IMG/VR virus record: IMGVR_UViG_2537561727_000005 | Location: 1-12,516 of that record | Length of the DNA stretch: 12,516 nucleotides | DNA from: a virus | Taxonomy: Duplodnaviria; Heunggongvirae; Uroviricota; Caudoviricetes | Strand: one strand, 5' to 3' | Part shown: positions 1-12,516 of the stretch, piece after piece | Layout: each line of letters begins with the position of its first letter | How positions within the stretch are numbered: position 1 is the first letter of the stretch | The notes under the pieces: generated by a model | Databases searched by the model: none | What the model was told of the DNA's origin: nothing | Seen by the model: only the letters and a program-made list of their open reading frames with translations | Position numbers and translations under genes: made by a program

Positions 1-87
1 TGTCCATTAAAAATGATGGACATTATTTTTGTAGAGCCGGAGGAAACAGACCAGACGGTTTAAATGAGCCGGTTACTTTATCATCGC

Positions 88-146
88 CATAAAACAAAAC
101 TCGCCGTAGCGAGTTCAGATAAAAGAAAACCCGCACTCGGCGGGTT
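88..146 (-). terminator. Two tandem rho-independent terminators ending the leftward operon
   Basis: Minus-strand hairpins: 7-bp stem 128-134/140-146 (loop 135-139) followed by U-tract from 118-127; 7-bp stem 98-104/109-115 (loop cgta) followed by interrupted U-tract from 88-97. Confidence 0.55.
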
Positions 147-425
147 CGCATTCGTTCAAATTGCGTTTACTTCTTGGCGTTCTGTTCATCCATATCGATA
201 TACCATGGGTTGCTTCCCTTGGGCATGTTTAACGACTGCTCGCGATAGTATCTGATGCGCTCCATGAAATACTCGCGTGAGTGCTCAGGTTGCTCTCATG
301 ATACCTGCTCAGTGATAACAGGTATGTTAAGGCGCTCTCTGTACTCCATGCCTGATGCTGCAAGGTCAACGTTTACCTTGTTCTGTTTTTCTTTCGATTT
401 CTCGGCGATGTTATGCCTGACATTG

Positions 426-668
426 TCAACCCGCCTCCTTCTGAACATAACGGTTATAAATCAGTCCCTGAGGGCCATAAGGAAGCGGGATGTGCAACTC
501 CTCTGGTTCAGAAACTATCCATTCCCCGGCCATCTCCGCTGGAGAGGTAATGATAAGTTGTTTGCTAATAAAAGGACCACTCCTCTCAACAACAAGCTTA
601 CCATCTTCATTAATAAAAGCTTGGATGTCAGGTGTGCTTCCACACTTGGTGATGCAGCGTTTGAACAT
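426..668 (-). CDS. Small Cys/His-containing hypothetical protein (80 aa from ATG 668; 94 aa if ATG 710), at the position lambda ea8.5 occupies
   Basis: ORF in track; ATG at 668 has a GGGGGGA Shine-Dalgarno 6 nt upstream, ATG at 710 has none; last gene of the leftward operon before the terminators. Confidence 0.5.
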   Translation of the reverse strand: MFKRCITKCGSTPDIQAFINEDGKLVVERSGPFISKQLIITSPAEMAGEWIVSEPEELHIPLPYGPQGLIYNRYVQKEAG

Positions 669-794
669 TTTGTGTCCCCCCATTTTATGGACGGGGTAAT
701 TATAACACATTGAAATATAGTAATATTTGACGTAGATTTCTTTTGATCTATAAGCGATTTTTTAATGCTTTTAAGTTATAAATACTTGTTTTCA

Positions 795-1370
795 TCACCC
801 ATCTTGCTGCGGTGCTACTATTGAAAAGTACTCACACCCTTTAGCCCAAATAGTTTTGATAGTTGTCCAACTGACTGGAACCTTGATTTCGATTCTTCCG
901 CTGCCGTCACAAGTTTCGCAATCATCATCACCAAAGCATTCCGGGCAGCTTATAAACGTAGTTTCTGAAAATTCACCGGATAGCACACCCTTAGCGCCGT
1001 TCTCAGCGGTTAGTTTCTTCGGCACTATAACCCAACCATCCGGAGTTACCGGAGAATTGCCATTTATATCGAAGTTTGGCTCTGCGTCCTGAACCAGGAG
1101 GATGTAACCATTCTTGGCAGTATCAAGTTCTAACGCCTCGGTGACGGTACCGAAATAGCGATTACCTAAATCCGCATCACAAGTGCTTACATCAATGGAA
1201 ACCTCCATGCCTTCGATTAATTCTGGCAAGTTGTAAGTTTGGCTTACAGGTTCTGCTCCCAGTGATGCCAGTGCAATTCGTGCCAGTTCCATTTGTTCGC
1301 CACGAGTAAGCCCGTTTTCAAGCGGATTTTTAATGAACAATTCAATACGTTCTTTGGTAATAGTGGTCAT
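795..1370 (-). CDS. Hypothetical 191-aa protein with C-terminal tandem CxxCxG / CxxCxGxG (DnaJ-type) zinc-ribbon motif
   Basis: ATG at 1370 with AAGGA 7 nt upstream; starts 10 nt after stop of upstream gene; motif CPECFGDDDCETCDGSG read directly in translation. Confidence 0.75.
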   Translation of the reverse strand: MTTITKERIELFIKNPLENGLTRGEQMELARIALASLGAEPVSQTYNLPELIEGMEVSIDVSTCDADLGNRYFGTVTEALELDTAKNGYILLVQDAEPNFDINGNSPVTPDGWVIVPKKLTAENGAKGVLSGEFSETTFISCPECFGDDDCETCDGSGRIEIKVPVSWTTIKTIWAKGCEYFSIVAPQQDG

Positions 1371-1380
1371 TTGTTAGTCC

Positions 1381-2136
1381 TTAAACTGCTAGTTGCAATT
1401 GCATTTCAAAGCGGTCGCGTTGTTCACAATACGCAAGAGAACCAGGGCTATTGTGTGCCTCAATCCGTTCTACCATTAATGCTGCGCGTGTCTCTTTACT
1501 TGCAGGTGCATAAGCCCCAGACCAGGCTTTATCAATACCGATGTTTCGAGCGACGTTCGTACTATCTGCGCTGGCTAAGGGTAATTTTGTGAATATCAGC
1601 GGATTTAACATGCGCAATCCATGTAGTTTCGTAACCGGCTGACCATGCCCATCAACAATGTGACGAATCAGGTCTTTCATTCTGGCTACCGCAAGAGTTG
1701 GGCGCTTTACGTCATAGTCGCCACAACTACCGATAGCCACTCGCGGAAACTCATTGCACAAATGAATAAATCGCTCGTCACTTTCATTCATGTGCCACAC
1801 TGGAACGCCAGCTAGTTTTCCGTGAGGCCACTCATTCAGAAGCGCATCATTTTCCTCCTCTCCGCCATCAATAACATCCGGGATAATGGCAAAATCGAAT
1901 CCTGGGTGATTCTTCCAGCGAGCAACAAACTCGTAGTAATCGCTCCAGTCGATTTTGTTTTTGCCAGCTGCTTTCCAGGCGGTGAATGCACCGTTGTCCA
2001 GCGCGAACGACTGACAGTATTCAGCCGCGAGATTGATCTGGCCTGAATGCGCAAAACTGATAAACGCATGTCGCCCTTTCCATGCTCTCATTGCGCACGT
2101 ATCAGGAGTAATAGGCCCACCGTGGTAGTGAATCAT
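1381..2136 (-). CDS. Hypothetical 251-aa enzyme-like protein; N-terminal H-x-H (MIHYHGG) plus later His/Asp clusters (FAHSG, WHMNESD, VDGHG) suggest a metal-dependent hydrolase or phosphoesterase, family unassigned
   Basis: Track ORF 1381-2178; preferred start ATG 2136 has AGGAG 6 nt upstream and sits 2 nt after stop of upstream gene (2138-2140); no P-loop, no DPPY/NPPY, no CxCxxC...H motif seen. Confidence 0.75.
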   Translation of the reverse strand: MIHYHGGPITPDTCAMRAWKGRHAFISFAHSGQINLAAEYCQSFALDNGAFTAWKAAGKNKIDWSDYYEFVARWKNHPGFDFAIIPDVIDGGEEENDALLNEWPHGKLAGVPVWHMNESDERFIHLCNEFPRVAIGSCGDYDVKRPTLAVARMKDLIRHIVDGHGQPVTKLHGLRMLNPLIFTKLPLASADSTNVARNIGIDKAWSGAYAPASKETRAALMVERIEAHNSPGSLAYCEQRDRFEMQLQLAV

Positions 2137-2137
2137 C

Positions 2138-2545
2138 TCACTCTCCTTTGATGCGAATGCCAGTAGCGCGGATTGCATCGATGACTTCAGAAACTTTGTA
2201 TGCCATTACCGTTTGGTAATCATCGTGAAAATCTGTTCGATGAAGCATGCTGCTACGTTCCGGGAGCAGTATTTCCCGCGCTTCCAGTTCTGCAATGCGC
2301 TTTTTTGCTGCTTCCAGTTCATCCAGTAATTCCAGCACGGTAGCCGGATTAGCCTTGGCAACAAAATCCCGGACTGGCTTACAATCAATCTCCGCAATGG
2401 GTTGATACGATGTGTAGCCATGCTGTCTTGTATAACTACCGTGACGAATAACGAAAAAATCACCATTTATTTTTTTAGCCTGCCACTTATCTTCACCGGC
2501 TTTCTCTGCCGCTTCACGCAGTGCCTGAGAGTTAATTTCGCTCAC
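2138..2545 (-). CDS. Ead/Ea22-like early protein (135 aa) with coiled-coil segment LELLDELEAAKKRIAELEA
   Basis: GTG start at 2545 overlapping stop of upstream gene (GTGA), GAGAGG 6 nt upstream; family assignment from memory of lambdoid early-region proteins. Confidence 0.65.
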   Translation of the reverse strand: MSEINSQALREAAEKAGEDKWQAKKINGDFFVIRHGSYTRQHGYTSYQPIAEIDCKPVRDFVAKANPATVLELLDELEAAKKRIAELEAREILLPERSSMLHRTDFHDDYQTVMAYKVSEVIDAIRATGIRIKGE

Positions 2546-2763
2546 TTCGAACCTCTCTGTTTACTGATAAGCTCCAGATCTTGCTGGCAACTGGCACAAG
2601 TCCGACAACCCTGAACGGCCAGTCGTCTTCGTTCATCTATCGGATCGCCACACTCACAACAATGAGTGGCAGATATAGCCTGGTGGTTCAGGCGGCGCAT
2701 TTTTATTGCTGTGTTGCGCTGTAATTCTTCAATTTCTGATGCTGAATCAATGATGTCTGCCAT
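2542..2763 (-). CDS. TraR/DksA-family C4 zinc-finger protein (73 aa)
   Basis: CCECGDPIDERRRLAVQGCRTCASCQ gives a CxxC-17-CxxC spacing typical of DksA/TraR zinc fingers; common in lambdoid early-left regions. Confidence 0.75.
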   Translation of the reverse strand: MADIIDSASEIEELQRNTAIKMRRLNHQAISATHCCECGDPIDERRRLAVQGCRTCASCQQDLELISKQRGSK

Positions 2764-2810
2764 CTTTCATTAATCCCTGAATTGTTGGTTAATACGCTTG
2801 AGGGTGAATG

Positions 2811-2839
2811 CGAATAATAAAAAAGGAGCCTGTAGCTCC
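2811..2839 (-). terminator. Weak terminator-like hairpin between the exo block and the accessory operon
   Basis: Minus strand GGAGC-tacag-GCTCC (2825-2839) followed by TTTTTTATTATT (2811-2824); only a 5-bp stem. Confidence 0.3.
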
Positions 2840-2861
2840 CTGATGATTTTGCTTTTCATGT

Positions 2862-3143
2862 TCACCGTTCCTTAAAGACGCCGTTCAACATGCCGATCGC
2901 CAGGCTTAAATGAGTCGGTGTGAATCCCATCAGCGTTACCGTTTCGCGGTGCTTCTTTAGTACGCTACGGCAAATGTCATCGACGTTTTTATCCGGAAAC
3001 TGCTGTCTGGCTTTTTTGATTTCAGAATTAGCCTGACGGGCAATGCTGCGAAGGGCGTTTTCTTGCTGAGGTGTCATTGAACAAGCCCCATGTCGGCAAG
3101 CATAAGCACACAGAATATGAAGCCCGCTGCCAGAAAAATGCAT
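2862..3143 (-). CDS. Lambda orf61-like small early protein (71 aa if start at ATG 3077, MTPQQENALRS...)
   Basis: Position and sequence resemble lambda small ORF between ea22 and exo, from memory; start ambiguous. Confidence 0.55.
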   Translation of the reverse strand: MHFSGSGLHILCAYACRHGACSMTPQQENALRSIARQANSEIKKARQQFPDKNVDDICRSVLKKHRETVTLMGFTPTHLSLAIGMLNGVFKER

Positions 3144-3153
3144 TCAGTGGTTG

Positions 3154-3345
3154 TCATACCTGGTCTCTCTCATCTGCTTCTGCTTTCGCCACCATCATTT
3201 CCAGCTTTTGTGAAAGGGATGCGGCTAACGTATGAAATTCTTCGTCTGTTTCTACTGATATTGGCACAAACCTGACTCCAATTTGAGCGAGGCTATGTGC
3301 CATCTCGATACTCGTTCTTAACTCAACGGGAGATGCTTTGTGCAT
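3154..3345 (-). CDS. Lambda orf63-like small early protein (63 aa)
   Basis: ATG 3345 with GGGGAG 4 nt upstream; sequence [23 protein letters not shown]... matches my memory of lambda orf63. Confidence 0.6.
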   Translation of the reverse strand: MHKASPVELRTSIEMAHSLAQIGVRFVPISVETDEEFHTLAASLSQKLEMMVAKAEADERDQV

Positions 3346-3500
3346 ACAGCTCCCCGTTTATTATTTATCTCCTCAGCCAGCCGCTGTGCTTTCAGGGGAT
3401 TTCTGATAACAGAAAGGCCGGGAAATACCCAGCCTCGCTTTGTAATGGAGTAGACGAAAGTGATCGCGCCCACCCGGATATTATCGTGAGGATGCGTCAT
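3318..3500 (-). CDS. Lambda orf60a-like small early protein (60 aa, [17 protein letters not shown]...)
   Basis: ATG 3500 overlaps exo stop as ATGA; sequence matches my memory of lambda orf60a. Confidence 0.6.
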
Positions 3501-4177
3501 CGCCATTGCTCCCCAAATACAAAACCAATTTCAGCCAGTGCCTCGTCCATTTTTTCGATGAACTCCGGCACCATCTCGTCAAAACTCGCCATGTAATTTT
3601 CATCCCGCTCAACCACGACATAATGCAGGCCTTCACGCTTCATTCGTGGGTCATAGTTGGCAAAGTACCAGGCATCTTTTCGCGTCACCCACATGCTGTA
3701 CTGCACCTGGGCCATGTAATCCGACTTTATGGCCTCGAAACCACCGAGCCGGAATTTCATGAAATCCCGGGAGGTAAACGGGCATTTCAGTTCAAGGCCG
3801 TTGCCGTCACTGCATAAACCATCGGGAGAGCAGGCGGTGCGCATACTTTCGTCGCGATAGATGATCGGGGATTCAGTAACATTCACGCCGGAAGTAAACT
3901 CAAACAGGGCTCTGGCGTCGTTCTCGTACTGTTTTCCCCAGGCCAGCGCCTTAGCATTAACTTCCGGAGCCACACCGGTGCAAACCTCAGCCAGCAGGGT
4001 GTGGAAGTAGGACATTTTCATGTCAGGCCACTTTTTTCCGGAGCGGGGTTTTGCTATTACGTTATGAACTTCTGAAGCTGTGATGACGCCGAGCCGTAAT
4101 TTGTGCCACGCATCATCTCCCTGTTCGACAGCTCTCACGTCGATCCCGGCACGCTGCAGGATAATGTCCGGTGTCAT
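3497..4177 (-). CDS. exo: Lambda exonuclease (Red-alpha, Exo), intact 226 aa
   Basis: Translation near-identical along its full length to lambda Exo (MTPDIILQR...GFVFGEQWR). Confidence 0.97.
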
Positions 4178-4368
4178 GCTGCCACCTTCTGCTCAGTGGC
4201 TTTCTGTTTCAGGAATCCAAGAGCTTTCACTGCTTCGGCCTGTGTCAGTTCTGACGATGCGCGAATGTCGCGGCGAAATATCTGGGAACAGAGCGGCAAT
4301 AAGTCGTCATCCCATGTTTTATCCAGGGCGATCAGCAGAGTGTTAATCTCCTGCATGGTTTCATCGTT
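4174..4368 (-). pseudogene. bet: bet (Red-beta) C-terminal remnant, about 65 codons; N-terminal roughly 200 codons deleted
   Basis: Translation ...NDETMQEINTLLIALDKTWDDDLLPLCSQIFRRDIRASSELTQAEAVKALGFLKQKA..QKVAA matches lambda Bet C-terminus; upstream in-frame sequence is unrelated and hits a stop at 4420-4422. Confidence 0.9.
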
Positions 4369-4370
4369 AA

Positions 4371-4832
4371 GCAGCAGAGAAGAAACGACGACGAGAGGAG
4401 CAGAAACAGAAAGATAAACTTAAGATTCGAAAACTCGCCTTAAAGCCCCGCAGTTACTGGATTAAACAAGCCCAACAAGCCGTAAACGCCTTCATCAGAG
4501 AAAGAGACCGCGACTTACCATGTATCTCGTGCGGAACGCTCACGTCTGCTCAGTGGGATGCCGGACATTACCGGACAACTGCTGCGGCACCTCAACTCCG
4601 ATTTGATGAACGCAATATTCACAAGCAATGCGTGGTGTGCAACCAGCACAAAAGCGGAAATCTCGTTCCGTATCGCGTCGAACTGATTAGCCGCATCGGG
4701 CAGGAAGCAGTAGACGAAATCGAATCAAACCATAACCGCCATCGCTGGACTGTCGAAGAGTGCAAGGCGATCAAGGCAGAGTACCAACAGAAACTCAAAG
4801 ACCTGCGAAACAGCAGAAGTGAGGCTGCATGA
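4371..4832 (+). pseudogene. ninG: ninG C-terminal remnant, about 150 codons with no start codon; N-terminal roughly 50 codons deleted
   Basis: Frame translation [17 protein letters not shown]...[11 protein letters not shown] matches lambda NinG C-terminal portion; in-frame stop at 4368-4370. Confidence 0.85.
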
Positions 4833-5494
4833 ATATCTACGAAAGAATTGATGGCAGCAAATACCGAAATATTTGGGTAGCTGGCGACCTGCACGGATGC
4901 TACACGAACCTGATGAACAAACTGGATACGATTGGATTCGACACCAAAAAAGACCTGCTCATCTCGGTTGGCGATTTGGTTGATCGCGGTACAGAGAACG
5001 TCGAATGTCTGGAATTAATCACATTCCCCTGGTTCAGAGCTGTGCGTGGAAACCATGAGCAAATGATGATTGATGGCTTATCAGAGCGTGGAAACGTTAA
5101 TCACTGGCTGCTTAATGGCGGTGGCTGGTTCTTTAATCTCGATTACGACAAAGAGACTCTGGCTAAAGTTCTTGCCCATAAAGCAGAAGAACTTCCGTTA
5201 ATCATCGAACTGGTGAGCAAAGATAAAAAATATGTCATTTGCCACGCCGATTATCCTTGTAACGAATACGAATTTGGAAAGCCAGTTGATCCTCAGCAGG
5301 TAATCTGGAACCGCGAACGAATCGGCAACTCACAAGACGGGATCGTGAAAGAAATCAAAGGCGCGGACACGTTCATCTTTGGTCATACGCCAGCAGTGAA
5401 ACCACTCAAATTTGCCAACCAGATGTATATCGATACTGGCGCAGTGTTCTGCGGAAACCTCACATTGATTCAGGTACAGGGAGAAGGCGCATGA
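4829..5494 (+). CDS. Lambda-type Ser/Thr protein phosphatase (orf221/NinI family), intact 221 aa
   Basis: Near-identical to lambda phosphatase incl. GDLHG and GNHE metallophosphatase motifs; ATG overlaps ninG stop (ATGA). Confidence 0.95.
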
Positions 5495-5623
5495 GACTCG
5501 AAAGCGTAGCTAAATTTCATTCGCCAAAAAGCCCGATGATGAGCGACTCACTACTGGCCACAGTTTATTGGTTTTCGTAACTGAGTCATTTTATTATTTT
5601 ATTGCAACTTTTAATCTTTTATA

Positions 5624-5672
5624 GTGCGAAATAAATGGAGCTGGCATTCATTTCGCACTTTATGTTTTTGTT
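5624..5672 (+). terminator. Rho-independent terminator downstream of the phosphatase gene
   Basis: 10-bp stem AGTGCGAAAT (5624-5633) / ATTTCGCACT (5650-5659), 16-nt loop, followed by TTATGTTTTTGTT. Confidence 0.5.
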
Positions 5673-5705
5673 GGACTTATGTTATTTTGATTGAATTCAA
5701 TTCAG

Positions 5706-6665
5706 TTAAAAAAAGAAGGTGATTGCTCCATTTATAAATGAATAGTCATCCCCTGTCTTGAATTCTGATGTTACTTTATTAAATGCTAGTGTGAAGGCTA
5801 CAGGTGCATACCCAATTGTTGCGCCAACTTGATATTCATCAACAGTTTTGTTTAGCGATACTGTTGTTTGTTTCGTCTGTATTGTTTTTCCTTCGAGAGT
5901 ATAGTTGCGATTGACATCTCGTCTTTCCATACCTGCAAAAATCTTGTATTTGAATCCGCTTGTATCGGACATATGCATTAAACCACGGGGAGCCAGCAGA
6001 CCAAAGCCATTATCCGAATTGAAGGTTTTATCATTACCAATGGCAATGGTTGCGCCATATGCTACATATTGAAATAAGTTTCCAGTAACAGCAGAAACTT
6101 CAGGGTATAATCCAACATTAGCACCTAAAATATCCATACTTGGTGTCATGGATAGCATCCCTTTTACAGTATAACCGTAGCGATTCTCTATTTGATCATC
6201 CCATGCATGATATTTTTCTGCCCCAATAATCTCATGAGCTTTATTTTGTACTTTCTGACCGCCTGCGTCGGGGCCAACAACACCTATGTCAGTACCTAAT
6301 CGATAGCGAATCCAGTCATTCGCAAGGGAGTTCCATTCAATACCAGTGTGAGTGTATGCACTAAAAGCTCTGTCTCCAGTTACAGCTGTGTTGTGTCTTT
6401 TATTACTGCCTGATGGAGAGTAAATATCTTGCGCAATATGGAGAGATAATTGGCTCGAGTCTGAGATATCGTGGCTATATCCCAGAAATAAGCCTTGTGA
6501 GTAATCATCTCTGTTTTCATGTTTATTGCCATAAATATCATTAAGTATTGGTTGAAACTTCCCTGCATCATCATTTGCTAATGATAATGCAAGGCTGTTC
6601 GCGATAGCTGAACACGTGGTAAATGACAGAGCAATAAAGACGCCAGCGATGACACTTTTTTTCAT
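5706..6665 (-). CDS. lpxR: Outer-membrane lipid A 3'-O-deacylase LpxR-like (319-aa precursor, 22-aa signal peptide, C-terminal aromatic beta-barrel signature ...AITFFF)
   Basis: Signal peptide with AIA cleavage motif; mature numbering places N9, D10, S34, K67, Q118 and H122 where I recall the Salmonella LpxR active-site residues; 319 aa equals Salmonella LpxR precursor length; gene is markedly AT-rich. Confidence 0.8.
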   Translation of the reverse strand: MKKSVIAGVFIALSFTTCSAIANSLALSLANDDAGKFQPILNDIYGNKHENRDDYSQGLFLGYSHDISDSSQLSLHIAQDIYSPSGSNKRHNTAVTGDRAFSAYTHTGIEWNSLANDWIRYRLGTDIGVVGPDAGGQKVQNKAHEIIGAEKYHAWDDQIENRYGYTVKGMLSMTPSMDILGANVGLYPEVSAVTGNLFQYVAYGATIAIGNDKTFNSDNGFGLLAPRGLMHMSDTSGFKYKIFAGMERRDVNRNYTLEGKTIQTKQTTVSLNKTVDEYQVGATIGYAPVAFTLAFNKVTSEFKTGDDYSFINGAITFFF

Positions 6666-7140
6666 ATGTTATTGTCTTCCTTTTTTTTGAATGGTGCGCG
6701 TATTTTACATACATGAGTTTGTAATACAAGGTGCGTAATCAATATGATGTTTTATAATTGCGTGAGACAATTGATTTATTCGTTTTTTATTGCGGTTTTT
6801 ATTATCTTTTAATGTAACAGTGTTTTTATTAAGTGTGTTTGCGTGGTGTTTTATGTTTTTTATAATTTTTATTTTATTAAATTTAAATGCATTAGTAATG
6901 GCTATTCTATATAGCAATATAAGAACTGTTACAAAAAAAGGGGGGGCAATTACAGGTAGTTATGGATGATGAGTGAAACAGATATTGGAGAACCGGGGAA
7001 TGAATGATGTCTGAGTCTTATATATCAGAACTCCTTCGCTGTCGCTGGGGGCTCCTGTGCTTATGTCGTTTCCCCGATTCGGTTTTGAACGATTACCGAA
7101 TGTTGAAGAATTATGCCAAAATATAGAAAGGATTTACTGC

Positions 7141-7830
7141 ATGAATACCCAATATTTACAGTATGTTCGTGAGCAACTTATGGCAGCTACTGCTGACTTG
7201 AACGGAGCAACGAAAGGCCAGCTCGAAGCCTGGCAGGAGCATGCACAATTTGATACTGGTACATACAAACGAAAGAAGCCGCGCATTCTGGATGTGGTAA
7301 CTGGCAAGATGATTACGCTGGATAATACGCCGACTTCCGGTAAGCAGTCGTACGCAAAAGGTTCATCCATTGCTTTGGTCAGCCCGGTTGAATTCTCAAC
7401 CTCTTCATGGCGCCGCGCGGTTTTGTCTCTCGATGAACATCAGAAAGCATGGTTGCTTTGGTGTTACAGCGAAAGCGTTCGATGGGGGCATCAGGTCACC
7501 ATAACGCAATGGGCATGGAGCGAGTTTAAGGATTTGTTAAGTAACAGAAAAATTGCAGGTAAGACACTGGATCGCCTGAAGACGTTAATCTGGCTGGCTG
7601 CACAGGATGTGAAGAGCGAACTTGCAGGGCGTGAGGCCTATGAATACCAGACACTGGCATCATTGGTGGGAGTGACAACAAAAAACTGGTCCGAGACATT
7701 TACTGAACGCTGGGTTGCAATGAAGCACATTTTTCTACAGCTTGATAGTGATGCTTTATTGCTTGTGACGAGAACACGTTCAAAACAAAAGGCAGCATTT
7801 TTACAGCAAAATATTGCAAAACTGGATTAA
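7141..7830 (+). CDS. Late-gene regulator at the Q position (putative Q-like antiterminator), 229 aa from ATG 7141
   Basis: Track ORF 7057-7830 starts at GTG; ATG 7141 has AAGGA 8 nt upstream; function inferred only from synteny (between nin region and lysis genes), I do not recognise the sequence. Confidence 0.5.
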   Translation: MNTQYLQYVREQLMAATADLNGATKGQLEAWQEHAQFDTGTYKRKKPRILDVVTGKMITLDNTPTSGKQSYAKGSSIALVSPVEFSTSSWRRAVLSLDEHQKAWLLWCYSESVRWGHQVTITQWAWSEFKDLLSNRKIAGKTLDRLKTLIWLAAQDVKSELAGREAYEYQTLASLVGVTTKNWSETFTERWVAMKHIFLQLDSDALLLVTRTRSKQKAAFLQQNIAKLD

Positions 7831-7875
7831 AAGCCATATACTTCATGCAAATTTGGTATGTTGTAAAAAATGTAT

Positions 7876-7902
7876 AAACCCGCTGCCGAGTGGGTTTTTT
7901 TT
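7876..7902 (+). terminator. Terminator-like hairpin 46 bp downstream of the Q-position gene (possible tR'-like element)
   Basis: AAACCC (7876-7881) / GGGTTT (7892-7897), 10-nt loop, followed by T-run to 7902. Confidence 0.4.
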
Positions 7903-8041
7903 ATGCCCCGAGTTGTACTTGTACGGTAAACATGCTGGCTGCTATGTAATAGAGTTTTTTTAGCCTGTAACCTCTTGACTGCATTGAATTGCTTTTGTTA
8001 TGAGTTGTAAGCCAATGTTATCATCTTGTATTGGGGTGGTT

Positions 8042-8758
8042 ATGAAGGATGGTGCGCTGCTCAGGAGTTCTTCACTTTTTATTGCCTACATGGGATGCCT
8101 TGGATGGGGGAGTGCTTATTTCTATGGATGGGGTACTTCTTTTTACTACGGCTTCCCATGGTGGATTGTAGGTGCAGGTGTTGATGATGTTGCCAGAAGT
8201 TTATTTTTTGCAGTTATCGTCATTGCTATATTTCTTATCGGTTGGGGTATTGGTGTTGTATTCTTTTTCGCAGTGAAAAGAAAACATTCTATGCAAGAGC
8301 TAAATGTATTTCGCCTTTATTTTGCTGTGGAATTATTGTTTGTGCCGGCAATTATTGAGTTTTCTATATTGAGACAAAAGATTCAGGTACCTCTTTTGCT
8401 ACTGTCAGCAGCGATTGCGCTGGCGGTTACAATTTCGATAAGATCTTATGGGCGATTTTTATCGGTATCATGCTTCTATGATAAGCCATTTATAAAAAAA
8501 CATTTTTTTGAGATTGTGATGATTGCTTTTGTGGCATATTTCTGGCTTTTTTCATTTCTGACAGGATATTACAAACCACAGTTTAAGAAAGAATATGAAA
8601 TGATTAATTATAATGATGGTTGGTATTATGTTCTTGCTCGTTATGATAATTGTCTGGTTTTGTCTACTTCTTTCAATGCAGGTAGTAAAAGGTTTGTCAT
8701 TTATCAATCAGCACAAGATAAGAATCTTCAGGTTGATATTGTAAGGACCAGAATTTAA
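8042..8758 (+). CDS. Polytopic inner-membrane protein of unknown function (238 aa from ATG 8042; about 5 hydrophobic helices rich in Trp/Tyr/Phe, roughly 70-aa soluble C-terminal domain)
   Basis: Long ORF with GGGGTGG upstream of ATG 8042; strongly AT-rich relative to flanking phage genes; hydrophobic segments read from translation. Confidence 0.75.
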   Translation: MKDGALLRSSSLFIAYMGCLGWGSAYFYGWGTSFYYGFPWWIVGAGVDDVARSLFFAVIVIAIFLIGWGIGVVFFFAVKRKHSMQELNVFRLYFAVELLFVPAIIEFSILRQKIQVPLLLLSAAIALAVTISIRSYGRFLSVSCFYDKPFIKKHFFEIVMIAFVAYFWLFSFLTGYYKPQFKKEYEMINYNDGWYYVLARYDNCLVLSTSFNAGSKRFVIYQSAQDKNLQVDIVRTRI

Positions 8759-9137
8759 TTGGCTGCATAAATAATATTTTAAGTTGCAAGTTGGCTATTC
8801 GTAGGAATAGAACCTTAGGCATGCTGAATGCGTTTCCTGAACATTGTTTTATAAACTGTGTCTGCTTGCTGTTGTGATCCTGCTTTTAGTGATGGTGATG
8901 ATGGATTTCACCAGCAGGATAATGTTGGTACTGACTGATGGCGCTCTGGTCTGCGGCATTGTGGTATTGCTGTGGCCGATGATGAAAGAACAGAATGAAT
9001 AATTCTTGACTTTTTTGTTTACTGTTTATTAAAAAATCAACCGCATGGTGAATCCTCCTTGGAGGGGCTAAATGATCGAGTTTTAAGGGCACGTAGCGAG
9101 TTCTGTTTGATCATTGCAGAACTTAGCGGGAGGCGCC

Positions 9138-9248
9138 ATGCGTACATCACTAATGTTATTTCCTTCTATCATTTTCCTTGTGAGTTCTGGCTGCGCATGG
9201 CGCGGCCTTTTTTTTATGACCTGCCACTGGCAGATGGTCATCCTGTGA
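9138..9248 (+). CDS. Candidate small hydrophobic peptide (36 aa, MRTSLMLFPSIIFLVSSGCAWRGLFFMTCHWQMVIL)
   Basis: ATG with GGGAGG Shine-Dalgarno 4 nt upstream; single predicted TM segment; not in ORF track (below 60 aa). Confidence 0.3.
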   Translation: MRTSLMLFPSIIFLVSSGCAWRGLFFMTCHWQMVIL

Positions 9249-9391
9249 TTTGATTCCGGTTCCGGCTTTTTAACTCTGTTCCTGTACACGGGAGAAATTC
9301 TATGTCGATTAATCGTTATGATATTGGTTACAAGAAGTACCACGTATTGTGTTGAGATAGAAAGCATGGTGCCAGAGGTAAATGCAGCAGC

Positions 9392-9444
9392 ATAATAAAA
9401 AAGAGCCAGCGCAGAAGAGAACGGGTAAAAGAGTCTGCGCTGGC
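9392..9444 (-). terminator. Strong rho-independent terminator (minus strand)
   Basis: Perfect 11-bp GC-rich stem GCCAGCGCAGA (9405-9415) / TCTGCGCTGGC (9434-9444), then U-tract TCTTTTTTATTAT (complement of 9392-9404). Confidence 0.75.
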
Positions 9445-9489
9445 GTGGGGATATTCCCCGTGGAGAAATGATATGTAACACACATCGGG
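9392..9489 (-). ncRNA. Candidate small RNA of about 98 nt with its own promoter and intrinsic terminator
   Basis: Minus-strand promoter TTGACA (9523-9518), 16-bp spacer, TATAGA (9501-9496); no credible ORF between predicted start (about 9489) and terminator; internal stem-loop GGGGA-ATA-TCCCC. Confidence 0.4.
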
Positions 9490-9495
9490 AACCTT

Positions 9496-9543
9496 TCTAT
9501 ATAAACATTATCATTATTGTCAATCATAACAGTCAGGTATTAT
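9496..9543. promoter_or_regulatory. Back-to-back divergent promoters with overlapping -35 hexamers (leftward for the sRNA, rightward toward the holin; rightward one is a candidate late promoter)
   Basis: Plus strand TTGTCA (9517-9522), 15-bp spacer, TATTAT (9538-9543); minus strand TTGACA (9523-9518), 16-bp spacer, TATAGA (9501-9496). Confidence 0.4.
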
Positions 9544-9560
9544 GACGTTTATGCATCAGG

Positions 9561-9595
9561 GCCATCAGGAATTAACTGGTGGCTTTTTATTGTTG
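9561..9595 (+). terminator. Rho-independent terminator just upstream of the holin (tR'-like)
   Basis: 8-bp stem GCCATCAG (9561-9568) / CTGGTGGC (9576-9583) with one G-U pair, 7-nt loop, followed by TTTTTATTGTTG. Confidence 0.6.
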
Positions 9596-9623
9596 TCAGC
9601 TTCCGGATAACGGGAGACGGGGT

Positions 9624-9839
9624 ATGTACCAGATGGAAAAAATAACAACAGGTGTGTCATACACCACGTCAGCGGTGGGGACGGGATACTGGCTACTGCA
9701 GTTGCTGGACAAAGTCTCCCCATCCCAGTGGGTGGCAATAGGCGTATTGGGTAGCTTGGTGTTTGGCTTGCTGACGTATCTGACAAACCTTTATTTCAAG
9801 ATTAAAGAAGATAAGCGTAAGGCTGCGAGAGGTGAATAA
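9624..9839 (+). CDS. S: Class II holin of the phage-21 S type (pinholin), 71 aa, with dual-start motif M-Y-Q-M (holin/antiholin)
   Basis: Close match to my memory of S21/EssD (…[51 protein letters not shown]); GGAGACGGGG upstream of ATG 9624; track ORF extends to GTG 9579, which lies inside the upstream terminator. Confidence 0.9.
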
Positions 9840-10117
9840 TGTCGCCATCATTACGCAAGGCTGTTGCTGCTGCTATTGGTGGTGGGGCTGTTGCCATAGC
9901 GTCTGTGCTCATCACTGGTCCGAGTGGTGACGATGGCCTGGAAGGTGTCAGCTACATACCATACGAAGATATCGTTGGCGTATGGACTGTATGTCACGGA
10001 CACACCGGAAAAGACATCATTCCCGGTAAAACGTATACCGAAGCAGAATGCAAAGCCCTCCTGAATAAAGACCTTGCCACGGTCGCCAGACAAATAAACC
10101 CGTACATCAACGTCGAT
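9839..10117 (+). pseudogene. R: SAR endolysin (phage-21 R type lysozyme) N-terminal fragment, about 93 codons, C-terminal half deleted
   Basis: N-terminal SAR segment ([20 protein letters not shown]) and catalytic Glu/Asp/Thr region match R21 from memory; homology stops at ...NPYINVDI where terminase A sequence begins. Confidence 0.85.
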
Positions 10118-10418
10118 ATATCGAACAGTCAGGTTAACAGGCTGCGGCATTTTGTCCGCGCCGGGCTTCGCTCACTGTTCAGGCCGGAGCCACAGACCGC
10201 CGTTGAATGGGCGGATGCTAATTACTATCTCCCGAAAGAATCCGCATACCAGGAAGGGCGCTGGGAAACACTGCCCTTTCAGCGGGCCATCATGAATGCG
10301 ATGGGCAGCGACTACATCCGTGAGGTGAATGTGGTGAAGTCTGCCCGTGTCGGTTATTCCAAAATGCTGCTGGGTGTTTATGCCTACTTTATAGAGCACA
10401 AGCAGCGCAACACCCTTA
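10118..10418 (+). pseudogene. A: Terminase large subunit gpA N-terminal fragment (codons about 3-100), fused in frame to the endolysin fragment
   Basis: [100 protein letters not shown] matches lambda gpA N-terminus. Confidence 0.9.
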
Positions 10419-10784
10419 TTCCAGGTTGTCCTGGGGGCTGCCGCCATTGCCGGATCATTCTTTACCGCCGGAGCCACCCTTGCAGCATGGGGGGCAGCCA
10501 TTGGGGCCGGTGGTATGACCGGCATCCTGTTTTCTCTCGGTGCCAGTATGGTACTTGGTGGTGTGGCGCAGATGCTGGCACCGAAAGCCAGAACTCCCCG
10601 TACACAGACAACGGATAACGGCAAACAAAACACGTATTTCTCCTCACTGGATAACATGGTTGCCCAGGGCAATGTTCTGCCCGTTCTGTACGGTGAAATG
10701 CGCGTGGGGTCGCGGGTGGTATCTCAGGAAATCAGCACGGCAGACGAAGGGGACGGTGGTCAGGTTGTGGTGATTGGTCGCTGA
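10419..10784 (+). pseudogene. I: Tail assembly protein gpI C-terminal fragment (about 120 codons), out of frame with the preceding gpA fragment
   Basis: [48 protein letters not shown]...GQVVVIGR matches lambda gpI C-terminus; stop at 10782-10784. Confidence 0.9.
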
Positions 10785-10802
10785 TGCAAAACATTTTATG
10801 TG

Positions 10803-10830
10803 AAACCGCCTGCGGGCGGTTTTGTCGTTT
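10803..10830 (+). other. Hairpin in the I-J intergenic region (terminator-like or RNA structure)
   Basis: 8-bp stem AAACCGCC (10803-10810) / GGCGGTTT (10815-10822), loop TGCG, followed by TGTCGTTT. Confidence 0.35.
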
Positions 10831-10841
10831 ATGGAGCGTGA

Positions 10842-12516
<1,675 letters not shown>

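Follow-up and report, generated by a model that had tools for sequence, protein, structure and literature searches.

The window considered here (the whole stretch of DNA that was analysed, 12,516 nucleotides in length) retains the gene order and orientation of lambda, with exo and bet reading leftward and the nin, Q, lysis and terminase genes reading rightward, as seen both in its open reading frames and in the annotation of identical DNA. The left arm, also termed the exo-xis or ea region (77..3496, minus strand), contains a holE-like pseudogene, hypothetical genes, Ead/Ea22, a TraR/DksA zinc finger, DUF1382 and DUF1317, and yields Pfam matches to Ead_Ea22 and zf-dskA_traR. It is followed by an intact exo gene for lambda exonuclease (3497..4177, minus strand, 226 aa, from the open reading frame list), which carries the RefSeq name 'lambda exonuclease family protein', aligns over 226/226 residues at 99.6% in tblastn, and has a start codon that overlaps the stop codon of bet (ATGA). 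Next come two gene fragments, a bet stub (4174..4371, minus strand) and a ninG (rap) stub (4371..4832, plus strand), and then an intact ninI gene for the Nin221 serine/threonine phosphatase (4829..5494, plus strand, 221 aa, from the same list), the start of which overlaps the ninG stop and the product of which aligns over 221/221 residues at 95% in tblastn.

The segment that follows (5491-6665) holds a 24-codon stub of a lambda-type Q gene (Q') and then, on the minus strand, lpxR, which encodes a lipid A deacylase; a second, different, full-length Q lies at 7141-7830. A strong hairpin at 5623-5659, after the Q' stub, has a 15-bp stem, a z value of -3.4 (176-nt stretch folded), and a T-run on the plus strand. 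The combination of truncated Q, inverted lpxR, ylcG and second Q is a trait of the Sp3/CP-933K family (Sp3 in O157:H7 Sakai, CP-933K in EDL933) and is present at window positions 5491-7830; by this arrangement, the element is a member of that O157 prophage family. The Q'-lpxR joint is common to 619/5,426 complete genomes, including those of O157, and O157, O145 and the clade that shares the bet-ninG junction described below have the same protein accessions for lpxR and Q. In addition, the same Q'-lpxR-Q module coexists with a complete immunity/replication region in the prophage of strain 03_3013.

Other scars and features in the window

At the left end, positions 1-76 are the end of an IS66-family element (ISCro1) that lies between a small xis-proximal gene and the holE-like pseudogene. 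This element is present in STECUZB006 and, by the starts of the alignments, also in BA92, MFDS1001074 and Z1323CEC0012; FORC 064 and a dog isolate, Z1323PEC0012, lack it, and their matches start at window position 77. The phage-borne gene for a HolE-like DNA polymerase III theta subunit (167-448) carries an internal stop and has a pseudogene annotation, and because it is in the same state in the otherwise intact prophage of E. coli O78 strain 3, its inactivation predates the decay. At 668-1233 (segment 13770-14333 of O78 strain 3), a 137-aa 'DnaJ' is annotated in intact relatives, with no gene called in the junction genomes despite 99.95% identity of the DNA; the missing call probably reflects a point mutation or a difference in annotation.

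Several further joints lie in the lysis, packaging and tail regions. The holin gene is intact in the window; FORC 064 and STECUZB006 both break inside holin at window position 9688/9689, past which FORC 064 has a 432-bp holin-rrrD deletion and STECUZB006 has a holin'-lysis'-nohD' arrangement. The idea that the window is FORC 064 throughout was rejected, as the two differ downstream of 9689. Judged from these breakpoints, the lysis region of the genomes sharing the bet-ninG scar is a small hotspot, with deletions that arose independently or are nested in one another. A second deletion junction in the window, at 10116-10120, has a 5-bp overlap; there the rrrD lysozyme gene breaks off after approximately 94 codons and runs into the large terminase gene from its codon 2 onward. 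Compared with the dog isolate, approximately 2.7 kb is missing, which comprises the remainder of rrrD together with Rz, Rha, ylcI and the small terminase gene. The resulting fusion ORF (9839-10618, 259 aa) gives Pfam matches to both Phage_lysozyme and GpA_ATPase. At approximately 10419-10422, the large terminase gene, cut after some 300 bp, abuts an N-terminally truncated tail assembly gene, and because these two fragments adjoin, the element has lost every head gene and most of its tail genes. Finally, at approximately 12385, a truncated tail-tip gene abuts a C-terminal fragment of a tail-fibre gene; the coordinates of these last two joints were transferred from the annotation of Z1323PEC0012 and STECUZB006.

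The junction between bet and ninG

The bet stub comprises the C-terminal 65 codons of the gene (198 bp retained), corresponding to residues 197-261 of the 261 in Bet according to BLASTP, the open reading frame list and RefSeq, and 64/65 residues are identical to Bet (E=4e-44, BLASTP). Its sole in-frame start is an ATG at 4356 (M202 of Bet), which leaves a 60-aa open reading frame, and an in-frame stop lies upstream at 4422-4420. According to the same three sources, the ninG stub comprises residues 51-203 of the 203 in NinG, having lost the N-terminal 50, and is identical to NinG at 153/153 residues (E=7e-116, BLASTP). It is directly preceded by an in-frame TAA (4368-4370), and no ATG, GTG or TTG occurs ahead of a GTG at 4632. 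Because neither fragment has an early in-frame start and both have in-frame stops upstream, both stubs are, as read from their frames, pseudogenes. RefSeq already flags them as partial pseudogenes, labelled 'Bet, missing N-terminus' and 'NinG, missing N-terminus' and meeting at one base, in FORC 064 and STECUZB006. A tblastn similarity to Bet that reached residue 177 (window position 4437) was rejected as over-extension by BLAST, as the codons there are unrelated when compared by hand and the stop at 4422-4420 intervenes.

The position of the joint could be fixed to within two bases. In megablast searches of 5,426 complete E. coli genomes and of phage records, the leftward match on the bet side ends at window position 4370 every time and the rightward match on the ninG side starts at 4369 every time. 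A three-way alignment with a per-base comparison places the switch between the parental sequences at a 2-bp AA common to both (4369-4370), so that the window agrees with the bet parent as far as ...CATCGTTAA and, starting with AAGCAGCAG..., with the ninG parent; the same alignment and comparison revealed no filler DNA, no IS end or remnant and no target-site duplication at the joint. Identity on the ninG side is 232/232 bases in many E. coli genomes, 99.5% to phage 434 and 99.4% to the prophage of O145 RM9872, and at the DNA level both flanks of the junction are 97-99.5% identical to lambda, 434 and other lambdoid phages. On these alignments, the joint is a deletion scar in a lambda-like prophage, with a fragment of bet standing head to head with a fragment of ninG. 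A sequence-only reading of this DNA had the two fragments abutting at about 4368 and 4371, positions that prove to be within 1-2 bp of the true 4370/4369. Its view that both genes are cut short relative to intact relatives also held on alignment (Bet 197-261/261 and NinG 51-203/203), and the microhomology that it suggested looking for amounts to only the 2 bp between breakpoints 4370/4369, which is at chance level.

The exact bet'-ninG' junction occurs in 5 of the 5,426 complete E. coli genomes, namely, FORC 064, MFDS1001074, BA92, STECUZB006 and Z1323CEC0012. Because the same joint is found in these five independently assembled complete genomes, it is not an assembly artefact. It was found in none of the phage records, and a 40-mer across the junction had no match in GTDB species representatives or in JGI metagenome contigs. 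In all of the junction genomes inspected, int and xis, which lie outside the window, adjoin ybhC in the neighbourhood of the lambda attB site, and both genes are intact in FORC 064. Rightward, these genomes carry the Q' stub, the inverted lpxR, ylcG, the second Q, remnants of lysis, packaging and tail genes, and nle genes. The last of these, also outside the window, are nleB2, nleC, nleH1 and nleD in STECUZB006, which has all four, and nleB2 in FORC 064. At such a frequency (5/5,426), the junction could serve as a precise marker of its clade.

Extent and origin of the deletion

What the prophage has lost was assessed with 21 proteins from intact relatives, none of which matched the window in tblastn. 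For N and for the repressor, two variants each served as queries; the others were gam, kil, cIII, an ea10-like gene, ral, sieB, cro, cII, O, P, ren, ninB, ninE, ninF, a methyltransferase gene and two accessory genes. As controls, exo, ninI and the two stubs were all recovered. The annotated elements of FORC 064 and STECUZB006 likewise contain none of the 21 anywhere. Lambda boxB and operator patterns had no match in the window at <=3 mismatches, a weakly informative result, as it depends on the immunity type of the ancestor. The sequence-only reading had stated that no N or repressor remains, and the searches with the N, cI and cro of relatives bear this out for the window. Its list of deleted genes stands as regards the 5' part of bet, gam, kil, cIII, N, cI/cro, O and P; its 'ninA-F', however, follows lambda naming, and the exact content of this portion is inferred from the closest relatives, the nin region of which contains ren, ninB, sometimes a methyltransferase, ninE and ninF.

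The two arms have separate best relatives. Over the 4,294 bp of the left arm (window positions 77-4370), identity to segment 13178-17471 of the apparently intact O78 strain 3 prophage is 99.95%, and this match stops at 4370 inside a full-length bet of 261 aa, past which that prophage continues with gam, kil, cIII, N, a LexA-family repressor gene, cro, cII, O, P, ren and nin. The right arm, from 4369/4371 onward, is 99.2-99.4% identical to the prophages of O145 RM9872 and O157:H7 F3113, in which ninG is full-length. The putative ancestor is thus one reconstructed from two sets of relatives, and the collections searched contained no relative with both arms at least 99% identical plus an intact middle. 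Two intact prophages, those of O78 strain 3 and CUPS03, are identical to the element in the int/xis neighbourhood, and as far as the breakpoint their left arms match it at 99.3-99.95%. Unlike the present element, they keep bet at full length along with gam, kil, cIII, N, cI, cro, cII, O, P, ren and nin, and their late regulatory region is of the rusA/quuD type in place of ninG/lpxR. The whole gam-kil-cIII-N-cI-cro-cII-O-P-ren-nin block is therefore present in intact relatives at the same attachment site. The missing stretch measures 8,633 bp in phage 434 coordinates, approximately 10.4 kb in lambda coordinates (ninG end at 42580, with the bet end derived from the known lambda exo coordinates), and approximately 9-9.5 kb when the closest relatives are spliced together.

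Because lambda order and orientation are kept, intact relatives carry the block and the 21 genes are absent from the window, we read the joint as a deletion. Homology did not drive it, since the parental sequences are identical in register at 19/100 positions around the break (50 bp on either side). Furthermore, an overlap of at least 2 bp is expected at P of about 0.16 under a random-join model, that is, at chance level. The joint has the marks of an illegitimate deletion, in that the parents share a few base pairs there and mobile-element ends are absent. We thus consider the scar to be, with a probability of about 0.9, a homology-independent (illegitimate) deletion, made in one or several steps within a lambda-like prophage at the lambda attachment site by ybhC, which left an immobile prophage behind. 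According to this proposal, bet codon 197 would have been fused to ninG codon 51 by this deletion, or by the final one if several were nested, with a loss of about 8.6-10.4 kb, depending on the reference phage. Lost together with the 5' part of bet would be gam, kil, cIII and N, the repressor/cro/cII switch along with pL and pR, the genes O, P and ren, and the early nin genes. The resulting scar would be functionless.

Insertion elements or short repeats might suggest another origin, because IS elements border the gaps of relatives (IS3 in O145 and IS1 in 2023CK-01509) and an 8-bp direct repeat, CAGCAGAG, occurs at 4333-4340 (from bet) and again at 4372-4379 (from ninG), 39 bp apart. However, an IS-mediated deletion with later loss of the IS would require room at the joint, and the parents run unbroken to the same 2 bp, leaving no space for an IS end or a target duplication. 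Homologous recombination between the CAGCAGAG copies is similarly contradicted, as both copies survive and are out of register with the break; the repeat was rejected as a mediator and is probably due to chance. A 9-mer common to both parents, ATGGTTTCA (offsets -16 and -102), is also out of register and was rejected. An origin of this type is very improbable, and base-level alignment effectively refutes it.

The separate relatives of the two arms raise the question of whether arms from two different lambdoid prophages were fused by illegitimate recombination. The best left-arm relative (O78 strain 3, 99.95%) does have another right arm, of the rusA/quuD/ompC type, and the best right-arm relatives (O157 and O145, 99.2-99.4%) have left arms that are approximately 97% identical or absent. 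Such mosaicism is nevertheless routine among lambdoid phages by way of homologous exchange, both arms stand in lambda order and orientation at one attachment site, and F3113 holds both arm types together. In addition, a fusion between prophages would delete or invert the intervening chromosomal DNA, and there is no sign of either beside ybhC. We therefore regard a joint between prophages as quite unlikely, and a deletion within one prophage remains the preferred reading.

Whether this deletion occurred at once is a different matter. Under stepwise decay, the joint would record the final one of at least two nested deletions rather than a single event of 9-10 kb; the first might, for example, have removed N-cI-cro-cII-O', as is the case in O157 F3113, with a wider one coming after it. 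Relatives in intermediate states are consistent with such a course: F3113 lacks only the stretch from upstream of ea10 into O'; the bet'-ninE joint of typical O157 is wider and could be nested over the F3113 loss; and the deletion in the dog isolate (window positions about 2070-4558) engulfs the bet'-ninG' scar. Against this, an intermediate with the present element's own arms was not found, and a single event involves fewer steps. Both histories yield an identical sequence, and because only the last scar survives, one deletion and several nested ones are not distinguishable from these data; we consider the stepwise course possible, although somewhat unlikely.

Serial decay of the family and its probable consequences

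Comparison of related prophages reveals several alternative ways in which the same module has been lost. In typical O157:H7, bet, with 672 of its 786 bp kept, is joined to the ninB/ninE boundary with a 0-bp overlap, and in O157:H7 F3113 the only stretch missing is the one from upstream of ea10 into O. O145 RM9872 has an IS3 between the xis-proximal gene and ren, and in 2023CK-01509 the left arm is intact as far as ral and is then followed by IS1 copies and the host gene ybhB. The dog isolate Z1323PEC0012 has a 756-nt hypothetical gene joined to ninG further in, with a 3-bp ATG overlap (its positions 4994-5024). It is otherwise 99.9-100% identical to the window, and its deletion, from approximately 2070 to approximately 4558, takes exo, the exo-xis genes and the bet'-ninG' scar. 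This pattern is one of serial, lineage-specific decay of a single prophage family. The roughly ten genomes inspected contain at least five different junctions by which the same module was removed (bet'-ninG', bet'-ninE, ea10..O', the IS3 gap and hyp'-ninG'). A tentative and rather doubtful suggestion is that prophages of this family at the lambda attachment site lose their immunity-replication core repeatedly, and perhaps under selection rather than by neutral decay. If this is true, repeated selection could lock in the lpxR and nle virulence cargo and remove toxic early genes.

The closest described counterparts are Sp3 and CP-933K. Like the present element, they are defective lambdoid prophages at the same ybhC-bioA lambda attachment site, with a right arm (ninG-ninI-Q' stub-lpxR-ylcG-Q) that is 99.2% identical, the same nle cargo downstream, repressor/cro and O/P missing, and the Red system disrupted. 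There are also differences: in O157, 672 bp of bet are joined at ninB-ninE, whereas here 198 bp are joined inside ninG; the left-arm ea region of the present element is of another mosaic type; and the present element has further lysis, packaging and tail deletions. A broader parallel is provided by the K-12 cryptic prophages DLP12, Rac and Qin, lambdoid remnants without regulatory, replication or structural modules that persist as immobile chromosomal islands with a few useful genes, although these occupy other attachment sites, differ in gene content and arose by separate deletion events.

Sp3 itself has been studied experimentally. Asadulghani et al. reported that Sp3 of O157 Sakai lacks CI/Cro and O/P and has a disrupted Red system, and Sp3 was neither circularised, replicated nor packaged (PMC2669165). 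By analogy with Sp3 and with lambda biology, the present element would be a 'grounded' prophage. As judged from its gene content, it would be left without a repressor, early promoters, an antiterminator, cII, O and P, and it should be unable to induce, excise efficiently or replicate. The pI promoter of int needs cII. Low-level excision may remain possible, because int and xis are intact in FORC 064. Deletion of the repressor only would be lethal, so that the deletions seen would be ones that also remove the early promoters or the functions under repressor control. The element would then persist as a chromosomal carrier of lpxR, which is in the window, and of nleB2, nleC, nleH1 and nleD downstream in the junction genomes.

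Transcription would be affected as well. Because pL, pR, N, cII, O and P are gone, the exo-xis genes, int/xis, ninI and the second Q would be cut off from their normal transcription, which for the exo-xis region proceeds from pL (PMC10789677). That the surviving genes depend on their own promoters or on read-through, as the sequence-only reading proposed, is a reasonable inference from the loss of pL, pR and N, and lpxR and the nle genes are cargo that is probably expressed independently. A consensus scan of positions 3400-5800 gave no promoter excess near the junction (3 sites vs 3.0 expected) and placed none for either stub, and an Rfam scan of the whole window returned no family at threshold. 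We also considered the idea that read-through from lpxR may give leftward transcription into bet'/exo; the hairpin between lpxR and Q' has no U-run on the lpxR strand. In a published transcriptome table, exo and bet of CP-933K are listed as detectably expressed (PMC10789677), which hints at residual transcription in a relative without pL, with cross-mapping between prophages being possible.

Overall, the bet'-ninG' scar is real, yet it is ordinary prophage decay of a kind well described for O157 prophages, and the one mildly novel aspect is that the same module has been lost repeatedly and independently at a single attachment site. Taken alone it matters little, being one lineage-specific decay step in a prophage that carries virulence genes, but it explains why the element should be immobile and non-inducible. 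It is also one data point in a series of independent deletions, and this series could be used to gauge how, and how fast, prophages become domesticated.

Follow-up and report, generated by a model that had tools for sequence, protein, structure and literature searches.

The moron concept reportedly goes back to Hendrix and Juhala, with bor and lom of lambda as its lambdoid examples. The lipid A 3'-O-deacylase LpxR of Salmonella Typhimurium is said to have been studied by Reynolds in 2006 and by Rutten in 2009.

The LpxR of Escherichia coli O157:H7 was described by Ogawa et al. in 2018 (Cell Microbiol 20:e12806), a study taken here as it is cited in PMC6393859, PMC6863877, PMC9263587 and PMC7649339. 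As cited, this protein is an active, Ca2+-dependent 3'-O-deacylase that removes the 3'-acyloxyacyl group of outer-membrane lipid A, lowering TLR4-dependent signalling and phagocytosis. Transcription of lpxR requires Pch and Ler and tracks that of the LEE, and a clean lpxR deletion with the nle genes intact results in a fitness or immune-evasion defect. The activity and regulation data come from O157:H7 Sakai, not from the strain of the DNA studied here, and the protein is identical. PMC4699771 names Z0955 as the EDL933 homologue of LpxR, co-regulated with the LEE, and transcriptome papers place lpxR within the LEE/Ler modulon of EHEC. Other sources report a strong association of lpxR with LEE-positive strains (PMC6724679), propose LpxR as vaccine antigen MC001 (PMC6863877) and, in the case of a 2026 preprint, use LpxR and Q as conserved neighbours of PasD sRNA genes. 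Regarding the prophage, PMC2669165 describes Sp3 as devoid of CI and Cro and unable to circularise, replicate or package.

The segment investigated here is very probably the lpxR cargo cassette of a CP-933K/Sp3-type lambdoid prophage inserted at att-lambda (ybhC-ybhB) in LEE-positive E. coli. Its lpxR is a known EHEC/EPEC gene in a known prophage, and the biochemistry, the regulation and the annotation in phage 434 were already published.

The lpxR gene and the limits of its cassette

In the window, which is the whole stretch of 12,516 nt analysed here, one minus-strand ORF (5706..6665) is predicted to encode a lipid A 3'-O-deacylase of 319 aa, composed of a 22-aa signal peptide and a 297-aa, 12-stranded outer-membrane beta-barrel. 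This ORF matches the Pfam family PF09982 (LpxR) with E=7e-40 and 137.4 bits (cut-off 26), spanning profile positions 2-320 of 323. The sole relative of the product in the PDB is Salmonella LpxR, 3FID (chain 3FID_A, E=3.6e-153, query residues 24-319 against chain residues 2-296, ~75% identity). The active-site and Ca2+ residues given in PMC6863877 (Asn9, Asp10, Thr/Ser34, Gln118, His122 and Glu128) are present in six out of six cases, as N31, D32, S56, Q140, H144 and E150 of the precursor, which correspond to N9, D10, S34, Q118, H122 and E128 of the mature protein. By eye, the export signal can be recognized in the N-terminal MKKSVIAGVFIALSFTTCSAIA, which ends in A-I-A and occupies the 22 residues before mature residue 1, and the C-terminus, ...ITFFF, fits outer-membrane targeting. 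The protein corresponds to accession WP_000750155.1 and is identical in an O157:H7 genome. Judging from these matches, the opposite-strand ORF should be read as LpxR without reasonable doubt. The original prediction had called it so, with the active-site residues at their expected mature positions, and was right on both counts. It had also proposed an alignment with the Salmonella protein as a check. Both proteins have the same 319 aa and are ~75% identical over the mature part, N9, D10, Q118, H122 and E128 being identical, with Ser at position 34 where Salmonella has Thr; the flanking DNA is unrelated.

The gene is contained in a cassette of 1432 bp (5563..6994) with 35.7% GC, to which lambdoid phages without lpxR show no homology. 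To its left, on the plus strand, there are a 3' fragment of ninG (4371..4832; PGAP on 100%-identical genomes, Pfam NinG at 4632-4832) and an intact ninI (4829..5494), a Ser/Thr phosphatase of the lambda Nin221 type (Pfam Metallophos, E=6e-16) that is ~96% identical to that of lambda. They are followed by a 24-codon remnant of the 5' end of a lambda-type Q (5491..5562, plus), recognized by its translation and by the phage 434 and PGAP annotations. The overlap between the ATG of this remnant and the ninI stop is exactly that of lambda, whose ninI (43224-43889) runs directly into Q (43886-). In the phage 434 record, the counterpart of 5491-5562 is labelled an N-terminal fragment of lambda Q, and PGAP calls it an incomplete antitermination protein. 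Lambda homology stops at 5561, and the remnant is the scar that recombination left on this side of the cassette.

On the right side, homology of the phage 82 type resumes at 6995, within the final codons of rus and 9 nt 5' of ylcG, and homology at this same position is also found to many rusA-ylcG phages. The 40-codon ylcG (7004..7126, plus; from annotation and phage 82-type homology) is the orf45 of phage 82, whose gene order is rus-orf45-Q. Next comes an intact antiterminator Q of the phage 82 type, with 229 aa (7141..7830, plus; Pfam Phage_antiter_Q, E=2e-91, and annotations). Its start is most likely the ATG at 7141, because, in the version starting with GTG at 7057, the Pfam Q domain does not begin until residue 32 and because PGAP and the phage 434 record use the MNT... 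start. The GTG, which had been proposed before, lies 84 nt too early and would make the gene run through ylcG. A scan for promoters and terminators picked out, at 7814..7897 (plus), a candidate promoter resembling pR' (TTGCAA-17-TATACT), together with a strong terminator at 7876-7897, as the substrate for Q; the phage 434 record marks a terminator at the place corresponding to 7876-7897.

The cassette connects a nin end of the lambda type with a Q module of the phage 82 type and is no clean insertion between the neighbours of one phage. From 163 phage records matching 5495-7200, only two cover the cassette, both of phage 434. As for composition, lpxR has 39.4% GC, its 3' flank 28% and its 5' flank 29%, compared with 45.6% for both ninI and ylcG-Q and 46% for the window. 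Several elements of the original prediction agree with these data: the AT-rich character (35.7-36% GC for the cassette), the orientation of lpxR against the plus-strand ninI and Q, and the direct succession of ninI and Q in lambda. The AT-rich intergenic flanks that it described do have low GC, but the part at 5495-5562 is the Q remnant, which it missed. Similarly, lpxR does have an upstream region of its own, which had been drawn as 6666-7056; however, this region, the divergent region between lpxR and ylcG-Q (6666..7003; 338 nt, 29% GC), ends at 7003, and ylcG had been overlooked.

A hairpin followed by a T-run (5623..5673, plus) was detected by folding and as an inverted repeat 47 nt beyond the lpxR stop codon on the lpxR strand. 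Its stem (5623-5659) has 14-15 bp with one mismatch and closes a 7-nt loop, the folding energy being -16.4 kcal/mol (z=-3.0) on the plus strand and -19.1 kcal/mol (z=-6.7) on the minus strand. Directly after the hairpin, the plus strand reads TTTATGTTTTTGTT, the context of the T-run being UUUAUGUUUUUGUU. On the lpxR strand, the sequence past the hairpin is CUAUAAAAGAUUAAAAG, A-rich and with no U-run. The structure is shaped like an intrinsic terminator acting on rightward transcription of the phage; it does not look like a canonical terminator of lpxR, which has no recognizable intrinsic terminator of its own. A simple promoter/terminator scan did not detect 5623-5673, since the stem has an interior mismatch, but folding bears out the phage-strand terminator that had been placed at 5624-5672. 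In 56 related loci, the stems are invariant and all three variable positions are in the loop. With ~1.7 stem changes expected and 0 seen, the difference is not statistically significant and is only suggestive.

The locus resembles lambdoid morons in being an extra gene of deviant composition that is placed between conserved phage genes, is probably transcribed independently of the phage programme and would confer a host-interaction trait on the lysogen. Unlike typical morons, lpxR is at the junction of two module types (lambda ninI-Q' and phage 82 rus'-ylcG-Q), and the terminator-like hairpin faces the phage strand, not that of the moron. The moron reading holds in this form, as foreign-composition lpxR cargo on the opposite strand at the ninI/Q position of an immunity-deleted lambdoid prophage.

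Prophage decay and distribution of the cassette

The left part of the window contains a deletion junction near 4371, where a truncated bet, on the opposite strand, abuts the truncated ninG, and the homology with O157:H7 breaks at 4370/4371. N, cI, cro, pL, pR, O and P are missing from the prophage, in line with the earlier claim that N and the early promoters were deleted. The window ends inside a tail-tip gene; int, xis and the nle genes fall outside it and were read from genomes matching at 100%. Two of these, E. coli FORC 064 and STECUZB006, carry the element at the attachment site of lambda, flanked by ybhC and ybhB-bioA. There, int and xis are present, while kil, cIII, N, the immunity region, O, P, ren and ninB-F are gone and most head and tail genes were deleted. 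The right end of the element contains intact nleB2, nleC, nleH1-1 and nleD. Integration at att-lambda, int/xis and the nleB2-nleC-nleH1-nleD cargo were seen in the 100%-matching genomes and in O157:H7. We take the element to be CP-933K/Sp3 on the basis of its gene content and of O-island 36, not of a direct alignment with Sakai or EDL933.

In O157:H7 (Z0955, CP-933K/Sp3), the LpxR protein is identical, the cassette is at least 99% identical, and the same att-lambda prophage is found, with the nle genes, the Q stub, ylcG and Q. The O157:H7 strain F3113 keeps bet, gam, kil, P, ren and ninB-G, with cIII and the O-type replication gene as pseudogenes. Compared with F3113, the window has lost everything between bet' and 'ninG and more of its lysis and head region. 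Phage 434 (OL657226.1) is 99.4% identical to the window over ninG-ninI-Q'-lpxR-ylcG-Q, hairpin included, and its lpxR is annotated as 'outer membrane beta-barrel lipid A deacylase'. This phage is complete, with immunity, replication and late regions, whereas the window represents a relic without them. As phage 434 carries the identical module, lpxR is therefore not limited to relics.

Among 5426 complete E. coli genomes, the cassette was found in 621, nearly always in single copy and in 619 of them with at least 99% identity; the whole ninG-to-Q module, at a coverage of at least 80%, occurs in 430 genomes. In IMG/VR, 23 of 54 prophage contigs show homology only from ~5480 rightward. In the one of these 23 that was inspected (L025), the left neighbours are ninH and a different replication module. 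The lambda-Q stub is kept in both left-hand contexts, and since the same stub is present in every context, the comparison argues for a single origin of the cassette, in one founding event probably followed by shuffling via homologous flanks.

The lpxR gene is intact in 52 of 55 copies and disrupted in the other three. It is under purifying selection, with a dN/dS of 0.14-0.20 and all catalytic residues kept when diverged E. coli copies are compared. A scan of genome contigs with the single protein returned one relative, in Citrobacter sp. (73%). A diverged lpxR also adjoins tail-fibre genes in other viral contigs (L058/L059). Neither homology to the cassette nor an equivalent hairpin was found in the flanks of the Citrobacter and L058 copies. 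Together with the phage 434 module, the L058 and L059 copies suggest repeated capture of lpxR by phages.

The upstream region and its homopolymer tract

No part of the module varies more than the region 6666-7003, for which 55 loci yielded 32 sequence variants, mostly through homopolymer indels. The scan for promoters and terminators gave nothing above chance in 5300-8100, sigma-70-like matches in 6666-7003 being no commoner than in shuffled sequence. On the minus strand, a lone weak promoter-like match (6932-6904) is also not above chance. Comparison of loci revealed an A7G7 homopolymer pair (6933..6946) whose length varies between strains (G6-G8 and A6-A8). Its alleles by locus are A7G7 (27), A7G6 (17), A7G8 (5), A6G6 (4) and A8G6 (1), with A7G6 in phage 434 and A7G7 in the window. 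Using a 91-nt probe for the tract, we found that 192 of 619 copies in complete genomes differ from the window. The differing matches are 90, 92 or 93 nt long among the matches listed, and lengths of 90, 91 and 92 nt are all found within O157:H7. Variation in tract length was seen among otherwise at least 99% identical copies. The A7G6-8 variation could be the product of real slippage or of homopolymer assembly errors.

Two further candidates in this region were discarded. A plus-strand promoter with A7G7 in its spacer would have poor hexamers and a spacer of ~22 nt, and a hydrophobic ORF of 59 codons across the tract (6790-6969, plus) is most likely an artefact of T-rich DNA. RNA-based control was also considered. 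The lpxR gene of Salmonella is reported to be under MicF control. When the 33 nt of the MicF 5' end were paired with lpxR positions -95..+166 in RNAduplex, the energy was -13.3 kcal/mol, against -11.8 +/- 2.7 for shuffled controls, 75 of 300 of which did as well. A 9-nt match, AAUGAUGAU, at +92 of lpxR has no statistical support. A search of 5495-7056 with Rfam found no RNA family.

It is very doubtful that the A7G7 tract is a contingency element, prone to slippage, by which expression of lpxR is adjusted or switched, and with it lipid A acylation and immune visibility. A related speculation is that de-silencing of this shared region by Ler and Pch might turn on ylcG-Q as well. Were this so, the LEE regulon would be linked, without prophage induction, to read-through from pR' that depends on Q. 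Such read-through would reach the remaining late-region cargo (PasD-like sRNA and nle genes).

Function of the cassette and meaning for the pathogen

As LEE-regulated cargo, lpxR would be transcribed leftward from its own promoter in 6666-7003, independently of the phage programme. Independent expression is implied by the published control by Ler and Pch, which operates in a prophage without pR. The region itself, with 29% GC, would be DNA of the type that H-NS silences and that Ler and Pch de-silence. The hairpin and T-run at 5623-5673 may stop rightward transcription that would otherwise run antisense into lpxR. According to the literature on the identical O157:H7 protein, LpxR would then strip the 3'-acyloxyacyl group, with its two fatty acids, from lipid A, with less TLR4-dependent inflammatory signalling and phagocytosis as the result. 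We suggest that the cassette arose once and spread among lambdoid phages, including the viable 434, and prophages by recombination in the conserved flanks.

It was claimed initially that the element looks retained for lpxR rather than as a phage. This is an incomplete account: in the closest genomes, four T3SS effector genes (nleB2, nleC, nleH1-1 and nleD) are in the same relic, and the identical module is present in phage 434. Those four effector genes could explain the retention, leaving lpxR as a neutral hitch-hiker that contributes nothing itself, either preserved by selection on its neighbours or simply not yet deleted, and the three disrupted copies go in the same direction. We regard this as extremely unlikely, considering the low dN/dS with all catalytic residues kept, the maintenance of the cassette in two phage backbones and in the viable phage 434, and the mutant phenotypes published for O157:H7, at least as the citing papers report them. 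It is also unlikely that the cassette mainly serves the phage, with deacylation of lysogen lipid A excluding other phages or altering adsorption or vesiculation, and with the benefit for the pathogen being secondary. The identical module in the apparently complete phage 434 and the diverged lpxR next to tail-fibre genes in L058/L059, which suggests repeated phage capture, speak for a phage benefit. However, the strong tie of lpxR to LEE-positive pathotypes and its co-regulation with the LEE point to host interaction, and the phage of the window is dead.

Another idea of the original prediction concerns the antiterminator gene, which would be silenced here by the plus-strand terminator at 5623-5673 blocking read-through from upstream. 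On the plus strand, upstream of ylcG-Q, the hairpin and T-run do look like an intrinsic terminator. Nevertheless, pR, pL and N were deleted, and what is upstream is a promoterless ninG fragment abutting the truncated bet of the opposite strand, so there is no known read-through for the hairpin to block and the idea of Q being cut off is moot here. In addition, phage 434 has the same hairpin yet must express Q. We therefore consider silencing of Q by this terminator improbable and keep the reading of the segment as the lpxR cargo cassette of a CP-933K/Sp3-type prophage.

The analysis adds anatomical detail to this cassette and no new kind of system. The details are its exact limits, the lambda-Q stub, whose sharing as a scar indicates that the cassette originated once, the presence of the same cassette in two phage backbones, the polymorphic homopolymer tract 5' of lpxR, and a progressive, lineage-specific decay of the prophage around intact cargo. 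That cargo includes a gene whose product, by 3'-O-deacylation of lipid A, reduces TLR4 activation and aids colonisation by EHEC and EPEC, and which is a marker of LEE-positive lineages and a proposed vaccine antigen.

The lpxR cassette in a second backbone and in other mobile elements

The same lpxR cassette is carried by a second phage backbone. In 23 of the 54 IMG/VR contigs, homology to the window begins only at about 5480. The one contig examined among these 23 (L025, 7172-12957) has ninG-ninI replaced by a ninH/replication set to the left of the cassette, where genes for ninH, a DUF1364-like protein, an HNH/AP2-type protein, a NinB-like protein and a primase-helicase replication module are found. 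Other mobile elements have acquired the gene too. Two viral contigs not from E. coli (L058 and L059) contain an lpxR with 71% identity at 835-1794, adjoining IS3 fragments plus tail-fibre and tail-fibre-assembly genes. An E. coli plasmid of 101 kb (L062, 5001-5960) has another copy, with 81% nucleotide identity, in an IS-rich region with an M91 (NleD-like) peptidase gene nearby.

Homopolymer runs at and upstream of lpxR

The lpxR start is bordered on both sides by homopolymer runs (6654-6690; A8-GGAAG-...-ATG-A7 in the sense of the minus strand), with the A8 run directly 5' of the Shine-Dalgarno sequence and the A7 run immediately 3' of the ATG. The former is A7 in 4 of the 54 loci, and the latter is A6 in one viral contig (L054), which results in a frameshift of lpxR at codon 4. 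Further upstream, an A7G7 pair (6933-6946) differs in length between near-identical copies, being found with G6, G7 or G8 among the 54 loci. With a 91-nt probe over this tract, 192 of 619 copies in complete genomes were unlike the window, the differing matches being 90, 92 or 93 nt long among the matches listed; within O157:H7, lengths of 90, 91 and 92 are all seen in complete genomes. Either the tract is prone to slippage or the variation comes from assembly error.

Membrane protein gene and matches to structured RNAs downstream of Q

Immediately 3' of the pR'-like promoter/terminator (7814-7897), a plus-strand gene (8000-8758) encodes a multi-pass membrane protein of 252 aa, for which a Pfam profile search returned no match. 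Phage 434 also has this gene, annotated as "putative membrane protein", and a DUF3927 gene comes next. An STnc100-like structured RNA was found at 9013-9218 on the plus strand, with E=2e-5 and a score of 37.7 bits that falls short of the gathering threshold (47); on the minus strand, 9395-9484 gives a weak match to Esr41 (32 bits). The former is probably a pasD-type gene, since PasD sRNAs are described as structural relatives of STnc100, located less than 10 kb from LpxR and Q and often with Esr41 nearby (2026 preprint).

Decay of the prophage

All the head genes and most of the tail genes are deleted in the window. In the region of 9839-10618 and 10515-10784 (both plus strand), a chimeric ORF (Pfam Phage_lysozyme plus GpA_ATPase) runs in frame from phage lysozyme sequence, of which the N-terminal part is kept, into a fragment of gpA, the large subunit of the terminase. 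Directly after this ORF come the C-terminal portion of tail assembly protein I and then a tail-tip gene. The deletion endpoints in this region differ between the window and the closest genomes. Another deletion, at 4370/4371, has joined the interior of bet (minus strand) to that of ninG (plus strand). The O157:H7 element has a deletion at the same locus, but a smaller one, and therefore the decay of the prophage is independent in different lineages, with lpxR, Q and the nle effector genes left intact.

What the first reader, a model, noticed from the sequence alone, without database searches (positions are those of the whole stretch)
8000..8758. AT-rich polytopic membrane protein moron at the late-promoter-proximal position
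A 238-252 aa protein with about five hydrophobic helices unusually rich in Trp/Tyr/Phe/Gly (e.g. GWGSAYFYGWGTSFYYGFPWWIVGAG) and a roughly 70-aa soluble C-terminal domain sits between the Q-position gene and the holin. That is the slot where lambdoid phages carry late-expressed cargo such as Shiga toxin genes. Its base composition is far more AT-rich than the flanking phage genes, indicating separate acquisition. It is too large and multi-pass to be a holin and matches no family I recognise. Candidate roles are superinfection exclusion, abortive infection or an envelope-modifying function.
Basis: partly seen in the sequence, partly recalled or inferred. Interest (0 to 1): 0.6.

Follow-up and report, generated by a model that had tools for sequence, protein, structure and literature searches.

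The report
STM1630-family membrane protein cargo gene
The ORF is a real, AT-rich cargo gene for a five-pass inner-membrane protein of the catalogued but functionally unknown STM1630 family, which recurs beside toxin and effector genes on the prophages, plasmids and islands of enteric pathogens.

Summary
Window 8000-8758 (+) contains a real gene. Homologues and a conserved promoter put its start at 8042, giving 238 aa. The protein has five predicted TM helices and a C-terminal beta domain of about 55 aa. GC is 36%, against 46% for Q and 47% for the holin. dN/dS is 0.08-0.20.

The claim that it matches no family is wrong. It is 100% identical to phage 434 gp68 and corresponds to Sakai ECs_0816. 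It belongs to PHROG 1521 and Pfam PF27470 ("TfpB"). Recent PGAP annotation calls it "STM1630 family protein". It is 46% identical to Salmonella STM1630.

The family is single-gene cargo, not phage-specific. It lies just downstream of Q in lambdoid prophages with several different Q genes, in one case directly upstream of stx2k. It also lies next to eltAB on ETEC plasmids, on Shigella virulence plasmids, beside sseJ in Salmonella, and alone in Pasteurellaceae and Neisseriaceae chromosomes.

No function is known. No PDB structure is related and no defence model matches. STM1630 is H-NS-bound, SPI-2-co-regulated and reported as a gut-colonisation factor.

My best inference is a periplasm-facing envelope or host-colonisation factor. 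Here it would be expressed from its own promoter and by Q read-through. Interest is moderate.

The parts
7141..7830 (+). Late antiterminator Q, Q82 type (PGAP start; the mechanical ORF begins at 7057)
   Evidence: Pfam PF06323, E = 1.7e-91. PHROG 304. PGAP CDS. 91% nt identity to phage 82 Q.
7814..7842 (+). pR'-like late promoter (TTGCAA, 17-nt spacer, TATACT) overlapping the 3' end of Q
   Evidence: Consensus scan. Its position relative to Q and the terminator is as expected for a lambdoid late promoter (inference).
7876..7905 (+). tR'-like intrinsic terminator ending a leader RNA of about 55 nt; Q must read through it
   Evidence: Terminator scan. Hairpin fold with z = -2.9. Annotated as a terminator at the same place in phage 434.
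7975..8004 (+). Candidate gene-linked sigma-70 promoter: -35 TTGACT at 7975-7980, 18-nt spacer, extended -10 TGtTATGAG at 7996-8004
   Evidence: The block CTTGAC-N18-TGnTA(T/C) is conserved upstream of the gene in five loci with different surroundings: this window, a Stx2k phage, an ETEC LT plasmid, the E. coli 582 island and an NleG prophage. Promoter function is inferred, not shown.
8042..8758 (+). STM1630-family gene: 238 aa, five TM helices and a C-terminal SH3-like beta domain (the finding)
8844..9002 (+). DUF3927 small membrane protein, probably co-transcribed; not a constant partner of the family
   Evidence: Pfam PF13064. PHROG 1470. Absent next to family members in ETEC, Shigella, Salmonella and the Stx2k phage.
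9189..9217 (+). First strong intrinsic terminator downstream of the gene
   Evidence: Terminator scan. Annotated as a terminator in phage 434.
9624..9839 (+). Class II (P21-type) holin, the start of the lysis cassette
   Evidence: Pfam PF04971, E = 2e-32. PGAP annotation.

Best explanation
Window 8042-8758 encodes a 238-aa inner-membrane protein of the STM1630 family (Pfam PF27470 'TfpB', PHROG 1521).

Shown:
- It is a conserved gene under purifying selection and is AT-rich.
- It travels as a single-gene unit between lambdoid prophages (the slot immediately after Q), ETEC enterotoxin plasmids, Shigella virulence plasmids, E. coli islands, the Salmonella steB-sseJ islet, and Pasteurellaceae and Neisseriaceae chromosomes.
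- No partner gene is conserved next to it.

Predicted:
- Topology is N-terminus in, five TM helices, C-terminus out.
- This places three conserved elements on the periplasmic face: the loop after TM1 (YGWG..YYGFPWW), the D-D/N-x-A-R-S motif at the start of TM2, and the C-terminal SH3-like barrel.

Inferred:
- The protein acts alone at the periplasmic face of the inner membrane, binding a conserved envelope component or membrane machine.
- It serves the bacterium during host colonisation rather than serving phage lysis or assembly.
- In this defective prophage it would be made from its own H-NS-sensitive sigma-70 promoter (7975-8004). In an intact phage it would also be made in bulk when Q reads through tR' from pR', in the same way as stx.

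The biochemical activity remains unknown.
For: Identity and family:
- PHROG 1521, E = 2e-154.
- All homologues carry PF27470, which is named TfpB.
- PGAP names it 'STM1630 family protein'.
- It is 46% identical over its full length to P0075. P0075 is STM1630: a deletion primer in the PMC6785131 supplement encodes NSSMLLAYLGGLGWG, and the gene there is 717 bp and lies next to sseJ. The synteny is also seen in L008.
- It is 100% identical to phage 434 CPT_434_68 and corresponds to Sakai ECs_0816.

Real gene: dN/dS is 0.08-0.20.

Mobility and context:
- After a different Q family in Yersinia.
- Between Q and the tRNAs plus stx2k.
- Divergent from eltAB and near the STb gene on ETEC plasmids.
- On 106 Shigella plasmids, for example pWR501 between virA and spa40.
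- In an IS-rich island beside a PapG-like gene.
- In the H. ducreyi, Mannheimia, Neisseria and Gallibacterium-like chromosomes, each with different neighbours.
- A related phage has an empty Q-to-holin slot.

Topology: across 68 aligned sequences, mean K+R is 1.4, 2.6 and 3.8 in the N-terminus and loops 2-3 and 4-5, against 0.0 and 0.9 in loops 1-2 and 3-4. The AF2 model has pLDDT 81.

Expression:
- pR' and tR' lie upstream.
- The promoter block is conserved with the gene, including in loci that have no Q.

Biology of the orthologue STM1630:
- It is H-NS-bound, expressed in SPI-2-inducing medium and in macrophages, and its promoter is inactivated in invasive ST313.
- Mutants are reported as attenuated in calves and chickens, and deletion raises intramacrophage replication in strain 4/74 (PMC6785131 supplement).
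- It is co-regulated with SPI-2 (PMC2639726).
Against: - No biochemical or genetic function has been shown for any family member.
- The STM1630 phenotypes are modest and partly inconsistent. Hypermotility in one screen (PMC4219756) was not among the phenotypes confirmed with clean deletions (PMC4534456). The apparent essentiality in transposon screens is attributed to H-NS binding.
- The association with virulence loci could simply reflect co-residence in AT-rich, H-NS-silenced mobile DNA.
- The repeated placement right after Q in phages with three or more different Q genes could instead indicate a phage-cycle function.
- The topology and the promoter are predictions.
- The structural search found no informative relative, so the 'binding module' idea rests on the conservation pattern only.
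Confidence: 0.45

Rival explanations
1. Superinfection exclusion or another anti-phage function. The periplasm-facing inner-membrane protein would block DNA entry of incoming phages, either in the lysogen or late in infection.
For: - It is prophage-borne and is the first gene after Q in several unrelated late operons.
- A polytopic inner-membrane protein with a periplasmic domain is a common design for exclusion proteins (general knowledge).
- It appears to have its own promoter, which would allow expression in lysogens.
- It is a single-gene, highly mobile unit.
Against: - No PADLOC model matches.
- Many members are stable chromosomal genes outside any prophage or defence island. Examples are Salmonella across subspecies at the same locus, H. 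ducreyi, Neisseria and Mannheimia.
- STM1630 is regulated with virulence genes.
- The near-invariant N-terminal motif across genera fits a conserved bacterial ligand better than fast-evolving phage targets.
Confidence: 0.15
2. Immunity-like protection against membrane-damaging bacteriocins or contact-dependent toxins. It would be an orphan polytopic immunity protein carried on mobile elements of gut and mucosal bacteria.
For: - It is an autonomous single gene with no partner, is polytopic, and its conserved residues face the periplasm.
- It is restricted to animal-associated Enterobacterales, Pasteurellaceae and Neisseriaceae.
- The neighbouring DUF3927 protein falls in a PHROG labelled 'TciB-like ... 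resistance to colicin'.
Against: - No toxin gene is linked in any context examined.
- The protein is larger than known pore-forming-colicin immunity proteins (general knowledge).
- Sequence conservation is high, whereas immunity proteins usually diversify.
- The PHROG label of the neighbour is only an annotation.
Confidence: 0.1
3. Accessory factor of the lysis or toxin-release programme. It would be a holin-like or antiholin-like membrane protein, or a channel, that tunes lysis timing or helps release neighbouring toxins (Stx, LT).
For: - It sits at the head of the late operon, upstream of the lysis cassette.
- Family members lie next to stx2k and eltAB.
- TM1 is rich in small-residue (Gly/Ser/Ala) motifs of the kind seen in oligomerising helices (sequence).
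- Weak local Foldseek resemblance to the TM-helix-plus-beta-domain unit of MscS.
Against: - A canonical holin, endolysin and spanin set is present separately.
- Members in Salmonella, Shigella plasmids and Pasteurellaceae have no lysis genes nearby.
- The MscS hits are not significant (E > 1, probability <= 0.2), and there is no MS_channel Pfam hit.
- The gene is tolerated when expressed in Salmonella.
Confidence: 0.08
4. Type IV pilus accessory protein, as the Pfam name TfpB suggests. It would work like the TfpY/FimB pilin-accessory proteins that promote pilus assembly.
For: - The Pfam family label is TfpB.
- From memory, unverified: tfpB is an ORF in the Moraxella pilin-inversion region.
- The taxa that carry the family (Neisseriaceae, Pasteurellaceae, Enterobacterales) possess type IV pili.
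- TfpY-like proteins have a similar length (235-245 aa) and are also N-in membrane proteins with periplasmic beta domains (PMC11841053).
Against: - No pilin or pilus gene is adjacent in any of about 15 different contexts examined.
- TfpY-like proteins are described with three TM helices and two beta-sheet domains. This protein has five TM helices and one small barrel.
- No Moraxella TfpB or TfpY/FimB protein was recovered in three homologue searches or in the 1.8-billion-protein profile search.
Confidence: 0.07
5. Not a real gene: a chance ORF in AT-rich spacer DNA.
For: None beyond the lack of a known function.
Against: - A 238-codon ORF in 36% GC DNA.
- dN/dS of 0.08-0.20.
- More than 100 homologue clusters of the same length across several genera.
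- A confident AF2 model.
Confidence: 0.01

Closest known systems
Salmonella Typhimurium STM1630 (SL1560), the name-giving member of NCBI's 'STM1630 family protein'
   Same: 46% identity over the full 238 aa, with the same five-TM-plus-beta-domain layout and the same near-invariant N-terminal motif. Both are AT-rich single genes next to secreted virulence proteins.
   Different: STM1630 is a fixed chromosomal gene between steB and sseJ. Its own promoter lies about 200 nt upstream, and its upstream sequence does not align with the one here. The window copy is prophage cargo placed behind a Q-dependent late promoter. Function is unknown in both.
Phage 434 gene CPT_434_68 ('putative membrane protein') and O157 Sakai Sp3 ECs_0816 ('membrane protein')
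   Same: The phage 434 protein is identical and lies in the same slot after the Q82-type Q, followed by the DUF3927 gene. ECs_0816 occupies the same position after Q in Sakai prophage Sp3, and the equivalent stretch of a Sakai-like O157 strain is 99.2-99.8% identical in DNA.
   Different: Phage 434 is an intact phage and still carries the SASA/NanS-p esterase between this module and the holin. That esterase is deleted in the window. Those annotations start the CDS at the equivalent of 8015 (247 aa).
Shiga-toxin genes and other cargo of the Q-to-S interval of lambdoid phages
   Same: The same insertion slot and the same expected expression logic: read-through from pR' by Q, plus a local promoter. 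In one Stx2k phage a family member and stx share the slot.
   Different: This is a membrane protein, not a secreted toxin. It is also common outside phages.
TfpY/TfpZ/FimB type IV pilin accessory proteins
   Same: Similar size. Both have a cytoplasmic N-terminus, TM helices and periplasmic beta structure. The Pfam label TfpB hints at a pilus link.
   Different: TfpY-like proteins have three TM helices and two beta domains and are always encoded downstream of a pilin gene. Here there are five TM helices, one small barrel and no pilin neighbour in any context (see the membership test).

Membership tests
STM1630 family / Pfam PF27470 (TfpB) / PHROG 1521 | Significant full-length sequence match to the family profile or to its members | tested here: met
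   PHROG 1521, E = 2e-154, covering 222/222 profile positions. PF27470 is precomputed on the identical protein P0001 and on all homologues. 46% identity to STM1630 (P0075) over 238 aa. PGAP names the protein accordingly. The local Pfam-A and NCBIfam copies lack the model, so there was no direct HMM score.
STM1630 family / Pfam PF27470 (TfpB) / PHROG 1521 | Shared architecture: about 236-250 aa, five TM helices, a conserved A-Y-x-Y-G-W-G...Y-G-x-P-W-W loop, a G-Y-x-(K/R)-P junction and a C-terminal beta domain with Y-Y-(V/I)-L | tested here: met
   Alignments A2, A3 and A4, conservation table, AF2 model.
Moron (Hendrix-type extra gene in a phage genome) | Present in some phages but absent at the same position in close relatives | tested here: met
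   PhiR47_2 has an 89%-identical Q followed directly by the holin. In 434B the whole Q/late-promoter/lysis region (~5.5 kb) is replaced by syntenic DLP12 prophage DNA (PMC9119081); the gene lies inside the region of phage 434 annotated as non-homologous to 434B.
Moron (Hendrix-type extra gene in a phage genome) | Base composition different from the neighbouring phage genes | tested here: met
   36.1% GC against 46-53%. All alleles are 30-39% GC whatever the host.
Moron (Hendrix-type extra gene in a phage genome) | Own promoter and own terminator allowing expression from the repressed prophage | tested here: inconclusive
   A promoter-like block is conserved with the gene in five contexts. There is no terminator directly after the gene; the first is at 9189-9207, after the DUF3927 gene. 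No transcript data were available for this locus.
Holin | Small protein (usually under 150 aa) with 1-4 TM helices and a charged C-terminus, encoded next to the endolysin | tested here: not met
   238 aa, five TM helices and a folded beta domain. No holin Pfam or PHROG hit. A genuine class II holin lies at 9624-9839 next to the lysozyme.
TfpY/FimB-like pilin accessory proteins | Three N-terminal TM helices followed by a mixed beta sheet (beta2-alpha-beta3) and a second antiparallel beta sheet | tested here: not met
   The description comes from PMC11841053. The model here has five TM helices and one five-stranded barrel. No direct profile comparison was possible because no TfpY sequence was held.
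TfpY/FimB-like pilin accessory proteins | Encoded immediately downstream of a major pilin gene | tested here: not met
   No pilin gene appears in any neighbourhood examined.
Known anti-phage defence systems (PADLOC-DB v2) | Match to a defence-protein model | tested here: not met
   No hit at E <= 0.1. Exclusion activity itself cannot be tested with these tools.
MscS-like mechanosensitive channels | MS_channel domain (pore helix TM3 plus beta domain plus alpha/beta domain) | tested here: not met
   No PF00924 hit. Foldseek MscS matches have E > 1 and probability <= 0.2. The positive-inside analysis puts the beta domain in the periplasm, the opposite of MscS.

The most novel reading that the evidence does not exclude
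The STM1630 family is a new functional class. It would be a self-sufficient, periplasm-facing inner-membrane protein with a fold absent from the PDB, spread repeatedly alongside toxin and effector genes (stx2k, eltAB/STb, the Shigella virulence plasmid, sseJ/steB, Nle prophages). The reason for the spread would be a specific contribution to virulence-associated envelope physiology, for example toxin or effector release, or protection of the envelope in the gut. A previously unrecognised single-gene exclusion or immunity function is also not excluded.
Probability: 0.2. Interest if true: 0.7.

Novelty: already known. Interest (0 to 1): 0.4.

Why it matters
About a fifth of complete E. coli genomes carry a copy of this gene: 1196 of 5426. 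So do essentially all Shigella virulence plasmids found (106), many ETEC LT plasmids and most Salmonella enterica (cluster P0075 has 2681 member sequences). No member has a known activity or a related solved structure.

The gene sits in the same late-operon slot as Shiga toxin. In an intact phage it would therefore be strongly expressed on prophage induction.

The Salmonella orthologue is regulated with SPI-2 and has been reported as a gut-colonisation factor. Its promoter was lost in invasive ST313.

A defined function would explain a recurrent, unexplained passenger of enteric virulence elements. As it stands, the finding is a correctly spotted but already catalogued gene of unknown function, not a new system.

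Tried and rejected
- Local Pfam-A, NCBIfam and PADLOC scans, and a PDB sequence search, gave no hit.
- The first AF2 model, built from 43 close homologues, was poor (pLDDT 62), and its Foldseek hits were noise. Adding Neisseriaceae, Pasteurellaceae and second-subfamily sequences raised pLDDT to 81.
- Foldseek against the PDB gave nothing below E = 0.9. The local hits were SH3-like barrels (HIV integrase CTD, KorB-C) and MscS. I take from this only that the C-terminal domain is a small SH3-like barrel.
- The AFDB Foldseek library was unavailable.
- I tried to trace the Pfam name TfpB to Moraxella or to pilin-accessory proteins. Neither the literature searches nor the homologue and profile searches recovered such a member. 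The pilus hypothesis was therefore kept only as a low-probability rival.
- Rfam and tRNA scans of the window were empty. The PasD sRNAs reported near Q and lpxR (bioRxiv 10.64898/2026.05.13.724894) were not located.
- The hypermotility reported for an STM1630 mutant is not used as evidence, because clean deletions did not confirm it.
- A holin role and a chance ORF were rejected for the reasons given in the membership test and the rival explanations.
Full report
**The window.** It is part of a defective lambdoid prophage of E. coli. Its DNA is 100% identical over 7800-9600 to strains such as FORC 064 and 99.8% identical to O157:H7 and O55:H7. In Sakai the corresponding element is prophage Sp3. 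The region between bet and ninG is missing, the lysozyme is truncated, and the packaging and head genes are mostly gone.

**The observation.** The mechanical ORF 8000-8758 (+) encodes 252 aa. PGAP usually starts it at 8015 (247 aa, WP_001302581.1, 'hypothetical protein'). Three results point to ATG 8042 (238 aa) instead:
- Nearly all full-length homologues are 236-238 aa and align from that methionine.
- The most recent PGAP annotation uses it (WP_001299184.1).
- A promoter-like block that travels with the gene covers 7975-8004, so the upstream ATGs fall in or at the edge of the promoter.

The protein is 10.9% Phe, 7.1% Tyr, 2.9% Trp and 6.7% Gly. A second AlphaFold2 model, made with a 68-sequence alignment, reached pLDDT 81 and pTM 0.75. 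It shows helices 10-36, 47-79, 84-111, 116-137 and 155-181, followed by five beta strands at 184-235.

GC content is 36.1% (GC3 30%). Q is 46%, the holin 47%, and the tail genes 53%. dN/dS against seven homologues is 0.08-0.20. The corrections are a start at 8042, a C-terminal domain of about 55-60 aa, and a DUF3927 gene plus remnant DNA between this gene and the holin.

**Surroundings.** Q (7141-7830) is of the phage 82 type. A consensus-like promoter (TTGCAA-17-TATACT, 7814-7842) overlaps its 3' end. A strong hairpin with a U-run follows at 7876-7905, at the place annotated as a terminator in phage 434. This is the expected pR'/tR' arrangement, so the gene is the first ORF of the Q-dependent late transcript.

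Downstream lie a DUF3927 gene (8844-9002), a terminator (9189-9207), about 300 bp that replace the 2.27-kb SASA/NanS-p esterase of phage 434, and then a class II holin (9624-9839) and a truncated lysozyme.

A phage with an 89%-identical Q has the holin 310 bp after Q with nothing in between. The whole block is therefore inserted cargo.

**Identity.** The local Pfam-A, NCBIfam and PADLOC libraries and the PDB sequence search gave nothing. The protein is nevertheless not an orphan:
- It matches PHROG 1521 at E = 2e-154.
- Every homologue in the 5.8-billion-protein collection carries the precomputed Pfam family PF27470, whose name is TfpB.
- New RefSeq annotation calls it 'STM1630 family protein'.
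- It is 100% identical to phage 434 CPT_434_68, 'putative membrane protein' (genome paper PMC9119081). Sakai annotates the corresponding gene as ECs_0816, 'membrane protein'.
- The cluster P0075 (2681 member sequences, 46% identical) is Salmonella STM1630. The deletion primer published for STM1630 encodes NSSMLLAYLGGLGWG, and the gene is listed as 717 bp next to sseJ. The synteny SBP-DUF1294-sseJ-gene-frmRA is seen in S. diarizonae.

**Distribution.** The family is a mobile single gene.
- *Prophages.* It follows Q in E. coli phages 434 and 2B8, which carry different Q genes. It follows a PF06530-type Q in Yersinia. It occurs in an NleG/EspJ prophage. In a Stx2k phage it lies between Q and the tRNA-stx2k cassette.
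- *Plasmids.* It lies 0.9 kb from eltA, divergently oriented, and near the STb gene on ETEC plasmids. It is on 106 Shigella plasmids, for example pWR501 between virA and spa40.
- *Islands.* It lies beside a PapG-like gene in E. coli 582, and as a pseudogene beside iroB in ATCC 25922.
- *Chromosomes.* It is a stand-alone gene in H. ducreyi, Mannheimia, Avibacterium, Gallibacterium, Actinobacillus and several Neisseriaceae, with unrelated neighbours each time. A second subfamily occurs in Klebsiella, Enterobacter and Mangrovibacter.

In E. coli, 1196 of 5426 complete genomes have some allele. No partner gene is conserved and no pilin gene was ever adjacent. All alleles are 30-39% GC and are AT-richer than their flanks, with the smallest difference in Pasteurellaceae.

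**Structure and topology.** Across 68 aligned sequences, the N-terminus and loops 2-3 and 4-5 carry on average 1.4, 2.6 and 3.8 Lys+Arg. Loops 1-2 and 3-4 carry 0.0 and 0.9. This gives an N-in, C-out topology with the beta domain in the periplasm.

The best-conserved positions are A15, A25, Y26, G31, G37, P39, G175 and Y195, together with the D-D/N-x-A-R-S motif at the start of TM2. They lie in TM1 or on the predicted periplasmic side.

**What is known about the family.** Only STM1630 has been studied, and only marginally. According to the supplement of PMC6785131:
- Its function is unknown and it lies between the effector genes steB and sseJ.
- It is absent from S. Typhi and it binds H-NS.
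- It is expressed in SPI-2-inducing medium and in macrophages.
- Two SNPs in the -10 element silence it in all ST313 isolates.
- Signature-tagged mutants were attenuated in calves and chickens.
- A clean deletion in strain 4/74 replicated better in macrophages.

It clusters with SPI-2 in regulator-mutant transcriptomes (PMC2639726). A hypermotility phenotype was not among those confirmed later.

**Mechanism.** The following are shown or strongly supported:
- The gene is conserved and selected.
- It is predicted to be a five-pass inner-membrane protein.
- It acts without a linked partner.
- It is cargo, not part of the lysis cassette.

The following are inferred:
- It works at the periplasmic face, through the aromatic/glycine loop and the SH3-like barrel, on a conserved envelope component.
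- Its pay-off is fitness in the animal host.
- It is H-NS-silenced and de-repressed with virulence regulons.
- In an intact phage, Q read-through would add a burst of expression on induction, as for stx.

I give this 0.45. The rivals are superinfection exclusion (0.15), bacteriocin immunity (0.10), lysis or toxin-release accessory (0.08), pilus accessory as the Pfam name suggests (0.07) and chance ORF (0.01).

The pilus idea fails two defining features of the TfpY/FimB family as described in PMC11841053. That family has three TM helices with two beta domains, and its genes follow a pilin gene.

**Verdict.** The 'cargo in the stx slot' reading is right. The claim that there is no family is wrong, and the anti-phage roles are not favoured. 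The gene is already catalogued (phage 434, Sakai, PHROG, Pfam, PGAP) but has no known function. Its recurrent position beside toxin and effector genes in EHEC, ETEC, Shigella and Salmonella makes it a reasonable target for experiments, but it is not a new system. Interest 0.4.

Noticed in passing
window 5706-6665 (-): An LpxR-family lipid A 3'-O-deacylase gene (Pfam PF09982, 39% GC). It is a second AT-rich cargo gene on the other side of Q, transcribed against the phage genes. It corresponds to lpxR (ECs_0814) in Sakai. [quoted passage not shown]
   Followed up: partly
window ~4371; 5491-5562; 9839-10784: The prophage is heavily deleted. A bet fragment abuts a ninG fragment, so the immunity and replication region is gone. 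A remnant of a lambda-type Q precedes lpxR. The lysozyme is cut at about 10120, and the ORF 9839-10618 also contains a terminase gpA fragment. The C-terminal part of tail protein gpI follows at 10515-10784.
   Followed up: partly
window 9327-9629 versus phage 434 locus L003 6285-8554: The 2.27-kb SASA/NanS-p-type esterase gene lies between this module and the holin in phage 434. In the window it is replaced by about 300 bp.
   Followed up: partly
window 9083-9481 (-): PGAP annotates a 132-aa hypothetical protein here. It overlaps the + strand terminator at 9189-9207 and the esterase deletion scar, and it is probably spurious.
   Followed up: no
window 7849-7905 (+): The short leader between the pR'-like promoter and its terminator would give a terminated RNA of about 55 nt, the same kind of product as the terminated pR' transcripts of other lambdoid and Stx phages. 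PasD sRNAs are reported near Q and lpxR in such prophages (bioRxiv 10.64898/2026.05.13.724894), but I did not locate them. Rfam found nothing in the window.
   Followed up: partly
L011-L015 (ETEC plasmids), L033 (Stx2k phage), L029 (pWR501): Family members lie next to eltAB and the STb gene, directly upstream of the tRNAs and stx2k, and between virA and spa40 on the Shigella virulence plasmid. The copy next to LT may be a trace of a phage late-region origin of the LT locus. That is speculation.
   Followed up: partly
window 8844-9002 (+): A DUF3927 small membrane protein, placed in a PHROG labelled 'TciB-like inhibition of cell division or resistance to colicin'. It accompanies this allele in 434, 2B8, Sp3 and an NleG prophage, but it does not accompany other family members.
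   Followed up: partly
L005 (JAIITD010000172.1): A 3-kb contig binned as a Veillonella MAG carries a 100%-identical copy of the gene. This is most likely mis-binned E. coli prophage DNA.
   Followed up: no
window 6666-7140: A very AT-rich (33% GC) intergenic stretch between lpxR and ylcG/Q. It was not examined for regulatory elements or sRNA genes.
   Followed up: no

Follow-up and report, generated by a model that had tools for sequence, protein, structure and literature searches.

The locus raises a simple question: does the minus strand around positions 9392-9489 of a 12,516-nt stretch of prophage DNA (IMG/VR record IMGVR_UViG_2537561727_000005; the whole stretch is called the window here) encode a small RNA, as an initial annotation made from the letters alone had proposed, or the protein under which the region is annotated in RefSeq genomes; and if it is an RNA, what does it act on?

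The leftward transcript and its identity

Direct reading of the minus strand bore out the elements on which the RNA had been predicted, namely TTGACA and TATAGA hexamers separated by a 16-nt spacer (9523-9496), a GGGGA-ATA-TCCCC stem-loop (9459-9447) lying between promoter and terminator, and a perfect 11-bp terminator stem with a U-tract (9444-9405, with U6 at 9402-9397). The features of the RNA gene are as follows.

9507-9536, minus strand: upstream promoter P1, CTGACT-18-GATAAT, overlapping P2 (scanner listing)
9518-9523, minus strand: -35 hexamer of promoter P2, TTGACA (direct reading; invariant in variant types A, B and C, described below)
9496-9501, minus strand: -10 hexamer of P2, TATAGA, 16 nt 3' of the -35 hexamer (direct reading)
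9500-9518, minus strand: Fur-box-like sequence AATAATGATAATGTTTATA lying over the promoter, with 15 of 19 positions as in the consensus GATAATGATAATCATTATC
9397-9489, minus strand: sRNA transcript EcOnc32, about 93 nt, or 104 nt if the start is at 9500 (CRAC, RIL-seq, CLASH, covariance model R1 and Rfam)
9470-9486, minus strand: 5' hairpin GAUGUGU/ACAUAUC, 7 bp with loop GUU (predicted fold)
9460-9475, minus strand: seed region CAUAUCAUUUCUCCAC, invariant in types A, B and C
9460-9469, minus strand: single-stranded anti-Shine-Dalgarno core AUUUCUCCAC, part of the seed region
9447-9459, minus strand: second hairpin GGGGA-AUA-UCCCC (direct reading and predicted fold)
9397-9444, minus strand: intrinsic terminator, with an 11-bp stem, an 18-nt CU-rich loop, UC and then U6

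The terminator stem pairs GCCAGCGCAGA (9444-9434) with UCUGCGCUGGC (9415-9405). A generic promoter/terminator scanner listed neither P2 nor this terminator. P2 was missed because TATAGA has no T at hexamer position 6, and for the same reason its -10 is weaker than the word "consensus" would suggest; the terminator was missed because its 18-nt loop is longer than the scanner's 8-nt limit. We also observed that P2 falls just outside the interval 9392-9489 first given for the gene, and that the 5' hairpin at 9486-9470 had gone unmentioned.

The predicted fold of the 105-nt stretch had a free energy of -34.9 kcal/mol, as against -18.2 +/- 2.8 kcal/mol for 200 dinucleotide shuffles, none of which was as stable (z = -5.9). 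A pattern scan of IMG/VR found 70 loci that fell into three variant types, called A (to which the window belongs), B and C; all of them share an architecture of three hairpins and an unchanging CAUUUCUCCAC stretch. Both P2 hexamers are conserved across these related prophages while the spacer sequence between them differs, the -10 being TATAAA in type B and TATAGA in type C; P1 has counterparts in the same register (CTGACC-18-TATCAT in type B and CTGACC-18-TATAAT in type C). When the homologous loci were aligned with guidance from the structure model, standard pairs filled 94.1% of pair cells compared with 31-53% when the partners were slid, and five pairs carried compensatory changes, in an alignment that is fitted to the model and in which every one of these double changes comes from a single sequence, the EHEC sRNA Esr41. 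In the 5' hairpin, 4 of the 7 pairs differ on both sides between EcOnc32 and Esr41; the second hairpin is kept, G-C pairs becoming G-U in type C and Esr41, and in the terminator the variants show a single compensatory change from G-C to A-U besides several G-U changes.

The leftward small RNA at 9489-9397 is EcOnc32, a real RNA that is already on record. The region of the window that holds it is 100% identical to O157:H7 DNA, including prophage Sp3 of strain Sakai, the 156-nt sRNA gene is 100% identical across O157:H7 genomes, and the window is 99.85% identical to prophage PP4 of EPEC E2348/69. Positions were converted by adding 892183 for Sakai, anchored on ECs_0817, and 1051217 for the E2348/69 record. 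Since the Sakai ORF ECs_0817 (901266-901664, minus strand) corresponds to window 9083-9481, the minus-strand Hfq-CRAC peak that Tree et al. 2014 (Mol Cell 55:199; PMC4104026, Table S2) give for EcOnc32 of Sp3 (901574-901662) lies at window 9391-9479. That table records a predicted Rho-independent terminator for EcOnc32 and a pass in all 5 Hfq-CRAC data sets, and the same study reports a Northern band of ~112 nt in Sakai (PMC4104026). The CRAC peak area of EcOnc32 was 6.5e7, next to 7.8e7 for AgvB1, the most frequently recovered unannotated sRNA (PMC4104026); it is the second-highest area listed among the EHEC EcOnc RNAs.

In EPEC E2348/69 the same RNA sits under the CDS name E2348C_1013. Its EPEC RNA-seq base mean is 2064, with a log2 fold change of -2.9 in an hfq deletion (adjusted p = 1e-23). 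The RIL-seq fragments of E2348C_1013 cover 1060613-1060672 on the minus strand (window 9396-9455), with a longest U tract of 6; about 808,000 of 18.2 million EPEC RIL-seq fragments were tallied to it (~4%), and in its chimeras the RNA2 fraction was 1.0 in both growth conditions. RIL-seq and CLASH agree on a 3' boundary at window 9396. What kept E2348C_1013 off the sRNA list of the EPEC authors was solely the nature of its partners, 4 of the 8 being IGR or 3'UTR RNAs. We found no mention of EcOnc32 in the main text of papers in the searchable literature, and a search with the locus tags of the region gave nothing relevant. Two other RNAs considered as its identity, HnrS (EcOnc10-12, 66 nt) and svsR, were rejected as different RNAs located at other positions.

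Published data on identical or near-identical DNA thus show the transcript, its approximate size, its binding to Hfq, its Hfq-dependent stability and its 3' end. The proposal of a leftward non-coding prophage RNA of ~100 nt with its own promoter and terminator was borne out by the EcOnc32 CRAC and Northern results and by the EPEC data, and the end that had been placed near 9392 is found at 9396. Of the features expected of an Hfq-dependent sRNA, the intrinsic terminator with its U tract is present in the window, and Hfq binding and Hfq-dependent abundance come from the published data. We infer from homology with Esr41 that transcription from P2 starts near 9489-9486, which gives an RNA of 90-93 nt. 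The predicted P2 transcript of 93 nt is shorter than the ~112-nt Northern band; a start from P1 near 9500 would give a 104-nt RNA, nearer to the band.

Prophage neighbourhood and family

The prophage in the window is lambdoid, defective and from pathogenic E. coli. The neighbours that bear on the RNA gene are these.

5706-6665, minus strand: LpxR (Pfam)
7057-7830: antiterminator Q (Pfam)
8844-9002: DUF3927 peptide (Pfam)
9043-9215, plus strand: PasD1/EcOnc13, an STnc100-like sRNA (NC_011601 1060260-1060432, plus strand, mapped to the window)
9189-9207, plus strand: PasD1 terminator (scanner listing)
9345-9395, plus strand: 3'-terminal remnant of a sialate esterase gene of nanS-p type, translating to VEIESMVPEVNAAA and a stop (esterase C-terminus: VEIESLVLEINAPAA and a stop)
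9624-9839, plus strand: phage 21-type holin gene, divergent from the sRNA (Pfam Phage_holin_2_1, E = 1e-32)
9839-10618: lysozyme N-terminus fused to a terminase gpA fragment (Pfam)

Two competing readings of this neighbourhood can be weighed against these features. One takes the annotation at face value: the region encodes a 132-aa PGAP protein (WP_012578864.1 / ECs_0817 / E2348C_1013) and the hairpins are incidental. The open frame 9083-9481 is indeed present and is annotated in RefSeq genomes; however, variant types B and C retain just 27-36 aa of it, and in the phage Evi copy, despite 98% identity, a single extra T in the U tract breaks it and leaves 27-36 aa as well. The frame thus is broken in every variant; in addition it has no Pfam family above threshold and crosses two terminators, and the Hfq-bound RNA spans only its first ~90 nt. 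We therefore give a protein-coding reading almost no credence. The initial annotation had dismissed this ORF and another at 9309-9527, also on the minus strand, on the ground that they cross the terminator hairpin, and both do run through the hairpins; the 132-aa CDS annotation of ECs_0817, E2348C_1013 and WP_012578864.1 is spurious and hides EcOnc32. The other reading came from the initial annotation itself, which saw a small-peptide gene at 9138-9248 and, for the case that its rightward transcript reads through, likened the leftward RNA to the antisense partner in a type I toxin-antitoxin locus, so that EcOnc32 would be the antitoxin RNA and a 36-aa hydrophobic peptide the toxin. The ORF does encode a hydrophobic peptide and has GGGAGG four bases 5' of its ATG. 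This apparent Shine-Dalgarno sequence, GGGAGGC(A/G)CC, is however a conserved loop of the STnc100 structure, and the whole ORF lies within the validated sRNA PasD1, whose terminator (9189-9207) and 3' end (~9215) come before the stop codon. A frameshift in PasD2 shortens the counterpart of the ORF to 14 aa, and where the partner is of STnc100 type the "peptide" at this position is unrelated. As 9138-9248 corresponds to the 3' half of PasD1/EcOnc13, the toxin-antitoxin analogy fails, and the two terminated RNAs, whose 3' ends lie ~180 nt apart, do not overlap; we consider an antitoxin role extremely improbable. PasD1 and EcOnc32 form a pair of convergent sRNAs rather than a type I toxin-antitoxin locus. 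Rfam matches STnc100 over 9013-9218 with 37.7 bits (E = 2e-6), and at other loci the partner is a full-scoring STnc100 (130-149 bits).

The esterase remnant lies between PasD1 and EcOnc32, with its last codon at 9393-9395, and window 9327-9412 aligns at 81-82% identity to the esterase 3' end plus the terminator of the EPEC sRNA PasC, which places EcOnc32 in the slot occupied elsewhere by PasA and PasC. Type C copies directly follow a full-length esterase gene, as PasA and PasC do. The divergent holin gene begins at a distance of 156-157 nt from the seed in nearly all of the ~75 loci whose sequence reaches that far, and some variants are placed antisense to stx2B, immediately downstream of that gene. 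For the moron site of prophages that include Sp3, Tree et al. described "convergent sRNA pairs 3' of PR'" (Tree 2014, PMC4104026), and the EcOnc32/PasD1 locus matches this description, with the Q/late-promoter region on one side and the lysis cassette on the other. So a single conserved slot takes EcOnc32, PasA or PasC as its leftward RNA and, elsewhere, AsxR/AgvB. We rejected membership of the PasA/PasC family, as only the -35, terminator and flank align, and the matches of model R1 (described below) to these RNAs were confined to the terminator (E = 0.05-0.35; PasC 0.064, PasA 0.35). Membership of the AgvB/AsxR families (RF02702/RF02703) was rejected as well, with no match at E up to 10 and a different length.

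An Rfam scan of the window at gathering thresholds gave no match, but the Esr41 model (RF02676) aligns full length to 9395-9484 with 32.3 bits (E = 5e-4), well below its gathering score of 102 bits; the true Esr41 of SpLE1 scores 108.6. Covariance model R1, which we built from EcOnc32 variants alone, without Esr41, scored 112.6 bits over window 9397-9486 and finds Esr41 at 30.4 bits (E = 4e-5). Because each model detects the other's sequences, we treat EcOnc32 as a diverged paralogue of Esr41 that stands outside the Rfam family as curated. The promoters of Esr41, PasA and PasC all have TTGACA at the aligned position. About 11% of the complete genomes of E. coli, chiefly those of EHEC and EPEC, carry EcOnc32, and it varies little in sequence: 563 of the 602 carriers show 99% identity or more.

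Probable targets and candidate role

Data from two pathotypes bear on what the RNA contacts. By EPEC RIL-seq, EcOnc32 formed 263 chimeras with the entC 5'UTR (odds ratio 14, p = 4e-165), in a peak (555724-555772) that covers the entC start codon at 555766; its other partners included the rpoS leader (537 chimeras), IE2 RNA (72) and the dnaK 5'UTR (28). The partners number 8 in total, half of them CDS or 5'UTR, which is few given the abundance of EcOnc32 on Hfq. In EHEC, an RNase E-CLASH hybrid joins the entC ribosome-binding site to ATATCATTTCTCCACGGGGAAT of EcOnc32; the hybrid read runs through the entC leader as far as AUGGAUAC and continues with AUAUCAUUUCUCCACGGGGAAU, so that the seed region is present. 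Physical ligation of EcOnc32 to the entC 5'UTR is thus shown in both pathotypes.

Target prediction, which had been suggested for the RNA, was run on the RIL-seq partners. Unrestricted duplex prediction was uninformative, whereas a seed-restricted run was clear for entC and dnaK. The seed (9475-9460) is predicted to pair with entC UGUGGAGGAUGAUAUGG through 15 bp and one bulge, from the Shine-Dalgarno sequence through the start codon, with a duplex energy of -21.3 kcal/mol compared with -7.9 +/- 2.2 kcal/mol for shuffled targets (0 of 500 as good); the seed is in this way complementary to a target to which the RNA was ligated in vivo. The dnaK ribosome-binding site (GUGGAGA) gave -13.3 kcal/mol (P = 0.002), and the same seed-restricted prediction found no seed complementarity in the rpoS leader or IE2 RNA. 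From the ligation data and the predicted pairing, EcOnc32 probably represses entC translation.

Taken together, it is very probable that the EcOnc32 gene encodes an Hfq-dependent, trans-acting base-pairing sRNA, a diverged paralogue of EHEC Esr41 housed in a lambdoid moron slot. In the mechanism we propose, a sigma-70 promoter would drive leftward transcription of the RNA in the lysogen as far as its own intrinsic terminator, whose hairpin and U tract would load the RNA onto Hfq, where it is among the most abundant ligands. The single-stranded anti-Shine-Dalgarno stretch AUCAUUUCUCCAC between the first two hairpins would then pair with the ribosome-binding sites of host mRNAs, the best candidate being entC, the first gene of enterobactin synthesis, with dnaK a weaker one, and Hfq-assisted occlusion of the site would block translation.

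The promoter offers a lead to when this might happen. The Fur-box-like match at 9500-9518 is the best in the whole window, a site of equal quality occurring in 4.5% of shuffled windows, and by the same crude consensus score the genuine Fur box of entC also reaches 15/19. The corresponding match is 15/19 in type B and 14/19 in type C; in the Esr41 promoter we found no Fur-box-like site of such quality. We hypothesize on this basis that the sRNA promoter may be under iron (Fur) control. The abundance of EcOnc32 in low-iron media (MEM-HEPES for CRAC and DMEM for RIL-seq) fits this candidate control, and RIL-seq fragments numbered 900 in the "activating" DMEM condition versus 304 in the other. The full proposal, in which a Fur-repressed EcOnc32 is induced by iron starvation and shuts down enterobactin synthesis by pairing over the entC Shine-Dalgarno sequence and start codon, is a tentative one that we regard as possible though rather doubtful. 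Under it the promoter-proximal Fur site would tie entC shutdown to the iron status of the lysogen, and the prophage would rewire host iron acquisition, e.g., toward haem or another uptake route, as proposed for Esr41.

Two other roles were weighed against trans action on host mRNAs. EcOnc32 could be a cis-antisense regulator of the phage late transcript that damps accidental holin and lysis expression in the lysogen: upon Q antitermination or terminator leakage, rightward RNA would cross the gene, giving perfect complementarity as well as convergent collision. Its position invites this reading, downstream of Q and 156-157 nt short of a divergently oriented S21-type holin gene, as do the variants immediately downstream of and antisense to stx2B and the report of Tree et al. 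that convergent sRNA pairs lie 3' of PR' and that AsxR is antisense to the stx2 transcript (PMC4104026). The window, however, keeps the gene at 100% identity although its lysis cassette is destroyed by the lysozyme-terminase fragment fusion, so a cis-antisense effect cannot explain why the gene is retained there, and the gene is likewise kept in hundreds of cryptic prophages. The terminated RNA moreover overlaps no other RNA, the PasD1 3' end being ~180 nt off, and the recorded partners of EcOnc32 are trans-encoded host mRNAs. We judge this role unlikely as the main one, although action on Q-antiterminated late transcripts could coexist with a trans role. Still less probable, in our view, is that EcOnc32 mainly occupies Hfq as a competitor or serves as an RNA sponge, like the anti-sRNAs AgvB and AsxR in the equivalent slot. 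Such a role would be in keeping with its abundance on Hfq (~4% of EPEC fragments and the second-highest listed EcOnc CRAC area in EHEC) and with its mere ~1,200 chimeric fragments, which are spread over 8 partners of which half are IGR or 3'UTR RNAs; yet no interaction with an sRNA partner was recorded in RIL-seq, EcOnc32 has no sequence or model similarity to AgvB or AsxR, and the pairing with entC is both extended and specific and emerged independently from two strains.

A real Hfq-bound sRNA of high abundance, one of the leading Hfq ligands of EHEC and EPEC alike, was thus recovered by reading the sequence alone. New here are the link between the EHEC and EPEC data sets, the paralogy with Esr41 and the slot relation to PasA/PasC, together with entC as a probable target from two strains with a defined seed, and the candidate Fur-box lead. 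If this link to entC and iron is confirmed, attaching-and-effacing E. coli would have in EcOnc32 a second regulator of iron acquisition that a prophage encodes.

Comparison with known prophage RNAs

EcOnc32 of Tree 2014 is the same gene, without any sequence difference, and its published record consists only of coordinates, abundance and size. Esr41 (EcOnc14) is the RNA of which we take EcOnc32 to be a diverged paralogue. Both RNAs have a TTGACA -35, a 5' hairpin, a single-stranded UUUCUCCA anti-Shine-Dalgarno stretch, a GGGG/CCC(C/U) hairpin, a GCCnGC...GCUGGC terminator with a U tract, and Hfq binding. They differ in location (island SpLE1 of EHEC for Esr41, the stretch of a lambdoid prophage that separates PasD1 from the holin gene for EcOnc32), in the terminator loop (18 nt in EcOnc32 versus ~7 in Esr41), in the sequence of the 5' hairpin and in the seed (CAUAUCAUUUCUCCAC in EcOnc32, with CAUUUUCUCCAU as its Esr41 counterpart). 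Both touch iron-related mRNAs: Esr41, which also regulates fliC, represses chuA, cirA and bfr, and EcOnc32 contacts entC. The extended entC pairing is specific to EcOnc32 (-21.3 kcal/mol predicted, versus -13.7 for Esr41).

PasA and PasC (EPEC; Pearl Mizrahi 2021) share with EcOnc32 the slot and leftward orientation, in the interval from esterase or moron to holin, as well as the TTGACA -35, a GCCAGC...GCUGGCU6-7 terminator and the downstream flank, but their RNA bodies and seeds are unrelated to it. A 2026 preprint by Zhu, Shabalina & Storz appears to register the EcOnc32 element only as "Esr41 hits near PasD"; that description, the PasA/PasC slot and EcOnc32 itself are clarified as alternative occupants of one prophage position. 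AgvB and AsxR (Tree 2014) hold the equivalent position, being the leftward RNA of a convergent pair located past the late promoter, and are likewise very abundant on Hfq, but they are 51-60 nt long with a conserved 3' 42 nt, have another sequence and mimic the mRNA targets of core sRNAs, whereas EcOnc32 is ~93-112 nt.

Possible late promoter region and late-gene scars

7814-7842, plus strand: promoter-like site, TTGCAA-17-TATACT
7876-7897, plus strand: terminator-like hairpin and T run, downstream of that site

Together these two elements could constitute the late promoter PR' with a short terminated leader, a StxS-like RNA. The last bases of the Q gene fall within the promoter-like site. Further downstream the lysis/late region is scrambled (9839-10784, plus strand), and within it a single ORF fuses the N-terminus of a lysozyme (Pfam PF00959) to a fragment of the terminase gpA ATPase (PF05876). 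Next comes an apparent C-terminal portion of an ORF resembling lambda tail protein I. Such rearrangements are the scars that deletions have left in a cryptic prophage.

The EcOnc32 neighborhood and its variants

9043-9215, plus strand: PasD1/EcOnc13 sRNA, STnc100-like by Rfam
9083-9481, minus strand: 132-aa ORF (RefSeq WP_012578864.1; ECs_0817; E2348C_1013)
9500-9518: Fur-box-like 19-mer, 15/19 to consensus
9558-9586, plus strand: terminator-like hairpin, 11 pairs then TTATTGTT

PasD1/EcOnc13, the rightward partner of EcOnc32, scored 37.7 bits against Rfam STnc100 (gathering score 47), and its 3' end is a strong terminator (9189-9207). What the initial annotation had called a small-peptide gene at 9138-9248 proved to be the 3' half of this sRNA. 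The 132-aa ORF annotated over EcOnc32 looks spurious; its start lies within the 5' hairpin of EcOnc32, two terminators fall inside its frame, and the frame is interrupted in every sequence variant of the locus. Spanning the EcOnc32 promoter, the Fur-box-like 19-mer was the top match in the window, and comparable matches were present in promoters of the EcOnc32 variants. The hairpin at 9558-9586 was placed between the EcOnc32 promoter and the start codon of the divergent holin gene.

Variant copies of EcOnc32 in stretches from two Stx2 prophages (L009 and L010) lie antisense to stx2B, just 3' of it, and converge on a full-scoring STnc100. Promoter and 5' hairpin are gone from the L010 copy; in the L009 copy the seed is mutated (CAUUUAUCCA).

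Esterase remnant and related terminators

9345-9395, plus strand: sialate esterase gene remnant (nanS-p type), last ~15 codons, VEIESMVPEVNAAA and stop
L003 (EPEC E2348/69 prophage PP2) 2767-2852, minus strand: second GCCAGCG...CGCUGGC-U7 terminator

The surviving 3' codons at 9345-9395 suggest that an esterase moron was lost by deletion between PasD1 and the leftward sRNA. In PP2, the second terminator stands immediately after the esterase stop codon, at a position corresponding to the reported 3' end of the 236-nt minor form of PasA. This PP2 terminator is homologous to those of EcOnc32 in the window and of PasC.

Follow-up and report, generated by a model that had tools for sequence, protein, structure and literature searches.

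An active promoter facing a conserved terminator-like hairpin before the pinholin gene of an EHEC-type prophage, and its probable origin by phage mosaicism

In a 12,516-nt stretch of phage DNA (positions 1 to 12,516 of the IMG/VR record IMGVR_UViG_2537561727_000005, hereafter the window), we describe an active rightward promoter that points directly at a structurally conserved hairpin of the intrinsic terminator type, which itself lies just ahead of a pinholin gene. An earlier note, made from the sequence, had compared this pair to a compact late promoter and tR' module for Q antitermination. The interpretation that we favor, and that we consider fairly probable, is instead that two independent modules have been juxtaposed by phage mosaicism, and that the terminator of the holin module would block stray rightward transcription.

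The prophage and its late region

The source region is the late-regulatory part of a defective lambdoid prophage of EHEC-type (pathogenic) E. coli. Over 9300-9700, the window matches O157:H7 chromosomes with 100% identity at the Sp3/CP-933K locus beside bioA-ybhB; of 5426 complete E. coli genomes, 583 contain this stretch in full. The gene for LpxR (5706-6665, minus strand) precedes that for YlcG, which lies between LpxR and Q; 3' of Q follow a moron gene for a membrane protein (8015-8758), DUF3927 (8844-9002) and, before the holin, an ORF of 132 aa on the minus strand that RefSeq annotates as "hypothetical" (9083-9481). Phage 434 (OL657226) has the matching order LpxR-YlcG-Q-membrane protein-DUF3927. 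With Rfam at gathering thresholds, no family was matched anywhere in the window, the matches obtained with E-value thresholds being the sub-threshold ones to STnc100, Esr41 and STnc240, and ARAGORN found no tRNA genes in the window.

We also observed that a short N-terminal piece of a lambda-type Q gene is left at 5491-5562, ahead of the opposite-strand lpxR, and that the same is true in phage 434; apparently the lpxR-ylcG-Q82 block has replaced most of a lambda-type Q.

The rightward promoter

The rightward promoter is made up of the -35 hexamer TTGTCA (9517-9522, plus strand), which matches TTGACA at five of six positions and is kept in the variant loci L029 and L055, a 15-bp spacer, and the -10 hexamer TATTAT (9538-9543). 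The transcription start site, A9551, lies 8 nt beyond the end of the -10 and was mapped by Cappable-seq in EDL933, where it is listed as "+ 901504", assigned to the holin gene 4275 and detected in 6/8 conditions (PMC10469882, Table S5). These are all four of the exponential-phase conditions together with stationary M9 and stationary salt, the start being absent from stationary LB and stationary acid (PMC10469882, Table S5). EDL933 and the window are identical over 9506-9626, which places 901504 at A9551, and the coordinate transfer was checked internally with a second start, 899803(+), which corresponds to A7849.

Judged by its sequence alone, this promoter is within chance expectation. The two hexamers match at 10 of 12 positions and the start is 8 nt after the -10, but the spacer of 15 bp falls outside the usual 16-18 bp; the window holds three matches of at least 10/12, compared to 5.0 +/- 2.4 in shuffled sequence, and when the local A+T-rich 100 nt were shuffled, 7.5% of the shuffles had a plus-strand match. 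A promoter scan with spacers of 16-18 bp did not return the 9517-9543 promoter. It is the published Cappable-seq start that establishes that the rightward promoter, a putative sigma-70 promoter, exists and is active, and the TTGTCA-15 bp-TATTAT candidate of the earlier note is confirmed by it.

On the minus strand, a perfect TTGACA at 9523-9518 overlaps the plus-strand hexamer by 5/6 bp. The region probably fires rightward because the near-palindrome TTGTCAA is set in A+T-rich DNA, and the rightward promoter is most simply explained as a by-product of the near-palindromic -35 of the sRNA promoter. In L029 and L055, the only diverged copies of the cassette that carries it, the -10 reads AATGAT, and this weakened -10 fits an incidental promoter without proving it. 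A further locus, L070, looked like a diverged cassette copy by BLAST and was dropped, as its upstream DNA is coding sequence.

The leftward sRNA and its convergent partner

The leftward transcript proposed in the earlier note proved to be EcOnc32 of Tree et al. 2014, an Esr41-like, Hfq-binding sRNA on the minus strand (9396-9500), with a 3' terminator stem at 9405-9415/9434-9444 and a 5' end at ~9489 or ~9500. EcOnc32 in Sp3 was reported at Sakai 901574-901662(-), with a size of ~112 nt on northern blot (Tree et al. 2014, Table S2, PMC4104026). Using the holin as the anchor, these coordinates translate to 9391-9479, so that both locus and strand are matched, and the stretch 9000-9623 is found with 100% identity at locus L003. 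The fold of EcOnc32 has a z of -6.1. Against Rfam Esr41 (RF02676) it scores 32.3 bits (E = 0.001), where the threshold is 102, and it has the Esr41 core UUUCUCCA(C/U)GGGG..CCC and the terminator layout; we would therefore class it as Esr41-like, outside the Esr41 family by the Rfam criterion. A literature search on the name "EcOnc32" returned nothing. We considered and ruled out that HnrS (PMC13502914) is this locus, as HnrS corresponds to EcOnc10-12.

Convergent with EcOnc32 is the plus-strand sRNA EcOnc13, a homologue of PasD1 and STnc100-like (9013-9218; terminator 9189-9207 followed by T8), which was reported as the convergent partner of EcOnc32, at what is window 9149-9199 and with a size of ~187 nt (Tree et al. 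2014, PMC4104026). Its Rfam STnc100 match is 37.7 bits (E = 3.9e-6), and the PasD probe sequence is found in the EcOnc13 locus.

The RefSeq "hypothetical protein" at 9083-9481(-) overlaps EcOnc13/PasD on the opposite strand and EcOnc32, including its terminator, on its own strand; its sole Pfam match is below threshold, and it is probably not a gene.

Two candidates can be put forth for the promoter of EcOnc32. In candidate A the perfect TTGACA (9523-9518) is followed after 16 bp by TATAGA (9501-9496), which would give an RNA of ~94 nt; in candidate B, returned by the promoter scan, CTGACT (9536-9531) is followed after 18 bp by GATAAT (9512-9507), for an RNA of ~105 nt. The Esr41 and PasA cassettes have the TTGACA of A as well. 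The RNA expected from B is nearer to the northern size than that from A, and the -10 of B retains A2 and T6 in the diverged variant. The -35 would be shared with the rightward promoter, as the earlier note had it, only under candidate A, and the mutually exclusive polymerase binding that the note deduced from a shared -35 depends on that assignment; under candidate B, the two promoters would interdigitate. Among the Cappable-seq starts listed, none corresponds to candidate A or B, and the one minus-strand start is a minor one at window 9530, in 1/8 conditions.

The terminator hairpin before the holin gene

The hairpin at 9559-9596 consists of a 10-bp stem (9559-9568/9576-9585) with a 7-nt loop (9569-9575), followed by UUUUUAUUGUUGU, the U-rich tail running to 9596. 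Its centroid structure has -15.2 kcal/mol, the fold of the 51-nt segment has a z of -2.75, and the hairpin is in the output of the terminator scan; with a G+C-rich stem-loop that passes directly into a U-run, it has the form of an intrinsic terminator. About 25 distinct hairpin sequences occur among 80 IMG/VR loci that carry the same holin. The pairing is kept at 92.6% across 22 distinct variants, compared to at most 61% in slid registers, and three pairs are altered on both sides, for example from A-U to G-C and from G-C to A-U. When the arms were registered by hand, which was added since the MAFFT alignment set three variants one column off, 112/116 were paired. This conserved pairing, together with the compensatory changes, argues that the hairpin is a selected structure. 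The T-run is kept in most of the variants, but the common variant of the L012 group has a poor U-run, from which it appears that strong termination is not universal among them. At the equivalent plus-strand place before the pinholin, the phage 434 record annotates a "terminator" (OL657226, 45673-45709).

The RNA predicted to start at A9551 and terminate at this hairpin would be ~40 nt, with its end near 9590-9593. The earlier note was right that a genuine terminator-like hairpin stands just before the holin ribosome-binding site, the predicted terminated RNA being ~40 nt and not the ~45 nt it had given. Since the Cappable-seq libraries were size-selected, detection of the start may reflect a fraction of transcripts that extends past the hairpin.

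A 22-codon ORF (9542-9610) crosses the entire terminator hairpin and ends inside the hairpin over the ribosome-binding site. It was rejected as a leader peptide, as it starts upstream of the mapped transcription start and has a weak ribosome-binding site; it is probably there by chance.

Module boundaries

Stx phages and most other relatives share homology with the window only from 9555/6 onward, and in the 80 IMG/VR loci with the same holin, the hairpin and leader are kept next to left-hand DNA that is unrelated. The DNA to the left of the hairpin in relatives often holds the end of an upstream ORF, whose stop codon comes 8-12 nt ahead of the stem; phage 434 and EPEC E2348/69 have a PasA-type sRNA cassette there. 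The stretch 9412-9555 appears as a cassette with the leftward sRNA body and the promoter region, its flanks being common to PasA-type loci. The cassettes exchanged between the holin leader and a left flank common to the loci (9327-9411) are EcOnc32-type, PasA-type, an esterase ORF, or none. From these homology breaks, we place the promoter and the hairpin in different mosaic modules and would not consider them as one unit. On the left, conservation of the holin leader sets in at ~9550, where the start site is, and this coincidence could hint at a functional transcript unit.

Sharp homology breakpoints were seen across the 80 related loci at 9326/9327, ~9411, 9555/9556 and ~9588.

These boundaries bear on one alternative, in which the promoter and terminator together are the gene for a regulatory RNA of ~40 nt, maybe bound by Hfq through its 3' hairpin and U-tail and comparable to StxS or to the 51-60-nt anti-sRNAs of EHEC prophages. 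The start is mapped, the predicted terminator is strong, EHEC prophages make many unusually short sRNAs at this site, and the Hfq screen filtered out ORF-proximal candidates, so that the absence of such an RNA there says little. The body of the RNA would, however, be nearly all holin-leader hairpin, which is kept in relatives that do not have the upstream promoter, its single-stranded 5' end would be only 8 nt, and no such RNA was found in the literature searched, as far as the available portions of those sources go. We regard a dedicated short RNA as quite unlikely.

The Q target

The Q gene (7141-7830, plus strand) encodes an antiterminator of the Q82 family (Pfam PF06323, E = 1e-91). It is 100% identical to Q of phage 434, which is annotated as "Q82-like" in OL657226, and the 3' end of the gene has 92.7% identity to phage 82 Q DNA, the phage 82 record (X92588) stopping at the end of Q. 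The protein has no sequence relative in the PDB, which fits the Q82 family.

Directly at the end of Q lies a late control region, pR'-tR' (7814-7905, plus strand), identified from the scan, a four-locus alignment, a mapped start and the terminator annotation of phage 434. The promoter pR' has TTGCAA (7814-7819), 17 bp and TATACT (7837-7842), and its start, A7849, is EDL933 899803(+), detected in 8/8 conditions (Cappable-seq, PMC10469882, Table S5). An extended -10-like pause element, TGgTATGTT, lies at 7854-7862 (+6 to +14), with U at +25, and the tR' hairpin (7876-7897) is followed by T8, where EDL933 has T7; the phage 434 record annotates a terminator at the same place. The terminator-like hairpin that the earlier note had seen after the putative Q gene (7876-7902) is accordingly tR' (7876-7905). 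The promoter, the start region and the extended -10-like element recur in conserved form in PPompW, PhiR47_2 and Flotzy, with a different terminator after each; the Q proteins of PPompW and PhiR47_2 are 73% and 86.5% identical to that of the window, and Q of Flotzy is also diverged. The spacer and start region of pR' are conserved among four Q82-family loci.

For the phage 82 pR', it was reported that a -10-like element is recognized at +21, with the pause at +25 (PMC5001585). The geometry of 7814-7905 is that of the 82 pR' (PMC5001585), except for GTA in place of GCC at +15 to +17. The region has what a Q82-type module would have: adjacency to Q, an active promoter, a pause element, U at +25 and a terminator. 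Judging from these likenesses, the Q target in the 434/Sp3-type late region would be the 7814-7905 element beside Q.

The promoter that faces the holin gene differs in each of these respects that could be compared. It is not Q-adjacent, as 1.7 kb separate the end of Q (7830) from the beginning of the promoter (9517); within +1 to +35 relative to the start at 9551, there is no hexamer that matches at 4/6 positions or more with A2 and T6 among them; and its local alignment score with pR' is 7, below the shuffled mean of 9.1, i.e. there is no similarity. The earlier note had left it undecided which of the two elements Q acts on. Its 7876-7902 hairpin does belong to the likely target, and the site beside Q is the one with Q82-type features and a mapped start; its proposal that 9517-9596 is a late promoter and tR' module is not supported, there being no pause element, no likeness to pR', and a promoter and hairpin in different modules.

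It could still be argued that 9517-9596 adds another Q-responsive late promoter and a tR' of its own, with Q loading at the 9551 promoter and letting polymerase read through into the lysis genes. The layout does resemble pR'-tR', with an active promoter, a terminator at most 45 nt on and late genes directly downstream, but this is set against a +1 to +35 segment with no -10-like pause element, a pR' alignment below the shuffled mean, and a cognate site with all the Q82-type features and a mapped start directly after Q. Moreover, the promoter and hairpin are from different modules, and in most relatives the hairpin has no promoter next to it. A second Q-responsive promoter thus seems highly improbable.

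The Q gene has its own start, EDL933 899083, or window 7129, in 8/8 conditions (Cappable-seq); this is 12 nt before the ATG and follows an extended -10-like TGcCAAAAT that lies inside ylcG. In the cryptic prophage, transcription of Q may therefore be constitutive, with a nearly leaderless mRNA, and from its start in 8/8 conditions, the locus may not be fully silent.

Two further starts were seen at the membrane-protein moron gene, EDL933 899964 and 899984 (window 8011 and 8031), in 7-8/8 conditions (Cappable-seq). These imply that in the lysogen, the late operon receives transcription that begins beyond tR'.

The holin leader and the lysis cassette

Q proteins are established as processive antitermination factors. 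In the mosaic interpretation, the cassette at 9412-9555 carries EcOnc32 with its promoter region, which also fires rightward from A9551, and ~9550-9623 is the conserved pinholin leader, with the intrinsic terminator first and a small hairpin over the ribosome-binding site last. Unmodified polymerase from 9551 would make an RNA of ~40 nt and stop at the hairpin, and polymerase from the upstream moron promoters (e.g. 8011 and 8031) would be halted there as well. By stopping unmodified polymerase, the hairpin is proposed to keep the lethal holin-endolysin cassette silent in the lysogen. Passage through tR', the EcOnc13/PasD terminator and the holin-leader hairpin would be open only to polymerase that carries Q from pR' (7814-7875), readthrough of all three being expected because Q antitermination is processive.

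The gene behind the leader encodes a P21-type class II holin (pinholin) of 71 aa (9624-9839, plus strand; Pfam PF04971, E = 1.1e-32) with a Met1/Met4 dual start. The second small hairpin of the leader, CUUCCGGAUAACGGGAG (9601-9617, plus strand), overlaps the holin Shine-Dalgarno sequence before the dual-start motif MYQM. Of six relatives whose leaders were folded, five form this hairpin as the window does, the changes being confined to the loop; in phage 434, the ribosome-binding site is covered by another hairpin. The small hairpin is reminiscent of the structures by which lambda S and S21 set their holin/antiholin ratio, and by analogy to the dual-start pinholin literature, it may have a role in start-codon choice. 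The holin gene is followed by an endolysin-terminase fusion (9839-10618, plus strand), in which the N-terminal part of a phage lysozyme is in frame with a fragment of the terminase large subunit (PF00959 and PF05876); a deletion removed the remaining lysis cassette and the small terminase. The fusion of the endolysin to a terminase fragment indicates that the lysis cassette is decaying in this strain.

A different view of the leader would be that of a Q-independent gate, where polymerase from the 9551 promoter would pass the hairpin in part or under certain conditions and the lysis cassette would be expressed at a low, regulated level, e.g. for vesicle or toxin release. The start was assigned to the holin gene and varies with the condition (it is missing from stationary LB and stationary acid), its detection in size-selected libraries may need longer transcripts, and DLP12 lysis genes have reported physiological roles, according to the available portion of PMC7918800. 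On the other hand, holin expression is normally lethal, the endolysin gene has been destroyed by the terminase fusion so that no selection on the cassette is evident here, and the conservation of the holin module does not extend to the promoter. Such a gate is in our judgment unlikely. Quite unlikely, too, is a combined scheme in which the sRNA promoter and the holin-directed promoter compete at the shared TTGTCAA, and the ~40 nt RNA or conditional readthrough would amount to host-controlled, Q-independent control of lysis genes or of a tiny RNA in cryptic prophages.

Relation to known systems

The layout is like that of the lambdoid pR'-tR' regions (lambda 6S RNA, phage 82 pR'/t82, StxS) in that an active promoter is followed by an intrinsic terminator tens of nt on, with lysis genes downstream; in those regions, the promoter is a constitutive sigma-70 promoter and a short RNA is the default product. 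Unlike them, 9517-9596 has no Q-binding or pause element, is not Q-adjacent and is made of parts that are not co-inherited. EcOnc32 and EcOnc13/PasD, placed between the moron genes and the holin, are like the convergent sRNA pairs of the EHEC moron site (Tree et al. 2014, PMC4104026); Esr41 and the Pas sRNAs (PMC8550237; Zhu et al. 2026 preprint) are close known systems as well. The closest arrangement is that of phage 434 (OL657226, 45673-45709), with the same position, the hairpin family GGCCGTCAGTG...CACTGGCGGC followed by a T-run, and an identical Q; in contrast to the window, 434 has an sRNA cassette of PasA type, set ~85 nt further away from the hairpin. The available portions of the EHEC sRNA papers (PMC4104026, PMC8550237, Zhu et al. 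2026) mention neither a back-to-back rightward promoter nor a pre-holin terminator, and a literature search on lysis-cassette promoters and terminators gave no title or abstract on the 9517-9596 element. The component parts are ordinary, then, and it is their juxtaposition that we did not find described in the literature searched, as far as titles, abstracts and the available portions go.

The promoter pair can also be compared to the bidirectional promoters of Warman et al. 2021, which reportedly arise from sequence symmetry, with a shared -10 region and starts ~18 bp apart. Like that class, the locus has divergent starts from one short A+T-rich region, with elements alike on both strands; unlike it, the symmetric element here is the -35 (TTGTCAA), and the predicted starts are 51-62 bp apart. 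The weak minus-strand start at 9530 (1/8 conditions) is nearer to the Warman type.

If termination takes place as predicted, there is one more terminator to protect the lysis cassette, which travels with the pinholin gene, and the mapped promoter that fires straight into this terminator is a concrete case of stray transcription. Promoter competition and short-RNA by-products in EHEC prophages could also be studied cheaply at this locus.

Terminators before P21-type holin genes recur across Enterobacteriaceae with unrelated hairpin sequences. In phage 21, a hairpin with a T-run stands ahead of S21, downstream of tRNA genes. Among the upstream regions of P21-type holins in GTDB species representatives, 18 of 34 distinct ones have a terminator-like hairpin within 130 nt, compared to 4/157 for random pieces of the same loci, and these recurring hairpins are mostly non-homologous and 38-46 nt from the ATG. 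Their recurrence with unrelated hairpins suggests a general need to insulate the lysis genes from moron and sRNA promoters inserted in the late operon.

Some contigs among the P21-type holin loci (L096-L133) are labelled Xanthomonas, Nanosynbacter, Bacillota, Veillonella or Geobacteraceae. Their holins have 80-93% identity to the E. coli protein, and these contigs are most likely contamination or mis-binned enterobacterial prophage.

Follow-up and report, generated by a model that had tools for sequence, protein, structure and literature searches.

Escherichia coli TW00353 carries a heavily deleted, cryptic lambdoid prophage in which the remains of an endolysin gene (R), the terminase large-subunit gene (A) and tail-assembly gene I have been joined by two deletions. 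Very probably, these two scars reflect the ordinary decay of a cryptic prophage: an old loss of about 14 kb between A and I, shared with other genomes, followed by a loss between R and A that is restricted to TW00353. Scars and fused pseudogenes of this sort in cryptic lambdoid prophages are of a well-known kind. The nearest described counterparts are the nohD/terminase-pseudogene region of DLP12 in K-12 and CP-933K/Sp3 of O157:H7. New here are a deletion allele confined to one strain, a seemingly shared origin of the A–I junction and a pseudogene end in K-12, and the repeated use of the same deletion endpoints in related strains. The R–A junction in itself matters little, as it is one more private deletion allele in an effector-carrying cryptic prophage.

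The DNA analyzed here (the window, 12,516 nt) comprises bases 1–12516 of scaffold JH954035.1 (GCA_000304115.2) and ends at a gap of 10 N. TW00353, an atypical EPEC strain (O157:H16, ST10, phylogroup A, eae-epsilon), is of human origin and comes from the USA (PMC5039186). The backbone of the window is 98.6–99.4% identical to the CP-933K/Sp3-type prophage of O157:H7, and almost identical copies of the prophage (99.4–100%) were found in six complete genomes, namely those of STECUZB006, FORC 064, BA92, Z1323CEC0012, MFDS1001074 and Z1323PEC0012. In the relatives, the CP-933K/Sp3-like element adjoins ybhC at the lambda attachment site, and nleB2, nleC and nleH1-1 lie downstream. The backbone shared with CP-933K extends from the exo region to the endolysin and includes lpxR, Q, the holin gene and R. 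However, CP-933K has an intact holin–endolysin–Rz cassette, whereas in the window the endolysin gene is broken and Rz is lost; CP-933K also has a different packaging module (DUF1441-type) and separate deletions of its own. The features of the window that bear on the two junctions are listed in Table 1.

Table 1. Features around the two deletion junctions, in window coordinates.
Feature	Position	Strand	Basis
Holin gene, class II (S21-type), intact, 71 codons	9624..9839	+	full-length Pfam PF04971, E=1e-32
Chimeric ORF, 259 codons: R(1-94) + gpA(3-103) + 65 out-of-frame gene I codons	9839..10618	+	GenBank EKI30404.1
R', R21-type SAR endolysin gene, nt 1-282 (codons 1-94)	9839..10120	+	100% identical to intact rrrD of Z1323PEC0012 and BA92 up to 10120
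Junction 1, 5-bp microhomology ATATA of R parent and Nu1/A parent	10116..10120		three-way base alignments: parental R, window, parental Nu1/A
A', lambda-type terminase large-subunit gene, nt 5-308 (codons 3-103), in frame with R'	10116..10419	+	lambda 715-1018, 1 mismatch in 304 nt
Junction 2, 3-bp microhomology TAT of A (lambda 1016-1018) and I (lambda 15077-15079)	10417..10419		base alignment
'I, 3' 55% of tail-assembly gene I (gpI 103-223 + stop)	10417..10784	+	95.5% nt identity to lambda from 15077 onward, 96.3% to phage 21
J', 5' part of tail-tip (host-specificity) gene	10845..12516	+	Pfam FNIII-A_GpJ, Phage_Tail_Tip, Ig_GpJ_C

To locate the junctions, the window was compared with the genomes of lambda and phage 21 by BLAST, which returned three adjoining segments. 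The first (9633–10123) matched S and R of phage 21 with 83% identity. The second (10116–10419) matched lambda 715–1018, which lies inside gene A (start at 711). The third (10417–11100) matched lambda 15077–15760, that is, I and then J, with 95.5% identity and phage 21 with 96.3%. This alignment, proposed as a check in an earlier note made from the sequence alone, placed both junctions where that note had put them.

For the R–A junction (junction 1), an undeleted parental arrangement is available in Z1323PEC0012 (locus L135), in which the order is holin, intact endolysin, Rz, a Rha-family regulator, ylcI, cos, nohD/Nu1 and the same A–I scar. The R allele of this strain matches the window up to 10120 (L135 8555), and its Nu1/A sequence matches the window again from 10116 (L135 11267), as does lambda A from nt 715. 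With the breakpoint marked by a slash, the R parent reads ...AACGTCGATATA/CCGG, and the parent covering the end of Nu1 and the start of A reads ...GAGTGAATATA/TCGAAC. The overlap had previously been described as possibly ATAT, at about 10118; the position stands, while the microhomology is one base longer. R codon 94 and A codon 3 are the same codon, ATA (Ile), so that the fusion is in frame, which bears out the suggestion that the endolysin continues in frame as terminase from codon 3. The junction also creates a perfect 10-bp palindrome, CGATATATCG (10113–10122), that is present in neither parent.

In Z1323PEC0012, the two flanks of junction 1 are 2716 bp apart (L135 8556–11271 is missing from the window) and are ~99.9–100% identical to the window. 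The lost DNA comprises the 3' end of R, Rz/Rz1, the Rha-family gene, ylcI, cos, nohD/Nu1 and A codons 1–2. All the losses listed in the earlier note (R 3' end, Rz/Rz1, cos and Nu1) are therefore correct, but the list was incomplete, as it left out the Rha-family gene and ylcI. If the parent was BA92-like, with the two deletions of that strain already present, the loss amounts to 908 bp.

At the A–I junction (junction 2), the match to lambda A runs as far as window 10419, and that to lambda I sets in at 10417 (lambda 15077). The parental sequences are ...CACCCTTAT/CTGG for A and ...GGCGTAT/TCCAG for I. A codon 103 is joined to I codon 102/103 out of frame, and about 14.06 kb is lost in lambda coordinates (1019–15076), comprising the remainder of A, the genes W, B, C, Nu3, D, E, FI, FII, Z, U, V, G, T, H, M, L and K, and the first 102 codons of I. 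Indeed, the gpI sequence had been said to start at 10419 in another frame, and 119 of 121 amino acids match gpI in the +1 frame. The proposed deletion of the whole head and tail-shaft gene set was likewise confirmed by the flanks, which correspond to lambda 1018 and 15077.

One or both junctions might have arisen during sequencing or assembly of the 2012 draft, for instance where different resident prophages with lysozyme, terminase or tail sequences in common were wrongly joined. Such an origin is suggested by the structure of the draft scaffold, which has the 10-N gap just after the window and apparently another prophage beyond it, and by the presence of several copies of R21-type, A-type and I-type sequences in E. 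coli genomes. However, both junctions lie inside one contig without a gap. A separate Logan assembly of run SRR427085, whose isolate may or may not be TW00353, contains a 2586-bp contig identical to window 9663–12248, which spans both of them. In addition, junction 2 is identical in five finished genomes, and overlaps of 5 and 3 bp are too short for a repeat-collapse misjoin, being far below any assembler k-mer. Sequencing or assembly error, which the earlier note had named as a possible objection, is thus unlikely, and we consider an artefact of the draft extremely improbable. Chance similarity does not account for the matches either, since the flanks share 99.7–100% identity with their parents along stretches of hundreds to thousands of bases. 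Both junctions are real.

To determine how widely the junctions are distributed, we searched 5426 complete E. coli genomes. Junction 2 was found base-for-base identical in five of them (FORC 064, STECUZB006, BA92, Z1323PEC0012 and Z1323CEC0012). In contrast, junction 1 was not detected in any of the 5426 genomes by megablast with a 751-bp and a 121-bp query, and exact and degenerate junction patterns gave no match to it in GTDB species representatives, JGI metagenomes or IMG/VR. Records of exactly this chimeric protein come from TW00353 and the SRA run SRR427085 only. The idea that the same junctions might occur in other isolates thus holds for junction 2 and fails for junction 1, which is known from TW00353 only. 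As junction 2 is common to several genomes and junction 1 is absent elsewhere, junction 2 is the older of the two events and was inherited, and junction 1 is a recent event, private to the TW00353 lineage.

The chimeric ORF described in the earlier note is present at the proposed position and encodes 259 residues. Its database name is 'lysozyme domain protein'. Residues 1–94 share 84% amino acid identity with phage 21 R, and the similarity stops at residue 94; the C-terminal 71 codons of the endolysin (residues 95–165 of the lysozyme) are missing. Residues 92–194 align with gpA 1–103 at 101 of 103 positions (98%), and terminase residues 104–641, i.e. most of the ATPase and the whole nuclease, are absent. 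Compared with its two parents, the chimera therefore consists of 94 N-terminal residues 84% identical to R21 followed by 101 residues 98% identical to gpA 3–103, and neither parent is complete in the window. Accordingly, the Pfam matches are partial: Phage_lysozyme (PF00959) is covered only at profile positions 3–71 of 125, and GpA_ATPase only at positions 3–60 of 247. The full lysozyme fold, taken as about 165 residues with a complete PF00959 profile, is not reached by the chimera. The I-derived part, read in its own frame (10419–10784), is identical to gpI 103–223 at 119 of 121 positions (98%). This frame, for which the junction provides no start codon, is shifted by +1 relative to the chimeric ORF, and the tail of the ORF consequently consists of 65 nonsense codons.

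It is conceivable that the fusion of R' to the gpA fragment is a functional protein, for example one in which the SAR domain tethers the N-terminal, Nu1-binding segment of gpA to the membrane and this segment hinders the terminase of superinfecting lambdoid phages. R' and A' are indeed joined in frame, and the translation aligned to R21 retains the SAR segment and positions E35, D44 and T50, which we take to be the catalytic Glu/Asp/Thr of R21. The gpA part (residues 3–103) is kept including KSARVGYS, presumably the Walker A motif, and an intact holin gene precedes the ORF in the late operon. However, the fusion is known from one isolate only, its last 65 codons are gene I read out of frame, and both domains are cut well within their folds. 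Moreover, this region has been lost by quite different deletions in the sister strains, which indicates neutral or lysis-avoiding decay rather than selection of a chimeric product. We therefore regard a functional fusion as very unlikely. Judged from its sequence, the chimeric ORF most likely represents a pseudogene without function, and EKI30404.1 should be annotated as such and not as a 'lysozyme domain protein'. The in-frame joining of R' and A' would then be an accident of the breakpoint, yielding a 259-codon product that lacks the C-terminal lobe of the lysozyme and the terminase past the Walker A segment, and ends in the 65 out-of-frame codons. The holin gene, called identically on the source contig, lies directly 5' of the chimeric ORF and is the sole complete lysis gene remaining in the window; its product is identical to the holins of O157 CP-933K and BA92.

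Decay is ongoing in this lineage, as five near-identical sister prophages all differ in their deletions within the same lysis–packaging segment. The deletions of the sister strains are given here relative to Z1323PEC0012. FORC 064 has lost 432 bp between holin nt 63–69 and R nt 280–286 (junction GGGATAC/GATATAC). BA92 has lost 293 bp inside Rz and a further 1515 bp from downstream of Rz into nohD. STECUZB006 has lost 1028 bp from the holin site of FORC 064 to the Rz-end site of BA92 (GACGGGATA/GACAGGATA), and in addition the same 1515 bp as BA92. In MFDS1001074, 4909 bp is missing from an upstream gene into J. The six near-identical strains form a natural deletion series in one 3.5-kb lysis–packaging segment.

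Several endpoints of this series are used more than once. The left endpoint of junction 1 in the window is the right endpoint in FORC 064. The holin site GGGATAC (S nt 63–69; L135 8115–8127; window 9680–9692) is the left endpoint in both FORC 064 and STECUZB006, and the Rz-end site GGATA/ACCGCG (L135 9143–9151) is the right endpoint in both BA92 and STECUZB006. The R site (nt 280–289, GTCGATATACCGG) is a breakpoint, within a few bases, in four different junctions: R to A nt 5 in the window, S to R in FORC 064, R to FI in an E2-type junction, and R to A nt 1046 in an LR-31-type junction (breakpoints at window 10112–10123, L002 3287–3293, L011 5059–5060 and L001 6217–6226). The R–FI junction, at R nt 281, occurs in strain E2 and nine other genomes (10 in all) in a prophage lineage unrelated to that of the window. 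The R–A junction at lambda 1756, with the R breakpoint at nt 280–289, occurs in DLP12 of LR-31 and PEC41 (two genomes), again in an unrelated prophage lineage. This series, with its reused endpoints, would lend itself well to investigating the way in which prophages are disarmed and the speed at which this happens.

These observations raise the question of whether breakage is site-directed. In that case, the breakpoints would be set by a site-specific process at the R site and at two similar sites, GACGGGATACTGG in S and GACAGGATAACCG close to the end of Rz, and junction 1 would be one outcome among several. Such a process could be nicking or double-strand breakage that recurs at these sites, pausing of replication, or the loss of an IS element that was excised together with its flank (IEE-type excision deletion). 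Apart from the four junctions at the R site and the double use of each of the two other sites, a placement simulation favours this possibility: for the six sister-strain events, the probability of at least three endpoint coincidences within 6 bp was ~7–9e-4, a value that was calculated post hoc on a small sample. Longer exact repeats were also at hand but were not used. The segment in which the sister deletions lie contains 138 exact 8-bp and 6 exact 10-bp direct-repeat pairs, and the events used 2–5 bp. A model in which the longest direct repeats are preferred was rejected for this reason, and such a preference does not explain the reuse of endpoints.

On the other hand, the analysis of endpoint coincidence was made post hoc, and the E2-type junction surfaced partly because the query ends at the R site. 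Furthermore, the three hot sites resemble each other. As imperfect direct repeats, they are expected to give some reuse of endpoints and to favour some pairings. The chimeric proteins recovered, a small set, fuse elsewhere, at R residues 22–29. When proteins were searched with the intact endolysin, the best 120 of 1129 matches were almost all full length, and the few chimeras had other fusion points. No insertion or break at the R site was found in 121 IMG/VR prophages, a collection biased towards intact prophages, and a scan of IMG/VR for the left part of R followed by non-R sequence returned only a SNP variant, the 120 sampled loci all being intact. No hairpins were found at the reused sites, the R site being less structured than shuffled controls, and there were no Chi sites in the locus.

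Three further candidates for a special feature of the R site were dismissed. A mosaic boundary between alleles was rejected, as the parental R matches the O157 allele with 94–100% identity in all 50-nt bins along the gene. An IS element at this site was rejected as well; the IS1203 copy of O157 CP-933K lies in exo, not in R. Finally, a cosN-like cut downstream of the R site, where a resemblance to lambda cosN of 9/12 was noted by eye, was dropped because the FORC 064 junction retains this stretch.

Taken together, we consider it improbable that the R21-type lysis cassette holds sequence-specific fragile sites (R nt 280–289, S nt 63–69 GGGATAC and the Rz-end GGATAAC) at which deletions start repeatedly and independently. 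If such sites did exist, the loss of lysis genes would be channelled by a directed break, pause or excision and not by random slippage; the deletions in different E. coli lineages and prophages would be independent, and junction 1 would be one instance of them. The reuse of endpoints is a pattern for which no cause was found, and we give a specific mechanism behind it a small chance without presenting it as a finding. Among the chimeric proteins, P0027, P0093, P0118, P0131 and P0016 have non-R sequence joined to the R21-type endolysin at R residues 22–29. The fused partner is a holin (Pfam) in P0027 and P0093 and a duplicated R segment in P0016, with no identity given for P0118 and P0131. R residues 22–29 may be another recurrent fusion region in the lysis cassette.

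Enterobacterial prophages decay by illegitimate deletions at short homologies, whereby lysis, packaging and structural genes are lost and cargo genes are kept. The window and its relatives follow this textbook course in that their junctions likewise comprise 2–5 bp and many alternative sister alleles exist. However, textbook decay predicts no reuse of endpoints beyond random placement, and such reuse is seen in the window and its relatives. For the prophage of TW00353, decay very probably proceeded in two steps. In the first, a deletion of about 14 kb joined A after codon 103 to the middle of gene I at TAT, with the loss of every head and tail-shaft gene. In the second, which took place only in the TW00353 lineage, the DNA from endolysin codon 94 to codon 3 of the terminase gene, 2716 bp (or 908 bp) in length, was lost at ATATA. 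Both events could be RecA-independent short-homology deletions, arising by replication slippage or microhomology-mediated end joining; judging by the microhomology at the junctions, the events look like slippage or end joining. The net effect would be a prophage that is unable to lyse the cell or to package DNA but retains its cargo genes. We found nothing contrary to the reading of both junctions as deletions; the apparently non-random placement of endpoints would argue against purely random short-homology deletion.

A related scar is present in E. coli K-12. DLP12 (nohD/terminase-A pseudogene/tfaD) also carries this lambda-type A fragment (309 nt with 1 mismatch), which stops after codon 103 at exactly the base where A' of the window stops. 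No literature was found on aaaD of DLP12, which we take to be the K-12 name of this terminase-A pseudogene. In MG1655, DLP12 (L007 4296–4312 versus window 10411–10424) keeps TCCAG, the first 5 nt of the I-derived side of junction 2. After TCCAG, it switches to a tail-fibre-assembly (pseudo)gene, whereas the window continues into gene I. K-12 also differs in keeping nohD and the start codon of A, both of which are absent from the window, and thus has no junction 1. The DLP12 locus adjoins appY/ompT, a chromosomal site different from that of the window-type prophage. At the point corresponding to the K-12 junction, four intact tfa alleles read TCCGG. Since K-12 keeps TCCAG, its junction looks like a second deletion nested on the A–I scar, between I TATTCCAG and tfa TATTCCGG, as suggested by comparison with the four tfa alleles. 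The pseudogene end in K-12 DLP12 and the A–I scar of the attachment-site prophages in ST10-like EPEC/STEC hence appear to be the same ancestral event. A common origin would imply the exchange of modules between resident prophages.

Some further features of the window and its scaffold should be mentioned. J' runs to the end of the contig, and the annotation of the relatives calls J truncated. Past the 10-N gap (L009 12517–16941), the scaffold carries a second complete lysozyme, an Rz-like protein, a TonB_C protein, a C-terminal fragment of J and lom genes. This part is probably a different prophage joined by scaffolding, and the order of the scaffold is therefore not to be trusted. According to the annotation of relatives, the truncated genes bet (minus strand) and ninG (plus strand) meet at ~4371, within window ~4174–4832. 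With this join, the window lacks the entire immunity and replication region, from gam to ninF. Z1323PEC0012 has a different, larger deletion in the bet/ninG region, and window 2071–4557 is absent there. Upstream of the late operon, at 5491–6665, 72 nt remain of a lambda-type Q gene; next comes lpxR (lipid A deacylase) in inverse orientation, and a second Q gene, different and complete, lies after lpxR at 7141–7830. This order looks like the result of a moron insertion combined with module replacement.
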